DNA of 64,000 nt, taken from assembly GCA_009873655.1 (NCBI GenBank), contig WAIB01000005.1:54689-118688 (forward strand), read 5' to 3'. The first letter of the stretch is position 1, and each line of letters opens with the position of its first letter. The translations under genes were made by a program, and so were the position numbers. Of the stretch, positions 1 through 64,000 are shown in pieces. The notes beneath the pieces were generated by a model. The model ran no database searches and was not told where the DNA came from. It was given only the letters and a program-made list of their open reading frames with translations. The DNA comes from Nitrospinota bacterium. Lineage in GTDB: Bacteria; Nitrospinota; Nitrospinia; Nitrospinales; VA-1.

Positions 1-319
1 GATATAAACTCCTGGCCTCATCGGGAGGGGCCGCATTGTCAAATCCGGGTCGACGGCCTTTACTGCAATCTCCCGCCAGCGTAAATTGCGAAACAACCAG
101 TACTTCGCCGGAAATATCCAAACACGAAAGGTTCATCTTTCCTTTTTCATCAGAGAAAATCCTCAAGTTAAGGATTTTTTCCGCAAGGAATATAACTTTT
201 TCCTCGGTATCGTTTTTTTCAGCACCAAAAAGGACGAGCAGTCCCCTGCAAATGGCCGCAACATCTTTTCCTCCTACCCTTACCGAGGCTTGTGCCACTC
301 TTTGTAAAACGATTTTCAT
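1..319 (-). CDS. dtd: D-aminoacyl-tRNA deacylase (Dtd), N-terminal part only; the C-terminus lies beyond the left window edge
   Basis: Not in the ORF track because it is open at the window edge. My minus-strand translation from ATG (complement of 317-319) gives [102 protein letters not shown]... It carries the Dtd hallmarks RIF.D..GKMN and SQFTL. Track ORFs 36..326 and 86..307 (+) are its shadows. Confidence 0.85.
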
Positions 320-345
320 TTATTGAACGGAAATATAAATGGGGT

Positions 346-522
346 TTAACGGGCACGGAAAATCCGTTTGTCTGTACCATCGGGACCAATGGTGACTTTT
401 ATCTCCCCAAAACATTTGGGGCATCGGCCTTCATATGCATTACCGCCCTTATTAATATAGATCCGGCGATAAACATTACAGCACTCGAACATGATCCCTA
501 AAAATTTCTTGTTTTTTTCCAT
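346..522 (-). CDS. small (58 aa) Cys-rich putative zinc-ribbon protein
   Basis: Below the 60-aa track cutoff and found by reading the minus strand, from ATG (complement of 520-522) to TAA (complement of 346-348): MEKNKKFLGIMFECCNVYRRIYINKGGNAYEGRCPKCFGEIKVTIGPDGTDKRIFRAR. It has CC...CPKC cysteine pairs and an AAAGG Shine-Dalgarno about 4 nt upstream. It sits 24 nt after the TerB-like gene and 26 nt before dtd on the same strand. Confidence 0.5.
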   Translation of the reverse strand: MEKNKKFLGIMFECCNVYRRIYINKGGNAYEGRCPKCFGEIKVTIGPDGTDKRIFRAR

Positions 523-546
523 TAGCCTTTAAGATTAAACGGCCTG

Positions 547-1449
547 TTAATTCTTCAAACCTTTTCTGGCCCGCACCTTGGCCTGTATAAATATATTATG
601 CGGAATTCGCAGCGCTTTGGTGATTCGTCTGATTTCTTCAGTTTCCTCATGTGCCATTTCGCCATCGGCAGCGGCTATTGCAAAAAGACAATCCATTAAT
701 TGCAGCCTATCATTGTAGGAAGTCAACCGGTTGATTTCAGTTACCACCTCGTGAAAATCAAAGCCCTTTCTTCCCTGTTCTTCCACCACCTCAAAAAGCA
801 TAGCCAACTCATTTCCCTTGAGTTCAAATTGCTTCGCAAGGCATGCTTTCAGGGCCTTCTTTTCAGATGGGTCCAGATGATTATCCACATGGGCAATAGA
901 AGCCAGCAATGTCCCCACCAGGCAGAGAAAATAAAGTTTATCTTCAGGTAGTCGGGAGGCAACTCCTGAATGCGAACTTTTCAATTCTATTTTCTTTAGA
1001 ACCCGCCTTTTAAAATATTTCTCCATATCAGGGTTCGGATCCCGGGCGTGTTCGAATATGGTTTTTTGAAACAGGTTTCGGATTCGTCCCAACGATCTTT
1101 TGGTGAAAGAAGATTTACCAAGCCATTCTGAAAACTGATCCACCAGTTTCCGCTCATCCCCTTTCATCCTTTTATGGACCTTGACCATATTTTCCAGGGC
1201 CGCAACAATTTCTTTTTTTTCGGAAGGTGTAGAGAGCTCAGAAATCATCTGGCGATACAATGAATCTTTTTCTTTTTTTGAAATGGGTGCATGGAGATAA
1301 GGTTTCAACTCATCGAGCTCATGCCTGGAAAGATCGAATTTTCTGTAAAAAGATTTCAGAATATTAAGTTCAGACTGGGTCACTTCGCCATCCGCCCAAG
1401 CAACCGTTGTCAAAACCTTGAGAAAAGTTAATTTTTTAAATCTCGACAT
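547..1449 (-). CDS. TerB-like (tellurite-resistance / DjlA N-terminal type) two-domain protein
   Basis: Track ORF of 300 aa. The TerB-family signature occurs at both ends: VLTTVAWADGEVTQSELNIL and LFAIAAADGEMAHEETEEIRRI. Confidence 0.7.
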   Translation of the reverse strand: MSRFKKLTFLKVLTTVAWADGEVTQSELNILKSFYRKFDLSRHELDELKPYLHAPISKKEKDSLYRQMISELSTPSEKKEIVAALENMVKVHKRMKGDERKLVDQFSEWLGKSSFTKRSLGRIRNLFQKTIFEHARDPNPDMEKYFKRRVLKKIELKSSHSGVASRLPEDKLYFLCLVGTLLASIAHVDNHLDPSEKKALKACLAKQFELKGNELAMLFEVVEEQGRKGFDFHEVVTEINRLTSYNDRLQLMDCLFAIAAADGEMAHEETEEIRRITKALRIPHNIFIQAKVRARKGLKN

Positions 1450-1509
1450 TTGAATTCCCTAAAGGATGAATTGAAAATTTGAAAAACTACGGAATATCTC
1501 TGAAGATTT

Positions 1510-2778
1510 CTAATCTAACCGGTTCAGCCATAACCGGGAAGATTTTCGAGACCATGCAAAGAGGTCAAGAAACCGGTCCCGGTTGATATCACCGAACGTC
1601 ATTTGGTCAAACATTTTAAAACGCGGTAAACGGCGCATGGTTTCATCGGAAAATTGCCACTTCCCTCGTCCCTGCAGATAATAAACCCCTTCGGCTGTTA
1701 AGATCAAGGCATCAGGACGGGTATTCCCATTTCCATCAAGAAGATAAACTTTTTTTGAAGGGACGCGTGGAAGGGTTTTATGAGACCGCTTTCTAAAATT
1801 TCCTCCCCCCGTATTTTCAAGAAAATAATTTGTTTCCTTGTTATGCCCTCGATATATTTTATGGATGGAGCGGTTAACCACTAAAAGATCATTATCTCCA
1901 TCCTGGTCGAAGTCAGCCCAATCGGCATGCATGCTATCATCCAGGATACGGGGTATGTTTGATGAGGTCCGGTCAGAAAATTTTCCCACACCATTATTAA
2001 TTAATAGCCGGTTTTGCCCTTTGCTGTAAACCAGGAAAACATCCACGACCCCATCACCATCGTAATCTGCAAACGAAGCATCTCGAATTCCGGGAGGAAG
2101 TTCGGGCATTAACAAAGAGGTTAAATTCTCAAAATTCCCCTTCCCCTTATTGATCAACAGCATGGTTTGGTATTTATTTTTAGCGGGTGATTTTAAATTA
2201 TTTCCAAAATAAAACAAATCCTTGTCACCATCACCATCCAGGTCCACGGGGACCACATTTTGGATTCCAGAACGGAGATCATAGACCCCCTCTTTTTCTT
2301 TGGGATAAAAATAACCTTTTTTGTTATTAATAAGAATTCGAGTTTTTGGATTTTCACTGCCACCCAGGATTAAAATCAAGTCATCTCCACCATCCCTGTT
2401 CAAATCTGCGGCGGCAAAAAAGTTTATTTTCTCTTTATTGTTCCGGGTCCATTGACCTGCCGGATTTTTCAGGAATCCCTTTTTCCCCTGGTTCAAAAGT
2501 ATAAAAAATTCCTGTTGGGATTGGCTTAATATCGCAAGATCATATCTGGAGTCCTGGTTCGCCCTTAGAAAACTGGCCTGAGCAACGGATATTTTTTCAA
2601 TTGGGAAAAGGCGGGTCGCATCACGAAACCTCTGGCTTGCCGGATTATCTGCGACATGGGGCTTCGGTCCGCCACAAGCGGAAAGGAAGAGAATAAACAG
2701 CAGTCCTGAAACCAGAGGATTAATCAAAAAGGGAAGGAGGCAGCTCTTTTTCTGACAGGTCGATTTGCAGGCCTTCAT
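1510..2778 (-). CDS. FG-GAP/VCBS-repeat lipoprotein
   Basis: Track ORF of 422 aa with a signal peptide and lipobox (FLSAC). It has repeated Ca-binding-like FG-GAP motifs: DLNRDGGDDLILI, DLDGDGDKDLF, DYDGDGVVDVFLV, DFDQDGDNDLLVV. The annotated start overlaps the upstream gene by 59 nt, so the true start is uncertain. Confidence 0.75.
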   Translation of the reverse strand: MKACKSTCQKKSCLLPFLINPLVSGLLFILFLSACGGPKPHVADNPASQRFRDATRLFPIEKISVAQASFLRANQDSRYDLAILSQSQQEFFILLNQGKKGFLKNPAGQWTRNNKEKINFFAAADLNRDGGDDLILILGGSENPKTRILINNKKGYFYPKEKEGVYDLRSGIQNVVPVDLDGDGDKDLFYFGNNLKSPAKNKYQTMLLINKGKGNFENLTSLLMPELPPGIRDASFADYDGDGVVDVFLVYSKGQNRLLINNGVGKFSDRTSSNIPRILDDSMHADWADFDQDGDNDLLVVNRSIHKIYRGHNKETNYFLENTGGGNFRKRSHKTLPRVPSKKVYLLDGNGNTRPDALILTAEGVYYLQGRGKWQFSDETMRRLPRFKMFDQMTFGDINRDRFLDLFAWSRKSSRLWLNRLD

Positions 2779-3616
2779 AAGCGGCTATACTTTTGGAAAA
2801 AAGTTGGCGTGCTTCGGCTTCAATTTTTCCAATAGAGTCATCATTGTGAGTGGGATCATGGTGAAACAAAACAAATTTTTCAACATTTGCGGCTTCCGCA
2901 ACCTTGAGACCTTCCCGCATCGTGCTGTGCCCCCAGCCCTTTCTGGAAAATTCGCCATTTAATCCATAATACTCATCTTCCGTGTATTGAGAATCGTAGA
3001 CGAGAACATCGGCATCGCGGGAAAGATCAATCAAATTTTTATTTGGTTTATCCTCATAATGCTCGCAATCGGTTGCAAAAACAAGAGACTGGTCTTCATG
3101 GTCAATCCTGTAAGCATAACATCCGTTGGGATGATAAAGGGGAGCGAGTGTGATCTTATAATTCTTACCTTCTATAACTTCATCGGGCTTCACATCTTGA
3201 TAAGAAATTTTAGAACCAAACAAATCTGTTTTCACAGGAAAACAGGGCGGAGTCATCTGCTTACTCAGCACCTCCTCTATGGGCATGGGGAGGCTGGTAC
3301 CTCCAAACACCCTAAACTCGTTTCCGGGAATGAAAAACGGGGTAAAGAATGGAAACCCCTGAATATGGTCCCAGTGAACGTGGCTGAATAAAATAGTCCC
3401 TTTCACCGGCAGTTCTTTCATTAAGGCTGCTCCCAAATTTCGAAAACCGGTGCCTGTGTCTATTATAATCAACTCCTCTTCACACCGGATTTCCACGCAG
3501 GTCGTGTTTCCCCCAACCCTGGCTGTTTCGGGGTTTCCAGAAGGGACACTGCCACGAACCCCCCAAAATTTTATAAACACGATAAAATCCTTGAATATGG
3601 TGTCTGAAAAAAACAA
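2720..3616 (-). CDS. MBL-fold metallo-hydrolase
   Basis: Track ORF of 298 aa with the HxHxDH motif (SHVHWDH) and an N-terminal KFWGVRGS motif typical of this MBL subgroup. Confidence 0.8.
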   Translation of the reverse strand: MFFSDTIFKDFIVFIKFWGVRGSVPSGNPETARVGGNTTCVEIRCEEELIIIDTGTGFRNLGAALMKELPVKGTILFSHVHWDHIQGFPFFTPFFIPGNEFRVFGGTSLPMPIEEVLSKQMTPPCFPVKTDLFGSKISYQDVKPDEVIEGKNYKITLAPLYHPNGCYAYRIDHEDQSLVFATDCEHYEDKPNKNLIDLSRDADVLVYDSQYTEDEYYGLNGEFSRKGWGHSTMREGLKVAEAANVEKFVLFHHDPTHNDDSIGKIEAEARQLFSKSIAAYEGLQIDLSEKELPPSLFD

Positions 3617-3681
3617 GACATACTGGATTAAAAACCGGTTTCTAAGGAAAAATTTTAGGGCGCATTATAAACAATCCTCAT

Positions 3682-4500
3682 TTAGGTAACAACCGTTTCC
3701 TCTTTTGTTAAAAAGGATACCAGCAAATCCGATTCCCTTGCACTTAACTGCCCCTCACTCCAATTGCCTGAAAAAGACTTTTGGAAACCTTTCAAAAACC
3801 ATTGAGTTACTTCATTATATTCCAGATTTTTTTTAAAAATCTGTTTTAGAGTTGTCGTTTTTGAAATCAGGGACTCCAATACGGCCTGCCTCTCAATTTC
3901 GGAAGGATACCTCAATAAGGCATGGGTTAATTGGGGGTTCATATCCAAAATAAGGGAACCATGCTGTAAAAATGCGGACCGGAGGCGACGTTGCGCACTT
4001 CCAATGAGTTTTTTCCCATCCACGATTATTTCGCAGTGGTTGGCCGCTGAAAAACAGGCTGGGGATCTCCCGGACTCAAAACCTGACTTTCTATCTTTTT
4101 TTCCGGCAATTTCGGCATTTTCAATTTTCCCTACCTTAAGAGATTCCAAAATGGCCTGGGATATCTTTCCAAAAGCACCTCTCAAACTACCCGGAAAAGC
4201 TTTGTGCGGTATGGGAGCAACCACACTATAAGTCAATTCGTATTGGTGCAGCAGGGCCCTTCCTCCCGTAAATCGCCGAACCACTGGAATCCTGTTTTTC
4301 TCACAGGATTCCAGGTCAATGTTTTTAGTCACATCCTGGGAATAACCAATCGAAAGTGTGGGCCTCTGCCACCCGTAAAGGCGCAATGTTGCGGGGGCGG
4401 CCCCTTCATTGCAGGCAATGAGAATGGCACGGTCTTTTGCCATGTTGAATTCTCCATCCCCTAAAGGGTCTTGGATTATCCTCCAGTTATTGGGATCCAT
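3682..4500 (-). CDS. lipoate-protein ligase / octanoyltransferase family protein (BPL/LPL catalytic domain)
   Basis: Track ORF of 272 aa with LRLYGWQRPTLSIGYSQ, VVRRFTGGRALLH and GKKLIGSAQRR (catalytic-Lys context), as in LplA/LipM-type enzymes. Confidence 0.75.
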   Translation of the reverse strand: MDPNNWRIIQDPLGDGEFNMAKDRAILIACNEGAAPATLRLYGWQRPTLSIGYSQDVTKNIDLESCEKNRIPVVRRFTGGRALLHQYELTYSVVAPIPHKAFPGSLRGAFGKISQAILESLKVGKIENAEIAGKKDRKSGFESGRSPACFSAANHCEIIVDGKKLIGSAQRRLRSAFLQHGSLILDMNPQLTHALLRYPSEIERQAVLESLISKTTTLKQIFKKNLEYNEVTQWFLKGFQKSFSGNWSEGQLSARESDLLVSFLTKEETVVT

Positions 4501-4566
4501 ATCGAGTTTTTCCGTTCAACAAAAAAATATTTTGACTCAATTGCCATCATTCTATACATAATAGGT

Positions 4567-5583
4567 ATGTTAAATAATATCCAGCAAAAACAAAAATTCA
4601 TTTTTACCTTGAGTTCCTTCCTTTTGCTCGCATTCGGGAATTTTTCATTTGCCTTTGAAAAATTTGGCGTATTAAACAATCAATGTCGGTCCACCTGCCA
4701 TCAAGCGGAACATATTAAACAATCCCGGCAGGACAAATTATCCAGGCCTGAATGCAAAACCTGCCATCTTGGAGTGGGTCCAACATCTCCTTTTTCTTCA
4801 GCCCAGAAATCGATTTTTCCGGCGGGAAAGGGACTGCTTTTAAAATCGCTGATACAGACCGTACCCGCAAAAAATAAAATTTCCACTCCAAAAAGAGGTC
4901 CTGTCAAGGAGATGGCCCTCATCCCCGAAGGCGAATTCGTTATGGGTTCCAATGAACGATGGGATGATGAAGCTCCGGAGCACATCTCTTTTACAAAAGC
5001 TTTTTACATGGACACCAATGAGGTAACCAATTCGGACTATAAAAAGTATGTAGACGCCGAAAAGCAGGAAGCCCCCTACCACTGGCCTGAGGGAAACATT
5101 CCGAAAGGGAAGGAACAGCATCCGGTGGTTTATGTGAACTGGTTCGACGCAAACAATTATTGCAAGTGGGCAGGAAAAAGGCTGCCCACAGAGCAGGAAT
5201 GGGAAAAGGCTGCGAGGGGTTTAGACGGGCTGATCTATCCCTGGGGAAATGAATGGTCACTGGATAAATCAAACAATCCTTATAAACATTCTACGGGAAC
5301 CGAGCCTATCGCATCCTACCCGGAAGGAAAGAGCCCGTATGGTTTGAATGACATGTCCGGGAATGTATGGGAATGGGTAGACAGTTACTACCTTCCCCAC
5401 CCTGGAAATCCGGTGACCCGGGCAGAATATGGCAAAGACAAAAGGGTCCTTAAAGGAGGGTCCTGGTTTGATTGCCTTTCATACGGCTGTGGCCTGAGTG
5501 CTCCCACATTCAACAGGAGTTTTTTCACTCCGGAGGTAAAAAACAACAGTTTCGGATTTCGGTGCGCTAAAGATGTGGAGTGA
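4567..5583 (+). CDS. secreted formylglycine-generating-enzyme (SUMF1/FGE-sulfatase) family protein with N-terminal CX3CH and CXXCH motifs
   Basis: The track ORF is 4471..5583, but the start at 4471 overlaps the divergent lipoate ligase gene. ATG 4567 gives MLNNIQQKQKFIFTLSSFLLLAFGNFSFA, a signal peptide. The FGE domain shows EFVMGS, NWFDANNYCKWAGKRLPTEQEWEKAARG, MSGNVWEWV, RVLKGGSW and GFRCAKD. The N-terminal segment is CRSTCH ... CKTCH. Confidence 0.75.
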   Translation: MLNNIQQKQKFIFTLSSFLLLAFGNFSFAFEKFGVLNNQCRSTCHQAEHIKQSRQDKLSRPECKTCHLGVGPTSPFSSAQKSIFPAGKGLLLKSLIQTVPAKNKISTPKRGPVKEMALIPEGEFVMGSNERWDDEAPEHISFTKAFYMDTNEVTNSDYKKYVDAEKQEAPYHWPEGNIPKGKEQHPVVYVNWFDANNYCKWAGKRLPTEQEWEKAARGLDGLIYPWGNEWSLDKSNNPYKHSTGTEPIASYPEGKSPYGLNDMSGNVWEWVDSYYLPHPGNPVTRAEYGKDKRVLKGGSWFDCLSYGCGLSAPTFNRSFFTPEVKNNSFGFRCAKDVE

Positions 5584-5641
5584 ATCTTGCTCCTATAAGA
5601 TAAAACATCATAAAATGGGAAGAAAGTCCCAGGAGCATTAA

Positions 5642-5797
5642 ATGGAAACACCGGAAAAAGAGCAAAAACCCAGACCCCAAATGCCGCCCGCCCCCGAGCG
5701 CGATCCGGGACCGGAAATCAGCCTTACCCGCAAAATTTTAATTGGGATTTTTATACTTGGGTTTTGGATTTTCTTCTACTGGTTTCGGGAACCCTGA
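5642..5797 (+). CDS. small (51 aa) Pro-rich single-TM protein (hypothetical)
   Basis: Below the track cutoff: METPEKEQKPRPQMPPAPERDPGPEISLTRKILIGIFILGFWIFFYWFREP. An AGGAG Shine-Dalgarno lies about 6-7 nt upstream of ATG 5642. No homology is recognised. Confidence 0.35.
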   Translation: METPEKEQKPRPQMPPAPERDPGPEISLTRKILIGIFILGFWIFFYWFREP

Positions 5798-5839
5798 CCA
5801 ATCATTCACCCTGTTCAGGAATAGTAGAATTTAACCGAC

Positions 5840-6643
5840 TTATTCAGACCGAAAACGTTTTTTGTTGAGGTTTTCGTTCCCCGCCAGTAAATCCAATGAT
5901 TCTTCATCTCTGGAAACCACGGCAATGCTGTCTTCGCCTGGAGGAAAAACAAGGACCGAATCCGGGTGTTTTTCTATCGGTTTCTTTGACTCCGTTGCGG
6001 GTTTAATCGGCTCCGGTTCAACGAGAGGCGGAGGCATTTTACCAAAGGCGACACGGGTCTCTCCGTAAATCAAATCTTTTGTATCCTTTGAATATTCCGC
6101 ATTTGGATCCAGGTGGTCAGCCGCACCAATCTGTTTAAGTAACGGAGGGGGTTCTCTCAAGTGAGAAGAATAGTCTACTTCAACTGCTGGCATTCTTTCA
6201 TGACCGAAGACCTCTATATTGAATCCACGGGCACCGAAAACCAAAGGCTTATCCTGCAGCTTTACCGTTTCCCTGACGCGTTTATCTTTTATTTCGGGTT
6301 TCTTCTCAAATTCGATTTTAAAAGTCTCAGGAACCGAATTTTCAAATCGGTTAAGGGATTGATAACCCTCATCTGCCTTGAATGCCGGCAATGGCGGAGC
6401 TCTTCGGGCAAATTTCACTTTTTTCTTTTTTTCCTGTTCCGGTTTCAATGCTGCGGATTTTTCGTATTGAGGGTCCGGGTCCAGCGGTTGCACGATGGTG
6501 AGGTCGGAACGCAATGTAATGGTTATCTGGGGCGGGGAATCGGGAATCTGTACCACCTCATCCTCGCTTTCCCCACAACCCAGGGACAAAGACAAAAACA
6601 GAACCGCTGCAAAAAATAGGGGTTTTCGGTAAAAAGAATCCAT
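5840..6643 (-). CDS. hypothetical lipoprotein, Pro/Lys/Glu-rich
   Basis: Track ORF of 267 aa with a signal peptide and lipobox (LSLSLGC). No recognisable domain. Confidence 0.55.
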   Translation of the reverse strand: MDSFYRKPLFFAAVLFLSLSLGCGESEDEVVQIPDSPPQITITLRSDLTIVQPLDPDPQYEKSAALKPEQEKKKKVKFARRAPPLPAFKADEGYQSLNRFENSVPETFKIEFEKKPEIKDKRVRETVKLQDKPLVFGARGFNIEVFGHERMPAVEVDYSSHLREPPPLLKQIGAADHLDPNAEYSKDTKDLIYGETRVAFGKMPPPLVEPEPIKPATESKKPIEKHPDSVLVFPPGEDSIAVVSRDEESLDLLAGNENLNKKRFRSE

Positions 6644-6823
6644 AATTTATCATCGTCAGATCACCCTAACTTCTTGAAGGATAGCAAATTCAAGCCTGAA
6701 CTGGGCAAAAACCTTGCCCGAAAAAAGCCTAATAACATTAAAATCAATACTTTACAAAATACCCAGAAACTGCTATCCTTCTCTAATCCAATCAATTTGT
6801 TTGTTTGCAAGAAAGGCATTTTC

Positions 6824-7036
6824 ATGAAAACGGGTTTGCGATCCCTTTTGGAACCACAAAAGGTCCAGTTTCTCAAAAGAAAGCTGGAGTTGGGAGAAAT
6901 CTCCCAGGAAGAATGCAAGGAAGTAATGAAAAGATTGATTTTGCAAAAATTTGATCGCATTCAAAACCGGAGCTTTCGAGCAAGCATTCTCGGATTTGGA
7001 CGTTCCCTGGAATCCAAATTAACAGCAAAAACCTAA
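6824..7036 (+). CDS. small SHOCT-like protein (hypothetical)
   Basis: Internal ATG of track ORF 6674..7036, with GAAAGG upstream. VQFLKRKLELGEISQEECKEVMKRLI resembles the SHOCT short C-terminal domain pattern (L..L...G.I..EEY...K..I). The support is weak. Confidence 0.3.
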   Translation: MKTGLRSLLEPQKVQFLKRKLELGEISQEECKEVMKRLILQKFDRIQNRSFRASILGFGRSLESKLTAKT

Positions 7037-7194
7037 ATTTGTCCCTGCCCTCTGCACCTCCCAATCCATAGATTCCAATTTCATCCAGCTTATTTTTTCA
7101 CCTTTTCGGATTGAGTTTTGTGGTTCACACCATCCAAGGTATAATCGCGTGAGAAAAAATTTTAAGGATCTGCGGAAATAACTAGCAAGGAGGA

Positions 7195-8274
7195 ATGATG
7201 GGCGACAAGGATAAAGCGCTGGAACTGGCACTCACACAAATCGAAAAACAATTCGGCAAAGGTTCCATCATGAAATTGGGGCAAGCCGAAAGTCAAAAAG
7301 GAGTGGATGTCATTTCTACCGGCTCTATTTCTCTTGATAGTTGCCTGGGAGTAGGCGGTGTACCCAGAGGCCGGATTGTGGAAATATACGGTCCGGAGGC
7401 TTCAGGAAAAACCAGTCTGACTTTACATATCATTGCAGAAGCCCAAAAAGCAGGAGGTGTTGCGGCCTTCATTGATGCAGAGCATGCACTTGATCCTGAA
7501 TATGCCAGAAACCTGGGTGTCAACCTGGATGATCTTCTTCTTTCCCAGCCAGATACGGGAGAACAAACTCTGGAAATCGCCGAAGTGCTTATCCGAAGCG
7601 GTGCCGTAGACGTCATCGTGGTGGATTCCGTGGCAGCTCTCGTTCCAAAAGCGGAACTGGATGGAGATATGGGTGATTCCCATATGGGGCTTCAGGCCCG
7701 GCTCATGTCCCAGGCCATGCGCAAACTGGCAGGTGTGATCAATAAATCGAACGCGTGCCTCATATTCATCAATCAGATCCGAATGAAAATCGGGGTCATG
7801 TTTGGAAACCCGGAGACAACTACGGGTGGAAATGCCCTCAAATTTTATTCGTCCGTACGGATTGATATCCGCCGGATAGCGGCTCTTAAAGACGGGGAAG
7901 AAGTGATTGGTAACCGAACCCGTGCAAAAGTGGTAAAAAATAAAGTCGCTCCGCCTTTTCGTAATTGTGAATTCGATATTATCTATGGCCAGGGTATTTC
8001 CAAAACGGGAGACCTTCTCGACCTGGGTGTCGCCAACGAAATCATAGCAAAAAGTGGAACGTGGTTTTCATACAAGGAAAATCGTATAGGGCAAGGAAGA
8101 GAGAATTCCAAACGCTTTCTTGCAGAAAACCCGGACATTGCCGGCGAAATCGAAAATCAATTGAGGCAAAAACTAGGCCTTTCCAAGGCAGAAACAATTC
8201 AGGCCGACGACCAAAATGAACCTGCTGATGAAGCGACCGGTACCAAAGGTAAAAAAGCCGGTAAAAGCAGTTAA
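7195..8274 (+). CDS. recA: recombinase RecA
   Basis: Track ORF of 359 aa. It has Walker [13 protein letters not shown] and canonical RecA sequence throughout ([46 protein letters not shown]), with an AGGAGG RBS. Confidence 0.98.
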
Positions 8275-8282
8275 TCGGCAAT

Positions 8283-8807
8283 ATGCCTGACCCTGAATCC
8301 TTCAAAAAAGCTAAAGCTCACGCAATTCGGTTTCTCTCTTATAGGGACCGCAGCAATTGGGAACTCGCTCAATATCTCAAGAAAAAGGAATATTCCCACC
8401 CCGTGATTCAGCAAACCCTCGATTATCTTGCGGAGCTAAATTACATTAATGACCAGCGGTTCGCCCTGCAATGGAGCCAATTCCAAATCAACAAAAAAAA
8501 AATTGGCAGAAGCCGATTGTATTTTGAGCTGTCCGGCAAAGGAATAGATAAAGCCCTCATTGAAAAAACTTTAAACACCATTTATGAAGATAACCCGGAA
8601 AAGGACATCGCGGCACAATGTGCACGTAAAAAATGGGTTTCTTTAAAAGGGGTGGAAAAAGAAAAGAAAAAACAGCGACTCGTTCAATTCATGCAAAGAA
8701 GAGGTTTCTCCTCGGATATTATTTACCAGTCTCTAAAGACATTAACTGAATCCGTTGATAGCGAAAACTACTTTACGCAGCTCCCTTCCGCCCATGACCA
8801 GGATTAA
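8283..8807 (+). CDS. recX: recombination regulator RecX
   Basis: Track ORF of 174 aa, 8 nt after recA. It shows the RecX three-repeat helical pattern (AIRFLSYRDRSNWELAQYLKKK..., INDQRFA). Confidence 0.9.
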   Translation: MPDPESFKKAKAHAIRFLSYRDRSNWELAQYLKKKEYSHPVIQQTLDYLAELNYINDQRFALQWSQFQINKKKIGRSRLYFELSGKGIDKALIEKTLNTIYEDNPEKDIAAQCARKKWVSLKGVEKEKKKQRLVQFMQRRGFSSDIIYQSLKTLTESVDSENYFTQLPSAHDQD

Positions 8808-8813
8808 CAGAGA

Positions 8814-9587
8814 ATGGAAATCATCAATTCACTTCCATTTCCTTTGATGGCAACCACCCTTTTTTTTCTCGGGCTTGCAATAGGCAGCTTCGCCAACGTT
8901 TGCATCTATCGATTACCAAAAAAGGAATCTATTGTATTTCCAAAATCGCATTGCCCGGCCTGCTCGGCTCCCGTCCGCCCTTTGGATAATCTTCCTGTAT
9001 TGAGTTATTTGATTCTTGGAGGAAAATGCAGGGATTGCAAAAACCGTATTTCCGCAATTTATCCTTCCGTAGAGGTTATCACCGGCCTGCTTCTTTTAGC
9101 GGGATATTTTAAATTCGGTCTTTCTTTTGATTTTTTAGTATACCTCGTGGTAGCGCCGGCATTGGTCATTATCACTGCGATCGACATTGAGCATCAGATC
9201 ATCCCTGACGTTATAACGCTTCCTGGAATTATTTTTGGCCTTGCAGCGGGAAGTTATTCGATAGGTTATTTCAACTCCTTCATGGGGTTTTTGGTGGGGG
9301 GTGGGCTATTCTACCTTCTGGCAGTTTTAAGTAATGGGGGGATGGGGGGAGGAGATATAAAATATATTGCCGCCGCAGGGGCCCTCGTTGGTTGGCAGAA
9401 GGTATTGCTGATCATATTTATTGGCGCTTTTCTTGGATCTTTTGTTGGATTATTTCAAATAGTCGTCCAGAAAAAATCCCGGAAAAGCCTTATTCCTTTT
9501 GGTCCTTTTTTAGCCGTCGCCACTTTGATCACATTGTTTTATGGAAATCTTTTGCTAAAATTGTATTTAGACAGTCTAACAAATTAG
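8814..9587 (+). CDS. pilD: prepilin peptidase (A24 family, PilD-like)
   Basis: Track ORF of 257 aa, 6 nt after recX. It has an N-terminal CPAC...CRDC zinc motif, is polytopic, and carries GGGDIKY around the catalytic Asp. Confidence 0.9.
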   Translation: MEIINSLPFPLMATTLFFLGLAIGSFANVCIYRLPKKESIVFPKSHCPACSAPVRPLDNLPVLSYLILGGKCRDCKNRISAIYPSVEVITGLLLLAGYFKFGLSFDFLVYLVVAPALVIITAIDIEHQIIPDVITLPGIIFGLAAGSYSIGYFNSFMGFLVGGGLFYLLAVLSNGGMGGGDIKYIAAAGALVGWQKVLLIIFIGAFLGSFVGLFQIVVQKKSRKSLIPFGPFLAVATLITLFYGNLLLKLYLDSLTN

Positions 9588-9627
9588 TTTAACTGGAAAA
9601 TATCGCACTAAACACAGGAAGCCCAAT

Positions 9628-10137
9628 ATGGATCAGGATCAAACGAACCAAGACTCACCGCTGGAATCTTCGGATGAATTAAAGAAGTTACAGGAAAATT
9701 ATAATCAAATATCCAGCGAACTGAATGCTATTAAAACCAGCGTTGAAAAAAGAAAAAGCGAGACCACCACACTAAAAATTCTTTTTTATACGGCGCTTGC
9801 CATGCTGCTTTTCGGGTTTATTTACACCAATCAAACCCTGCAACGTGCTCAACATAATAATCTGAAAGCAAACATCGATGCCCTTCAAACCAGGGCAACT
9901 CAAAACCTGCTGATTCTGGAAAGAAAACTGCACCAGGAAATCCTGGAAAACAAAGGTGAGGAACCCCATCAGAGGCTCAACAAATCGATTCAAAGCATGA
10001 ACCACGCCCTCGACCGGTTACCCCCTGAAACCAAGGGAATCGATAAACTGGTCAAGAAAGTAAAAAGGGACTCGGAAGAGTTAATCAAACTGGTTCGAAG
10101 CGAACAAAGAGACTTTGCGCCTGAAGCCGTCCCCTGA
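9628..10137 (+). CDS. hypothetical single-TM coiled-coil protein
   Basis: Track ORF of 169 aa with one TM helix (ILFYTALAMLLFGFIY) flanked by coiled-coil-like sequence. No family recognised. Confidence 0.5.
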   Translation: MDQDQTNQDSPLESSDELKKLQENYNQISSELNAIKTSVEKRKSETTTLKILFYTALAMLLFGFIYTNQTLQRAQHNNLKANIDALQTRATQNLLILERKLHQEILENKGEEPHQRLNKSIQSMNHALDRLPPETKGIDKLVKKVKRDSEELIKLVRSEQRDFAPEAVP

Positions 10138-10154
10138 GTCTTTTATTTAACCTT

Positions 10155-11087
10155 TCAAGCAAAAACAGCTTCTATCTTTTCACAGTTTTCTTTGGAAGGC
10201 TGCCAGCCGGTTGCCTTCAGGTTTTCTCCCATCTGCTCTGAGTTTTTTACACCTACCAGAGCGGTTGCCAGACCGGGCTGCCTCAGCACCCAGTTAATCG
10301 CCACCTGGCCGCAGGTTTTTCCTTCCTCAAGAGCTATGGCTTTTAACTGATCCACCTTTTTAATATTTTCCACAAATCCATCACCCGTAAAAGTACCGAT
10401 AATACCCTTACTGCGCCAATCGGTGAATTTGGTATCTTTGTCATATTTTCCTGTTAATACACCTGAAGCAAGCGGGCTGTAGGCAACTATTCCAATATTG
10501 TTTTCAATGCAGAGAGGGATTGTTTCCTTTTCAATTTCACGGGCCAGCAAACTGAACTCAGGTTGCAGCGAAACAACCTTCGCATACTGAAGGCACTCCT
10601 TTATCTGCTCTGCCGAATAGTTACTGACACCAATAAATCGAATCTTACCCTGCTCCTGGATTTCAAGAAGGGTCTCCATGGTTTCCTGCTGTGAGGTTTC
10701 TGCATCCGGCCAATGCACTTGGTAAAGGTCAATCCAATCCGTTCCCAGGCGTTTTAAGCTCTGGTCGATTTCTTCAAGAATCGATTTTCGACTTGCGTCT
10801 TTTCGAAGCGAGCCTAATGATTCTTTATCCCATCGAAGACCGCATTTGGTTGCCAGAATCACCTTATCCCGAACGGATTTGAGAGCCTTACCAATTAATT
10901 TTTCTGAGTGCCCAAACCCATAAACAGGAGCCGTATCAAAAAAATTAATTCCCTGATCAAAAGATGATTTAATGGATTCGAGGGATTTCTGATCACCCTC
11001 ATTGTTCCAGAAGGGAGCTCCACCGATACCCCAGGCCCCATAACCTATAACCGAAACTTCCAAACCGCCTAATTTTCTATATTCCAT
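10155..11087 (-). CDS. aldo/keto reductase
   Basis: Track ORF of 310 aa with GYGAWGIGG, FFDTAPVYGFGHSE, DLYQVHWPD and IGVSNY. Confidence 0.9.
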   Translation of the reverse strand: MEYRKLGGLEVSVIGYGAWGIGGAPFWNNEGDQKSLESIKSSFDQGINFFDTAPVYGFGHSEKLIGKALKSVRDKVILATKCGLRWDKESLGSLRKDASRKSILEEIDQSLKRLGTDWIDLYQVHWPDAETSQQETMETLLEIQEQGKIRFIGVSNYSAEQIKECLQYAKVVSLQPEFSLLAREIEKETIPLCIENNIGIVAYSPLASGVLTGKYDKDTKFTDWRSKGIIGTFTGDGFVENIKKVDQLKAIALEEGKTCGQVAINWVLRQPGLATALVGVKNSEQMGENLKATGWQPSKENCEKIEAVFA

Positions 11088-11134
11088 AAATAACCCGCTT
11101 TATTTTATTCATTAATATCCTTTTCTACTTTTAG

Positions 11135-11158
11135 AGGTTAATATTATAATCTTAACCT
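11135..11158. promoter_or_regulatory. inverted repeat AGGTTAA-N10-TTAACCT enclosing a TATAAT hexamer (possible operator over a -10 box)
   Basis: Read directly: aggttaaTATTATAATCttaacct, in the divergent AKR / ABC-transporter intergenic region, about 30 nt upstream of ATG 11189. Confidence 0.25.
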
Positions 11159-11188
11159 GGCTGCTTCTAAAATTTAATTGCTGAAACC

Positions 11189-12913
11189 ATGAATTCTCTT
11201 CTAAGAGTCTTAAGCTATTTAAAACCTTACCGGGGAAAAGTTTTCCTGACACTTTTTCTGGCCATATCCACTACTCTTTTAGACCTGGTGCCCCCCTGGT
11301 TGACTAAAGTGATTGTTGACAATCTGGTAGAAAGCCAAGAATTGACTTTGATTTACTGGGTCATCGCCGGACTTGCCCTGGTATATTTCGCCCGAAATTT
11401 TACCAACCATAAACGGATCATAATCAATAACAAAGTTGAACAAAATGTGGTGTTCGATTTGCGCTCAGAGGTTTACCGTTCACTTCAAAAGTTATCGTTA
11501 AATTATTTTGAAAACCGCTCAACCGGCGAACTTATGTCGCGTGCCAATGACGATGTCAATTATGTTGAAAGGATATTCATCGATGGCGTTGAACAGGTAG
11601 TAACGGCAACCCTTACTCTTATTGGAATTTCGGTAATTCTTTTTTATATGCATTGGAAATTAGCCCTGGCTGCTTTGCTTCCCATTCCTTTCCTGATTTA
11701 TGGGGCATGGATATACACCGAAAAGGCACACAGTCAATATCATGTGGTAAGGAAACGGGCAGCCGCAATGAATTCCAAACTGCAGGACTCTATTTCCGGT
11801 ATTCGTGAAACCCTCTCTTTTAATCGCCAGATTCACGAGGTCAAACAGTTCGAAAGCAGAAGTCGGGATTATTGTGACGGCACTTTGGAGGTTATGCGTT
11901 TATGGGCTATCTACTCTCCTACAATGATGTTTCTGGGTTCTTTGGGAACGGTTTTAATTCTTCTTTTCGGTGCCGGGCTGGTACAGACCAATGAAATTAC
12001 CGTAGGTTCTCTTGTTGCTTTTGTCGGGTACCTGGCGCTTTTTTATACGCCGATCAATCAGTTGCATTCCGTCAACCATATGCTTCAACATGCTCTGGCT
12101 TCCGGAGACAGGTTGTTTGAAATCATTGATACCGTACCGGATGTCAAGGAGAGTCCCGACGCAATCCTCCCTTCCACCAATGTCCGGGGAGAAATCCAAT
12201 TTGAACAGGTAAATTTTTCCTACATTGAAGGGAAACCGGCGATCAAGGGGATTGATTTAAATATTGGTGCCGGAGAGAAAATTGCTTTGGTGGGCCATAC
12301 TGGAAGCGGAAAATCTACCATCGTAAAACTACTCATGCGTTTTTACGATGTGGATTCGGGCCGAATCAGCCTGGATGGTCATCCCATAAAGGACCTGAAG
12401 CTTTCCTATTTAAGAGAACAAATCGGTTTGGTCTCCCAGGATCCTTTTTTGTTCAATGGAACCGTCTCAGAAAATATTATGTATGGAAATATTGAAGCCA
12501 GCAGGGAGCAGATTATTGAAGCCGCAATCGCATCTCACGCAGACCCCTTCATCAGGGATCTTCCGAATGGTTACGACACCCAGGTCGGAGAACGGGGGGT
12601 AAAACTTTCAGGGGGAGAAAAACACCGAATCGCCATTGCCCGGACCTTCTTAAAAAATCCACCCATCATTGTACTGGATGAAGCCACTTCAAGTGTCGAC
12701 ACGAAAACAGAACACCATATCAAAGAAGCCTTGAACCGGTTGATGGCGGGGCGGACGACTTTATCCATCGCCCATCGGCTTTCTACCCTTGAAGGGGCGG
12801 ACAGGATCCTGGTTATGCGGGAAGGGGAGCTGGTGGAAACGGGGTCACATGAAACTCTGATCGGGGTCGACTCGGAATACGCAAACCTGTTTCAGCATCA
12901 GGTCCATTTATAA
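11189..12913 (+). CDS. ABC transporter, fused permease/ATPase (MsbA-like exporter type)
   Basis: Track ORF of 574 aa with a six-TM N-terminal half, Walker A GHTGSGKST, signature LSGGEKHRIAIAR and Walker B IIVLDEATS. Confidence 0.9.
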   Translation: MNSLLRVLSYLKPYRGKVFLTLFLAISTTLLDLVPPWLTKVIVDNLVESQELTLIYWVIAGLALVYFARNFTNHKRIIINNKVEQNVVFDLRSEVYRSLQKLSLNYFENRSTGELMSRANDDVNYVERIFIDGVEQVVTATLTLIGISVILFYMHWKLALAALLPIPFLIYGAWIYTEKAHSQYHVVRKRAAAMNSKLQDSISGIRETLSFNRQIHEVKQFESRSRDYCDGTLEVMRLWAIYSPTMMFLGSLGTVLILLFGAGLVQTNEITVGSLVAFVGYLALFYTPINQLHSVNHMLQHALASGDRLFEIIDTVPDVKESPDAILPSTNVRGEIQFEQVNFSYIEGKPAIKGIDLNIGAGEKIALVGHTGSGKSTIVKLLMRFYDVDSGRISLDGHPIKDLKLSYLREQIGLVSQDPFLFNGTVSENIMYGNIEASREQIIEAAIASHADPFIRDLPNGYDTQVGERGVKLSGGEKHRIAIARTFLKNPPIIVLDEATSSVDTKTEHHIKEALNRLMAGRTTLSIAHRLSTLEGADRILVMREGELVETGSHETLIGVDSEYANLFQHQVHL

Positions 12914-12937
12914 AACCGGGATCAAGAAATCTTCCAG

Positions 12938-13906
12938 TCAGGCGCTAGCTTCTACAACCTCACCCATTTTGCGAAACTTTTCTTCACGTAACCGGACCAG
13001 TTCATCCGGCCTGATTTCCCTTAATTCCGCGAGGTTGGTTCGAAGTGCTTTTTTTAATCGAATGGCCGCCTGTTTATGGTTCCTGTGAGCTCCGCCCAGG
13101 GGTTCACGAACAATCTGGTCAATGACTTCAAATTTCAGCAAATGGTTTGCGGTCAGGCACAGGGCATCCGCGGCCTGCCCGGTTTTATTCTTGTCCTCCC
13201 AGAGTATTGAAGCACACCCTTCCGGTGAGATTACCGAATAGACCGAATGTTCCAACATTAAAATACGGTCTCCAACCCCTATTGCCAAAGCACCCCCTGA
13301 GCCTCCTTCTCCAATCACCACACAAATGATAGGAACGCGCATTTGGATCATGCTGAACATGTTGGTGGCAATTGCCTCGGACTGGCCTTTTTCTTCTGCA
13401 TCCACTCCGGGGTAAGCACCTGGAGTATCAATAAAAGTAATTACCGGCATGCTGAATTTTTCTGCCATCCGCATCAATCTAAGCGCCTTGCGGTATCCCG
13501 ATGGTTGTGACATACCAAAGTTTCTGGCAATTTTCTCTTCCATCTCTCTACCTTTTTGGTGCCCAACCACCATCACAGACTGATCCCCAAACTTGGCAAG
13601 ACCGGCAACAATGGAGGGTCCATAGCCTCCATGGCGGTCTCCATGCAACTCATAAAAGTCAGAAAAAATATTTTTAATATAATCCAGCATATGAGGCCTG
13701 TCGGGATGCCTGGCCACCAGGGTTTTGTCCCACCCTTTTAAATTGGAATAAACATCATGTTTCATCCTCCGAAGCTTCTTTTTAAGCTTCGTGATCTCAT
13801 CCGTTATATCCCCAACACTGTCATACATATTGGAAAGAGATACCAGGTCATGTATCTGAGTTTCCAATGCAAAAATTTCTCTTTCAAATTCGAGTATCTG
13901 GACCAT
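12938..13906 (-). CDS. accA: acetyl-CoA carboxylase carboxyltransferase alpha subunit
   Basis: Track ORF of 322 aa with ARHPDRPHMLDY, FIDTPGAYPGVDAEEKGQSEAIA and VIGEGGSGGALA. Confidence 0.95.
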   Translation of the reverse strand: MVQILEFEREIFALETQIHDLVSLSNMYDSVGDITDEITKLKKKLRRMKHDVYSNLKGWDKTLVARHPDRPHMLDYIKNIFSDFYELHGDRHGGYGPSIVAGLAKFGDQSVMVVGHQKGREMEEKIARNFGMSQPSGYRKALRLMRMAEKFSMPVITFIDTPGAYPGVDAEEKGQSEAIATNMFSMIQMRVPIICVVIGEGGSGGALAIGVGDRILMLEHSVYSVISPEGCASILWEDKNKTGQAADALCLTANHLLKFEVIDQIVREPLGGAHRNHKQAAIRLKKALRTNLAELREIRPDELVRLREEKFRKMGEVVEASA

Positions 13907-13990
13907 AATTATTTACAAGGTTTAAGTTTTTTGTGCATCTTAACATAAAGCCCAAAGCGACTCTATGGATTGGAAATGCTGAAATGAATT

Positions 13991-15061
13991 TTAATAAAAC
14001 CCGAAAATAGGATGCACCAAATTCTGCAGGTTTTTTGATTTATTTAAGGCCTTCGCCCCCGCAGTTCCAATTTTATTCTGTCCCAGTTTCAGCGACTCCA
14101 GGTTTGATAAACTGGTGGACTTGGCTATGGCCAAGGCACCTTCATCACCTATTCGGTTGAAGTTCAAATCCAGTTTTTTTAATTTACCCAGATGGCTGGA
14201 AAGAGCCAGGGCCTTTGCTCCCGCATCGGTTATATTATTTTTAGAAAGATTCAGTGATAGCAGCTGCTTTAATTTTTCGGATTTAGACAGGGCGATCACC
14301 GCCTTATCAGACAAATCATTATTTTTTAAATCCAATTTTTCCAGCTTACTTGCAAACGGAGATTTCAACAGCACATCCACCCCCAGGTCTCCGATCAACC
14401 CCTCACCCACTTCATTCAACCTGTTGGTACGATTCAGGTCTTTGAACCATTCCATTAATTGAAATCGTTTCCAGGCATCCTTCGCTGATTTTTCAATTGG
14501 ATTATAGGTCAATTGAATCTTTTTTAAATTATTCAACTTTGTTGAGTGAGTGAGTTCAATGGCACCCGGCCCGTGAATTTGATTGTAGTTCAGATTCAGT
14601 TCCTCCAGTTGGGACAGTTTATCTGACCTGGCGATCAAGCCCGCCCCCTTATCCGATATGAGATTGTGATACAGGTTCAGTATTTTCAAATTGGAAAACA
14701 CATCCGAATTGGAAATATACCCGACACCCTGGTCTGTAATATTATTGTTTTCTAAAAAAAGAGCAGTGAGATTACCCAGGTTTTTCGAACCAGCCAGTGC
14801 TCGAACACCTTCATCGCCAAAGTTTCCCTTATACAAAATAAGAGTGGAAACTGTTTTTAATAAAGGAGACTCCGCCAGGTGGGCAACCCCTTCATCACCG
14901 AGGTTTTTACCATTGATTCGCAAAACGGTATCGTTTCTCTTCAGCTTTTTTTGCACATACCTTTCAATTTCTTCCCCCGTCATTTTGGGCGAGGCCGAGC
15001 CCAGAGCGAAGAAACAAAGAAAGCAGAGTGTTATTTTTAACTTATATAAAGGAAGTTTCAT
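13991..15061 (-). CDS. secreted leucine-rich-repeat protein, ribonuclease-inhibitor-like repeat type
   Basis: Track ORF of 356 aa with a signal peptide. It has about 28-residue repeats of the form L..L.L..N.I.D.GA.ALA.S..L, for example LSLNLSKNNITDAGAKALALSSHLGKLKKLDLNFNRIGDEGALAIAKS. Confidence 0.8.
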   Translation of the reverse strand: MKLPLYKLKITLCFLCFFALGSASPKMTGEEIERYVQKKLKRNDTVLRINGKNLGDEGVAHLAESPLLKTVSTLILYKGNFGDEGVRALAGSKNLGNLTALFLENNNITDQGVGYISNSDVFSNLKILNLYHNLISDKGAGLIARSDKLSQLEELNLNYNQIHGPGAIELTHSTKLNNLKKIQLTYNPIEKSAKDAWKRFQLMEWFKDLNRTNRLNEVGEGLIGDLGVDVLLKSPFASKLEKLDLKNNDLSDKAVIALSKSEKLKQLLSLNLSKNNITDAGAKALALSSHLGKLKKLDLNFNRIGDEGALAIAKSTSLSNLESLKLGQNKIGTAGAKALNKSKNLQNLVHPIFGFY

Positions 15062-15115
15062 CTTGCAAAAATTTAATTTACGGAAAATATATTTAAGAAC
15101 TCGTTTCCAGATATC

Positions 15116-16159
15116 TTACCTGTCCTTAGATTCGTTTTCAATTTCTCTTAACCGGGATTCTAATTCTTTTACTTTCCGGGCCAGATCGGGAAGTTTGGGC
15201 AGGGTAGCCATATATCTTTTCCATGTGCCTGTTGGGACAGCCGGCCAACCACTCACGACGGCTTTATCTTCAAGATCGCGGAAAGTCCCTGATTTCGCTG
15301 TCACAGTCACCTGATTTCCAAGGTTAACATGGTCTGCCAAACCCACCTGGCCGGCTAAAACCACATGATGGCCTAATTTACAACTGCCTGCGAGACCTAC
15401 TTGCGCCACAAGAATCGAATGGTCCCCAACCGTACAATTGTGTGCAACCTGGACCAGGTTATCTATCTTGGTTCCCGTCTTAATCAGAGTGGTATCCATT
15501 GCCGCCCGATCGATACAACTGTTAGCTCCTATTTCCACAAAATCTTCAATCACCACCCGGCCAAACTGGTTAATTTTAAAATGGCAGCCCTTTTCATCCA
15601 ATGTGTACCCAAAACCATCGGCACCTATAACCGCACCAGCATGCACGATAACATGATTGCCCATTTCGGTTTTGCGGTAAAGAGTCACATTGGGATGAAG
15701 GGTACAATGACCCCCCATTTTACAGTCGTCGCCGATCACCACATTGGGATATAAAACCACATCATTTCCTATGACCACATTATCCCCTATATGGACTCCT
15801 GCGGAAAGAGTAACCCTCTCACCCAGGGATACGTTCTTACCTATAATGGCACTTGGATGCACTCCCGGTTCCAATCTGGGTTCGGGATGAATTTCTTTAA
15901 CCAGCCGGGCAAATGCGAGTTCAGGGCTGGCGACAACGATCTGTGGAATAGAAACCTCGATGGGCTCCTTCACAAAAACCGCGGACGCTTTGGACTCTCT
16001 TAATGCATCAAGGTATTTGTTTTGCGAAAGAAAGGTGACATCCCCTTCTTTTGCTTCATTGACTCCCCTGACCCCTTTCACCTCAATGGAACCCTCTCCC
16101 TCCAGGGTTCCGGATACTAGTGAAGCAACCTGTTCCAGGTTCATGCTTCCCCCTTCCAA
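15116..16159 (-). CDS. lpxD: UDP-3-O-acylglucosamine N-acyltransferase
   Basis: Track ORF of 347 aa. It has an N-terminal LpxD domain (GDVTFLSQNKY), a long left-handed beta-helix of hexapeptide repeats and a C-terminal helix. The start is probably the internal MNLEQ. Confidence 0.9.
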   Translation of the reverse strand: MEGGSMNLEQVASLVSGTLEGEGSIEVKGVRGVNEAKEGDVTFLSQNKYLDALRESKASAVFVKEPIEVSIPQIVVASPELAFARLVKEIHPEPRLEPGVHPSAIIGKNVSLGERVTLSAGVHIGDNVVIGNDVVLYPNVVIGDDCKMGGHCTLHPNVTLYRKTEMGNHVIVHAGAVIGADGFGYTLDEKGCHFKINQFGRVVIEDFVEIGANSCIDRAAMDTTLIKTGTKIDNLVQVAHNCTVGDHSILVAQVGLAGSCKLGHHVVLAGQVGLADHVNLGNQVTVTAKSGTFRDLEDKAVVSGWPAVPTGTWKRYMATLPKLPDLARKVKELESRLREIENESKDR

Positions 16160-16195
16160 GTTTTCAAAACAGTTCTAAACAAATATTTATGCAAT

Positions 16196-16927
16196 TTAAA
16201 TTAAAAGGCTCTGGTTAATGGGGTTGACCTTCCCATCAACCAATTCCAACACCCTGTCCAACTGGCCGGCAACTCTCTGGCTGTGGGTTACGAGAACAAA
16301 TGTCTGGTTGAGTTCTTTATTTAACTTGCGAATCAATTCGATCAACTGGTCACTGGCATGCGCATCCAGGTTTCCGGTAGGTTCATCGGCTAATAACATA
16401 TCCGGTTGATTCATTAAACCCCTTGCCAATGCAACCCGTTGACTTTCTCCTCCTGACAACTCTCCCGGCTTGTGAGACATTCTATTCTTAAGGCCGACCT
16501 CATCCAAAAGATACTCCGCTCTTTCTTTTGCGGCAGGTTTATTTACATTTTGAATTAAAGCCGGAAACATGGCGTTTTCCAAGGCAGTGAAATCAGGCAA
16601 CAAATTAAAAAACTGAAAAACAAACCCGATATGGATATTGCGAAACTTATCTAAAAAGGAATTTCCCCGGCGGTAAATATTTTCTCCCTTAAAGAACACT
16701 TCCCCATTTTCCGGTTTATCCAGTCCTCCCAGAACATGCAGCAAGGTGCTTTTTCCTACACCTGATGCCCCTACGATTCCAAGGACCTCCCCTGAAAACA
16801 CTTTCAGGTCAGTCTCATTAAGCACATGGATGGTCTCGCGTTTGGTCTTATAGCTTTTATTGACACCTTTCGCTTCGACAAGGATTTTCTGGTTCGAGCT
16901 TTCAGCATCATTCATAACGAAGGCCAT
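16196..16927 (-). CDS. lolD: lipoprotein-releasing system ATP-binding protein
   Basis: Track ORF of 243 aa with GASGVGKSTLL, LSGGESQRVALAR and LLADEPTGNLD. It overlaps the upstream LolC/E-type permease gene by 20 nt. Confidence 0.85.
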   Translation of the reverse strand: MAFVMNDAESSNQKILVEAKGVNKSYKTKRETIHVLNETDLKVFSGEVLGIVGASGVGKSTLLHVLGGLDKPENGEVFFKGENIYRRGNSFLDKFRNIHIGFVFQFFNLLPDFTALENAMFPALIQNVNKPAAKERAEYLLDEVGLKNRMSHKPGELSGGESQRVALARGLMNQPDMLLADEPTGNLDAHASDQLIELIRKLNKELNQTFVLVTHSQRVAGQLDRVLELVDGKVNPINQSLLI

Positions 16928-18176
16928 CCACGGGGTCCATTCGGGAAGCTCGCCACGCCGGATAAAGAGAGGCTAAAAAACATATTGCAATGGAGAAAAC
17001 CTCAATGAGAAATGAGTCCAGATATTGAATTTCCGAAGGCAGTTTGTCGAGATAATAAACATCACTTGGGAAAGCCGTAATTCCAAATAAATATTCAATG
17101 AAGCCCACTATTTCATTGAGATTTGGAACCACCGTGAATCCACCAATACAACCGACCAATGTTCCTGTTATGCCAATGATCAATCCCTGGAAGCTGAAAA
17201 TTTTCATGATACTGGTTCTTGACGCACCCATGGATTTTAGAATGGCTATTTCTTTTGTTTTTTCCATAACCACCATAAACAGGGTACTCACAATATTAAA
17301 AGCCGCAACCAGAATAATTAAAATTAAAATAATGAACATGACAATTTTTTCAAGCCGCAGGGCAGAAAAAAGATTTTTATTCATCCGCATCCAGTCTCTC
17401 ACGTAGTAAGGGAAACCAAGATTTTCCTGGAGAGTTTCTGCAATTATTCCTGCGTTATCAATATCATCCACTCGAATTTCAATTCCGCTCACCTTTTCTT
17501 TCATTGCAAAGAACTTTTGCGCTGATTGAATGGAGATAAAAGACAGGCTTGAGTCATATTCGAACATTCCAGATTCAAACATACCGACTACTTTAAAAAG
17601 CTTGATCTTCGGAACCAGCCCCATGGGTGTCAATCGGGTTGCAGGGGAAACCATTGAAACGGCATCTCCCATCTGGACACCCAGCTTATGCGCCAGTTCT
17701 TTCCCCAGAATAATATTGTCGCGACGGGGGCCTGAGGTGATATTTTTACTTCTATTCAACATCCCGATTTCGCCTCGGATCATATTCTTCTCGAGGTCCG
17801 AGACCATCCCCTCGCGGTTGGGGTCCACACCGCGGACCACAACCCCTGTAGAGTTTCCACCGAATGTCAGCATCACTTGATTTAAAATAAAAGGAGCGGC
17901 CGCCTTTACACCGTCGGCCTGCATTACCTTCTTCAAAATAGATTCATAACCCTCCATTCCTGCCCGGGTAATATTTGTCACGACTATGTGGCTGTTTGTT
18001 CCAAGGATTTTATCCCGAAGGTCTTTTCCAAAACCGGACATCACGGCAATAACAACGATCAATGCCATCACCCCCAGTGCTACGCCACCAATAGATATCC
18101 AGGTATTCAGGGAAATAAACTTTTGCGCACGCTTGGCTTTGAGATGACGCAGGCTGACAAAAAGTTCAAAAGACAT
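16908..18176 (-). CDS. lolC: lipoprotein-releasing system permease (LolC/LolE family, FtsX-like)
   Basis: Track ORF of 422 aa. It has a MacB/FtsX-type topology with a periplasmic domain between TM1 and TM2 and a C-terminal FtsX domain ending PAWRASRMDPVDGLRYE. Confidence 0.85.
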   Translation of the reverse strand: MSFELFVSLRHLKAKRAQKFISLNTWISIGGVALGVMALIVVIAVMSGFGKDLRDKILGTNSHIVVTNITRAGMEGYESILKKVMQADGVKAAAPFILNQVMLTFGGNSTGVVVRGVDPNREGMVSDLEKNMIRGEIGMLNRSKNITSGPRRDNIILGKELAHKLGVQMGDAVSMVSPATRLTPMGLVPKIKLFKVVGMFESGMFEYDSSLSFISIQSAQKFFAMKEKVSGIEIRVDDIDNAGIIAETLQENLGFPYYVRDWMRMNKNLFSALRLEKIVMFIILILIILVAAFNIVSTLFMVVMEKTKEIAILKSMGASRTSIMKIFSFQGLIIGITGTLVGCIGGFTVVPNLNEIVGFIEYLFGITAFPSDVYYLDKLPSEIQYLDSFLIEVFSIAICFLASLYPAWRASRMDPVDGLRYE

Positions 18177-18188
18177 ATAAGGGGTGGA

Positions 18189-19712
18189 TCAGGGACTGAT
18201 CCCTGATTCCTTTTTCAATTGAGGGAAAAGGATCACATCCCGGATGGAAGGGCTATTGGTAAACAACATAACCAAACGGTCAATTCCAATACCTTCTCCA
18301 GCCGTGGGCGGCATTCCATATTCAAGGGCGCGGATGAAATCATGGTCCATCCAGTGAGCCTCATCATCACCTGCCTGACGTTCCGCTACCTGCCCTTCAA
18401 ATCTATTTTTCTGATCAATGGGATCATTCAACTCCGTATAGGCATTGGCGATTTCTTTACGGCCAATGAAAAGTTCAAATCTCTCGACCAGACCGGGATC
18501 ATCTTCCTTTTTCTTGGAAAGAGGGGACAATGCCAGGGGGTAGTCTGTAATAAATGTGGGCTGGGAAAGCTTCGGTTCCACAAAATGATCAAACAGTTTG
18601 GCCAGGATTTTTTCATGGCTGTCTTTTTTCTCCAGCGCAACTTTATTTTCCAAGGCAAAGGATGCCGTCTTTTGGGGGTCGTCTAGATTATCTTCCGCAA
18701 TACCACCGATATCTATTAAAGATTGCCGGAAGGTGCAACGGCGAAAGGGTTGAGAGAAATCAATGGTCTCCGTCACCGATTCCCCATCCACAATACTGGA
18801 ATACGGGAACTTGAAATTGTTTTCAGGAAAAACTTTCTCGCAAATAAAGCGAAACAGGTCTTCCGTCAAATCCATCAAGTCATTGTAATCGGCATAGGCA
18901 GTATAAAACTCTACCATGGTAAATTCAGGGTTATGCTCGGTAGAGATTCCCTCGTTTCTAAAGTTTCGGTTTATTTCGTAGACTCTCTCAATTCCCCCCA
19001 CAACCAGGCGCTTAAGGAAAAGCTCCGGCGCAACCCGGAGATAAAGGTCCATATCCAGCGCATTATGATGGGTCTTGAAGGGTCGAGCCGTTGCCCCTCC
19101 GGGAATGGATTGCATCATGGGGGTTTCAACTTCCAGATAATCGCGATCGTTTAAATATTCACGAAGCGCGGAGATGATCTTGCTTCGAAGAATAAAAACT
19201 TCTTTAACATCCGGGTTGACGATTAAATCCACATACCGCTGTCGGTATCGCAATTCAACATCTTTCAATCCATGCCATTTTTCGGGAAGAGGCAGCAAAG
19301 ATTTGGACAAAAGAGTCGCCTTGCTTGCGAACAGGGTTAACTCTCCTGTTTTTGTTTTAGATACCCTTCCCTCGATCCCGATAATATCTCCTATATCAAA
19401 CTTTCCAAATAATTCATAAGCCTCTTCACCCAGGGCGTTTTTATTTATAAAGACCTGAATCTGCCCTGTAGAGTCCTGGATATTTACAAAAGTGGTTTTA
19501 CCATGTTTTCGTCGAGTCATAATGCGGCCCGCCGCAACACATTTATGGTCTTTTTCATCCAGTTCTTCTTTGGTTCCTTCTGCGAATTCGTCCACCAGGG
19601 ATTGAATGACGGTATCCACTTTGAACCGGTTGATGTAGGGTGCAACACCCTTTTCTCTCAGATCTTCAAGTTTTTCGTGCCTGAGCTTGATCAGATGTCC
19701 TAATTCTTCCAT
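18189..19712 (-). CDS. lysS: lysine--tRNA ligase (class II)
   Basis: Track ORF of 507 aa with an OB anticodon-binding domain followed by class II motifs ([32 protein letters not shown]). Confidence 0.97.
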
Positions 19713-19802
19713 GAGTGATTTAATTGTCTATCGAATGGTATTGAGGAAATGAATTTAAAATAAAGTTTTTATCCACGCGGATTTTTGAGAAATACAGCTT
19801 GA

Positions 19803-21389
19803 TTATCTTGCAAACTCAGTGAATCGAGACTCACGAACTACAGTCACTTTGATTTCACCAGGATAGGTCACCTCTTTTTCAATTCTCTTTGCAACATCGC
19901 GTGCGAGGATATGCGCGCTTTCATCGTCGGTTCCGGTTGGGGCAACGATAATTCGCACTTCGCGACCGGATTGTATGGCAAAAGTTTTTTGTACCCCTTT
20001 AAATGAATCGCCAATTTCTTCCAGCTGCGTCATCCGTTTAACGTAGGTTTCCAGCATTTCGCGCCTTGCCCCCGGTCTCGATGCAGAAATCGTATCCCCG
20101 GCGGCAACGAGAACGGCATAAGGAGATTCCGCCTCGCAATCCTCATGGTGCGCAGCGATGGCATTTATAACGAAAGGGTGTTCTCCATAACGCTTGGCAA
20201 TATCCACTCCCAGGGAAGTATGAGTGCCATCGGTTTGATGATCAATGGCTTTACCAATATCATGCAAGAGCCCTGAACGCTTGGCCATGTTTTCGTTCAG
20301 ACCCAGTTCTACAGCAATCGCCCCGCAAACAAAGGCAACTTCCTGGACGTGCTCTAAAACATTTTGAGTATAGCTGGTGCGGTATTTCAGTCTGCCAAGC
20401 AACTTGACCATTTCAGGATGAACATTGTCTATTCCCACGTTAAGGATGGCCTGTTCTCCGGCTTTTTGGATCTCTTCGGTCACCTCTTTTTTACATTTTG
20501 CGACTATATCTTCAATTCGTCCGGGATGAATTCTGCCATCGAGGGTCAGATATTCAAGAGCCCTCCGGGCCACTTCTCTGCGAATCGGATCAAACCCTGA
20601 CAGCACAACCGCCCCGGGGGTATCATCGATGATCAAATCGATTCCGGTTGCCTGCTCAAGGGCCCGTATATTTCGCCCTTCACGTCCAATAATACGGCCC
20701 TTGATATCATCACTGGGCAATTCAACCACCGCAACCGTCGTTTCGGCAACATGATCGGAGGCCAGCCTCTGCACCGCCATAGTGATGAGTTTTCGCGCTT
20801 CTTCATCCGCTTGAGTCTTTACCTTTTCCTCAATTTTCTTCACTTCCCGCGCGGCATCCATCTTGGCTTCGTCGATGATTTTATTTTTTACCTCTTCGCG
20901 CGCCTTTTCTGCTGTATAAGAACCTATTACTTCGAGGTTTCGCAATTCTTCCTCGACCAGCCGTTCGTATTCACTCTTTTTCTCATCGACTTCTTTATTC
21001 TTTTCACCCAGTTTTGCATATTGGGACTTGATATCCTGTTCACGCGCCTGAAACTTTCCAAATTCCGTTCTTAATTCCCTGTCTTTTTGCTCCAGATCTT
21101 TTTCCAGATCACGCAAACTATCGCGTTTGCTTTTCATTTCCTTTTCTAATTCGCTTTTAACAACCAGAGATTTTTCTTTTGCTTCTATCTCAGCCGCTTT
21201 CAAACGGTTTTCCACTTCTTTTTCCGCTTCTTCTAAAATTTTATTGCGACGTGTTTCCGCTTCCTTGATTTGATATTCCGTAAATAATTTCCGCAGAAAA
21301 TACCCAATCGCATAACCGATTACCAAAGCGAGACCCATTCCCAGTATCAGGGTGATGAAATTAAATTTTATCGTAGTAAAAATATGCAT
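19803..21389 (-). CDS. rny: ribonuclease Y
   Basis: Track ORF of 528 aa with an N-terminal TM helix, a long charged coiled coil, a KH domain (GRIIGREGRNIRALE) and an HD domain (GLLHDIGKA). Confidence 0.95.
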   Translation of the reverse strand: MHIFTTIKFNFITLILGMGLALVIGYAIGYFLRKLFTEYQIKEAETRRNKILEEAEKEVENRLKAAEIEAKEKSLVVKSELEKEMKSKRDSLRDLEKDLEQKDRELRTEFGKFQAREQDIKSQYAKLGEKNKEVDEKKSEYERLVEEELRNLEVIGSYTAEKAREEVKNKIIDEAKMDAAREVKKIEEKVKTQADEEARKLITMAVQRLASDHVAETTVAVVELPSDDIKGRIIGREGRNIRALEQATGIDLIIDDTPGAVVLSGFDPIRREVARRALEYLTLDGRIHPGRIEDIVAKCKKEVTEEIQKAGEQAILNVGIDNVHPEMVKLLGRLKYRTSYTQNVLEHVQEVAFVCGAIAVELGLNENMAKRSGLLHDIGKAIDHQTDGTHTSLGVDIAKRYGEHPFVINAIAAHHEDCEAESPYAVLVAAGDTISASRPGARREMLETYVKRMTQLEEIGDSFKGVQKTFAIQSGREVRIIVAPTGTDDESAHILARDVAKRIEKEVTYPGEIKVTVVRESRFTEFAR

Positions 21390-21438
21390 TTAAACACCTC
21401 TTTATTAAAAATCAAACGGCTGAAGGTTTCCGGATACC

Positions 21439-22023
21439 TCAACTGCTTAATGTGTCTTTTTCGGTCACCACTTTTTGAACTTTTCGGTCCCAAGAGTCCT
21501 GACTCAAGGAATCCATTATTTGAAAACCGTAGGCAATCCCTATTAAAAGAGAGCTTTGCGGAAGCTCTGCAAATAATTTGTCATAATAACCGCCACCAAA
21601 ACCAACCCGCCCACCGGAACGATCAAAGGCCAACCCTGGCGTAACAACGGCATCTATCTTTCCGGGCGATTCGACAGCGGCATGGACCGGTTCTCTGATT
21701 CCAAAATCATTCAGTTTCATATCCGCGTCCAGGCTTTTGATCTGGCAAATTTCCATTTTTTTCGCGCTTTTATTAATGCGCGGAACATAAACCTTTTTCT
21801 GCAGCTTTAATGAGCGCTCAATCATGCTATCTGTATTCACCTCTTTTTCAAATGAGAGGTGATATAAAATTCGTTCCCGACTCAAAAATTCATCGCAGGA
21901 AAACAGGTTTTCTTCTATCCTCCTGCTTAACTCAGTCACTTCTTCCGCAGTCAGGTCATTCCTGCGCCGGATCATCATTTTCCGGATGGCTGCCTTATCC
22001 AGTTTAGGAGCCGTACAAGCCAT
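21439..22023 (-). CDS. fau: 5-formyltetrahydrofolate cyclo-ligase
   Basis: Track ORF of 194 aa with the family pattern KAAIRKMMIRRR, DAVVTPGLAFDRSGGRVGFGGGYYDK and WDRKV. Confidence 0.85.
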   Translation of the reverse strand: MACTAPKLDKAAIRKMMIRRRNDLTAEEVTELSRRIEENLFSCDEFLSRERILYHLSFEKEVNTDSMIERSLKLQKKVYVPRINKSAKKMEICQIKSLDADMKLNDFGIREPVHAAVESPGKIDAVVTPGLAFDRSGGRVGFGGGYYDKLFAELPQSSLLIGIAYGFQIMDSLSQDSWDRKVQKVVTEKDTLSS

Positions 22024-22336
22024 AATTTGAACCGATCTTGCTGTTAATAATGAGCAGCCCTAATTTTTACCAGGCAGAGTCAAGAAGCTTGAGGTGAGAG
22101 TCGCTGTATCAGGGAGTCAGCCGGATTCCATCAGGCCTGAGAGGAGAGATAAGATAAGGCAAAACAACCTTATGGCTATTTTGAATAGATATATCTAAAA
22201 ACGAAACTAAATCACATGCTCCGTTCATAAAATTCACTCCGCAAATAGGTCATCATTCAATAGAATTGAAGTCTGGACCCTATATAAACAGGCTCACCCG
22301 GGCTTTTGCCCTGAAGCTCTTAACTCAATAAAGGAA

Positions 22337-22519
22337 GTCTCCCCGTGCATGCCGTGCAAAAACTATTTTTTGAACCTGTCAAGGACAGGTGGGATATCCG
22401 TAAACTGCTTTAGGCTTCCTTCCATGGGGAAGGCCTGCACACCACAGCCGATTCATCAATCCCTTTTACGAACTGTTGGCTCAAGAAATGAAATTTTTAC
22501 TCGAACACAACAGGGAGAC
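22337..22519 (-). ncRNA. ssrS: 6S RNA (SsrS) candidate
   Basis: A 183-nt interval in the zapA / 5-FCL gap. The minus-strand RNA begins GUCUCCCUGUUGUG and ends CACGGCAUGCACGGGGAGAC, and the two ends pair as a closing stem. It has a central hairpin CCUUCC-CCAU-GGAAGG and a 3'-side hairpin ACCUGUC-CUU-GACAGGU followed by UCAA. Its length, architecture and the zapA-ssrS-5FCL gene order match the E. coli arrangement as I recall it. No covariance-model search was possible. Confidence 0.7.
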
Positions 22520-22592
22520 ACAAATTCAAATTTCACCACATCCTAACACAAAGGAAAAACACCCTCAAGACCTATATAGACCAGAAAGAAGT

Positions 22593-22877
22593 TTAATAAT
22601 CAATGCCTTGCAGCTCATTTTCCAGCGTGTCTATCAACCGTCCAATTTTTTCCTCTTGGTCCTGGTTATGGGCCCCTGCCTCTTTCTGCAGTTCCAATAA
22701 TTCCTGAGCTATATTTAGCGCTGCAAGAACCGCAAGATCCATGGAAGGGGTTTTTTTTCTCGCCTCGGCTAACTCATGCATTTTCGCATCGACATAAGCC
22801 GCGGCTTCTTCCACACTGATTTCACCCGAAGAGCTTTTAAGGTTATAGGTTTTTCCATAAATTTCTATTTTAGCCAT
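22593..22877 (-). CDS. zapA: cell division protein ZapA
   Basis: Track ORF of 94 aa: IEIYGKTYNLKSS...EEAAAYVDAKMHEL...DLAVLAALNIAQELLELQ, the typical ZapA pattern. Confidence 0.85.
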   Translation of the reverse strand: MAKIEIYGKTYNLKSSSGEISVEEAAAYVDAKMHELAEARKKTPSMDLAVLAALNIAQELLELQKEAGAHNQDQEEKIGRLIDTLENELQGIDY

Positions 22878-22884
22878 CGTCTTA

Positions 22885-23163
22885 TCAGGTCAGTTCGAAT
22901 TTTTCCAGCCTGTTTAACAAATCCGCCACCTTTTGACGGATTTGTTTCCGGTCATTTTCGTTATTTCTGCTTTCTATTTCCAGTTCGGAGAGCCGCTCCA
23001 GCTTCTCCTTAATAAATTCTTTTTCCTTCTCCAGAGACTCACATTCGCGCTTGAAACCCTGTACCTGCACCGCCAACTTTCCATTCTCGTCTTTAAGCCG
23101 GCGGAATGCCTCAATTAAGGTCGAAACTCCTTGTTCTAATTGTTCCATACTGGGCTTGGACAT
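22885..23163 (-). CDS. zapB: ZapB-like coiled-coil protein
   Basis: Track ORF of 92 aa, all coiled coil. The N-terminus MEQLEQGVSTLIEAFRRLKDENGKL resembles the ZapB FE.LE.KV...I..I..L..E pattern. It lies 7 nt upstream of zapA. Confidence 0.5.
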   Translation of the reverse strand: MSKPSMEQLEQGVSTLIEAFRRLKDENGKLAVQVQGFKRECESLEKEKEFIKEKLERLSELEIESRNNENDRKQIRQKVADLLNRLEKFELT

Positions 23164-23215
23164 GGCCGAATCCTAGCACCCCCTAATTAGGGTGTCAATG
23201 GGCTCCAACGAACCC

Positions 23216-25291
23216 TCAATCCCTGAGAGATGCAGCCAGTTCGGCCCTCAGTGTCTGAATAATAGCTTCAAAAACAGGATTGACTTCATCATCGGAAAGG
23301 GTCCGATCTTTGGACTGGAAAGAAAGTGCAAAGGTGAGACTTTTTTTGTCTGATTGGATTTTTTTTCCTTCAAAATGGTCGTACAACTCCACCCTGCTTA
23401 AAAGGGGACGGCCCGCTTTTAATATCAAATCCGAAGCTTGCTGAGAAGTGATCTTTCGATCTACCAGAATGGATATATCCCGATAAGTCTCGGGGAATTT
23501 AGCAATGCTCTGGAAACGGGGACGAGGAGGAAGGGCCTCTTCCATCTCCTGCAAATCAACCTCCCATAGGAAAACCTTTTCAGAGATCCCTGTCTTTTCC
23601 GGCAATAGTTCTCCCAGATAACCGAGGATCCTCTCGCCGGATCTCAAGTTAATTGATTTTTCCGGAAGCAAAAAGGGTTTCTGGGTGCGGATTGAAAAAT
23701 CCACATCCAATCCGCATTGACCGCATAATTTTTCCAAAGCCCCTTTCAAATCATAAAAGTCATATTCTTTGCCTCGGGGTTTCCACGGCGTGAGCTCGTA
23801 GGGACCTAACACCAGCGTGGTTAAAACCTTTTTCTCAATTCGATTGCCTTTCGAATCGGAATAATAAACGCTGCCGATCTCAAAAAGTTTTAAAGGTTTT
23901 TGCCCCTTGCTCAAATTGCTAGAGATGGTCTTCAGCAGTCCGGGGATCAAGCTGGTTCGCATGGTATCGTTTTCAGAACTCAAGGGATTTTTCAGCGGGA
24001 TCACGTTATCTTCAGTCGTTGCAAAAGAGGACAAATATCCCTCGGCCTGTCCGCGTTCAATAAAACTGAAATGAACCGTTTCCGAAAAACCTGTATTGCA
24101 AAGAACATCCCTGACTTTTCGCAGCAATAATTGCCCGGGTGCGATCCGCACCGGGCGAACCGAAGCAACCGGAAAAACGGTGGCAACCTTATCGAAACCA
24201 TCGATTCGGGCAATTTCTTCTACAACATCTATTTCTCGTAACAGGTCAGGGCGAAAACCGGGCACTTCCACCTGCAACGTTTCGTTTTGGGTCCCTCCTT
24301 CGACTTTTAATCCCAATCGGGTAATGATTTCCCCAATTTTCTCCGCGCTGAAACCCGACCCCAGCACCTGGTTGACACGCGATACCCGTAACGGCATCTC
24401 AATGTTCTTCCTGGGTTCTGGGTAAACATCAATCCTCCCTTTGCAGATATCTCCCCCTGCCAGTTCTTTAATCAGGCAAGCGGCACGAGCCTGAGCGGTA
24501 ATGACGCCTTCCATATCCACACCTCTTTCAAATCGATAGGAAGAGTCTGAACGCAGGCCATATTTTTTTGAGGCTTTTCGAATGGTTGCAGAATCGAAAC
24601 AGGCACTTTCGAGGACTACATTTTGAGTCTCTTCGGTAACCTGACTGTTGGTCCCGCCCATAACCCCAGCCAAAGCAACGGGTTTTTCAGCGTCGGCAAT
24701 GACCAAAGCATCGGGTTCCAGCTTCAACTCACTGCCGTCCAGGCTGGTGAACAGTTCTCCTTTTTTTGCGCTTCGAATAATGATTTGATTCCCGGAAAGC
24801 AATTCCCGGTCAAAAGCATGAAGGGGTTGGCCGTACTCCATCATTACAAAATTGGTAATATCGACAATATTATTAATGGGACGCAACCCAATTGCCAGCA
24901 AATGGTCACACAACCATTTTGGAGAAGGACCGGGTTTTACATTTTCAATGACCAAACCGGAATAACGGGGGCATAATTTCTCTTCCTGATTTTCTACCCT
25001 CAACTTTTCTTCAACGGGTGTCTTTCCCCAGTTCTTCTCCAACAATCCCAACGAATCCGGGGGATTGAACGTTCCACCCATCAATGCCGAAAGTTCCCGC
25101 GCGACGCCTAAATGCGACAAACAGTAACCCCTGTTGGGGGTCACGTTCAGTTCCAAAACATCGCCTTTTTCATCATCCGGTCTTTCGTGACTCTCAATTT
25201 CCAAACCGGCCATGGTCAGCACATGGCCCAGCTCTTCAGCGGGGGCGTCAATCTCTAAATATTTCTTCAGCCAATTTACCTGTACCTTCAT
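23216..25291 (-). CDS. pheT: phenylalanine--tRNA ligase beta subunit (short form lacking the N-terminal OB-fold tRNA-binding domain)
   Basis: Track ORF of 691 aa. The N-terminus MKVQVNWLKKYLEID...MAGLEIES runs almost directly into ELNVTPNRGYCLSHLGVAREL. The B3/4, B5 and C-terminal FDX-ACB domains are present. Confidence 0.95.
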   Translation of the reverse strand: MKVQVNWLKKYLEIDAPAEELGHVLTMAGLEIESHERPDDEKGDVLELNVTPNRGYCLSHLGVARELSALMGGTFNPPDSLGLLEKNWGKTPVEEKLRVENQEEKLCPRYSGLVIENVKPGPSPKWLCDHLLAIGLRPINNIVDITNFVMMEYGQPLHAFDRELLSGNQIIIRSAKKGELFTSLDGSELKLEPDALVIADAEKPVALAGVMGGTNSQVTEETQNVVLESACFDSATIRKASKKYGLRSDSSYRFERGVDMEGVITAQARAACLIKELAGGDICKGRIDVYPEPRKNIEMPLRVSRVNQVLGSGFSAEKIGEIITRLGLKVEGGTQNETLQVEVPGFRPDLLREIDVVEEIARIDGFDKVATVFPVASVRPVRIAPGQLLLRKVRDVLCNTGFSETVHFSFIERGQAEGYLSSFATTEDNVIPLKNPLSSENDTMRTSLIPGLLKTISSNLSKGQKPLKLFEIGSVYYSDSKGNRIEKKVLTTLVLGPYELTPWKPRGKEYDFYDLKGALEKLCGQCGLDVDFSIRTQKPFLLPEKSINLRSGERILGYLGELLPEKTGISEKVFLWEVDLQEMEEALPPRPRFQSIAKFPETYRDISILVDRKITSQQASDLILKAGRPLLSRVELYDHFEGKKIQSDKKSLTFALSFQSKDRTLSDDEVNPVFEAIIQTLRAELAASLRD

Positions 25292-25460
25292 TTATCTCCT
25301 TCCCCCGCAATCATCAGGGGCAATTTAATCTTATCTTCCCATAAACCTGGGGTCCGCTAAATCTGCTTCAAGAAGCAGCCTTGGGGATTATAAGTGAAGC
25401 GTATACAAAAATCCACGCTATCACGGATTGCTTTTCCTTTTGTAATAGGATATCAAGGGT

Positions 25461-27584
25461 TTGGCATCTTTAATTCGACGTGGCCCTATGAAACTCACCG
25501 AAGCGCGAATTTTATCTCTGCTGAAGAAAAAAATCAGCCGCCCCATGAAAATCTCCGAGCTTTCCAAACATCTGGGAATAACGGAGGGGGATCGCCGTGA
25601 GTTTCGCAACCGAATAAAGGAAATGGCCGCGCAGGGATCCCTAATAAAGATCCGCGGCGGTCGCTACGGTCTTCCTGATGAAATGAACCTGATAACAGGA
25701 AGGCTGCAGGGACATCCGAACGGGTTTGGCTTTGTCATTCCGGACAAACACCACGACACCCAGGATGTATTCGTTCACCGCAAAAGCATGAACGAGGCCA
25801 TGCATCAAGACCACGTTGTCGTACGAATTGAATCGGAAAAAGAACCCGGTCGCCCTGAAGGCCGCATCATAAGAATCCTGCAGCGTAATACTCCAAACCT
25901 GGTCGGCGTCTATGAAACCTTTGGACGGGATGGCTGGGTCATCCCCACGGAAGCCAAACATTTTCACGATGTGTTCATACCTGGAAAAAATAGAAAAGAC
26001 GCGAAGAATGGTCAAATTGTCGATGTGAAAATCGAGACCTACCCTACCCGGCATCAACCTCCAGTCGGAAAGGTCATGGAAATTATCGGCAAATCCAATG
26101 ACCCTGAAGTCGAGGTGCAGTCCATTCTAAGAAAATATGGAGTTCGGCAGGGTTTCACCCCAAAAACTCTCAAAGAAGCAAGAACGGTTGCAAAAAAAAA
26201 CCAGCCGGTTGACCGGAAAGACTTAACCGGTCTCCTTACTTTTACGATTGACGGGGAAAGGGCAAAAGATTTTGACGACGCGGTTTCCCTGGAACGGATG
26301 GGTGATGGATTTAGACTGGGAGTGCATATTGCCGATGTAAGCCATTTTGTCACGGAAAATTCCTGCTTGGATGAGGAGGCATTTGAAAGGGGAACCAGCA
26401 TCTACTATGCAGACGGGGTGATTCCCATGCTTCCGGAAGTTTTATCCAACGAAGCGTGCAGCTTGAAACCGGAAGAGGTACGACTGACCCTAAGCGTTTT
26501 TATCGATTTCGACCGTCAGGGAAATCCCTTAAAAACACAAATTCAAAAATCCTTCATCAAAAGCCGAAGGCGATTCACCTACACCGAGGTCGCAAGCCTG
26601 CTTGAAAAGGGAAGTGATTCTCCGTTCATGCAAACCCTTTCAGATATGCATTTCCTGAGCCAGACACTCAGGAAACGCAGATTCAAAAATGGAAGCGTGG
26701 ATTTTCATGTTCCCGAACCTGACATACAAATGGATGAGGAGGGAAAAGTTAAAAATATTGGAGTGATTCAACATAACCCCGCACACCAGCTGATTGAAGA
26801 GTTCATGCTTGCAGCCAACCAGGCTGTTGCACTCAGCCTTCACGAAAAAGACATTCCCTGTATCCACCGGATTCATGAAGCTCCTGACCCGATGAAACTT
26901 TTTGAGTTCAAAGAATTCATTTCTTCTTTCGGCTTACGGCTTTCGTCCCCGGAAAAAATCCGCTCCAAGGACTTAAACAACCTGCTAAAAAAAATTCAAA
27001 ACAGCCCGGAAGAAAGAGTTGTCAACACATTGCTTTTAAGAACCATGAAAAAAGCCCGTTACTCCCCTTCCGATCCCGGTCATTATTGCCTTGGGTTCCC
27101 CCACTATGTGCATTTCACCTCCCCGATTCGAAGGTATCCGGATTTAATCGTTCACAGAATTGTCAAAAAATATCTGAAACACAAATGCACCAAAAAAGAA
27201 AAGAAGGCTTTACTATCTGCATTACATGAAATATCCGAACAGTCGACGCAAATGGAAATCAAGGCCATGTCTATTGAAAGGGAGATCATCAGCCTTCGAC
27301 AGGCCCAATTCATGGTGGATAAGATTGGAAATACGTTTTACGGAACCATAACCGGGGTTACCGGCTTTGGCTTTTTTGTCGAGCTTGAAAATATTTTTGT
27401 TGAGGGGTTGGTAAAGATTTCCAGCATCATGGATGATTATTATCTCTACATAGAACCCGAGCATAAATTGACAGGACAAAAACGCCATCGCGTATTCCAA
27501 ATTGGAGACCGGGTAAAAGTACGGGTAAAAGACGTTGAGCTTTCCAAACGACAAATCGAATTACTGGTAACGGGAGAGGCATGA
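25461..27584 (+). CDS. rnr: ribonuclease R
   Basis: Track ORF of 707 aa with cold-shock-like N-terminal domains, an RNB domain (FTIDGERAKDFDDAVS, HFTSPIRRYPDL) and a C-terminal S1 domain (GTITGVTGFGFFVEL). The start may be ATG 25488 rather than TTG 25461. Confidence 0.95.
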   Translation: MASLIRRGPMKLTEARILSLLKKKISRPMKISELSKHLGITEGDRREFRNRIKEMAAQGSLIKIRGGRYGLPDEMNLITGRLQGHPNGFGFVIPDKHHDTQDVFVHRKSMNEAMHQDHVVVRIESEKEPGRPEGRIIRILQRNTPNLVGVYETFGRDGWVIPTEAKHFHDVFIPGKNRKDAKNGQIVDVKIETYPTRHQPPVGKVMEIIGKSNDPEVEVQSILRKYGVRQGFTPKTLKEARTVAKKNQPVDRKDLTGLLTFTIDGERAKDFDDAVSLERMGDGFRLGVHIADVSHFVTENSCLDEEAFERGTSIYYADGVIPMLPEVLSNEACSLKPEEVRLTLSVFIDFDRQGNPLKTQIQKSFIKSRRRFTYTEVASLLEKGSDSPFMQTLSDMHFLSQTLRKRRFKNGSVDFHVPEPDIQMDEEGKVKNIGVIQHNPAHQLIEEFMLAANQAVALSLHEKDIPCIHRIHEAPDPMKLFEFKEFISSFGLRLSSPEKIRSKDLNNLLKKIQNSPEERVVNTLLLRTMKKARYSPSDPGHYCLGFPHYVHFTSPIRRYPDLIVHRIVKKYLKHKCTKKEKKALLSALHEISEQSTQMEIKAMSIEREIISLRQAQFMVDKIGNTFYGTITGVTGFGFFVELENIFVEGLVKISSIMDDYYLYIEPEHKLTGQKRHRVFQIGDRVKVRVKDVELSKRQIELLVTGEA

Positions 27585-30118
27585 AGCCCTTTGTCCCCCG
27601 GCATCTGAAAGAATGGTTTTTTTCTGAAAACGTCAGCACTCACGAGCGCGCGCGCATTCCACTCATTTTACCTTTCCTCCTGGCATTCACTGCGGGTCTT
27701 CTGGGAAAACAGGAGAAATGGTTTATCGCCCCTTATTTCGCAAGTGGAATTACTTTGTGCCTGAGCTTTTTTTTCTTAAACAGGTCAACTAAAAACTTTT
27801 CCTGCAAAAAAGCCTCCGCAATTGTAGCGCTGTTTACCCTGGGGTTGTTTTACCCGGGAAAGGAACCCGCAAAACCCGGAAACATTGTTCATTACATAGA
27901 AGAAGGAAAAACGGTTTCATTGCAAGGCAGACTGTTTACTCCCCCGCGGGTTCTTGAGGATAGAACATTTTACTTTCTGGATGTTGAATCGATTTCCACC
28001 AAAACCGACACCCGAAATGTTTCAGGAAAAGTACGAATAGCGGTTTATAAACGACACAAATTATTGCAAAGCGGGGAAATAATACGCTTCGAGAAAATCA
28101 GGCTGAAATTTCCCAGGAATTTTAAGAATCCCGGCAGATTCGACTATCGTTCTTTTTTAAAAGCCAAAAATATCGATTTGATTGGCAATGTTTCCCAGCC
28201 TGAAACCATTGTCCGTCTTGGGCATTTTGATTTACCTCTTTTTCCTGGGAATGAGGGGAAATTGCTGCAAGCCATGGTGTTTGGAATAAAAGATCCCCTC
28301 CCTTTAAATCTAAAAGAAGCCTATTTGAAAACAGGACTGGCGCATTTGATGGCAGTGTCGGGATTGCATATCGGTTTTGTTGCAGGCGCTTTTTACTTTT
28401 TGCTCCTTCCCATGTTGTTTTACCTGCTCTACCGATTCAAACCCGACAGCGCCCGCGCTGGACACAGCAGGAAATGGGCCGCCCTCTTTTGCCTTATTCC
28501 CGTTCTTCTATACATGGTTGTTGTAGGAGCAAAGGTTTCCTCACTTCGTTCGGGGATTATGATCAGCGCATTTTTGATCGCTATTCTGATAAACCGAAAA
28601 AACAGTCTGTTCAATGCTTTCCTTCTGGCCGCCTTTTTCATTTTACTTTGGAAACCAGAGTCGCTGATCGATCCCGGGTTCCAGTTGTCATTCCTTGCGG
28701 TAGCCGGAATTTTATGGGTAATAAATTTACTTTATGAATTGGGAAAAAACCCGTTATCAAAGCTGGGGGAGCCTCCCTGGCATCAGAACGTTCCAGGCAA
28801 AGAACCGGATTCAGTGGATTCATCTCAGTCTCTACGATCAAAAATGAAAAGATTTTTTTTAAGCAGCGCGCTCATCTCTGTCACCGTAACCTTAGCCACC
28901 CTTCCTGTTTTACTTTTCCATTTCAATCGAATCAGCCTGTTGGGATTATTCTTGAACTTATTCCTTGTACCCCTTGCAGCGATCCTTATTCCCGGAGTCC
29001 TCATGGTCACTTGCATGGGAATGGTTTCGCAAAGCCTGGCCTTTCTGCCAGCAATGCCCTTATTCTATCTGACGAAATTGTTTTTAATAATCCCGGAATT
29101 TGCCGCCAGTATCCCCTATTCCTCTTTATATCTCGCGACTCCGCCGCCGGTTTGGGTTTTGCTTTATTATGCGGTCCTGGTCAGTGGCGGTTATGCCCTG
29201 CTGAAAACCATCCAGAAAAAAGAAATTCCTTTCGTTTTCAAGTCGGGTTGGATTACAGCAACTACCCTCGTCCTCGCCATGCTTATTTGGCCACGCGTAT
29301 TTCATCTCCAGCAAAACAAATTAGTCATAAACGTCCTGGATATCGGGCAGGGAGAATCTATTTTCATGGAGTTCCCGAATGGTAAAACTTTGCTCATGGA
29401 TGGGGGAGGGTTTTACAAAAACAGCCTGGATGTGGGTAAAGTGGTGATCGCACCCTTCTTATGGAAAAAAGGAATTGACCACATCGACTATGTGGTCGCG
29501 ACCCATTCGGACAACGACCATATTCGAGGGCTGGATTCAGTGCTGGAGCTTTTTCCGGTCAAAACATTTCTTACCTTTGGTGAAAACATTGCGGGTTACC
29601 GTCTGAAGCGACTATACAAAAAGGCAAAGGAAAAACAAGCTGAGCTTGTTTCATTTAACACCAACGAACCTTATGAGATTGGTGAAGCCACGTTAACAAA
29701 ATTACACCCGAGCCCGACTGGTGAACCCGTCATTGAAGGCAACCGAAGGGTGGGCAACGACCTTTCACTGGTTGCAAGGCTGAAATATAAAAACTTCAGC
29801 ATGCTTTTCACCGGAGATATCGGCGAAAAAGTTGAGGAAAAACTGGTCAAAACCTACCCTGAACTGCAGGTGAATGTATTGAAAGGACCGCATCATGGCA
29901 GTCGGTTTTCCAATTCAGACTCATTTATCCGGGCAACCAAACCCGAGGCAGTCGTATTCTCCAGCGGATACCTCAACCGCATGAAACACCCTCACCTCGA
30001 AACATTGAACCGCTATAAAAAGGCAGGCACCCGTATTTACCGAACAGATTTAAACGGCGCGGTTCAAATTATCTCAAACGGCCAAACCTATTCCGTCCGA
30101 ACCCATGATACGCTGTAA
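27581..30118 (+). CDS. comEC: DNA internalization-related competence protein ComEC/Rec2
   Basis: Track ORF of 845 aa with a polytopic competence domain (GLAHLMAVSGLHIGFV) and a C-terminal MBL domain (VATHSDNDHIRG, GPHHGS). Its ATG overlaps the rnr stop codon (ATGA). Confidence 0.9.
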   Translation: MKPFVPRHLKEWFFSENVSTHERARIPLILPFLLAFTAGLLGKQEKWFIAPYFASGITLCLSFFFLNRSTKNFSCKKASAIVALFTLGLFYPGKEPAKPGNIVHYIEEGKTVSLQGRLFTPPRVLEDRTFYFLDVESISTKTDTRNVSGKVRIAVYKRHKLLQSGEIIRFEKIRLKFPRNFKNPGRFDYRSFLKAKNIDLIGNVSQPETIVRLGHFDLPLFPGNEGKLLQAMVFGIKDPLPLNLKEAYLKTGLAHLMAVSGLHIGFVAGAFYFLLLPMLFYLLYRFKPDSARAGHSRKWAALFCLIPVLLYMVVVGAKVSSLRSGIMISAFLIAILINRKNSLFNAFLLAAFFILLWKPESLIDPGFQLSFLAVAGILWVINLLYELGKNPLSKLGEPPWHQNVPGKEPDSVDSSQSLRSKMKRFFLSSALISVTVTLATLPVLLFHFNRISLLGLFLNLFLVPLAAILIPGVLMVTCMGMVSQSLAFLPAMPLFYLTKLFLIIPEFAASIPYSSLYLATPPPVWVLLYYAVLVSGGYALLKTIQKKEIPFVFKSGWITATTLVLAMLIWPRVFHLQQNKLVINVLDIGQGESIFMEFPNGKTLLMDGGGFYKNSLDVGKVVIAPFLWKKGIDHIDYVVATHSDNDHIRGLDSVLELFPVKTFLTFGENIAGYRLKRLYKKAKEKQAELVSFNTNEPYEIGEATLTKLHPSPTGEPVIEGNRRVGNDLSLVARLKYKNFSMLFTGDIGEKVEEKLVKTYPELQVNVLKGPHHGSRFSNSDSFIRATKPEAVVFSSGYLNRMKHPHLETLNRYKKAGTRIYRTDLNGAVQIISNGQTYSVRTHDTL

Positions 30119-30203
30119 AATTTCAAGCCATTTCTTTCATTGACTTTTTTTTACCTGCCTTTATATTTAAAACGGCTGTCGAATTAAAACCCCCTAAACC
30201 AAC

Positions 30204-31364
30204 ATGAATCCAGCCTCAGAACCCCGACACAAAATCCTTATTGTTGACGATTCTAAAACCATCGTTACGGTTATCAACAATATCCTTAAAAAAGATTACG
30301 AGACCTGTTCCGCTGAAAATGGATTGAAGGCGGTCGAATCTTTTAAAAAAGAAAAACCCGATCTCATCCTGATGGATGTCGAAATGCCGGAAATGAATGG
30401 TTTCGAAGCCTGCAAAAAAATCAAGGCACTGGACTCAGAAAACAACGGTTTCACTCCCATTATTTTCATCACCGGAAAAGGCGATCTTAAAAGCATGAAA
30501 ATCGGGCTGGAAAGTGGCGGGCAGGATTACCTGGCAAAACCTTTTGAGCCTGAAGAACTGTTGGCCCGTGTACAAGCGGTGTTGAGAACAAAGAAACTTT
30601 ATAATGAATTGATGAATGCCTACGCTATTATCGAACGCGAGCAGGACATTGTCGCATCCATTCAGCAAAGCCTGCTTTGTAAGGACCTTCCAAAAATTCC
30701 CGGGTTCCAGTTTTTTGCAGACTACCAGCCTTCCTCCAAGGCAAGTGGTGACTATTACGATTTTACCCGCATAGATGAAAACCATCTCGGAGTCTTGGTT
30801 GCCGATGTTTCCGGTCATGGGTCGCCGGCCGCGGTCATCATGGCGATGATGCGTGTCATCCTTCGATCCTTTCTTTCCACCATCCATTCCCCAAAAGAAG
30901 TGTTGGAAAAAATCAACGAAAGTCTTTGTGATAATCAAAAGGCCGGGCATTTTATTACTGCGTTTTACGGGGTCATTCATCTGCCCACCCGGAAAATGAA
31001 ATTTGCCTCGGCAGGCCACAACCCGCCTCTTCTCATTGATTACGACTCGGGGAACACCCTGGAACTCAGGACCGAAAAAGGGTTCCCTTTGATGATCCAT
31101 CCTAAAAATGAGATAGAGGAAAAAGAAGTGGTGCTGCCCTTAAACAGCAAATTGATCTGCTACACCGACGGGTTCACGGAAGCCCGGGGAAGGGACCAGG
31201 AAATGTATGGCCTGGAAAGATTGAAACAAAATTCCCTGGAAATGGGCCGGTCGTTGAACGCCAAAACACTGGGGCAGGCGCTTAAAAATCATGTGCAGGC
31301 TTATTTGAACGGACACGAATTCACCGATGATTTCACCCTTGTCATCCTCCAGGTCGAGTCCTGA
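30204..31364 (+). CDS. response regulator with PP2C/SpoIIE phosphatase output (RsbU-like)
   Basis: Track ORF of 386 aa with a receiver domain (ILIVDDS, DLILMDVEMPEMNG, KPF) followed by a PP2C domain (GDYYDF, ADVSGHG, TDGFTEA). Confidence 0.85.
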   Translation: MNPASEPRHKILIVDDSKTIVTVINNILKKDYETCSAENGLKAVESFKKEKPDLILMDVEMPEMNGFEACKKIKALDSENNGFTPIIFITGKGDLKSMKIGLESGGQDYLAKPFEPEELLARVQAVLRTKKLYNELMNAYAIIEREQDIVASIQQSLLCKDLPKIPGFQFFADYQPSSKASGDYYDFTRIDENHLGVLVADVSGHGSPAAVIMAMMRVILRSFLSTIHSPKEVLEKINESLCDNQKAGHFITAFYGVIHLPTRKMKFASAGHNPPLLIDYDSGNTLELRTEKGFPLMIHPKNEIEEKEVVLPLNSKLICYTDGFTEARGRDQEMYGLERLKQNSLEMGRSLNAKTLGQALKNHVQAYLNGHEFTDDFTLVILQVES

Positions 31365-31444
31365 ATCAAACGTTCCTTGATTAAAAGAGCCCCAATATGG
31401 TATAAAGCCTGCTTACCTGAACCCTAAACTCTGGAAAAAGTCAC

Positions 31445-31660
31445 ATGGCAACTGTTGAAAAACTGCAGGAACATTTGAAAAAAGCTCAGTCGAATCTCGA
31501 AGAAGCGGCTAAAAAAAACAGCGATGCTGCCGAAATCAGGAAACTGAAAAAAAAGACCAAACGGCTAGCGCGTAAAGCTTCCAAAATTACAGCTACTGAA
31601 AAAATGGCCGAGCTGAAAAAGAAAAAGAAAAAGGATCGCAAAGAATCTTCCTCTGAGTAG
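31445..31660 (+). CDS. small Lys-rich hypothetical protein
   Basis: Track ORF of 71 aa: MATVEKLQEHLKKAQSNLEEAAKKNSDAAEIRKLKKKTKRLARKASKITATEKMAELKKKKKKDRKESSSE. The sequence is low-complexity and basic, and coding status is uncertain. The antisense track ORFs are mirror artefacts. Confidence 0.4.
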   Translation: MATVEKLQEHLKKAQSNLEEAAKKNSDAAEIRKLKKKTKRLARKASKITATEKMAELKKKKKKDRKESSSE

Positions 31661-31763
31661 CGTACCGCAGAAACAGAAAACAACCTGAAGATAAACCATA
31701 TCCTCTCATTGCAAAAACGAACAGACCAATGGGCTGTGGGGCCTTCCCCGCAAAAATAAAAAT

Positions 31764-32033
31764 ATGGATATCGAACATGTAGCCAAACTGGCTCGGCTTA
31801 AACTGACCGATGCTGAAAAGGAAAAGTTCTCAAAACAGATGGGAACCATCATCGAGTATATTGAAAAACTAAACGAACTCGATACCAAAAACGTAGAACC
31901 CACCGCGCATGTGCTGGGGCTGAACAACGTCTTCCGTGAAGACGCAGCAACTCAGCCTCTAACGGATCAGGACCCCATTAAAGATTCCCCGGCACACAGT
32001 AAAGGGCATTATGAAGTGCCTAAAATAATTTAA
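31764..32033 (+). CDS. gatC: Asp/Glu-tRNA amidotransferase subunit C
   Basis: Track ORF of 89 aa: [42 protein letters not shown]. Confidence 0.9.
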
Positions 32034-32037
32034 GCTC

Positions 32038-33492
32038 ATGCACCGCACGACCATCACGCAGGCGCGAGAACTCCTCCATTCAAAAAAATTATCTTCCGTC
32101 CAATTGACCGAAGCGGTTTTTGCCCGCATCGATGCTGTTGAAGACAAGGTAAATGCTTTCGCTCACTTGATGCGCGAAAAAGCCATGGAACAGGCCAGAG
32201 CTGCGGATGAAAGAATCGCCAAAGGGGAGGAACACCCCCTGCTGGGTGTTCCCATCGCCTTAAAGGATTTGATTTGCACCCAGGGCAGCCGCACCACGTG
32301 CGCCTCAAAAATTCTCGACCAGTTTGTCGCCCCCTACAACGCGACGGTCGTCAACCGGCTCAATGCCGCGGGGGCTGTGATTGTCGGAAAAACCAATATG
32401 GATGAATTTGCGATGGGGTCTTCCAACGAAAACTCCTCCCATCAACCCGCCAATAATCCATGGGCGCTGGACCGGGTCCCAGGGGGATCCAGTGGAGGCT
32501 CGGCAGCGGCGGTTGCCGCTCATGAATGCATTGCCGCGCTGGGCAGTGATACAGGCGGTTCCATTCGGCAACCCGCAGGGTTTTGCGGTGTGACAGGACT
32601 CAAACCCACTTACGGGCGTGTTTCCCGGTTCGGGCTGGTAGCTTTCGCATCTTCATTGGATCAGATCGGACCCATTACCAAATCCGTTGCGGATGCCGCC
32701 ACTTTGATGAATGTGATCGGCGGAAAAGACCCCCAGGACTCCACCTCTGCCGATGTAACCCTGCCGGACTTCACGAAAGCTTTGCACCAGGATGTCAAGG
32801 GAATGAAGCTGGGCATCCCGAAAGAATATTTCACCAGCGGCATTCAACCCGAAGTTGAAAAAGCGGTGCAGGAAGGCATCCGCACTCTGAAGTCTTTGGG
32901 TATGGAAACGGTGGAAGTTTCTTTGCCGCATCTTGATTATGCGGTCGCAACTTATTACATCATTGCCTGCGCTGAAGCCAGCACCAACCTGTCCCGTTAT
33001 GACGGGGTCAAATACGGTTATCGGTCCTCAAAGTCCGATAACCTCGTCAATATGTACGAAAACACGCGGGAAGAAGGCTTTGGGGAAGAAGTCAAACGCC
33101 GGATCATTCTTGGAACCTTCGTACTCAGTTCCGGCTATTACGATGCCTATTATTTAAAAGGCCAGCAGGTGAGAACGCTGATCAAACAGGATTTCGAAAA
33201 TGCCCTTGAAAAATGCGATGTCCTGGCGGCACCGGTCACCCCCTACCCCGCCTTTAAACAGGGAGAAAAACTGGACGATCCCCTGCAAATGTATCTGGCG
33301 GACATCTACACCATTTCTGCCAACCTCGCGGGCATCCCGGCAATGTCCATTCCATGCGGTTTTGTGGGAGAAGAAAATCTTCCCGTGGGGTTGCAGCTAA
33401 TGGGCAAACATTTTGATGAATCCAACCTGATCGCGGTCGGTCACAAATTCCAGCAAACCACCGACTTCCATACAAAACAGGCGCCGCTCTAA
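32038..33492 (+). CDS. gatA: Asp/Glu-tRNA amidotransferase subunit A
   Basis: Track ORF of 484 aa with the amidase signature [12 protein letters not shown] and [12 protein letters not shown]. It starts 4 nt after gatC. Confidence 0.97.
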
Positions 33493-33504
33493 AATTTCCG
33501 AGTA

Positions 33505-34260
33505 TTAAAGTTCAATCTTCCAGTCTTTTAAATTATCCAGAGAGGGATAGTGGGTGAGATCGAAATGAATGGGGGCCACCGAAATATATTTTTTCGCAAC
33601 CATGACGCAATCCGCGCCTTCTTCCGTTTCTTCAAAAAGCATTTCTCCCGCTAACCAGTAATAGGTTTTACCACGAGGATCTTTCCTGCAATCGAACTCT
33701 TCGATCACGCGCGATTTTCCCTGCCGGGTTATGGCCACTCCCGCGAATTCAGACTCGGGTACCGGGGGCACATTGATGTTCAAGATAACTCCATCGGGTA
33801 AACCTTTTTTAAGTAATTGGGGAATGAATTTACGAATGAAACTCGCCGCGGGTTTAAAATCGGCATTCTCATACGTGTCCAGAGAAACAGCAATACTCGG
33901 CACACCCATGATCATGGATTCGGTGGCCGCGGAAACGGTGCCTGAGTAGAGAGCGCATATACCCAGGTTCCCTCCCAGATTTATTCCCGATACCACGAGT
34001 TTTGGAGGTTCTTCCAGCAAAACGGTGATGGCGAGCTTGACACAATCCGCAGGAGTTCCATCTACGGCATAACCTATGAACTCTCCTTCCTCTTCTACTT
34101 TTCTTACCTTGAGAGGCTGGGTCAGGGTAATGGCGTGACCCATCGCGCTCTGCTCGGATTCGGGAGCAACGATTATTACATCGTCCAGTTCCAGCAGCTC
34201 TTTGCGGAGTACCCGCAAACCTTCTGCATTGAACCCATCGTCATTACAAAGAAGAATCAT
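33505..34260 (-). CDS. surE: 5'/3'-nucleotidase SurE
   Basis: Track ORF of 251 aa with MILLCNDDGFNAEGL and GINLGGNLG. Confidence 0.93.
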   Translation of the reverse strand: MILLCNDDGFNAEGLRVLRKELLELDDVIIVAPESEQSAMGHAITLTQPLKVRKVEEEGEFIGYAVDGTPADCVKLAITVLLEEPPKLVVSGINLGGNLGICALYSGTVSAATESMIMGVPSIAVSLDTYENADFKPAASFIRKFIPQLLKKGLPDGVILNINVPPVPESEFAGVAITRQGKSRVIEEFDCRKDPRGKTYYWLAGEMLFEETEEGADCVMVAKKYISVAPIHFDLTHYPSLDNLKDWKIEL

Positions 34261-34295
34261 TCACGTAACCCGTATCTCCGGTGACCCCCACCGGT

Positions 34296-34330
34296 AAAAA
34301 AAATGGGGCGTCACGGTCGGTAACACCCCA
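34296..34330 (-). terminator. rho-independent terminator after the peroxiredoxin gene
   Basis: Minus strand: UGGGGUGUU-accgaccgu-GACGCCCCA, a 9-bp stem including G-U pairs, followed by U8. It lies 36 nt downstream of the stop at 34367. Confidence 0.6.
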
Positions 34331-34366
34331 CTTTACAATTTATTACATCCAGCCGTTAAACCGGAT

Positions 34367-34954
34367 TTAGTTATGCTTTTCGAAATACTCTTTTGATCCG
34401 GAAGGATCCGCCTTCATTCCATCCGAGCCTTCATTCCAGTTGGCAGGGCAAACCTCACCGTTTTTCTCGTGGAACTGAAGCGCGTCAACCATGCGCAAGG
34501 CTTCATCAATATTGCGTCCTAAAGGCAGGTTGTTGATCAACTGGTGTTGAACGACGCCTTCTTTATCGATCAGGAACAGGCCGCGGAAAGCGATCCCCGC
34601 TTCGTGCATGACACCATAATCGTAGGTGATTTTTTTATTCACATCCGCAACGAGAGGATACTGGATATCGCCAAGTCCGCCCTGCTTGCGGTCGGTGTTC
34701 CTCCAGGCCAGATGCGAGAAATGGCTGTCGATGGAAACCCCGAGAACTTCTGTATTTCTTTTCTTGAACTCATCCATTTTCGTGCTGAAAGCAATGATCT
34801 CCGTCGGGCAGACGAACGTGAAGTCCAAAGGATAGAAAAATAAAATGACATACTTTCCCTTGTAGTCAGAGAGTTTGATTTCTTTGAAACTGCCATCAGG
34901 CATTACCGCTTGCGCTGTAAAGTCTGGTGCAGGTTTGGCAACTAATGCAGACAT
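34367..34954 (-). CDS. typical 2-Cys peroxiredoxin (AhpC/Tsa type)
   Basis: Track ORF of 195 aa. The peroxidatic Cys context is [14 protein letters not shown] and the resolving Cys context is GEVCPANW. Confidence 0.93.
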
Positions 34955-35057
34955 GTTTAACTCCTCAATATAGAATCAGTAATAATAGGTGGCCTACTCT
35001 ACCATAATTTTCACGGTGCATTCAATTGCCATAAACGAGGAAAAACAAAGCCCTTTC

Positions 35058-35086
35058 TTGACACTCCCAACCCCGGTTCTTACAAT
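35058..35086 (+). promoter_or_regulatory. sigma70-type promoter TTGACA-N17-TACAAT
   Basis: Read directly: TTGACA (35058-35063), a 17-nt spacer, then TACAAT (35081-35086), about 44 nt upstream of ATG 35130. Confidence 0.4.
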
Positions 35087-35129
35087 GAACCAAGTGCTAC
35101 ATCATTGTTTTTTTTAAACCTGGACTGTT

Positions 35130-35894
35130 ATGGAAATTTTGTTTTTGGGCACGGGAACTTCCACCGGGGTCCCTTCCCTTTGTTGCACCTGTGAAGTCTG
35201 CCTGTCGGAGGATGAGAGAAACAAGCGTTTGCGTTCCTCCATCCTCGTAAGGCAAAACGGTCATGCCATTCTGGTCGATACTTCCACCGACCTCCGGCAG
35301 CAATGCCTGCGATACAACATTCAAAATATCGATACGGTTTTATACACACATCATCACGCCGACCATGTGCACGGCATCGACGAATTAAGGAGTTTCAATT
35401 TTTTTAACAAAATGGTCATCCCCTGTTATGGCAACAAGCAAACGCTGGATAATTTAAAAAAGAACTTCAGTTATATATTTGGTGTCGCCGAACAAATTGG
35501 CGGGGGCATTCCCCAACTGCTTCCTCAAACCCTGGAAGACAAAACGTATCACTTTGGAGACATCGAAGTAACCCCCCTGGATATTCAACATGGAAAACTG
35601 ATGATCAATGGATTCCGCTTCCGGGACTGTGCCTATATTACCGATTGCAGCCGCATCCCCGAACACACGATGGAAAAACTGAAAGGATTGAAGGTGCTCA
35701 TCCTGAACGCGTTGGGATTCAAAGACCACGCAACGCATTTCAACCTCAGCCAGGCATTGGAAGCGGCGGAAGGCATCCAGGCCGAACGCACCATCCTGAC
35801 CCACATCAACCATCAATTCGATTTCGAAAAAATATCAAAAGACTTGCCCGACCGGGTGGAACTCGCCATCGACGGGATGAAACTGCACTTTTAA
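35130..35894 (+). CDS. MBL-fold metallo-hydrolase (PhnP/GPMB-like)
   Basis: Track ORF of 254 aa with an N-terminal MEILFLGTGTSTGVP plus CxxC, and HxHxDH as THHHADHVHG. Confidence 0.8.
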   Translation: MEILFLGTGTSTGVPSLCCTCEVCLSEDERNKRLRSSILVRQNGHAILVDTSTDLRQQCLRYNIQNIDTVLYTHHHADHVHGIDELRSFNFFNKMVIPCYGNKQTLDNLKKNFSYIFGVAEQIGGGIPQLLPQTLEDKTYHFGDIEVTPLDIQHGKLMINGFRFRDCAYITDCSRIPEHTMEKLKGLKVLILNALGFKDHATHFNLSQALEAAEGIQAERTILTHINHQFDFEKISKDLPDRVELAIDGMKLHF

Positions 35895-35908
35895 TTTCGT
35901 TAATATAA

Positions 35909-36544
35909 GACAGGAGAATTTATTTTCCGATCAAGGGAAACACGTCGATTTCAAATCAATTTTATCCCCTGACGAATATTATCTATGTTTTTATGGGTTC
36001 AGCGTTCCCTGTATATCCCGGAACAGATAAAACTGAATTTTCTGCCCACTGCCTTCCTGGTGGGTTCAATTTATGGAAATATCTAAACTATGTTTATATT
36101 GAAAGTTATAGATCCGAATGGCATACTCCATAAATTAAGTTGGCAAAGGCTTAAAACTATTTCGCAAGAGCCACCAAGTTTTATGGAGCACAAATTCTCA
36201 TCAGCGAATACACCTTTCAGGATTTAAAAGGAGATTACCAGATAAGGGAATTAGACCGGATTACCCTGAAAGGAAAAACAAAACCCCGGCGCATTTATGA
36301 GTTGCTCGATTTTCATACCGACAACTCTTTTCCAAACCGGGACAAGGTTCTTGAGCTGTTCAGCAACGGCAGCCAGGAATACAGAAATGGAAGCTGGGAT
36401 CATTCAATAGAAGCGTTTAATGAAGCCTTGAAATTGAATCCAAACGATAAAGCCTGCCAGGTATTCATAGACAGATGCGAACATATGAAAAACAATTCCA
36501 ATGGGGAAAACTGGGAAGGAATCTGGGAACTGGAGTCAAAATAA
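35909..36544 (+). pseudogene. decayed class III adenylate/guanylate cyclase gene (C-terminal half), interrupted by two in-frame TAA codons
   Basis: My single-frame translation gives ...IIYVFMGSAFPVYPGTDKTEFSAHCL...YRSEWHTP*IKLAKA*NYFARATKFYGAQILISEYTFQDLKGDYQIRELDRITLKGKTKPRRIYELLDF...EAFNEALKLNPNDKACQVFIDRCEHM. The tail (YG..ILISE.T, RELD.I.LKGK..P..IYEL) is a typical cyclase C-terminus. The catalytic segment (R.DYTVIGD.VNLASRLE) is colinear but destroyed, with TAA stops at 36131-36133 and 36152-36154. Track ORF 36302..36544 is the last piece. Confidence 0.5.
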
Positions 36545-36567
36545 ATCTCATCACTTCAAAATTAAAA

Positions 36568-37110
36568 TTGAAAACTCTTTCAAAAAATTATTTCCTTTTT
36601 TTGCTCTTTATTATTTTGGGAGCAAACGGTTGTGCCACCATCCCCGCGAAACCCTTTCCCGAATTAAAGGTGGTGCCTCGTGTGGATTTGGATCGCTACC
36701 TGGGCAAATGGTATGAAATAGCCCTTTATCCCAACTGGTTTGAAGAAGGCTGTTTTCGTTCCACCGCATTCTATGAAAAGCTGGAAGACGGAAAAATAAA
36801 GGTGACCAACCAATGTCGAATGCACAGCGCAGATGGAAAATTAAACGAAGCCATTGGAACCGCCACCCTTGACGACCCCCGAACCAACGCCAAATTAAAA
36901 GTCCAGTTTTTCTGGCCTTTCAAGGGAGATTACTGGATCATCGATTTGGATGAAGACTATCAATATTCCATCGTCAGCGAACCCGACCGGCAATATTTGT
37001 GGATTTTGAGCCGAACCCCCGACATGGATGATCAAACCCTGGAAACTTTGAAAGAAAAAATCCGGGAAAAAGGATTTGACCTGACATACCTGGAAATGAC
37101 CCGGCAATAA
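36568..37110 (+). CDS. blc: bacterial lipocalin (Blc-like)
   Basis: The track ORF is 36475..37110. TTG 36568 gives MKTLSKNYFLFLLFIILGANGC, a signal peptide with a possible lipobox Cys. The lipocalin motif is DLDRYLGKWYEIALYPNWFE, followed by YWIIDLDEDYQYSIVSEPDRQYLWILSRTP. Confidence 0.85.
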   Translation: MKTLSKNYFLFLLFIILGANGCATIPAKPFPELKVVPRVDLDRYLGKWYEIALYPNWFEEGCFRSTAFYEKLEDGKIKVTNQCRMHSADGKLNEAIGTATLDDPRTNAKLKVQFFWPFKGDYWIIDLDEDYQYSIVSEPDRQYLWILSRTPDMDDQTLETLKEKIREKGFDLTYLEMTRQ

Positions 37111-37352
37111 GGGCGGAACCTCAGAATTGGCGTATCGCCGCAACCGCCAGCCACGTGCAAACGGACAATGATCTCGGTCGGGTTCCCGCGAGCAGTATAA
37201 AAAACGCACAGTCTTATCATCTTCGCCTGTCCTGGTTGCCCTTGCTCCGCACCATTTTCAGCGCCGAGTATCTCCACGCCATGAGCGAACTGGAAAACGG
37301 TCTGGATGGGCAACAGGACCGGTTGCAATTCAGCGCACGTTATCGTTTTTAA
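37080..37352 (+). pseudogene. C-terminal remnant of an outer-membrane beta-barrel protein
   Basis: The open frame is at most 90 codons and has no signal peptide. It ends ...YHLRLSW...IFSAEYLH...DRLQFSARYRF*. This is a textbook BAM beta-signal, with a terminal Phe and hydrophobic residues at positions -3, -5, -7 and -9. The segment looks clearly more GC-rich than its surroundings by eye. It is too short to form a barrel. Confidence 0.4.
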
Positions 37353-37449
37353 ATCAAACCGAAATTCTCAGCATATATAAATCCTATGCTTAAATCCGCA
37401 GTCTGGTATAAATAGGGGTATCTGTTCAACCAGGTAAAAGGGAATTCAA

Positions 37450-38340
37450 ATGATGGAAAGTCGAATTGGTTTTATAGGTGTGGGCCGCATGGGTGGCAAT
37501 ATGGCCCGGCGACTCAAGGATAAAGGTTATGAAATAACATCCGTTCAGGATCGTAATTCCAAAATAGCGGAATCTTTGGCGAAGGAACTGGGTTGTGAAG
37601 CGGCACCCACCCCGGGTCGCGTCGCTGAAATCAGCGATGTCATACTCACGGTGGTTACCGATGACACATCAATGGCTGAAATCTTTTCAGAAACAGATCC
37701 TTCCAGTCTGCTAAAACATGCCCAAGGTAAATTGTTTATCAATTTTGCCACGGTCACCCCGGAGTCGCACATCATGGCGGAAACCCGCGTCGCAAATAAC
37801 GGTGGAACCAATCTCGAAGCACTCATGGCCAGCAGCATCACTCAGGCAAGAGAGGGAACACTCTATCTTATGTGTGGGGGAAAAGAACCCGTTTTCAAAA
37901 AAGCCCGAACATTACTGGAAGCACTGAGTTCCAAACTCCGGTACGTAGGCCCTGCAGGAGACGCGGCCAAGGTGAAGGCACTGGTCAATATGGTTATGAA
38001 TTGCAACACCGCGGCACTGGCCGAAGGATTAGGACTCGGAGACGCATTGGGACTCGACCTCACAATGTTACGCGAAGTCTTCAGCCAAACGGGAGCGGCA
38101 TCGCGCGTTCTTGAAACGGATGGGGAAGATATGCAGAATAGGGATCATGAGTGTTATTTCTCTGCCGTCCATGCCGCAAAGGATTCCGGAATCGCTCTCA
38201 ACCTCGCCCAGTCTTCCGGATTGGACTTGCCGATTGCGAAAGCCACCTTCGACCAATACAGAAGACTGGTTAGTGCCGGGAAAGGTGAACTGGACAAATC
38301 GGGCATCGCGGAACTGGTATTCAAAGGAAGAATGATATAA
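37450..38340 (+). CDS. NAD(P)-dependent oxidoreductase, 3-hydroxyisobutyrate / 6-phosphogluconate dehydrogenase-like family
   Basis: Track ORF of 296 aa with the Rossmann motif IGFIGVGRMGGNMARRL and the family's C-terminal helical domain. Confidence 0.85.
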   Translation: MMESRIGFIGVGRMGGNMARRLKDKGYEITSVQDRNSKIAESLAKELGCEAAPTPGRVAEISDVILTVVTDDTSMAEIFSETDPSSLLKHAQGKLFINFATVTPESHIMAETRVANNGGTNLEALMASSITQAREGTLYLMCGGKEPVFKKARTLLEALSSKLRYVGPAGDAAKVKALVNMVMNCNTAALAEGLGLGDALGLDLTMLREVFSQTGAASRVLETDGEDMQNRDHECYFSAVHAAKDSGIALNLAQSSGLDLPIAKATFDQYRRLVSAGKGELDKSGIAELVFKGRMI

Positions 38341-38353
38341 AGGAGAAGTAATA

Positions 38354-39184
38354 ATGCCGCTTGAAGATGAACTGGGAGATATTTTACAAAAGGCAAGAGA
38401 CGGGAAAGCCTGGTCGAGGAACGACCTGGTAAAGGCAACAAACTTTTCAAATGAAGATCTCCAGAAAATTGAAAGTTATCAATGGACCCCGGAAGATTCC
38501 GATGTATTGAAACTCGCTAGGGCACTGGATTTGGATGGTCCCGCTCTGGTAGATATTGCGCAGGAAAGATGGGAACCGACTCCCCCCTCTAATGACCCGG
38601 ATTTCGATCTGGTTTGCCTGAATGTGTTTATGGGAGAGTACCCGGTAAACTGTTATCTGGTTCGTTGCAAGGCGACAGGTGAAACCGCAGTGGTAGATAC
38701 CGGTGCCAATCCGAAAACCATCATTGCCAAAGCCCGCGAAATGGGGGTTCACCCCAAAATGGTTTTACTAACCCACGCCCACCCCGATCATGCCGGGGGA
38801 CTGGGGCAACTGAGCCAGGCCTTTGAGTGCCCAACCTGCATCGACCACAAAGAACCCAAACCCGGAGGAAGCAGCAATTTTAAAGTTGTAAAAGACGGCG
38901 ATGAAATACCGCTCGGCAATTTACGAATCAAATGCATTGAAACTCCGGGGCACACCGTAGGAGGTGTCTCTTATCTCATCAACCAGACCCTGTTATCGGG
39001 AGATGTAATTTTTGCCGGATCAATGGGACGCGCCAATTCCTCATGGAACGACCTGTTTAATTCCATCACAAAAAAAGTACTGCTTTTGCCTGATAAAACG
39101 GGCATTCACCCCGGTCATGGACCCTCTACCACCGTGGGGCAGGAGAAAGAGCACAATCCGTTTTTTAAAGGACAAGTAAAATAA
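38354..39184 (+). CDS. MBL-fold hydrolase (glyoxalase II-like) with an N-terminal XRE-type HTH-like extension
   Basis: Track ORF of 276 aa. The N-terminal LGDILQKARDGKAWSRNDLVKATNFSNEDLQKIESYQWTPEDSDVLKLARALDLD fits the XRE HTH pattern. The MBL core follows (VVDTGAN, LLTHAHPDHAGG, TPGHTVGG). Confidence 0.8.
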   Translation: MPLEDELGDILQKARDGKAWSRNDLVKATNFSNEDLQKIESYQWTPEDSDVLKLARALDLDGPALVDIAQERWEPTPPSNDPDFDLVCLNVFMGEYPVNCYLVRCKATGETAVVDTGANPKTIIAKAREMGVHPKMVLLTHAHPDHAGGLGQLSQAFECPTCIDHKEPKPGGSSNFKVVKDGDEIPLGNLRIKCIETPGHTVGGVSYLINQTLLSGDVIFAGSMGRANSSWNDLFNSITKKVLLLPDKTGIHPGHGPSTTVGQEKEHNPFFKGQVK

Positions 39185-39316
39185 AGTGTTGCATTCCATA
39201 TAACCCACCCTAAATTTTATTTATGTACAGGTTGAGGTACCCGACAGGGTTGATCTAAAATAAATATATGAAGAAGAAACCTCATTAACCCTAAATCAAA
39301 TTGGGGGTAGTGTCCG

Positions 39317-39796
39317 ATGAAAATTAAAGCTTTCATTATCTTTATAAGTTTTCTTATTTGCTTTCCAAGTCTGGGTTTCGCCAAAGATGAACTGGTGATG
39401 GAAAAAGAGCTCATGTGGTGGCAAATAAACGGCCATACGGGTGATACCGCCTGCTTCCAGCTAATTTTCATTGATGTAGGTCGGGATGTCCCGGATATGC
39501 GAAAGGAACAATGTGGCTGGACAGATGGCAAATACAGCCTGACTCTTACCGGCCCCCCAGGAACCACCGTCACTTTTTTTGGAAGAGACAATTTCAAAAA
39601 AGGAAATGGGTTTTTAACCATCAAGAAAAAAGACGACCAAAAGCTCTGGTTGTGGGATTTGACCGCCTTTCCCGCAGGACAATGGCACTCTTCAGAAGCT
39701 ACTGACAAGTCAGGAGCATTCGAGGCTTTTTATAATGCCTCGCCTCTGTTTGAGGCTTCAGTGATCTCCATTAAATGGGGCAATGATTCTCCTTAA
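39317..39796 (+). CDS. secreted hypothetical protein
   Basis: Track ORF of 159 aa with a signal peptide (MKIKAFIIFISFLICFPSLGFA). No family recognised. Confidence 0.55.
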   Translation: MKIKAFIIFISFLICFPSLGFAKDELVMEKELMWWQINGHTGDTACFQLIFIDVGRDVPDMRKEQCGWTDGKYSLTLTGPPGTTVTFFGRDNFKKGNGFLTIKKKDDQKLWLWDLTAFPAGQWHSSEATDKSGAFEAFYNASPLFEASVISIKWGNDSP

Positions 39797-39864
39797 AAGA
39801 AAAACCCCACACCTTTAAGGGGAAGAAGGAAATTCAATTGTATTAGATTGAGAAATTTAATAGC

Positions 39865-39896
39865 AAAAAAACAGGGGGCCATTCGCCCCCCCCCTG
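39865..39896 (-). terminator. rho-independent terminator after the zinc-ribbon gene
   Basis: The plus strand reads aaaaaaaCAGGGGGCcattcGCCCCCCCCTG. On the minus strand this is a GC-rich hairpin followed by U7, about 90 nt downstream of the stop at 39985. Confidence 0.5.
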
Positions 39897-39984
39897 GAAG
39901 AATGCAAATAAATAGATCTGGTTAAGCCGAGGGAGAGTTGAGCGGGGAAAAAAAATATTGCAAATTACCCCCGGAGGTACTCAG

Positions 39985-40275
39985 CTAGTCGAAATCGAAA
40001 TCGCGTAGGGGTTTGTCGGAGGAACGGTCGACATGCTTTAGTGACTCTTTCAGCTTCTCATCTAGGAGGCGGCTGCGTTCTTTTTGGGTTTCGCTGTGCT
40101 TTTTAAAGAGGCTTTCTTTTTCTTTTTGCTGGCTTCCCAGGTCATTCACCATATCAGCCAATGAAGGCATCGGCTTCTCTTTTTTCTCTTCCCAAATCAC
40201 TTCACCGGTCTTTTTATCGACCTGAAGCTTAGTTTCGCAACACGGACAAATTACTTCCAGTTTTTTGGATCCCAT
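39985..40275 (-). CDS. small zinc-ribbon protein with a charged C-terminal tail (hypothetical)
   Basis: Track ORF of 96 aa: MGSKKLEVICPCCETKLQVDKKTGEVIWEE... followed by a Lys/Glu/Ser-rich tail. Confidence 0.55.
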   Translation of the reverse strand: MGSKKLEVICPCCETKLQVDKKTGEVIWEEKKEKPMPSLADMVNDLGSQQKEKESLFKKHSETQKERSRLLDEKLKESLKHVDRSSDKPLRDFDFD

Positions 40276-40358
40276 AACCTTCCCGACCTGGCGGATTAAT
40301 AACTTGCCTCCTTCGCAGAAGCTGTTAATAATTATATCAGATTTTTTATTTTACTTAA

Positions 40359-41075
<717 letters not shown>

Positions 41076-41090
41076 AAGCGGGCCACCTGA

Positions 41091-41789
41091 TCAGGGTTTA
41101 AACTCGTAGCCTTTTTCCCTGTGCGTGATGATATATCGAGGGGATTGGGGTTTCTTTTCAAAATATTTCCTGAGCCGCGCCACAAAATTGTCGACCGTGC
41201 GTGTTTCTGTCTGCGGATCATACCCCCAAACTTTTTCTAATAGTTCATCCCGGCTGACAATTTTATTTTTTTTTGAAACCAGCAAACGCATCAGCAGCGC
41301 TTCTTTAGTGGTCAAATAAAATTCACCTGACTCCCCTTTGGCTCTGCCGTTGACAAAATTGATCCACATATCTCCAAAATGGAATACTTCCTGGTCGTGA
41401 ACCGGTTCCTTATACCATTCCCATCTTCGAAGGATCCCTTTGACCCTGAGAAGCAGTTCGGGTAAATGAAAAGGTTTGGTTAAATAATCGTCAGCCCCGG
41501 CTTCCAGTCCCAACTCCCTGTCCTCGTCCGATGATTTCGCTGACAACATCAAAATAGGAAACCGCAAGTCGGTATTTCGGACCCGCCTCGCCACTTCGAT
41601 GCCATTCAGTTTGGGCAACATGATATCCAGGATCATTAAATCGAATGCCTGCTCACCAAGCAACTCAATAGCCGATTGTCCATTATCCACCACCGAAACG
41701 GTATAGCCCTCGCGTTCCAGGTTAAACTGGAGCCCTTTTGCGAGGTGAGATTCGTCCTCCACAACCAGAATTTTTTTGGAATCGCTCAT
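41091..41789 (-). CDS. OmpR-family response regulator
   Basis: Track ORF of 232 aa with a receiver domain (ILVVEDE, DLMILDIMLP, KPF) and a winged-helix domain (LTTKEALLMRLLVSKKNKIVSRDELLEKVWGYD). Confidence 0.9.
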   Translation of the reverse strand: MSDSKKILVVEDESHLAKGLQFNLEREGYTVSVVDNGQSAIELLGEQAFDLMILDIMLPKLNGIEVARRVRNTDLRFPILMLSAKSSDEDRELGLEAGADDYLTKPFHLPELLLRVKGILRRWEWYKEPVHDQEVFHFGDMWINFVNGRAKGESGEFYLTTKEALLMRLLVSKKNKIVSRDELLEKVWGYDPQTETRTVDNFVARLRKYFEKKPQSPRYIITHREKGYEFKP

Positions 41790-41816
41790 ATAAAATTCAT
41801 TTCCACCAGGTCGAAG

Positions 41817-42773
41817 TCAAACGGTCAAACCACGGCTGACAGGAAGAGACACGGTAAAAACAGACCCTTGTCCACGCCCTGAACTCATGACCCGGAGTCT
41901 GCCTTTATGATTTTTCACAATTTCCCGTGAGATGAACAACCCTAACCCGGCGCCTTCGATATTCTGGGTATCTTCATTTTGCACCCTGTAAAACTTTTTA
42001 AAAACCCGGTTCAAATCTTTTTTATCAAACCCGAATCCCTTATCGGCAAAGTCAACATCCCAGAACCTTCCCATTCTATGCAAATGGATTTTCAATGAAG
42101 AACCCGAAGGAGAATAGCGCAAGGCATTTCCTATAAGGTTATTAAAAACTATCTGCAGGGCCTTTTTATCCACGGTAACAATCGGGGATGCTTCCAACTG
42201 CAATTTCACTTCGCATTTTTTTTCTTCAAACTGCCGTTTATGGTCTTTTACCACTTCAGACAGGAATTGTCCCAGATCGACTTTCTGGGTCTGCAATTCC
42301 ATACTCTTCGGATCGGTTTTACTGGATTGCAAAATATTTTCAATCAATCCGGAAAGACGAGCCGTATCTGACAGCATGATCTCGATAAAATCTTTTGTCT
42401 CCTCTTTTGAAACATCCTGATACTTCAAAGTCTCAAGATAAAGCTGGATGGATGCAAGGGGCGATTTTAATTCATGCGACACACTGGAGACAAAATTACT
42501 TTGCATCTGGTTCAATCGGTTTTGTTTATTCCAATAGACAAAAATCACATAAACTCCCGAAAGAATAAGAAGCATCAAAAAACAACCCTCAAACAAAATC
42601 AACCATTCTACTTCTGCCGTAAATAAATCGGGACGTAGTTTTTGGGCAAATTTTTGTATGGAAAGGTTGTTTTCAAGGTACCAGTTTATCCAGACCGCCA
42701 TGAGAACGATCCAGGCAATCTGCACCCCAATAAAAACCATGATGGGATGGAACAATGCCCTTAACTTATTCAC
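41817..42773 (-). CDS. sensor histidine kinase with two TM helices and almost no extracytoplasmic loop
   Basis: Track ORF of 318 aa with H-box SHELKSPL, N-box NLIGNALRYS and G-box GAGLGL. The sensor part is only two TM helices joined by a loop of about 25 residues. Confidence 0.9.
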   Translation of the reverse strand: MNKLRALFHPIMVFIGVQIAWIVLMAVWINWYLENNLSIQKFAQKLRPDLFTAEVEWLILFEGCFLMLLILSGVYVIFVYWNKQNRLNQMQSNFVSSVSHELKSPLASIQLYLETLKYQDVSKEETKDFIEIMLSDTARLSGLIENILQSSKTDPKSMELQTQKVDLGQFLSEVVKDHKRQFEEKKCEVKLQLEASPIVTVDKKALQIVFNNLIGNALRYSPSGSSLKIHLHRMGRFWDVDFADKGFGFDKKDLNRVFKKFYRVQNEDTQNIEGAGLGLFISREIVKNHKGRLRVMSSGRGQGSVFTVSLPVSRGLTV

Positions 42774-42889
42774 CGGTTATTCCCTTGGATCTGAGCGAAT
42801 GAGTTACCATATTCCCCCTTTTTTTTAATAATTTAACCAAAAGAGCCGTCTTAGTATCCGTTCATTTTATCCTTACCGCCCTTGGCAAT

Positions 42890-42929
42890 ATTACATAAGT
42901 TTTACACAGGAATATCCTTAAACAAGGAT
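42890..42929. promoter_or_regulatory. candidate regulator sites upstream of the desaturase gene: direct repeat TTACA-N6-TTACA and inverted repeat TATCCTT-N4-AAGGATA
   Basis: Read directly. TTACA occurs at 42890-42894 and 42901-42905, an 11-bp phase. TATCCTTaaacAAGGATA lies at 42912-42929. Both are 40-80 nt upstream of ATG 42972, in the divergent HK / desaturase intergenic region. Confidence 0.3.
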
Positions 42930-42971
42930 AACATATAGCCGTATAAATATTTGAACTATAGAGGTTTCTAA

Positions 42972-43877
42972 ATGACAACTAAATCGGTTCCTGATTATCA
43001 GCTCAAGTTCAATCCAATTGCTTTAACTCACTTTATTGTGATTCACGGCATGGCTTTGTTTGCCTTCTTTCCCTTTGCGTTTTCCTGGAGTGCGGTTGCC
43101 TTGATGTTATTCATGTACTGGCTGACAGCATCCATCGGAATTTGCCTGGGCTATCACCGTTTTCTTACTCATCGGGGTTTTACCCTCCCAAAATGGTTGG
43201 CATATTTCGTGGTTTTTTGTGGAACCCTTGCCTGTCAAAACGGTCCTATCAAATGGGTGGGGCAACACCGAATCCATCATGCGGGTTCGGATACCGCAGA
43301 AGATCCCCATAGCGCGGAAAAAGGATTTTTGTGGTCCCATTTTACCTGGATGTTATTCACTCATTCCAAGTTCGATGATAAAAAAGTTTTAAGCGATTAC
43401 ACCAAAGACTTCAGCAATGATAAATTTTATCAGTTTTTAGATAATTACTTCATTATAATCCAAATTGTTTTTGGTCTGACCCTTTATGCAATTGGCGGGT
43501 TTCCCTGGGTGGTATGGGGAATTTTTGTTCGTCTGGTAATTGCATACCATTCCACATGGTTTGTAAACAGTGCGGCTCACACTTTTGGTTATGTCACCTT
43601 TCCGCTTAAAGATGATCTTTCTACCAATTGCTGGTGGGTGGGACTTCTGGCCTGGGGAGAAGGTTGGCACAATAACCACCATGCATTCCCAAAGTCTGCC
43701 CGTCACGGTCTTCGCCCCTGGGAAATAGACATGACGTGGTGGGTTATCTGCCTGCTTGAAAAACTCGGACTGGCCAAGGATATCAAGGTCACAAAATTAC
43801 ACCCCAACCCGGCCCACAATGAAAGTGAAAGCACGGAACCTGCGTTCATCGGGAAAATTGTAACCCAGACGGTTTAA
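42972..43877 (+). CDS. membrane acyl-CoA/acyl-lipid desaturase (delta-9 type)
   Basis: Track ORF of 301 aa with three His boxes: HRFLTH, HRIHHAGSD and GEGWHNNHHAF. Confidence 0.9.
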   Translation: MTTKSVPDYQLKFNPIALTHFIVIHGMALFAFFPFAFSWSAVALMLFMYWLTASIGICLGYHRFLTHRGFTLPKWLAYFVVFCGTLACQNGPIKWVGQHRIHHAGSDTAEDPHSAEKGFLWSHFTWMLFTHSKFDDKKVLSDYTKDFSNDKFYQFLDNYFIIIQIVFGLTLYAIGGFPWVVWGIFVRLVIAYHSTWFVNSAAHTFGYVTFPLKDDLSTNCWWVGLLAWGEGWHNNHHAFPKSARHGLRPWEIDMTWWVICLLEKLGLAKDIKVTKLHPNPAHNESESTEPAFIGKIVTQTV

Positions 43878-43955
43878 TGCTCCAAAGAGGGCTGAAGATT
43901 TTTTTGGCTCAATGAAAAAGGTTATCCAACTTTTATCCTGCGGGGGATCTCCCCG

Positions 43956-44750
43956 CTAGGAGAAGTTGAATTCAAGATGGTAACCGGAGTATTTTCTTAG
44001 ATTGATGACTCGAGATTCGAAAATAAGGTACTGACCTTTTACTCCTGTCAGCCTGTCTTCGAATTCAGGTAATTTATCCAGATTGTGGCTGGTGATTTTT
44101 TCAGGAACCGATTCCACCGGGTAAACCAGGTTTTGCACTTTTTCGTTTTCGAGGGCATAATCTTTCAAGTCTTCGGGGAACAACTGGTGGGCCTTTTTAC
44201 GAAATTCCAGCAAGTCTAAATTTTCAAACTCCCCTTTAAGCATTTTTCTCCAATTCGTTTTATCTGCAAAATTCTTTGCAACAGCCACCTCAATTTGCCC
44301 GGAAAGAATCCGCTCGGGCACCTTTGCAATAATCAATCCCTTTACCGCTCCCTGGTCTATCCAGCGATCAGGAATATTGTAATGCCGGGTAACCCCTACC
44401 TTAACTCCACTGGTCAATGACAAATAAACATAATGATCTATGTTGCAATGGGTTCTCCAAAACTCTTTCGCGGCTTCATTCCCGTTTTTATGATCACACA
44501 ATTCCGGACGAACGGAGCACATTTCGTTTTCAGGTAAATCGCGAGAGCATACGAAACAATAACCCTGGTCATAAGACTTTTTGGTTTTTCTCCCGCACTC
44601 GATACAGGTGATAACTCCATCCCATTTAATTTTCAATTTACCTCCAATATGCGAATTTAAAGGATGGGATTCTTTATCTATATTCAGGAAATATTGGATA
44701 GGAGTTTCCGATTCCACATTCATTTTGCGAACTTGTCCGGAGAGTTTCAT
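43956..44750 (-). CDS. Cys-rich hypothetical protein, resembles DUF2797
   Basis: Track ORF of 264 aa: CIECGRKTKKSYDQGYCFVCSRDLPENEMCSVRPELCDH. The family name is from memory and was not searched. Confidence 0.6.
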   Translation of the reverse strand: MKLSGQVRKMNVESETPIQYFLNIDKESHPLNSHIGGKLKIKWDGVITCIECGRKTKKSYDQGYCFVCSRDLPENEMCSVRPELCDHKNGNEAAKEFWRTHCNIDHYVYLSLTSGVKVGVTRHYNIPDRWIDQGAVKGLIIAKVPERILSGQIEVAVAKNFADKTNWRKMLKGEFENLDLLEFRKKAHQLFPEDLKDYALENEKVQNLVYPVESVPEKITSHNLDKLPEFEDRLTGVKGQYLIFESRVINLRKYSGYHLEFNFS

Positions 44751-44774
44751 TTGCGGGAGCCCTGTTAAGGTAAA

Positions 44775-44942
44775 TCAAAGATCCTTTCTTTTCTCAGATT
44801 TTTTCAAAAAATATTCTAACGCAAAAACAGCAAAAAGGACTGTCATCACCACTGTATTAGAATCAAAAATCAGAAAACTGAAAAGAAACAGTAAAAGATA
44901 GAAAAAAATTCGGACCAGTATTTTAATTCCATAATCTGTCAT
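44775..44942 (-). CDS. small (55 aa) two-TM hypothetical protein
   Basis: Below the track cutoff; minus-strand reading gives MTDYGIKILVRIFFYLLLFLFSFLIFDSNTVVMTVLFAVFALEYFLKKSEKRKDL. It lies just upstream of the DUF2797-like gene on the same strand. Support is weak. Confidence 0.3.
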   Translation of the reverse strand: MTDYGIKILVRIFFYLLLFLFSFLIFDSNTVVMTVLFAVFALEYFLKKSEKRKDL

Positions 44943-45249
44943 TTCCGATTTTCACCCCCAGGAAAATCATTAAAAACCAGCCCGATTTCAAAAATGTAAA
45001 TAAATTCAAAAACTTACTTTTAAAGGGACCTTTTTTAAATAGGACCCAATTTTGGCATACCCCATTGATTGTCGATCTGCCCCCATTTTTCAAACTCAAA
45101 CATAGGACAAATAAATTCAATGAATTGTGAAACCCCCTGTTTCTTCAATTTAGTTAGGCCTTTATTTGTAACATGATTGCGACATTAGCCCGTTGAAAAA
45201 TAGTTTAAATTAAGTGTAGCATAGGCTCAAAGTAGACCGAGACAAATAT

Positions 45250-45263
45250 ATCGGATATCCGAT
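45250..45263. promoter_or_regulatory. perfect 14-bp palindrome ATCGGATATCCGAT upstream of the HDOD gene
   Basis: Read directly. It lies 37 nt upstream of ATG 45300 in an AT-rich 550-nt intergenic region. Confidence 0.3.
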
Positions 45264-45299
45264 TTTTATATTTTTAACAAGGCTTCTGGATTTTTAGTT

Positions 45300-46148
45300 A
45301 TGGAAATTCTAGATCTCATAACAGAAAACGAACCCTTAGCTTCGTTGCCCAACACCTATTATCTCTTGCAGGAAGCAGTTGACGATCCTGATTCCGATTT
45401 CGCACAGATCGGGAACATAATCAGTCTTGACCCTTCTTTAACTGTGAGACTCCTCAAAATTGTAAATAGCGCATTTTACGGTTTTCGCAACCAAATAGAA
45501 ACTGTTTCTCACGCTTTAGGGGTTGTAGGTACGGAACAATTGATGCAGTTGGTACTTGCCACTTCGGTCGTCGGTCAGTTCAAGGGCATTCCTTCGAATT
45601 TGATTAACATGGAGTATTTCTGGAAACACAGTGTGGCTTGCGGGTTAGCTGCCAGAACAATTAAAGAAACCAATGAAAGGGGAGATGGAGAAAGGTTTTT
45701 CGTATCGGGTCTTCTTCATGATATTGGCCGTCTCGTAATGTGTTTAAAGGTACCGAACCAATTTCGTATCGCGATGGAATTTGCCCAAAAAAGCGGCGAC
45801 CGCTGGCATAAAGCGGAAGCCAAGTATTTTGGTTTTGATCATGGCGGAGTGGGTGGTGCCTTGTTGAGAGCATGGGACTTACCAAAAAGGCTGCAGGAAA
45901 GTGTTGCCCATCACCACAGACCTTCCGCGTCAAAAAAATATTCCTATGATGCCACGGTCATCTACCTTGCCGACCATATCAGCCACGAGATAATGGATGA
46001 ACCTGGTGAAAATTCTCCTCGCCCGGGGGTAGATCCTGACATATGGAAAAAACTGGGTTTAAAAGAAAGTACTCATAAATCCACAATAAAAGAAAAAGTA
46101 TTTCTCCAGCTCGACGAGGTTTCCCAGATATTTTTGCAAACCACGTAA
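45300..46148 (+). CDS. HDOD domain signalling protein
   Basis: Track ORF of 282 aa with LPSLPNTYYLLQEAV-type N-terminus, DPSLTVRLLKIVNSAFYG, GLLHDIGRLVM and FGFDHGGVGGALL. Confidence 0.85.
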   Translation: MEILDLITENEPLASLPNTYYLLQEAVDDPDSDFAQIGNIISLDPSLTVRLLKIVNSAFYGFRNQIETVSHALGVVGTEQLMQLVLATSVVGQFKGIPSNLINMEYFWKHSVACGLAARTIKETNERGDGERFFVSGLLHDIGRLVMCLKVPNQFRIAMEFAQKSGDRWHKAEAKYFGFDHGGVGGALLRAWDLPKRLQESVAHHHRPSASKKYSYDATVIYLADHISHEIMDEPGENSPRPGVDPDIWKKLGLKESTHKSTIKEKVFLQLDEVSQIFLQTT

Positions 46149-46384
46149 TCCTTTAAATTATCCGCACAAACTGTTTTTTTTTAACACACCTTGACCTTCC
46201 AAAAACAGGTCTTATATACCTTTATAACGTGCATTCAGCTTAATTTGACTGAGTCAAGTATTTTTTTAATTTGCACAATTTTTCCCGGAATTTTAAGACT
46301 TGAAAAGTTGATAAACTTAGGCGACACTATTGCAGTTAAGGGAAACAGTGATCTTTGAACTCGCAAGAAACAGGGAGATACTTA

Positions 46385-46609
46385 ATGGAAGACCTAACAA
46401 TATCTAAAGGCTGGTTTCAAGATAAGGATGATGAACCGACGATAATTAAGAAAAAGTTTTGTGAGCACAGAGCAAATACTGTAACTCTTGATTACGAAGT
46501 AGGTATTGAATATTGTTCATTCTGTGGAGCGCTGGGCCATTATAATCCCGACATCGACCAGTTGGAATGGACCCTTCCAGAGTATTTGCAAAAACAGAAT
46601 TACAATTAA
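46385..46609 (+). CDS. small Cys/His-containing hypothetical protein
   Basis: Internal ATG of track ORF 46355..46609, preceded by GGGAGA: MEDLTISKGWFQDKDDEPTIIKKKFCEHRANTVTLDYEVGIEYCSFCGALGHYN... It is followed by a strong terminator. Confidence 0.4.
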   Translation: MEDLTISKGWFQDKDDEPTIIKKKFCEHRANTVTLDYEVGIEYCSFCGALGHYNPDIDQLEWTLPEYLQKQNYN

Positions 46610-46644
46610 TTAAACAAAACAGGGAGTTTCATTTCCCCTTAAAT

Positions 46645-46684
46645 ACAAAAGCCCCGACTTTTTAGTCGGGGCTTTTGTATTTTC
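46645..46684. terminator. bidirectional rho-independent terminator
   Basis: AAAAGCCCCGAC-ttttta-GTCGGGGCTTTT, a perfect 12-bp stem flanked by A and T runs, between the convergent genes ending at 46609 (+) and 46716 (-). Confidence 0.75.
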
Positions 46685-46715
46685 AATTTATTTTTGATTT
46701 CCAGGCTATTCCACC

Positions 46716-47966
46716 CTAAGGAACAAAATACAAAAACAATTCAAAAAACAGCATTGAGATCACCGCAGTAAATGGAATCGTTGTTACCCAGGAAATAATT
46801 ATCATTTTAACAATGCCCAGATTTAATGTGGGCAGACCGCGAGCCAGCCCCACCCCAATTACAGAACCCACCAGGGTATGTGTTGTAGAAATAGGAAGTC
46901 CCATTTTGGAACATATTAAAACAACGGAAGCGGCTCCAAACGTAGCACAAAATCCTCTGGAGGGAGTGATATCCGTTATATTCTCACCCACCGTGGCCAT
47001 CACACGATAACCCCAAACCATCAAACCAAAAACAATGAATCCCCCCCCAAGCCCCAGTATCCAGGTGGGCATGGCCACTTTCATTTCTACGGCACCATGT
47101 TCCAAAATCGACACCACCGCCGCCAAAGGGCCGACTGCATTTGCAACATCATTGGATCCATGGGCGAAAGCAATATAAAAGGCAGTCAATGTCTGGAGAT
47201 ATTTAAACAGGTTCTCTGTGGTACTGAACTGGTGCGCTAAATCTTTTGAATCATCATCAGGAATATAACGAACCAGGAACTTGGATAAGAAAAATCCGAA
47301 GAGCCCCGCCAGGAAAGCAACCATCAGTATTCTTGGGAATCCCAGATCCAAATGTAAATTTTTTAAGCCCTTATAAAAAATTGCAATGGAAAGAATAAAG
47401 AATACGACCGAAACCATAAAAGGCAGCAACTCTTTGGCATGGGCTAAAGGTTTCCTGGTGCTGAAAATGGCCTTGTTTATAAATTGAAATACAAGGTAGG
47501 CAAACAATCCCCCCATCACGGGAGAAACCACCCAACTCAATACCACGTTACCCATCTTTCCCCAATTGACGACATCCAATCCGCCTGCAATCAGTCCAAA
47601 ACCCAAAACCCCTCCAATAATAGAGTGGGTCGTGGAAACGGGCCAGCCCAGGAAACTGGCAATATGCAGCCATATAGCAGCCGCCAACAGGGCAGAAATC
47701 ATTCCATACACCAGTTCATAGGGAGCATCCGCAAAAAAGGTGGTGTCCAGCATCCCCTTTCGAATGGTGTCGGAAACGTGACCGCCAACAAAAAAAGCAC
47801 CCACAAACTCGGCCACGGCAGCGATTAAAATAGCCTGCTTAAAAGTCAGGCTTTTAGAACCCACGCTGGTGCCCATTGCATTGGCAACATCATTGGCACC
47901 AATATTACAGGCCATGTAAACACACGCTATGACTGCGAAAAAGAAAAGGAAGGTGTCTAAATCCAA
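46716..47966 (-). CDS. pitA: inorganic phosphate transporter, PiT family
   Basis: Track ORF of 416 aa with duplicated PiT signatures GANDVANAMGT and GSNDVANAVGP. Confidence 0.93.
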   Translation of the reverse strand: MDLDTFLFFFAVIACVYMACNIGANDVANAMGTSVGSKSLTFKQAILIAAVAEFVGAFFVGGHVSDTIRKGMLDTTFFADAPYELVYGMISALLAAAIWLHIASFLGWPVSTTHSIIGGVLGFGLIAGGLDVVNWGKMGNVVLSWVVSPVMGGLFAYLVFQFINKAIFSTRKPLAHAKELLPFMVSVVFFILSIAIFYKGLKNLHLDLGFPRILMVAFLAGLFGFFLSKFLVRYIPDDDSKDLAHQFSTTENLFKYLQTLTAFYIAFAHGSNDVANAVGPLAAVVSILEHGAVEMKVAMPTWILGLGGGFIVFGLMVWGYRVMATVGENITDITPSRGFCATFGAASVVLICSKMGLPISTTHTLVGSVIGVGLARGLPTLNLGIVKMIIISWVTTIPFTAVISMLFFELFLYFVP

Positions 47967-48004
47967 ACCGGGCTCCTTAGCCTGGGAAAAAACGGGGAAT
48001 TAAA

Positions 48005-48682
48005 TTATTGAGAAAGGAATATCCTTAAGGTTTTACCAATTTGCTCTGTTTTATCTGCAACGGCGCCCAGCTTTTTGATCACTTCGTTCCAGAGAAGTAA
48101 ATCAGCGGCATCTATCTGGTTTCCCAACGAAAAAAGTTTTTGTGCCAGTTGAAACTGTTTGCGGTCAGCCTCCCATTCCAAGGTTCCTAAGACCTGGGTG
48201 GCCTTTTCTACTTTTTCTGCTTCGGCTCCTCCAAAGGAGGACTCTAATAACGCCTCCAGTTCCAAAATCAAATCACAACCCGCATAGGCTGTCTTTATCA
48301 CATGCTCTACCAGTTCCTGGAGAGAGTCATGAATCGATTCCGGCGCACTGAGGTTTTTAATCCTTAAAAGAACTGCAAGATCTTCTACCGCATCGGCAAT
48401 ATCATCCTGAGCGGATAACAGGTGCATGAAATCCTTCTTATCAACAGGAAGGAAAACCGTTTGTTTCATGTGAGTGCGGATATCATCCTTGATCATGTCC
48501 GCTTCATGTTCCATCTTCATGATCAATTCAGAAATTTTTCCGACCTCATCATAATCACCTCTATGAAGGGCCTTGAACATGGGGTCAATCTGATCCACAC
48601 ACGCACGCACTTTATCCATATGGGACCCCAAAGGTTTGAAAGGGGATTTTGAAAACATGGATAGAATGGATCTCATGGACAC
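48005..48682 (-). CDS. DUF47 / PhoU-like phosphate-transport accessory protein (TIGR00153-type)
   Basis: Track ORF of 225 aa. It is helical, begins FSKSPFKPLGSHMDKV and has EHEADMIKDDIR. It sits directly upstream of the PiT gene, which is the usual pairing. Confidence 0.85.
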   Translation of the reverse strand: MSMRSILSMFSKSPFKPLGSHMDKVRACVDQIDPMFKALHRGDYDEVGKISELIMKMEHEADMIKDDIRTHMKQTVFLPVDKKDFMHLLSAQDDIADAVEDLAVLLRIKNLSAPESIHDSLQELVEHVIKTAYAGCDLILELEALLESSFGGAEAEKVEKATQVLGTLEWEADRKQFQLAQKLFSLGNQIDAADLLLWNEVIKKLGAVADKTEQIGKTLRIFLSQ

Positions 48683-48859
48683 CTCAAATGAAAAATTTGC
48701 AAGCAGGCTGAAGTTATTCTATTTAACCCCAAATTGCAAGTTGGATCGGTAGCAAATTCGAAAGAATTACCAGCAAAATTCAAGGCGCAAAATAACTCAT
48801 ATTTAACAAAGAGTTATATAGGGGGGATTTGCGTTCACCCGGTCTTGAAAAAAAATATT

Positions 48860-49579
48860 TTACCTCCCCATGATGGCAAACCAGTCCTCCAGACGGTGGA
48901 TTTGCAAATAAGAATTGGATCGGCGAACCTCTCCCATCTCTCCCGAAGGACTCCCGCCGTAGTTATGACCGGGATACAAAATAATATGGTCCTCAATTTT
49001 GGATAACCGCCTCGTTAATGTATGGAATAAGTCTTCGCTGTTTCCTCCCGGCAAATCCACCCTGCCACATCCCTGCAGGAACAAGGTATCACCTGCAACC
49101 AGGCTGTCCGCAACACGAAAACATTGGGAACCGGGAGTATGCCCGGGAGTATGAAGGCATTTAATATCGATGGAACCTACTTTAACAATGTCCTCTCCAT
49201 CCATTTGCTTCATGTCCGACATGGAAATCTCGGTGATCTGTTTGAGTCCATCTGCTTCATGCTTGTTCACATAAACCGGCACCGGGTGTTTTTCCATCAT
49301 TTCCGCAAGTCCCATAATTTCCATTCCAAAAATTTCTCCACCGACATGATCGGGGTGATAATGAGTGACCAGTGCCCCCGTCAGTTTCATATCATCATCT
49401 TCGACGACTTTAAGAATACCGTCGATATCCCATGCCGGGTCCACCACCACACATTCACGGGTTTGAGTGTCGCCAATCAGGTAGACAAAGTTTGCCATGG
49501 ATCGGGCAGAGGGATCGCTCACCCCCATATCAATTCCCGACAGCAATTGTTTAAAATAAATTGAGTTTGTATCTGACAA
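48860..49579 (-). CDS. MBL-fold metallo-hydrolase (glyoxalase II / ETHE1-like)
   Basis: Track ORF of 239 aa with VTHYHPDHVGG, TPGHTPGS and GDTLFLQGCGR. Confidence 0.85.
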   Translation of the reverse strand: MSDTNSIYFKQLLSGIDMGVSDPSARSMANFVYLIGDTQTRECVVVDPAWDIDGILKVVEDDDMKLTGALVTHYHPDHVGGEIFGMEIMGLAEMMEKHPVPVYVNKHEADGLKQITEISMSDMKQMDGEDIVKVGSIDIKCLHTPGHTPGSQCFRVADSLVAGDTLFLQGCGRVDLPGGNSEDLFHTLTRRLSKIEDHIILYPGHNYGGSPSGEMGEVRRSNSYLQIHRLEDWFAIMGR

Positions 49580-49591
49580 GAAATCCCCCTT

Positions 49592-50443
49592 TTATTTTTC
49601 AGAATTGAATAATTGATTTAACAGGCCTGCCAGTCGAATCCCCGCCTGTACCATACGCTGGTTGAGGACTTCTCTCCCTCTTTCAATATACTCTTTGGAT
49701 AAATTGCCATCGTCTAAAGGATAAGCATATTTTAAAGCCAAAGACCGGGATTCATTCGCCCATTGATTGATTTTCGCAGACTGCCATTCCGACTTTTCGG
49801 TATCCACCACCCGCAAGTTCAGACGGGCAGCATATTCTACCAGACTTTCTTTATTCCAATTGATGAGGCCGCCATCCCATAAATAATGCAGACTCACATT
49901 TTTACCTGAATAAAAAAGTCGAATTCTCCCTCCACCCCGGTCTTTAAGGTTTCCCAGGTGCAATGGCTGGTGCACATCTCCTACAAAATGCACCAGAAAT
50001 TTTAACGCGTCTCTCCTCTCACCGAATGAAGCGTGAATATCGGCAACCCTTTTTGAAAAAGTTTTTATCTTTTCGACGACGCAATTGCTCTCCGGACAAT
50101 CCCTTTCCCGGACATAAGTCCATTCGCCTTCTTTAATATTCGTATAATGCCAGGGCTTTTCGTATGCCCTTTTTTTCCGGGTGATGTCCGCCCAGATTGC
50201 CACATCGGCAAGATTGTTTATGTTAAACTCTCTGACGATATGTTTTTTTGTTTCAGGGGAAAGGTTAAGCTCGGCAATATGCGCGATCACCTTGTGTCCC
50301 TGTGGCCCCCAGGAAAACACAGGGTTTGCAAAAAGAAAAACGGCAACCAGAACCGTTCCGATAAAAAAAGAAGCCGGGGTTTTTCTTCTTAACATTTTCC
50401 ATCCCATTTCATACAGGTGAGCCAACTGAAGTCTTTTTACCAC
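49592..50443 (-). CDS. S1/P1 nuclease family protein
   Basis: Track ORF of 283 aa with a signal peptide followed by WGPQGHKVIAHIA and HFVGDVHQPLH. The likely true start is the internal MLRRK (about 50395), which removes the overlap with plsC. Confidence 0.85.
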   Translation of the reverse strand: MVKRLQLAHLYEMGWKMLRRKTPASFFIGTVLVAVFLFANPVFSWGPQGHKVIAHIAELNLSPETKKHIVREFNINNLADVAIWADITRKKRAYEKPWHYTNIKEGEWTYVRERDCPESNCVVEKIKTFSKRVADIHASFGERRDALKFLVHFVGDVHQPLHLGNLKDRGGGRIRLFYSGKNVSLHYLWDGGLINWNKESLVEYAARLNLRVVDTEKSEWQSAKINQWANESRSLALKYAYPLDDGNLSKEYIERGREVLNQRMVQAGIRLAGLLNQLFNSEK

Positions 50444-51154
50444 ACCGTTAAATTCTGGACACTCATTATTTCACTTTCCATTTTACTGGGCACCGCCTCT
50501 GTCATTGCCCGCCTGTTCGATGGTTCCGGAAACAGTTCCCACAATATCGCACGGCTCTGGTGCCGGCTGCTCTGCCAGTTAAATGGAGTGAAGGTGGAAA
50601 TAAAGGGAATTGAGAATCTATTGACCGACCGGCCGCAGATTTTCGTTTCCAACCACCAGGGTTATTTCGATATTTTCGCCCTGTCCGGGTATTTGCCGGT
50701 TCAAATCAGATGGGTTGCGAAATCCAGCCTATTTAAAATCCCTTTTATGGGATGGGCGATGACCGCCGCGGGCTACATCCCTGTTGAAAGGGGAGACCGT
50801 AAAAAATCGTACCAGGCATTCATTCAAACCGTGGAGAAAATAAAGGAAGGAAACTCCATCATTATTTTTCCGGAAGGAACCCGGTCAGAAGACGGAACCA
50901 TAGGGCCGTTTAAAAAGGGAAGCAACCTGATTGCCAGCCGTTCCAACAGTCCCATGATACCCGTAACCATTATTGGAAGTGGCGATATTATTAAGAAAGG
51001 AAGTGCCATCATCCACCCCGGCAAAGTTCAAATCATCCTTTCGCCCACCGTCACAACCCATCTTGAAAAAAAAGACGATGGCGAAATACTGAACTCCATT
51101 CGCGAAACCATCCTGGAAAACCAGCGGCTTGCCGCCGCCGGCAAGGAATGTTAA
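50417..51154 (+). CDS. plsC: 1-acyl-sn-glycerol-3-phosphate acyltransferase
   Basis: Track ORF of 245 aa with the HX4D motif NHQGYFD and FPEGTRS. Confidence 0.9.
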   Translation: MSQLKSFYHTVKFWTLIISLSILLGTASVIARLFDGSGNSSHNIARLWCRLLCQLNGVKVEIKGIENLLTDRPQIFVSNHQGYFDIFALSGYLPVQIRWVAKSSLFKIPFMGWAMTAAGYIPVERGDRKKSYQAFIQTVEKIKEGNSIIIFPEGTRSEDGTIGPFKKGSNLIASRSNSPMIPVTIIGSGDIIKKGSAIIHPGKVQIILSPTVTTHLEKKDDGEILNSIRETILENQRLAAAGKEC

Positions 51155-51214
51155 ATCCAAAATCAATAACCAGCCTGCCACCGGCTGGTTACTGCATCTG
51201 TATATCTTCTAAGG

Positions 51215-51766
51215 CTACTTTTTTTCTTTCTGGATGAATTCCCAGATGTCAGCGGGATGGTCGCGCAGGTCTTCGGGGTTTCGCCAGATGGCGCGGATCA
51301 TTCCTGTTTTGTCTATCACAAAAGTCGTGCGCTCGATGTATTTGACCATTTGCCCGAGGTCCTCTTCTTCTTTAATGACCCCGTAAAGCTCTGTCACTTT
51401 TTTGTGTTCATCGGCAAGAAGGGTGAACCCGAACTGAAACACCTCGATGAACTGCTGGTGCGAATTCACCCCGTTCCAGCTGCAACCCAGGACCTCAACC
51501 TCACGGGTCTTGAATTTCCGGTTCCACTCGTTGAACCCGACCATCAGGCGGGTGTCTTCAGGACTGCTGTCCTGACGGTAAAAAGCGAGAACCACCCACT
51601 TTTTGTCTTCAAAATCCTTCAGGCTTACCTTTACTTTTTCTTCAGCAGAGGGGCTGGACGCACCTGCCTTGTACCCATAACAGGCCGGCAGTTCAAAATT
51701 AGGCGCACGATCCCCTACCTCCAGTTCATCTGGCATGGAAAATATCCTTTTTTTGATAAGCAACAC
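51215..51766 (-). CDS. PrxQ/BCP-like thioredoxin-fold protein lacking the peroxidatic cysteine
   Basis: Track ORF of 183 aa; the start is probably MPDELEV at about 51736. GDRAPNFELP...VVLAFYRQDSSPEDTRLMVGF aligns with the BCP motif FYPKxxTPGCTxxAC, with Cys replaced by Asp and the resolving Cys replaced by Val. The conserved RTTFVID Arg is retained. Confidence 0.75.
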   Translation of the reverse strand: MLLIKKRIFSMPDELEVGDRAPNFELPACYGYKAGASSPSAEEKVKVSLKDFEDKKWVVLAFYRQDSSPEDTRLMVGFNEWNRKFKTREVEVLGCSWNGVNSHQQFIEVFQFGFTLLADEHKKVTELYGVIKEEEDLGQMVKYIERTTFVIDKTGMIRAIWRNPEDLRDHPADIWEFIQKEKK

Positions 51767-51857
51767 TTTACAATGAATTATGCGATACTTCCTGTTATCT
51801 AATATAAAGGCGTTGCTTGCATTTAAATTACCGGATCTATAAATCTTTTAAGATATA

Positions 51858-52184
51858 TTAATCACCGAACGCCGCTTTGAGTAGTGGCTCCACTTCACCT
51901 TTTGCTTCCATTTCATCAAGAATATCTGTATCACCATAAAATTTTCCATCAATAAAAACTTTTGGCAAGGTTGGCCAATTGGTCATTTTTGTAAGAGCCT
52001 CACGTTTGGTTGGATCTGAGAGCGCATTGACGACTTCAAATGGGTACCCATATTTATTGAAAAATTGAATTGTTTCGACAGTAAAACCACATTGCGGTGC
52101 TTCTTTAGTGCCTTTCCCATAAATAATAATTTTATGTGCTGCGATTTCTTCTTTTATTTGATCTTCCAATTCTGACATTACCAA
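51858..52184 (-). CDS. grxD: monothiol glutaredoxin (Grx4 family)
   Basis: Track ORF of 108 aa with active site CGFT (usually CGFS), WPTLPKVFIDGKF and GDTDI. Confidence 0.9.
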   Translation of the reverse strand: MVMSELEDQIKEEIAAHKIIIYGKGTKEAPQCGFTVETIQFFNKYGYPFEVVNALSDPTKREALTKMTNWPTLPKVFIDGKFYGDTDILDEMEAKGEVEPLLKAAFGD

Positions 52185-52234
52185 CTCCTTAGAAAAAATT
52201 TAAATTTAAAAATGATGTTTAAAACAACCCAAAA

Positions 52235-52465
52235 CTAGGGGGTTGCCGTTTTTATTTCAGCAGCATGAATTCTCCCATCCTGCATGGCGGGGTTGAGAGC
52301 ATCCTGAACTTTGCGGTGTCGATCCATTATTCCCAGTTCTTCAAATGCAGCTGAGGTGACGTGAATTATAAAATGGTCACTCATTCCGGTTTTATCCAAA
52401 ACATTTACCTCTGCATCCGGAACGGCGGTTTTAACTAAATCAATCAAATCTGGAATACTAATCAT
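52235..52465 (-). CDS. bolA: BolA family protein
   Basis: Track ORF of 76 aa with DHFIIHVTSAAFEELGIMDRHRKVQDAL and IHAAEIKT. Confidence 0.85.
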   Translation of the reverse strand: MISIPDLIDLVKTAVPDAEVNVLDKTGMSDHFIIHVTSAAFEELGIMDRHRKVQDALNPAMQDGRIHAAEIKTATP

Positions 52466-52663
52466 CTATTTCCCTTTAAAAAATAATGGTTAAACCAGTT
52501 AACTGTAACTATTTGATTCTAATTCTATCAAAAGGATTTAACGTTTTGCCTTTGTTTTTTCAATATAATACAATAAATTCCGCTGCAGGAGAAAGGCATA
52601 AAACCTTATAAACAAGGGCTTAACGCATTTAGGGGATTGGATTCCCCACCGGATTTTCAAGAA

Positions 52664-52693
52664 TTGACGAATTGCGGTTAATTTAAGTATAAT
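52664..52693 (+). promoter_or_regulatory. sigma70-type promoter TTGACG-N18-TATAAT
   Basis: Read directly: TTGACG (52664-52669) and TATAAT (52688-52693), about 68 nt upstream of ATG 52761. Confidence 0.4.
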
Positions 52694-52760
52694 TTAAGAA
52701 TCGTTGAGCCTTTTTACGCTATCTAATAGAAGTATAAAGAGTTAATCAAGGGAGATTTTC

Positions 52761-53102
52761 ATGACCGTAACATCCGATTTTGTAAAAATAACTCCAAAAG
52801 CCAGTGAGGAAGTCACCAAACTGGTAAAAGCAGAAAATAACCCGGAAATTGGGCTGAGACTCGCCGTGAAGGGAGGCGGATGCTCGGGTTTATCTTACGA
52901 CCTGTCGTTCACTCCCAAAGAAGAAGGCGATACGGTAATCCAGCATGACGAGTTCAACGTCTTTATGGATGCCAAGAGCATGATCTACCTGAAAGGAATG
53001 CAATTGGATTATCAGGATGGACTGCAAGGGAAAGGGTTTGTATTCGTCAACCCGAATGCCACTTCGACCTGTGGTTGCGGAGAATCATTCTCTATTACCT
53101 GA
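52761..53102 (+). CDS. A-type iron-sulfur cluster carrier (IscA/ErpA/HesB family)
   Basis: Track ORF of 113 aa with GLRLAVKGGGCSGLSY and a C-terminal CGCGESF. Confidence 0.9.
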   Translation: MTVTSDFVKITPKASEEVTKLVKAENNPEIGLRLAVKGGGCSGLSYDLSFTPKEEGDTVIQHDEFNVFMDAKSMIYLKGMQLDYQDGLQGKGFVFVNPNATSTCGCGESFSIT

Positions 53103-53179
53103 TTTCCTCTATAAACCGAATTCCAGGGCCTTCGCCAACACGGTGCGCATCCCTTGCGGATGCGTTTTTTTTTTGACCT

Positions 53180-54880
53180 ATGCAACCCGAAACGCTTGAA
53201 GAAATAAACCAGGTAAGACAGAATTGCGGTTATTTCTTTATGGATGGTTGGAGCATCCTCACCGCCAGCGGCAAAGAAACTTTTTCTTTTCTGCAAACCC
53301 AAACCACCAACGACGCTTTGCAACTGGAGGTGGGCCAGGGTCAGGCCAGTGCCATAACCGACCGACAGGCACGTTTGATCGCCAACTTTTCCCTCCACCG
53401 CATTGCCGAAAATGAAGGCTGGCTTTTGACAGAAGACTGGCAAACCCTGCACGACCATCTGGAATCCTATCATTTCCGGGAAGACGTGGCTTTCAAGAAA
53501 ATGGAACAAACTCTCTTGACTCTTCAGGGACCCAAAAGCCCCCTGCTCCTTGAAAAAATTTTTTCCTCTCTTCCCGAAAAACCCAATTCAATACTGCGAC
53601 AGGAATTCGAGGGAAAACCCTTTGGTCTCATAAAGAAATCGGTAACGGGGGAAGAGGGTTTCGTAATAGCAATGCCCCAGGAGTTAAAGGAAAAGTTCCT
53701 GGAAAAACTTTTAAACACCAATAAAGATAATCCTCCGATAAAAATCGGTGAACAGGCACGGGAAGTTCTTAGAATCGAAGCGGGGATCCCCGTCTTCGGA
53801 AAAGATATGGATGGGAAGAACATCCTTCCGGAAACCGGTCTGGAACACAGCTCCGTCAGCTATAACAAGGGTTGCTATATCGGCCAGGAAGTCATTGCGC
53901 GAATTAAAACCTATGGAGCCCCCAATTTTGCTTTAATGGGCCTGGCATTTGAAGGACCCATCTCACCTCCAATGAATGGAAATATTTTTCTTGAAGATAA
54001 AAAAATTGGAATCGTCAAAAGCTCCATCCGCTCTGCTTCTCTTGACAAGGTCATCGCCCTGGCGTACCTCCACAAAGACCACCGCAGTCCGGATGTGGAA
54101 ATGGAGGTTTCTATTGATCAGCGTCCTTTTAAAATCAAAACCTGCCTGCTCCCCTTCTACCAGGCCTCTACAAGAATGGAACATTCAAAGAGGCTCTTGA
54201 ATGAAGCCCTTCAAATTTACAAAGAGCAGGAAGACCTCGACAAACCCATAGCCATTTTGAGGGAAGCGATAGATATCTACCCGAAACATGCAGAAGCTTA
54301 TGAAGCGCTGGGGGTTTTTCTCTCGAAACAGGACAAGCTGGATGAGGCGATTGCCCTCATGAAACGCCTGGCGGAAATCAATCCCCAGGAAATCATGGCG
54401 CACACCAATTTGTCGGTTTATTACATGAAACAAGGCCGGATTGAAGACGCTGAAAATGAGAAGGCAGAAGCAACCGCGCTGCAGTTCGAGCAGGCGGTAG
54501 AAAAAAACATGGCAAAAAAATTAAAGAAAAAAGCGGAAGAGCAAAAGAAAAAAGAAATGGAAGAAAAGATCGAAATGTTCAAAAAGGTTTTGGAAATCGA
54601 TCCTGTAGACCAGGTGGCCAATTTCGGATTAGGGTCCATATATCTTGAGACAGGGCGTTACGAAGAGGGCATTGGCCCCCTGACCACCGTTGTCGAAAAA
54701 TTCAAAGACTATTCAGCCGCCTACCTGTTACTGGGAAAGACCCTGGAGAAATTATCAGAAAACGAAAAAGCCATTGACGTCTATAAAAAAGGGATTGCCG
54801 CGGCCTCAAAAAAAGGCGACCTCATGCCTCTCAAAGACATGCAGAACAGAATGAATCAGCTATTACACTCTTCGCCCTGA
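53180..54880 (+). CDS. ygfZ: YgfZ-type folate-binding protein (GcvT-like fold) fused to a C-terminal TPR / charged coiled-coil region
   Basis: Track ORF of 566 aa. The N-terminal roughly 330 aa carry the YgfZ signature KGCYIGQEV. The C-terminal roughly 230 aa contain TPR-like repeats (AEAYEALGVFLSKQDKLDEAIALMKRLAEINP...) and a KKKAEEQKKKEMEEK stretch. Confidence 0.8.
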   Translation: MQPETLEEINQVRQNCGYFFMDGWSILTASGKETFSFLQTQTTNDALQLEVGQGQASAITDRQARLIANFSLHRIAENEGWLLTEDWQTLHDHLESYHFREDVAFKKMEQTLLTLQGPKSPLLLEKIFSSLPEKPNSILRQEFEGKPFGLIKKSVTGEEGFVIAMPQELKEKFLEKLLNTNKDNPPIKIGEQAREVLRIEAGIPVFGKDMDGKNILPETGLEHSSVSYNKGCYIGQEVIARIKTYGAPNFALMGLAFEGPISPPMNGNIFLEDKKIGIVKSSIRSASLDKVIALAYLHKDHRSPDVEMEVSIDQRPFKIKTCLLPFYQASTRMEHSKRLLNEALQIYKEQEDLDKPIAILREAIDIYPKHAEAYEALGVFLSKQDKLDEAIALMKRLAEINPQEIMAHTNLSVYYMKQGRIEDAENEKAEATALQFEQAVEKNMAKKLKKKAEEQKKKEMEEKIEMFKKVLEIDPVDQVANFGLGSIYLETGRYEEGIGPLTTVVEKFKDYSAAYLLLGKTLEKLSENEKAIDVYKKGIAAASKKGDLMPLKDMQNRMNQLLHSSP

Positions 54881-56574
54881 CCTTTCACAAATTTCCAAAT
54901 ATCCTCACCCGGATTCAAAATTCCAGACTTGATGATTTTCTGATTTATGATCACACCGTGATCCATTAGAAACCAGAATCGTAAAAGCAGTTTTTCTTCT
55001 GGTGTGGTGTACGCGTCTTCCCATTGGGTGGTGGACTTGTGGGATGCGATGGCGTTATAAAGAGAGGCAGGAATATCGAGCCTCTTTTTCTGGATGAAGC
55101 TTTTATATCCTTCCAACAATATAGATTGAAACTGTTTTCTACTGATCTTGATCAACTCTGAAACACTGGGTATTTGGTTATCGTGATATTCGAAAAACTT
55201 CAGCTTGTAATATTGGTGAATGGTTTCCAAACGAAAATAACAGTGAAGTTCAGAAACCTGATCGCCATAAACTTTTTCAAGGTATTTTCGAATCAAAGGT
55301 TTTCCAGCCTTCAGCAAAAGCTTATTGAGTCGGCCCCGCTCAAATAAATGGATACGGACCGTGCTCAGATGCTTGGTGCATTGAGCTTCAATATCAGCTC
55401 TGATTCTTTGTCCATTCGGAGGAATGCGATACCAGACGATTTCATCACTGGCCACCTGCAAGGATTGCTGAAAGGCTTCGCTGATTTGATGGTTGTTGGA
55501 CCGTTTCGCCTGCTTGGCGATCATGTAAGCATTGTCTTTTAAAAACCCAAGGTCCAACAACTCGTTTTGAAAAACCTTGCGGTTGCCCATCAAAAACCCG
55601 CCCCGCTCTTTAATATGGTCTTTCGCTTTATCCACTCCTCTTAGGGCAAGGCTCACATCTCTGGGCATTAAGTCCAATCCCAGTTCTTGAGAAAACTCAT
55701 AAATCTCTTCAAGCGTTTTATAATTCAACTTGTCAATGAATAGAAATTTTTGAATATTGGCCTCACTGAAGTTGCAGGCCTCGAAAATTTTAATTTTTTT
55801 GTATTTGATTTCTTCCCAGTATTTGCGCGTACCTTCCTTTTTCTTAAACTGCGATTGAATTTCAGATCTTGCTTTAAAAAAATAACTTCGCAACAAATAC
55901 CACTCGCTTTCGAGAGTGGACTCAATAATCCAAATGTATTTTGGAGTTAAAACGGGAAGCTTGGGGTCATCCAGAAGTTTGATTTCACCCGTGGCGAGAA
56001 TATAATCGAGCAAATCCAAATGCCGTTCCAGGAGAATTGGGTTTATCTGCTCAATGAACTTCCGAAAAATCGTTTTCCAGCGAAAGGGATCAAATTCCTG
56101 AACGGACTCCGTCAACTTCTTTTGCTCTTTCAACGTCTTTTTAACCCGCTGCAAGCCGTTTTTTTCCATTTTTTCGAACAGCTTATCTCTTCCTGATATA
56201 TCGCTGATCTTTATTTGTTTCAGCCGACCGATCAATGAGGGGATTTTTTCGGAAAATTGCAGGTCAAATTCTTCATAGGAACCGGCATCTGAAAAATAGA
56301 CCTCTGAGAGCAGGTCATCCACGTAATCGAGAGAGGCCACCACTTTTTTGACCAGTTTTTTATAAAGGTCAAAATCGAGGTTTTTATTGCCCGTTTGACA
56401 AGCACGGATATCATTTAAAAAAGTCCGGGCCCTTTTCGTTTCTTCAGGCTGGGAATGGGGATCATTGATGACATTTAGAAACAGGCTTTCGGCCCCTTGC
56501 AATTCCCGCTTGGCAAGGAGTTCCAGCCCTTGTGTCATGGAATCATAAATAAACATAAAAAATTTGAATCCCAT
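54856..56574 (-). CDS. hypothetical protein, 572 aa, no recognisable domain
   Basis: A long uninterrupted track ORF, Lys-rich, with one TPR-like helix pair at the N-terminus. Its 3' end overlaps the convergent ygfZ fusion gene by 25 nt. No convincing SD was seen, so the start is uncertain. Confidence 0.6.
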   Translation of the reverse strand: MGFKFFMFIYDSMTQGLELLAKRELQGAESLFLNVINDPHSQPEETKRARTFLNDIRACQTGNKNLDFDLYKKLVKKVVASLDYVDDLLSEVYFSDAGSYEEFDLQFSEKIPSLIGRLKQIKISDISGRDKLFEKMEKNGLQRVKKTLKEQKKLTESVQEFDPFRWKTIFRKFIEQINPILLERHLDLLDYILATGEIKLLDDPKLPVLTPKYIWIIESTLESEWYLLRSYFFKARSEIQSQFKKKEGTRKYWEEIKYKKIKIFEACNFSEANIQKFLFIDKLNYKTLEEIYEFSQELGLDLMPRDVSLALRGVDKAKDHIKERGGFLMGNRKVFQNELLDLGFLKDNAYMIAKQAKRSNNHQISEAFQQSLQVASDEIVWYRIPPNGQRIRADIEAQCTKHLSTVRIHLFERGRLNKLLLKAGKPLIRKYLEKVYGDQVSELHCYFRLETIHQYYKLKFFEYHDNQIPSVSELIKISRKQFQSILLEGYKSFIQKKRLDIPASLYNAIASHKSTTQWEDAYTTPEEKLLLRFWFLMDHGVIINQKIIKSGILNPGEDIWKFVKGQGEECNS

Positions 56575-56855
56575 AGGGATTTTTAAAGAAAGTCTTTAAA
56601 TAACCCCCGCCACCTTCATTTCACCAGAGGATTTAACAGGAAACCAACCCAGCATTGATAGAAGCTTTGGGGCGAAGGAGATCTACTAATATTTGCAGCC
56701 CAACTCCTGCTGTTTTTTGCAGCTAGCGGGCTTCCTGGGATGTTCTGTGTATTTCTAGAACTTTCTATTTAGATGCTTTCGGAAAGGGAGAAGATTTTTA
56801 ATTAACAGGAATTTTTACGTATTGTTTGCGTATTGGGACAGGAAAATAATTCGGC

Positions 56856-56920
56856 AAAAAAAAACCCGGAAAGTAAGCCAAATTGTGCTTACTCCTGGGC
56901 AAGGGGCGCCACAGCGCCCC
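56856..56920 (-). terminator. tandem hairpin rho-independent terminator after the TorD-like gene
   Basis: On the minus strand, GGGGCGC-ugug-GCGCCCC (56920-56903) is followed by the long bulged hairpin CCCAGGAGUAAGC-acaauuug-GCUUACUUUCCGGG (56899-56865) and then U9 (56864-56856). It starts 39 nt after the stop at 56959. Confidence 0.7.
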
Positions 56921-56958
56921 ATTCAGGATAGATCAAACTATGCAGAATGAACCTTTTT

Positions 56959-57783
56959 TTACCTGGGTTCACACTCCGAAGGTGCGTTTGCAATCAGGTC
57001 GTTCTCCATACTGTAGGATAACGACCGATATTCAGGCTCTTCTACCTTAACCGGCTTGATATCCAGCAGAAGGTTTTCATTTCGCAGAAAAATGGCCAGG
57101 ATATCTACGATATCTTTGTAGAGTCCTCGCTCGGCTTTCCGGGAAGTAAAAATACAGAACAGAGGGCCCCACCGGCCCAGATGGTTCCTCATGAATTTCT
57201 TCATGCTGCTGGTCAAGACATTAATGTTTCGTTCATCATGCCCATTCTGCACCCCATAGGCGGTTCTAAAACACATGAAGAACATGAAAGCCAACTCGAT
57301 GGAGAGATGATCCACTCTTTCCTTGGTTCTGTTTCGCGGCTGCTCAAACCCAAAGGTTTCATAGAACCCTCCTAATTGAATCAATACATCGGTTTGGGAT
57401 TGGATACCCCCTTCCGTACCGTATTGCATTTCATAGGGAGGACATTCCATTGATACCGCATGGCCGAAAACACGAACATATTCCTGCTGTACCTGTTTGA
57501 CGGTCATTTTAGGCAGATATTTGTCAAAGCCTTCTATAATTGACTTAACGTGATTCCAGTCTTCTTCATCCACCAGAGCAATATCCAATGGCTCAAGCAA
57601 CGACTTGGGCCGGAAAAACTTTCGATTCCAAGGATAACTGAACGCGCTGGAAAGTATATCGTAACAACGGCCTCTTGCCAGCTGCAGAGAAATTCGCTCT
57701 TCTTTCAACTCCTCCAGAGAACCGGTCTGACCAAGAACCGCGAGCATCGGGTCACTTGCTTTAGCTTGAGTAACATCTCCCAT
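56959..57783 (-). CDS. TorD/NarJ-like redox-enzyme maturation chaperone (type II DMSO-reductase family chaperone type)
   Basis: Track ORF of 274 aa: RGRCYDILSSAFSYP, QQEYVRVFG....ECPPYEMQYG, GGFYETFGF...ERVDHLSIELAFMFFM. This follows the E(Y/F)..(L/V)F / PYE..YG / DH...EL.FM pattern of PF02613-type chaperones. Confidence 0.75.
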   Translation of the reverse strand: MGDVTQAKASDPMLAVLGQTGSLEELKEERISLQLARGRCYDILSSAFSYPWNRKFFRPKSLLEPLDIALVDEEDWNHVKSIIEGFDKYLPKMTVKQVQQEYVRVFGHAVSMECPPYEMQYGTEGGIQSQTDVLIQLGGFYETFGFEQPRNRTKERVDHLSIELAFMFFMCFRTAYGVQNGHDERNINVLTSSMKKFMRNHLGRWGPLFCIFTSRKAERGLYKDIVDILAIFLRNENLLLDIKPVKVEEPEYRSLSYSMENDLIANAPSECEPR

Positions 57784-57863
57784 TTTTCTTAATCTCCATA
57801 TTGTTTCAGAAATTCCGGCCCATTGGAGGCACCCGAAATCTGAATTGATTCACGCCGCACAGG

Positions 57864-59042
57864 TTAACCAACACCGGCCCGTAATTCATACACCTCAACA
57901 CATCGGTCACATGCGCCATCTTTACTTTCCCAGTCCGGAAAATCAATCTGGATTGCTTCAATGACCATTTCATCACAAATACTTTCAGGATCATCCACCC
58001 AGTTATAAGTTGGGAATTTGCATAATGGGCAAGGCGAACCTTGAAGATGGATGAAATCCCGCTCTTCTTCTGAAATTTCTCCCGGGTCAACATATTTACT
58101 CATTAAAGTATCAAGATCGGTGGCCATCGAGAGAAGTTCTTCATGTGTAAACTTTTCTGTTATCCAGATTCCTTCAAAAATTCCCCTTCTTTGCTTATCC
58201 GGAATTTTTCGGTAGAAATTATCAAACTCACGAAACCGGGCTTCCTTGGGCAGGACAGATACAACACCCATTCGAGCCAGCCGGGCATCGACATACATAT
58301 TCCACAGAAGTCTGAAACGCGAGGTAATTAGATTCTTTACGGATGGGTTGCCGGGAATGAATGCGTCCTCATAGTCAAACTCGGGATCGACCATATCCTT
58401 GGCATGCATGAACTCCTGTATCAGAAAGGCATCCAGATCCATTGCTTCTTCCGGGTTGCTGAACCGGCTCGCGAGCACTCTCATTTCAATAATCGGGTTG
58501 CCTGAAACCCGGTTGAGAACATTGGAGCCTTCATCCACTTTGTTGATCGCTCTTTTTACGACGACTTCTTTGATGCGCTCTTCAAATTCGCGTGCCAGAT
58601 CGTAAGCGATCTCATCATTATTTTCTTCGGGTTCGGGACTTTCTTCAGGGCCGGACTCCTCTTCCGCTACGGCTACCAACTCATTCTCGTTTTGTTCCTC
58701 TTCCGCTGTTTCAGAGGGTATTTCCCCCTGCTCTGCAGCAGGTTCTGCTTCCTCGTTGGACTTGAGTAAAGCGGATTTTTTGGAGGTTCGTTTTCTCTTT
58801 GGGATAAGGCCTACCGCTTCCAGGGCTCTTAAAACATGATCGCCCAGCTTGAGTTTTTCCAGGAAAAACAGGCGGTTTACTTTTTCGAAGGCGACTTCCC
58901 GATCATCTTCAGGAAGTTCATAAATGGGATCGGCCAGGGAATGAAATTCGTCATAATCAGAGCGGTAACCCGACCGTTCCAGATGGTTCAAATGCCGGAA
59001 TACCGACTCTTCCATTAACTGAGCACTGTAACTAACTTTCAT
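57864..59042 (-). CDS. hypothetical protein, 392 aa, with an acidic low-complexity linker and a C-terminal CxxC...CxxC zinc-ribbon-like motif
   Basis: Track ORF. It has a Glu-rich segment (EEAEPAAEQGEIPSETAEEEQNENELVAVAEEESGPEESPEPEENNDE) and a C-terminus SPCPLCKFPTYNW...DGACDRCVEVYE. It lies 80 nt upstream of the TorD-like gene on the same strand, with no terminator between them. Confidence 0.65.
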   Translation of the reverse strand: MKVSYSAQLMEESVFRHLNHLERSGYRSDYDEFHSLADPIYELPEDDREVAFEKVNRLFFLEKLKLGDHVLRALEAVGLIPKRKRTSKKSALLKSNEEAEPAAEQGEIPSETAEEEQNENELVAVAEEESGPEESPEPEENNDEIAYDLAREFEERIKEVVVKRAINKVDEGSNVLNRVSGNPIIEMRVLASRFSNPEEAMDLDAFLIQEFMHAKDMVDPEFDYEDAFIPGNPSVKNLITSRFRLLWNMYVDARLARMGVVSVLPKEARFREFDNFYRKIPDKQRRGIFEGIWITEKFTHEELLSMATDLDTLMSKYVDPGEISEEERDFIHLQGSPCPLCKFPTYNWVDDPESICDEMVIEAIQIDFPDWESKDGACDRCVEVYELRAGVG

Positions 59043-59133
59043 AAATCCAGATAACTGTTAAAGCCTGAAAATTGATGCGCTTACCGCAAAAAAAGGCCTT
59101 AATTCCCTCGTTTTATTTCTTTTGGTTAAAGGT

Positions 59134-59163
59134 AATTTAGCTCCTTTTAAAGGCTTATGTCAA
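59134..59163 (-). promoter_or_regulatory. possible sigma70-type promoter TTGACA-N18-TAAATT for the 392-aa gene
   Basis: Minus strand reading: cTTGACAtaagcctttaaaaggagcTAAATTacc, about 90 nt upstream of the ATG at 59042. Confidence 0.3.
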
Positions 59164-59379
59164 GACAAAAGGCCTTTATTTTTTAGGAGTTACGCATCAA
59201 ACAACTCTCGGCTGCAATTTCATGAAGGATCGAAATTGCCTCCAGAAACTTTGCTTATTAATCCTTATTTTATACTTTTTGAAGGCTCAACACCAGATTA
59301 TTCCTACCTTCAAAAATCAATAAGATTCACGAATTCAAATAATATGACATCGATCGAAAAATTCTTGAAACAATTCCCA

Positions 59380-61989
59380 TTATTTCTTATCGATCTCATC
59401 TCTCATTTTTTCCATGGCCTGGATGGCTTCCATGATCGGTTCAGGATCCCCGAGGTCACGGGCAATTTCACGCGCATCCTTCAAATAACTATCGAACTCA
59501 TCAAACCGACCCACGAGCAACTGCATTCTTGCCACCGTCAAGTTAAACTGGATCAAATTCGACCAGTTTTTTGTTTCACGAAAACATTCCGCAGCCTGTC
59601 CAAAATATTTTTCCGCGTCATCGTATTTTAAATCCTTGAACTTCAGATTCCCCAGATACGTTAAATCCTGACCGGCTCCCCTCTTGTCATCCACCGCCTG
59701 AGTGAGTTCCAATGCTTTCAAATACAGCTCTTCAGCCTCTTTTCGCTTCCCATTACTGAATGCGAGGTTTCCAAGATTGCGATAGTCTTCGGCGATTTCG
59801 GTTTTGTCATTCAATTTCCGGGATATCTCAAATGCCCGGTTGAAATCGTTGTTGGCTTTTTCGCGGTACCCTCTTTCCATATTAAATTTTCCCAGGTTCC
59901 TGAGGTCCGCGCAGATTTCCTTGGGTTCGTTGAGGTTTTCAGAAGTTTCCAGAGCTTTTCCATAAAACTTCTCCTGGCTGGCCCGTTCTTTTTTCTCAAC
60001 ATAAATTTTTGCCAGCACCCGGCTGTCTGCGAGAACATTACGGGCGTCGTTGATTTCTTCGGCAATTTCAAATGCTTTTAAGGCGTATTTCTCCGCATTC
60101 TCCCAGTCTTCCTTTTGCAGATAGAGGTTGTACTGGTTTCGATTGTCTTCGGCAATTTCACGTTTATTATCCGCACTGGTATTCAATGCCAGCGCCTCAA
60201 GATAATTTCTCTCGGCACCGGACCAGTCTTTTTTCTGCAGACAAATATTTCCGAGGTTTCGATAATCTGCCACCAGGCCCTTCGCATTGTTGGCAGCCTT
60301 GTTTATCTTCAAGGATTTATTCACCAGTTTTTCGGCCTTTTCCATCTTTCCTGCCAGAATCAAAACATTGAGATAATTCGCATACAGTTCTTTAAGGCCT
60401 GTCTGGTCCTTCAATTCCTCTTTAAGCTTGATGGCGTTACTGTAGTTTTCCTCCGCCCCCTTAAAATCCTCCTTCTGCATCAAGATGCTTCCCAGGTTTC
60501 CGTAGGCTCCACCCAGCGCTTGTTTATCTCCGGATTTTTCATGCAAGGCAATCGTTTCCTTTGCCACTTCTTCCGCTTCATCCCAGTTGCTGGACATGAA
60601 CAAAACGTTGCCCAGATCGTTCAACAACATCAGCTTGAGCTTGGGATCCTTTTCCGCTTCTGGTTTTTTCAGTCCCTCGCGAATGGCCTGTTTGCGATTC
60701 TCCAGGTATTTTGGCTGCGAGAAGATGAACATCAATTTATCCTGGACTCCCTGAACCCTTGCCTGCTCTTTCATTTCTTCATAAAGATCACTGGCACGCA
60801 TGAAATGGTCTTCCGCCTTATCGAACTCTTCTTTTTTTAGAAAGATGTCACCCAGTGATTCACATTGCTGGGCGATCCCGGGCCGGTTTTCATTTTTTTC
60901 CATCAACTCCAAAGACCGCAGATACTGCTCTTCTGCGGCATCCCAGTTTTTCTGCAGGCCGCGGACATTACCCAGGTTGGCATAACTGCGCGCCTCACCC
61001 AGCGCGTCACCCAGCTCCTGCATGGTTTTGAGGGATTTCTCAAAATTTTCCCAGGCCAGTTCGAGTTTGTTCTGGTTGAGGTAAATGTTTCCCAGGCTGC
61101 CGAGAAGGTAAGAGTTCCTGCGTTTGTCGGAGTCCCCAATGACCTCCAGGGCTTTTTTGAAATACGTTTCCGCCTCATCCACTTTTTCAGGCTGGCCCTC
61201 CGTGGACATTTGCAAATAAATACCCGCTAGATTCGCATAGCAAATACCGGCAGAAGCTTTGTCGCCCAACTCCTCCAAAAGGGTCATGGTTTTTTGGATG
61301 GTCTCGATCACCTTGTCCATGCGGTTCCACTGGAAATAGATTTCTTCGAGTTCCTGCAGTTTGGAGATGGCTTTGGTTTTTTGTCCCGTGGAGATAAGTG
61401 ACTCCACGTCCGCGGCAAGGGCTTCTTCGTTTTTCTTTAAAAACAGGGGGGATTTTTTAATCGAATCAATGCGATCTTCGAGCTGCTTTATTTTTCTTTC
61501 ATCCTGCTTTGCAGCAGCCATGAACTCTTTGGCTTTTTCGTAATACTCAATCGCCTTTTCGGCTTCCTCTTTTTTCAAAAAGATATTGCCCAGGTATTCA
61601 CTGTAGATGCCCTGCCCCAAAGGGTCGTTGGCCTCAACCATAATCTGCATGGCCTTCTGGTAATTTTCTTCCGCTTTGTCGAAGCTTCCCTGGTAAAAAT
61701 AAACGTTACCCAGATTGCCCAGGGAGCTTTCTATTCCCTTTGCATCTTTCAACTTTTCCATGAAAGTGAGTGAACGGGAATAAAACTCTTCCGCCTTGTC
61801 AAATTGCTTGCTCTGAAAACTGATATTGCCCAGGTTACCCAAAACATAAGCCTGCCCCGCATCGTCGCCTTCCTTTTCCATCTCCTTCAAGGCGGCAAGG
61901 AAATTGGTCTCTGCTTCCTGGATGTTGTTCTTCTGCAAATTCTCGTAACCGAGATTTTCCAGCTTTCTTCCTTCACTCACTTCACTCAT
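59380..61989 (-). CDS. large tetratricopeptide-repeat protein (about 20 repeats of about 40 aa, TPR_10/12 type)
   Basis: Track ORF of 869 aa. It shows repeated A......LGN.g.vy...g.fdkAee.y.kaL.i.e.l.d motifs from N- to C-terminus with no catalytic domain recognised. A GAAGGTGG SD lies upstream. Confidence 0.9.
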   Translation of the reverse strand: MSEVSEGRKLENLGYENLQKNNIQEAETNFLAALKEMEKEGDDAGQAYVLGNLGNISFQSKQFDKAEEFYSRSLTFMEKLKDAKGIESSLGNLGNVYFYQGSFDKAEENYQKAMQIMVEANDPLGQGIYSEYLGNIFLKKEEAEKAIEYYEKAKEFMAAAKQDERKIKQLEDRIDSIKKSPLFLKKNEEALAADVESLISTGQKTKAISKLQELEEIYFQWNRMDKVIETIQKTMTLLEELGDKASAGICYANLAGIYLQMSTEGQPEKVDEAETYFKKALEVIGDSDKRRNSYLLGSLGNIYLNQNKLELAWENFEKSLKTMQELGDALGEARSYANLGNVRGLQKNWDAAEEQYLRSLELMEKNENRPGIAQQCESLGDIFLKKEEFDKAEDHFMRASDLYEEMKEQARVQGVQDKLMFIFSQPKYLENRKQAIREGLKKPEAEKDPKLKLMLLNDLGNVLFMSSNWDEAEEVAKETIALHEKSGDKQALGGAYGNLGSILMQKEDFKGAEENYSNAIKLKEELKDQTGLKELYANYLNVLILAGKMEKAEKLVNKSLKINKAANNAKGLVADYRNLGNICLQKKDWSGAERNYLEALALNTSADNKREIAEDNRNQYNLYLQKEDWENAEKYALKAFEIAEEINDARNVLADSRVLAKIYVEKKERASQEKFYGKALETSENLNEPKEICADLRNLGKFNMERGYREKANNDFNRAFEISRKLNDKTEIAEDYRNLGNLAFSNGKRKEAEELYLKALELTQAVDDKRGAGQDLTYLGNLKFKDLKYDDAEKYFGQAAECFRETKNWSNLIQFNLTVARMQLLVGRFDEFDSYLKDAREIARDLGDPEPIMEAIQAMEKMRDEIDKK

Positions 61990-62139
61990 AACCGGGCACC
62001 ACCTTCTTTAAAATTTTGATTTTCAAATTATTATATTGTTCTGAAATAGAAAGACGGCAAGAGACCGATAAAAAGCCCTGCCATCAACATAAGTATTTCA
62101 AGCTAAATGAGTTATTTTGATAATATTTGTGTGGTTCAA

Positions 62140-62168
62140 ATTATAGAATTCTCAGGGGCCTCTGTCAA
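62140..62168 (-). promoter_or_regulatory. perfect-consensus sigma70 promoter TTGACA-N17-TATAAT (drives the TPR gene)
   Basis: The reverse complement of 62138-62170 reads gaTTGACAgaggcccctgagaattcTATAATtt. The predicted 5' UTR is about 145 nt. Confidence 0.55.
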
Positions 62169-62220
62169 TCATTCCACCTGACGTAATAATACCTTATTTT
62201 TCAAACAGAAAGGACATTGG

Positions 62221-62250
62221 TTGACAGACTGGAAGAAGGCTCACTATAAT
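62221..62250 (+). promoter_or_regulatory. perfect-hexamer sigma70 promoter TTGACA-N18-TATAAT (drives the ORF starting at 62298)
   Basis: Read directly: ggTTGACAgactggaagaaggctcacTATAATcacc. The -10 hexamer ends 48 nt before GTG 62298. Confidence 0.6.
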
Positions 62251-62297
62251 CACCTCTTCATTCTCACAAGCAAAGCAACACCACGAAAGGATCCATA

Positions 62298-64000
62298 GTG
62301 GCCAAAGTTGAAAAAATCATAGAGGCATTGACCCGGGAAGGGTCATTGATATTCGCACAAAATCTGTCCTATGCAGAAGAGCTTGAAAAAAAGATTCCCG
62401 AATTAAAAAAGGAAGAAAAAGACGATTGTGAATTCTGGTATGAAAATGATGCCCCCACCGTCGCCAATACCCGGGTCAAAATTTTTCCGACGGGGCATAT
62501 CGTTTTCTACAATGAGGAAGGACGGCGATTTCTCTGCACGGATCCAGACGGCATTCCGCTTCACGAGGCGTTATGGACCGAAGATGAAAATACCGGGGAA
62601 ACGCAACTGTCCCTCGCCCGCATGCAGTTGGACTGCAAACAATGGGTCGGTATAAAACCCCGGGCCAAAACCTTCTCAACCCAAATCGATATCAGCCCCC
62701 ACGAAGGCTGGGAAAACATGTCTCTCGACGACCTTCGCGAAAAAGCCGCCGAAGCCTGGAGGGTACCCGCATCAGAAGTAAAGTATTTTTATGATGACGA
62801 ACATATGGTTCATCAAGGCGAAGGCAAATACGATATCCGCCTCACCAAGGACGGACTTTATGCCCTGCACGAAGGCACGTTCGACAAATCCATATTCATC
62901 AGTTTCATGTTCCAGGTCAACTGGGCCAAACTCGACTTAATCCCTGTCGTGGAACTGTTTCAATCAACCCTGCCGGGAACCGGTGGAGCCGTCTTTGAGT
63001 TCATCTGGGGAATTTACAACGACCAATCGCGGGAAGAAGAGCTACCACCCCTGAGGTATCGCGGTCTGCCGACCTACCCATCCAAGGAAGCCTTTAATAT
63101 TTTCTCAGCATTCTTTGAACCGAAAGGACCTGAAGGAAAAAATATCAAAACGGTTTTTATGGACCCACAAACCTCGCATGAAATCACCTGGACTCCGCAA
63201 AAACACCCGCCGGTTCGTTATTTCAGCGAGCAACAACAAGTCGCCATCACCGCCCAGGACGGTTACCTTTACAAAGTCACGGTGTTTGACGACCCCATTA
63301 CCTTTCCGTTCACCAACTGCGTTGGAGTGAGAAAGCCCCCCATCCAGAGAGAGGTCCGGGTGGGAAACCAGACGTTGACCCTTCTGGAAGGGGAACAGGG
63401 AAAAGAAATTCTATTCGAACCCAGTTGGAACCTGAGGCCGCAAACCTATTCCACAAAACTGCAAGACAAACACCCTTTTACCTGGAAATGGTTTTTTAAC
63501 GGCGAACCTCCAAGAGTTGATCCGGTAAAATCCCTTTACACCGTTCCCTTCTATCCAGAAGGCCAGGCGGACATAGACGAGTCTTCCATGCAACCCATGG
63601 TGCTGGATCAAATATTTCATTACATGGAAATGGCACCGGGAATGCCGGCCAAGCTGGAAAAAATGGAATCGGTACTCATCCACACTTTTGACACCGTCCT
63701 CGCGGGCTGCATCGACAGCTCGAAAGACCGGATTTACACCGTGCTTTTCAGTGACCCTGAGTTCGCGCAAAAAAACGCACAACTCTTATGGAACTACGCC
63801 GCCTCGCGCGATCAGCTGAGCAATCTGGAGAGGGTTTCGTTCCTCGAAGAAAAAGAACATATTCAGGATGCCTACAGCCAGAAATACGACCTGATCTTCA
63901 AATGGATTCCTTTCATGTACCATCAGGATCGCGAAGCCTGTGAAAGTATGTTGCTGGCTCTATCAGAAGCATTACAGCCGGGCGGGTTCATGTTCCTGAT
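62298..64000 (+). CDS. hypothetical protein, more than 567 aa, open at the right window edge; the last visible residues resemble part of a class I methyltransferase-like fold
   Basis: Not in the track because it is open-ended. I checked every codon from GTG 62298 (AAAGGA SD 6 nt upstream; in-frame TAA at 62247-62249 upstream) to 64000 and found no stop. Translation: MAKVEKIIEALTREGSLIFAQNLSY...TLPGTGGAVFEFIWGIYNDQ...YDLIFKWIPFMYHQDREACESMLLALSEALQPGGFMFL. The fDlIf...L.PGG.l.l pattern is MTase-like, but no GxGxG motif is seen upstream. Confidence 0.7.
   Translation, partial: MAKVEKIIEALTREGSLIFAQNLSYAEELEKKIPELKKEEKDDCEFWYENDAPTVANTRVKIFPTGHIVFYNEEGRRFLCTDPDGIPLHEALWTEDENTGETQLSLARMQLDCKQWVGIKPRAKTFSTQIDISPHEGWENMSLDDLREKAAEAWRVPASEVKYFYDDEHMVHQGEGKYDIRLTKDGLYALHEGTFDKSIFISFMFQVNWAKLDLIPVVELFQSTLPGTGGAVFEFIWGIYNDQSREEELPPLRYRGLPTYPSKEAFNIFSAFFEPKGPEGKNIKTVFMDPQTSHEITWTPQKHPPVRYFSEQQQVAITAQDGYLYKVTVFDDPITFPFTNCVGVRKPPIQREVRVGNQTLTLLEGEQGKEILFEPSWNLRPQTYSTKLQDKHPFTWKWFFNGEPPRVDPVKSLYTVPFYPEGQADIDESSMQPMVLDQIFHYMEMAPGMPAKLEKMESVLIHTFDTVLAGCIDSSKDRIYTVLFSDPEFAQKNAQLLWNYAASRDQLSNLERVSFLEEKEHIQDAYSQKYDLIFKWIPFMYHQDREACESMLLALSEALQPGGFMFL

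Follow-up and report, generated by a model that had tools for sequence, protein, structure and literature searches.

The present analysis suggests that two adjacent genes of an uncultured marine Nitrospinota bacterium, one coding for a 274-aa maturation chaperone and the other for an uncharacterised acidic protein of 392 aa, are probably the remains of a collapsed nxr operon. Within this explanation, the identity of the locus and the assignment of the chaperone to NxrD are very likely. That the 392-aa protein takes part in maturation, for which the gene neighbourhood is the evidence, is a tentative reading with slightly less than an even chance.

The window, by which we mean the whole 64-kb stretch of DNA analysed, maps to WAHZ01000002.1, a contig that ends ~1.2 kb past the right edge of the window. 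The initial annotation of this stretch had reported the two ORFs at coordinates that our analysis confirmed exactly (Table 1); the genes have the same orientation, with 80 bp between them. It had also noted that no molybdoenzyme was in sight, which holds within the window, where tblastn searches with NxrA, NxrB and NxrC retrieved no similar sequence and the large ORFs are housekeeping genes. No nxr genes were present in the 10 kb to the left of the window, and nxrA and nxrB of the source genome were not located in the view consisting of the window, this left flank and the contig end on the right. A Nitrospinae MAG encodes a protein with 100% identity to the 392-aa protein, and in a homology search with NxrB all Nitrospinota NxrB sequences fell into one cluster. 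The right end of the window, which is poor in ORFs, yielded no RNA genes or tRNAs; it is a partial ORF running off the edge.

Table 1. Coordinates of the gene pair, its signals, its flanks and the parts of the 392-aa protein (positions in the window)
Feature	Residues	Position	Strand	Basis or remark
572-aa protein		54856-56574	-	conserved downstream flank in Nitrospinota, context only
Two consecutive hairpins after chaperone stop codon		56856-56920	-	sequence reading and terminator scan
274-aa ORF (nxrD, TorD/NarJ-family maturation chaperone)		56959-57783	-	ORF list
80-bp spacer		57784-57863	-	chaperone-gene ribosome-binding site GGAGA; alignment to nxrB-nxrD spacer of relatives
392-aa ORF (cytoplasmic acidic protein, uncharacterised NXR-linked family)		57864-59042	-	ORF list
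Cys4 module of 392-aa protein	330-392	57867-58055	-	
Central domain of 392-aa protein	146-329	58056-58607	-	
QEFMH, window version of the family HExxH	209-213	58404-58418	-	
Disordered acidic linker of 392-aa protein	83-145	58608-58796	-	
N-terminal helical domain of 392-aa protein	1-82	58797-59042	-	
sigma70-type promoter-like element TTGACA-18-TAAATT		59134-59163	-	scan match 10/12, upstream of 392-aa gene
869-aa TPR protein		59380-61989	-	Pfam TPR families; conserved upstream flank in Nitrospinota, context only

The membership of the 274-aa protein in the TorD/NarJ superfamily is well founded. PF02613 (Nitrate_red_del), whose cut-off is 22.2 bits, matches residues 78-210 with 69.1 bits (E 5e-19) over nearly the whole model, and the PYE..YG / DH..EL.FM signature that had been reported is present as CPPYEMQYG and VDHLSIELAFMFFM. 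The narrower part of the earlier chaperone call, namely the type II DMSO-reductase subfamily (which comprises SerD, EbdD and DdhD), was not supported. The best NCBIfam matches are TIGR03482, EbdD and TorD, with TIGR03482 first, but its score of 65.9 bits falls far below the cut-off of 152.3, and the EbdD model gives 49.2 bits against a cut-off of 360. Compared with the TorD/NarJ/DmsD maturation proteins, SerD, EbdD and DdhD included, the window chaperone is longer, having N- and C-terminal extensions around a core match of ~135 residues. In the PDB, sequence matches were confined to two members of the TorD family, AF0160 and TtrD, and were weak (E 0.2).

Over approximately its full length, the 274-aa protein shares 75% identity with the 'putative TorD-like chaperone' of N. 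gracilis 3/211 and 81% with its orthologue in Ca. Nitromaritima. Both proteins also carry a PF02613 domain, and the N. gracilis gene (NITGRv1_550001) is likewise separated from nxrABC, beside nxrC3 (PMC3578206; PMC5029188). In that organism the TorD-like chaperone gene lies apart from two nxrABC operons, and the suggested task of its product is to load NxrA with the Mo cofactor ahead of Tat export (PMC3578206); in Ca. Nitromaritima, the gene order is nxrABDC (PMC5029188). Hence both the NxrD chaperone and its separation from nxrABC are already described for N. gracilis (PMC3578206, PMC5029188). The window locus differs from these two in that it also has no nxrC and its chaperone gene directly follows the 392-aa gene.

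In a synteny set of 68 Nitrospinota loci, a common scaffold was observed, consisting of a TPR gene, the 392-aa gene, a site X, the TorD-like gene, a site Y and the 572-aa gene, where X holds nxrA-nxrB, nxrB alone or nothing, and Y holds nxrC or nothing. Four of the 68 loci are complete (392-aa gene, nxrA, nxrB, nxrD, nxrC); the gene identities are supported by the Pfam models Molybdopterin, Fer4_11, EB_dh and Nitrate_red_del, and nxrA has the Tat leader MRLNRRKFLQ. At 13 further loci nxrA begins right behind the 392-aa gene and is cut off by the end of the contig, at six nxrB directly follows the 392-aa gene, and at 30 nxrD does so, which is the arrangement of the window. The chaperone is 72-98% identical to the gene in the same position at the 35 of the 68 loci that contain it. 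Its positional orthologue lies between nxrB and nxrC in L029, L031, L035 and L058, and identity to the gene so placed in relatives is 77-92% (84% for L029). By sequence as well as by position, the 274-aa protein thus falls into the NxrD orthologous group of Nitrospinota. Co-encoding with a Tat-dependent Mo-bisPGD enzyme, absent in the window, is found at the orthologous loci, where the gene stands behind an nxrA with a Tat leader. The flanks are conserved as well. The TPR gene is upstream of the 392-aa gene in 65/68 loci; the sequence of the remaining three begins with the 392-aa gene or immediately ahead of it. The 572-aa gene, which has no Pfam match above cut-off and was not found at non-Nitrospinota loci, is downstream of nxrD or nxrC in all sufficiently long loci except L024, L032 and L040. 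An 88-aa ORF between nxrA and nxrB in L073 was considered as Lücker's "putative zinc finger" and rejected, as it contains no cysteine.

The 80-bp spacer of the window aligns with the distal stretch of the spacer that separates nxrB from nxrD in relatives, and therefore marks a deletion junction. In a sister genome (L014), ~1.26 kb is missing relative to L015, and the spacer holds a relic consisting of the last ~40 nt of nxrB. Taken together, the relic and the spacer match point to the gene pair being a collapsed nxr operon. The comparison of loci establishes a reconstructed ancestral order of promoter, 392-aa gene, nxrA with its Tat leader, nxrB, nxrD (TorD-like) and nxrC. By the same comparison, the window lineage is marked by deletion of nxrA and nxrB between the pair and by a missing nxrC at its usual place after nxrD, so that only 80 bp now separates the first operon gene from the fourth, with the conserved promoter still in front of them. 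The orphan status that had been presented as an oddity is therefore only local; the two genes make up the flank of a Nitrospinota nxr operon that has lost nxrAB by deletion.

The transcription signals proposed earlier for the pair were recovered as well. Taken alone, the promoter-like match is no better than chance (3 sites found versus 4.6 expected), but the -35 box and an A/T-rich -10 of the element upstream of the 392-aa gene are conserved upstream of orthologous 392-aa genes, with or without nxrAB following. A palindrome, CCTTTAAAAGG, lies inside the promoter spacer (59153-59143). Within the 80-bp spacer, the terminator scan predicted no terminator. Downstream of the chaperone gene, sequence reading revealed a GC hairpin (56920-56903, GGGGCGCTGTGGCGCCCC) and the terminator scan a second hairpin, with a 9-bp stem and then a T-run (56895-56870); this tandem structure is a probable intrinsic terminator.

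Could the adjacency be an assembly artefact, collapsed or skipped nxr repeats hiding nxrAB between the pair? The nxr region does form a ~5.8 kb repeat with 99% identity between two loci, and many MAG contigs break right behind the 392-aa gene. However, direct adjacency recurs in 30 independent assemblies, several of them single-chromosome (L011, L014, L061, L045, L055), the spacers are conserved within clades, and the junctions lie outside the repeated sequence. Furthermore, the nxrB relic of L014 is decayed and carries an indel, which a collapsed repeat would not give rise to. We regard an artefact as extremely unlikely.

The chaperone might instead serve a client other than NXR, with the 392-aa protein belonging to a new pathway. 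The empty surroundings (no molybdoenzyme in the window or the adjacent 10 kb) and the sub-threshold TIGR03482 score would agree with such recruitment, which had been raised in the initial annotation, but nothing in our data indicates it, and its probability appears very low. The orthology to the gene between nxrB and nxrC speaks against a changed client, as do the deletion scars, which denote recent loss of nxrB or nxrAB from the same site, and the extreme conservation of the chaperone (nxrD dN/dS ~0.01), with no sign of a functional shift. Besides, the genes are separated in the same way in N. gracilis, which is a bona fide nitrite oxidiser (PMC3578206). The client of the window chaperone is almost certainly a Tat-exported NxrA encoded elsewhere. 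In the cytoplasm, NxrD would capture the pre-NxrA that another nxr copy of the genome gives rise to, keep it bound while the Mo-bisPGD cofactor and the FS0 cluster are put in place, and finally pass the NxrAB complex on to the Tat translocon.

Cytoplasmic and lacking a signal peptide, the 392-aa protein (pI 4.55) matched no Pfam or NCBIfam family. The poly-acidic linker attributed to it is real, with 20 Glu in 64 residues; this segment is predicted to be disordered, and its length varies among relatives. The C-terminal CPLC...CDRC motif is genuine too; its four Cys show no or almost no variation among 111 diverse homologues (C338 and C341 in 111/111, C378 and C381 in 110/111). These two conserved CxxC pairs form a small C-terminal module modelled with pLDDT ~90-97, for which the only related Pfam hint is zf-Tbcl_FmdE (E 0.43, 3 members). 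The 392-aa gene has a dN/dS of ~0.03, and both it and the chaperone gene are under strong purifying selection.

The central domain carries a motif that reads HExxHxxDxxD across the family, i.e., HExxH followed by D216 and D219. Among the 111 members, H209 is present in 85, E210 in 108, H213 in 98, D216 in 110 and D219 in 94; in Nitrospinota sequences, residue 209 is His in 39/62 and Gln in 23/62. The window protein has QEFMH and hence no intact HExxH zinc-binding or catalytic motif. The first His has given way to Gln in the window protein and is missing from ~23% of the family, which disfavours obligatory zinc-dependent catalysis. The His-to-Gln change did not correlate with loss of nxrAB at the locus, the Gln type occurring also where nxrA follows (L030, L035, L036).

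The AlphaFold2 model of the 392-aa protein (pLDDT 87.1, pTM 0.80) predicts three strands and then a long helix bearing the HExxH-type motif; a second family model is also confident (pLDDT 94.5). A PDB profile search (hmmsearch) with the family was empty, Foldseek with the two models gave no significant match (best E 0.097 against the PDB and 0.17 against BFVD), and Pfam applied to the 111 members at E <= 5 produced nothing that reached cut-off. The non-significant Foldseek tops and sub-threshold Pfam matches are dominated by zincin peptidases (M61, M1, selecase, Spartan/SprT, M76, M91). The family motif has the same ligand spacing as the HEXXHXXGXXD of Asp-zincins and mini-zincins (PMC3890501), D219, the putative third metal ligand, standing at +6 from the second His. 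In contrast to these peptidases, the residue at +3 is Asp rather than Gly and the window protein carries Gln for the first His; the family also has an additional N-terminal helical domain and the C-terminal Cys4 module. ATP23 (Peptidase_M76) offers a comparison as an assembly-factor peptidase, peptidase activity being putative in the 392-aa family.

The family is large (746 representative clusters at 50% identity), has neither a Pfam model nor a PDB relative, and extends beyond Nitrospinota. It adjoins TorD-like and/or Tat-NxrA-like genes in Nitrospira and a Planctomycetota MAG, and did so at 69/69 metagenome loci with adequate flank in a contig scan that used a family sub-alignment and whose sample is biased towards Nitrospira-type members. 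Twin-arginine leaders were present in 13/13 neighbouring NxrA-like proteins checked (11 outside Nitrospinota, 2 Nitrospinota copies). A candidate Kuenenia homologue, kustd1699, located just upstream of nxrA, was rejected, being a blue-copper protein (PMC11897245).

In Nitrospira, the members P0247 and its cluster mate P0391 are ~39% identical to the 392-aa protein. The corresponding gene of Nitrospira moscoviensis appears to be NITMOv2_3627 (annotated as a conserved protein with no assigned function), an identification made from its 999 bp length and from synteny in the order WD40 gene, family gene, NapG-like ferredoxin, TorD-like and nxrC_2. Its cluster, NITMOv2_3614-3631, has been called diagnostic for nitrite oxidation (PMC12342949), and the gene is transcribed above the median during nitrite oxidation (PMC6606698), at a level ~7-fold less than that of the TorD-like gene. 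Unlike the window protein, Nitrospira family proteins have no long acidic linker and have a canonical HELMH, and at the Nitrospira locus the NapG-like ferredoxin gene intervenes between the family gene and the chaperone gene.

These data bear on whether the 392-aa gene is a mere conserved neighbour with an NXR-unrelated function, such as that of a general cytoplasmic peptidase, kept in place by chance or operon inertia. Its only moderate expression in N. moscoviensis would fit, and so would its absence from a second nxr locus type (type 2) of Nitrospinaceae, which has its own nxrD; the two genes are thus not obligatorily adjacent to every nxr copy. However, the linkage survives at least five gene orders across Nitrospinota, Nitrospirota, the Planctomycetota MAG and unassigned metagenome contigs, and at loci with adequate flank a Tat-NxrA-like or TorD-like gene is always found no more than two genes away from the family gene, with no such locus lacking them. 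A fortuitous neighbour is therefore quite improbable. Occurrence of the family apart from any TorD-like neighbour, which would have spoken against a functional link, was looked for across the sampled loci and was not found. The earlier suggestion of an accessory factor for a type II DMSO-reductase-family enzyme fits this strict co-occurrence across phyla, as far as gene context can tell.

A regulator of nxr expression, e.g., an anti-activator or a zinc-ribbon nucleic-acid binder, is also unlikely, although several observations would suit it. The 392-aa gene is promoter-proximal, upstream of nxrA; the equivalent upstream position at locus type 2 holds a sigma54 activator; the Nitrospira family gene is downstream of genes for a two-component system that includes a sigma54 activator; and zinc ribbons are often nucleic-acid binders. 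In contrast, the protein is strongly acidic throughout, down to the Cys4 module (pI 4.05), which is unfavourable for DNA or RNA binding, and no helix-turn-helix or other regulator domain was detected by Pfam, including in the 111 members. Moreover, in several lineages (L083, L085, L090, L096) the family gene is at the operon 3′ end, after nxrD or an alternative nxrC, and the 392-aa gene is co-oriented and predicted to be co-transcribed with structural and maturation genes.

We thus return to maturation as the role of the 392-aa protein. It would be a cytoplasmic metal-binding partner in NxrA maturation, comprising a very divergent zincin-like core (HExxHxxDxxD, here QExxH) and a Cys4 zinc module, and its most likely function would lie in the assembly, proofreading or processing of NxrA/NxrB, possibly with no catalysis in the window lineage. 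A stronger proposal would be that the family is a dedicated, unrecognised maturation factor of periplasmic, Tat-exported NXR-type molybdoenzymes, a zincin-derived Cys4 protein without a solved fold relative that works with NxrD and is required for active NXR. This proposal is doubtful at present; were it true, the protein could possibly process or proofread NxrA/NxrB, or chaperone the hitch-hiking NxrB.

NXR is the source of essentially all nitrate in nature, and the assembly of the periplasmic enzyme is poorly understood. The chaperone part of our finding is ordinary and already published; the useful part is the unnamed large partner family, devoid of domain annotation and of a structural relative. 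The comparison of loci further shows that nxr genes enter and leave a fixed Nitrospinota scaffold by deletion and by recombination between near-identical copies, which accounts for the frequent breaks of MAG contigs at this locus. It also warns that "orphan" accessory genes in fragmented assemblies should not be taken as novel biology. Among the sampled loci, no other accessory gene kept so constant a place next to Tat-exported NXR-type enzymes in several phyla. Therefore, the 392-aa family may be considered a concrete candidate for a missing assembly factor, for instance in heterologous co-expression of NXR.

The initial annotation described an orphan TorD/NarJ-type chaperone gene paired with that of an acidic zinc-ribbon protein, with no molybdoenzyme in sight, and this observation is confirmed. 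Both reading frames were exact in position and length on ORF calling, and the promoter-like element upstream and the tandem hairpins downstream are present in the sequence. The former, TTGACA-18-TAAATT, was located by a promoter scan about 90 bp 5′ of the 392-aa gene; the latter follow the chaperone stop codon, with a T-run after the second hairpin. The two genes are separated by 80 bp, in which a terminator scan predicted none and a GGAGA ribosome-binding site precedes the chaperone gene. By tblastn, no sequence resembling NxrA, NxrB or NxrC (molybdopterin, Fe-S and EB_dh haem proteins of nitrite oxidoreductase, NXR) was found within the 64-kb window, whose remaining large ORFs are housekeeping genes. 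The window corresponds to about 148,745-212,744 of WAHZ01000002.1 (213,979 bp); no nxr genes occur in the 10 kb to its left, and to its right the contig stops about 1.2 kb past it. The partial ORF at the right window end had no Pfam match at E ≤ 0.001.

Coordinates of the gene pair and of related features
Feature	Location	Strand	Remarks
392-aa gene	window 57864-59042	-	ORF call
274-aa chaperone gene (nxrD)	window 56959-57783	-	ORF call
Palindrome CCTTTAAAAGG	window 59143-59153	-	perfect; between -35 and -10 boxes of the conserved promoter
572-aa protein gene	window 54856-56574	-	no domain match; weak NADAR match only (19 bits)
Partial ORF, at least 583 aa	window 62250-64000	+	divergent from TPR gene; crosses right window end
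392-aa gene, nxrB, nxrD, without nxrA	L015:10001-13466		chromosome OZ253582.1
392-aa gene, nxrA, nxrB, nxrC, nxrD skipped	L159:5034-11910		
Second nxr locus type	L155:3987-13731		
Stretch common to both nxr locus types	L155:7578-13335; L157:3-5760		
197-aa NapG-like ferredoxin gene, Nitrospira	L069:11142-11735		equivalents in L086-L154
88-aa ORF, Planctomycetota MAG	L073:14386-14652		cysteine-free, acidic

Previously, Nitrospina gracilis has been reported to carry two nxrABC operons and a single TorD-like gene apart from both, adjoining nxrC3, whose product was proposed to put the Mo cofactor into NxrA ahead of Tat export (PMC3578206). In Ca. Nitromaritima, the gene order is nxrABDC and the chaperone is called NxrD (PMC5029188). 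Therefore, neither the chaperone nor its location away from the enzyme genes is new. There is no sign of recruitment to a different client, one of the initial proposals. The 274-aa sequence contains the chaperone motifs quoted in the initial annotation and passes PF02613 (Nitrate_red_del, TorD/NarJ family; 69.1 bits, cut-off 22.2), but its best NCBIfam match, TIGR03482, stays far under the cut-off (65.9 vs 152.3 bits). The family and orthology of the chaperone are established, and proteins with a TorD-like annotation in the marine nitrite oxidisers N. gracilis, N. watsonii, Ca. Nitrohelix, Ca. Nitronauta and Ca. Nitromaritima share 70-92% identity with it. NXR, the key enzyme of these organisms, is a periplasmic, Tat-exported molybdoenzyme of the type II DMSO-reductase family (PMC3578206).

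A 'Nitrospinae bacterium' MAG encodes a hypothetical protein with 100% identity to the 392-aa protein, and a genome scan found 68 Nitrospinota loci encoding this protein. Their content, determined by tblastn with the window proteins and NxrA, NxrB and NxrC from one of the loci as queries, follows a fixed scaffold: TPR gene, 392-aa gene, variable position X, TorD-like gene, variable position Y, 572-aa gene and an opposite-strand GCV_T-TPR gene. Four complete loci (L029, L031, L035, L058) hold nxrA-nxrB at X and nxrC at Y. At L029, X encodes a 1153-aa molybdopterin oxidoreductase (leader MRLNRRKFLQ) and a 425-aa Fer4_11 protein, and a secreted EB_dh haem-b protein is encoded past the chaperone gene. 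Thirteen contigs stop inside nxrA just past the 392-aa gene, six loci have nxrB alone at X, including the single-chromosome assembly L015, and 15 contigs stop within 275 bp of the 392-aa gene. In the other 30 loci X is empty and the TorD-like gene lies next to the 392-aa gene; nxrC occupies Y in eight of these, while Y is empty, as in the window, in 18.

The empty state of X arose by deletion, as two sequence comparisons show. In the spacer of L014, a complete chromosome in which the two genes adjoin, the terminal ~40 nt of nxrB survive, with an indel, and ~1.26 kb has been lost compared with its sister L015. The 80-bp spacer of the window can be aligned to the distal portion of the nxrB-nxrD spacer. 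That the adjacency is instead an assembly artefact is very unlikely, since 30 independent assemblies, including several single chromosomes, show it and the scar has decayed. Thus, the pair is a collapsed nxr operon, and deletion of nxrAB from a conserved scaffold locus accounts for the puzzling lack of an enzyme beside it. Both genes are under strong purifying selection (dN/dS ~0.03 for the 392-aa gene and ~0.01 for the chaperone gene). Since the -35/-10-like element is kept in full and empty loci alike, its most plausible role is that of promoter of the ancestral nxr operon. A possible operator site is the palindrome between its boxes, which the window's clade and its near relatives have kept. 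Throughout Nitrospinota, nxrD or nxrC is directly followed by the 572-aa gene, which in the window runs 25 bp into the convergent GCV_T-TPR gene at its 3′ end; at the NXR loci of other phyla this gene was not found.

A likely place for the enzyme genes is suggested by related Nitrospinaceae, which have a second nxr locus type (L155, L156, L158, L160-L164), consisting of a divergent sigma54 activator, nxrA, nxrB, nxrD, nxrC and an opposite-strand rhodanese gene; no 392-aa gene is present there. A sigma54-like motif, TGGCATATAACTTGCT, lies upstream of its nxrA, whereas the scaffold locus has a sigma70-like promoter, and these signals suggest that the two nxr copies are under different regulation. 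A stretch of ~5.8 kb is 98.9-99.7% identical in DNA between the two types, and their NxrD proteins are identical (L155 vs L157). Because of this near-identical repeat, contigs break systematically just past the 392-aa gene: 31 of the 68 MAG/SAG contigs (L005, L013, L018, L021-L023, L025-L028, L030 and others) stop inside nxrA or nxrB, or at most ~300 bp past the 392-aa gene. Two intermediates, one without nxrA (L015) and one in which nxrD is skipped (L159), suggest recombination between the paralogous copies.

Outside Nitrospinota, the family is likewise found in NXR-type operons.

Gene order around the family gene outside Nitrospinota
Source	Gene order
Nitrospira	family gene, NapG-like Tat ferredoxin, TorD-like, nxrC, radical-SAM gene; TatA and second EB_dh gene close by
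Planctomycetota MAG	cytochrome c/EB_dh protein, family gene, NxrA-like, 88-aa ORF, NxrB-like, TorD-like
Metagenome L075, L076, L082, L095	family gene, NxrA; contig stops within or soon past nxrA
Metagenome L078	family gene, NxrA, NxrB, TorD, alternative NxrC
Metagenome L079-L081	family gene, small ferredoxin, NxrA
Metagenome L083	NxrC, NxrA, NxrB, TorD, family gene
Metagenome L085, L090, L096	NxrA, NxrB, TorD, alternative NxrC, family gene

Among 80 metagenome loci, mostly Nitrospira-type, TorD-like, NxrA-like or NxrB-like genes adjoin the family member in all 69 with adequate flank, and none contradicts the linkage; the other 11 are short (seven with ≤2 kb downstream, four with <1.2 kb on either side). 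Each of 13 neighbouring NxrA-like proteins that were checked, two of them Nitrospinota copies, has a [S/T]RRxF[L/M] leader. Linkage of the family to Tat-exported NXR-type operons is therefore strict. In Nitrospira, the NapG-like ferredoxin (twin-arginine motif GRRDFLK) always lies between the family gene and the TorD-like gene. The 88-aa ORF of the Planctomycetota MAG occupies the position of kustd1701 ('unknown protein') in Kuenenia. NxrB-like proteins (P0407-P0525) that share 63-69% identity with Nitrospinota NxrB are encoded by MAGs with the labels Dehalococcoidia, Anaerolineae, Acidobacteria, Actinomycetota, Armatimonadota, Poribacteria, Xanthobacteraceae and others. Judged from these sequences, the periplasmic NXR-like clade is much wider than the classical nitrite oxidisers, and the 392-aa family probably is too.

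The 392-aa protein matched no Pfam or NCBIfam model, and none of 10 sampled or 111 aligned members reached a Pfam threshold. In an exhaustive HMMER search, clusters at 50% identity numbered 746 at E ≤ 1e-3 and 460 at E ≤ 1e-10; the majority are 300-330 aa long, 30-40% identical to the window protein and without its acidic linker. That linker, noted initially together with the C-terminal CPLC...CDRC motif, is Glu-rich, variable in length and predicted to be disordered; the motif is present as described. In the 111-member alignment, E210, D216, F222, R242, W247, R254, H300, C338, C341, C378 and C381 are invariant or nearly so. The central motif, HExxHxxDxxD, has the same ligand spacing as the Asp-zincin HEXXHXXGXXD (PMC3890501), but its His residues are less conserved (first 85/111, second 98/111) than the acidic ones. 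The window protein reads QEFMH here (residues 209-213) and so lacks the HExxH that defines zincins; Gln takes the place of the first His in 23 of 62 Nitrospinota sequences. Confident AlphaFold2 models of the window protein (pLDDT 87.1, pTM 0.80) and a compact member (pLDDT 94.5, pTM 0.88) place an N-terminal helical domain before three strands, a long motif-carrying helix, further helices and a small Cys4 module. Structure searches gave no significant match (best E 2.4 and 0.097 in the PDB, 0.17 in BFVD, predicted viral); the top of these matches is mostly zincin peptidases (M61, M1/LTA4H, selecase, ColH, Spartan/SprT, PprI), and the weak sub-threshold Pfam matches are the zincin families M76, M91 and M90. 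Given the motif, the models and this enrichment, we read the family as having a putative zincin-like core, very divergent, within an architecture that otherwise has no precedent. The His-to-Gln/Arg replacements suggest that its conserved activity may be binding rather than catalysis.

By synteny and length, the Nitrospira moscoviensis orthologue is NITMOv2_3627, a 'conserved protein of unknown function' within the cluster NITMOv2_3614-3631, termed diagnostic for nitrite oxidation (PMC12342949). During nitrite oxidation it reached 327 RPKM (rank 729), about level with the adjacent NapG-like gene (328 RPKM), while the TorD-like gene was ~7-fold higher (PMC6606698 supplement). According to Lücker et al., the NXR clusters of Nitrospina, Nitrospira and Kuenenia have 'one putative zinc finger' protein in common, which may belong to this family. 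As a Kuenenia homologue, kustd1699 was ruled out, being a blue-copper protein.

NxrD would work in trans, with pre-NxrA supplied from an nxr copy at another site in the genome. The 392-aa protein, presumably cytoplasmic since it is acidic and has no signal peptide, would probably act in the same maturation step as an assembly/proofreading factor or processing peptidase. A regulatory role is less likely, as the protein is acidic throughout, Cys4 module included (pI 4.05), and some lineages carry the family gene at the 3′ end of the operon. The chaperone is a known component in an already published arrangement. The interesting part of the locus is the 392-aa protein, whose family is a real, uncharacterised and probably NXR-specific accessory protein that deserves experimental follow-up.
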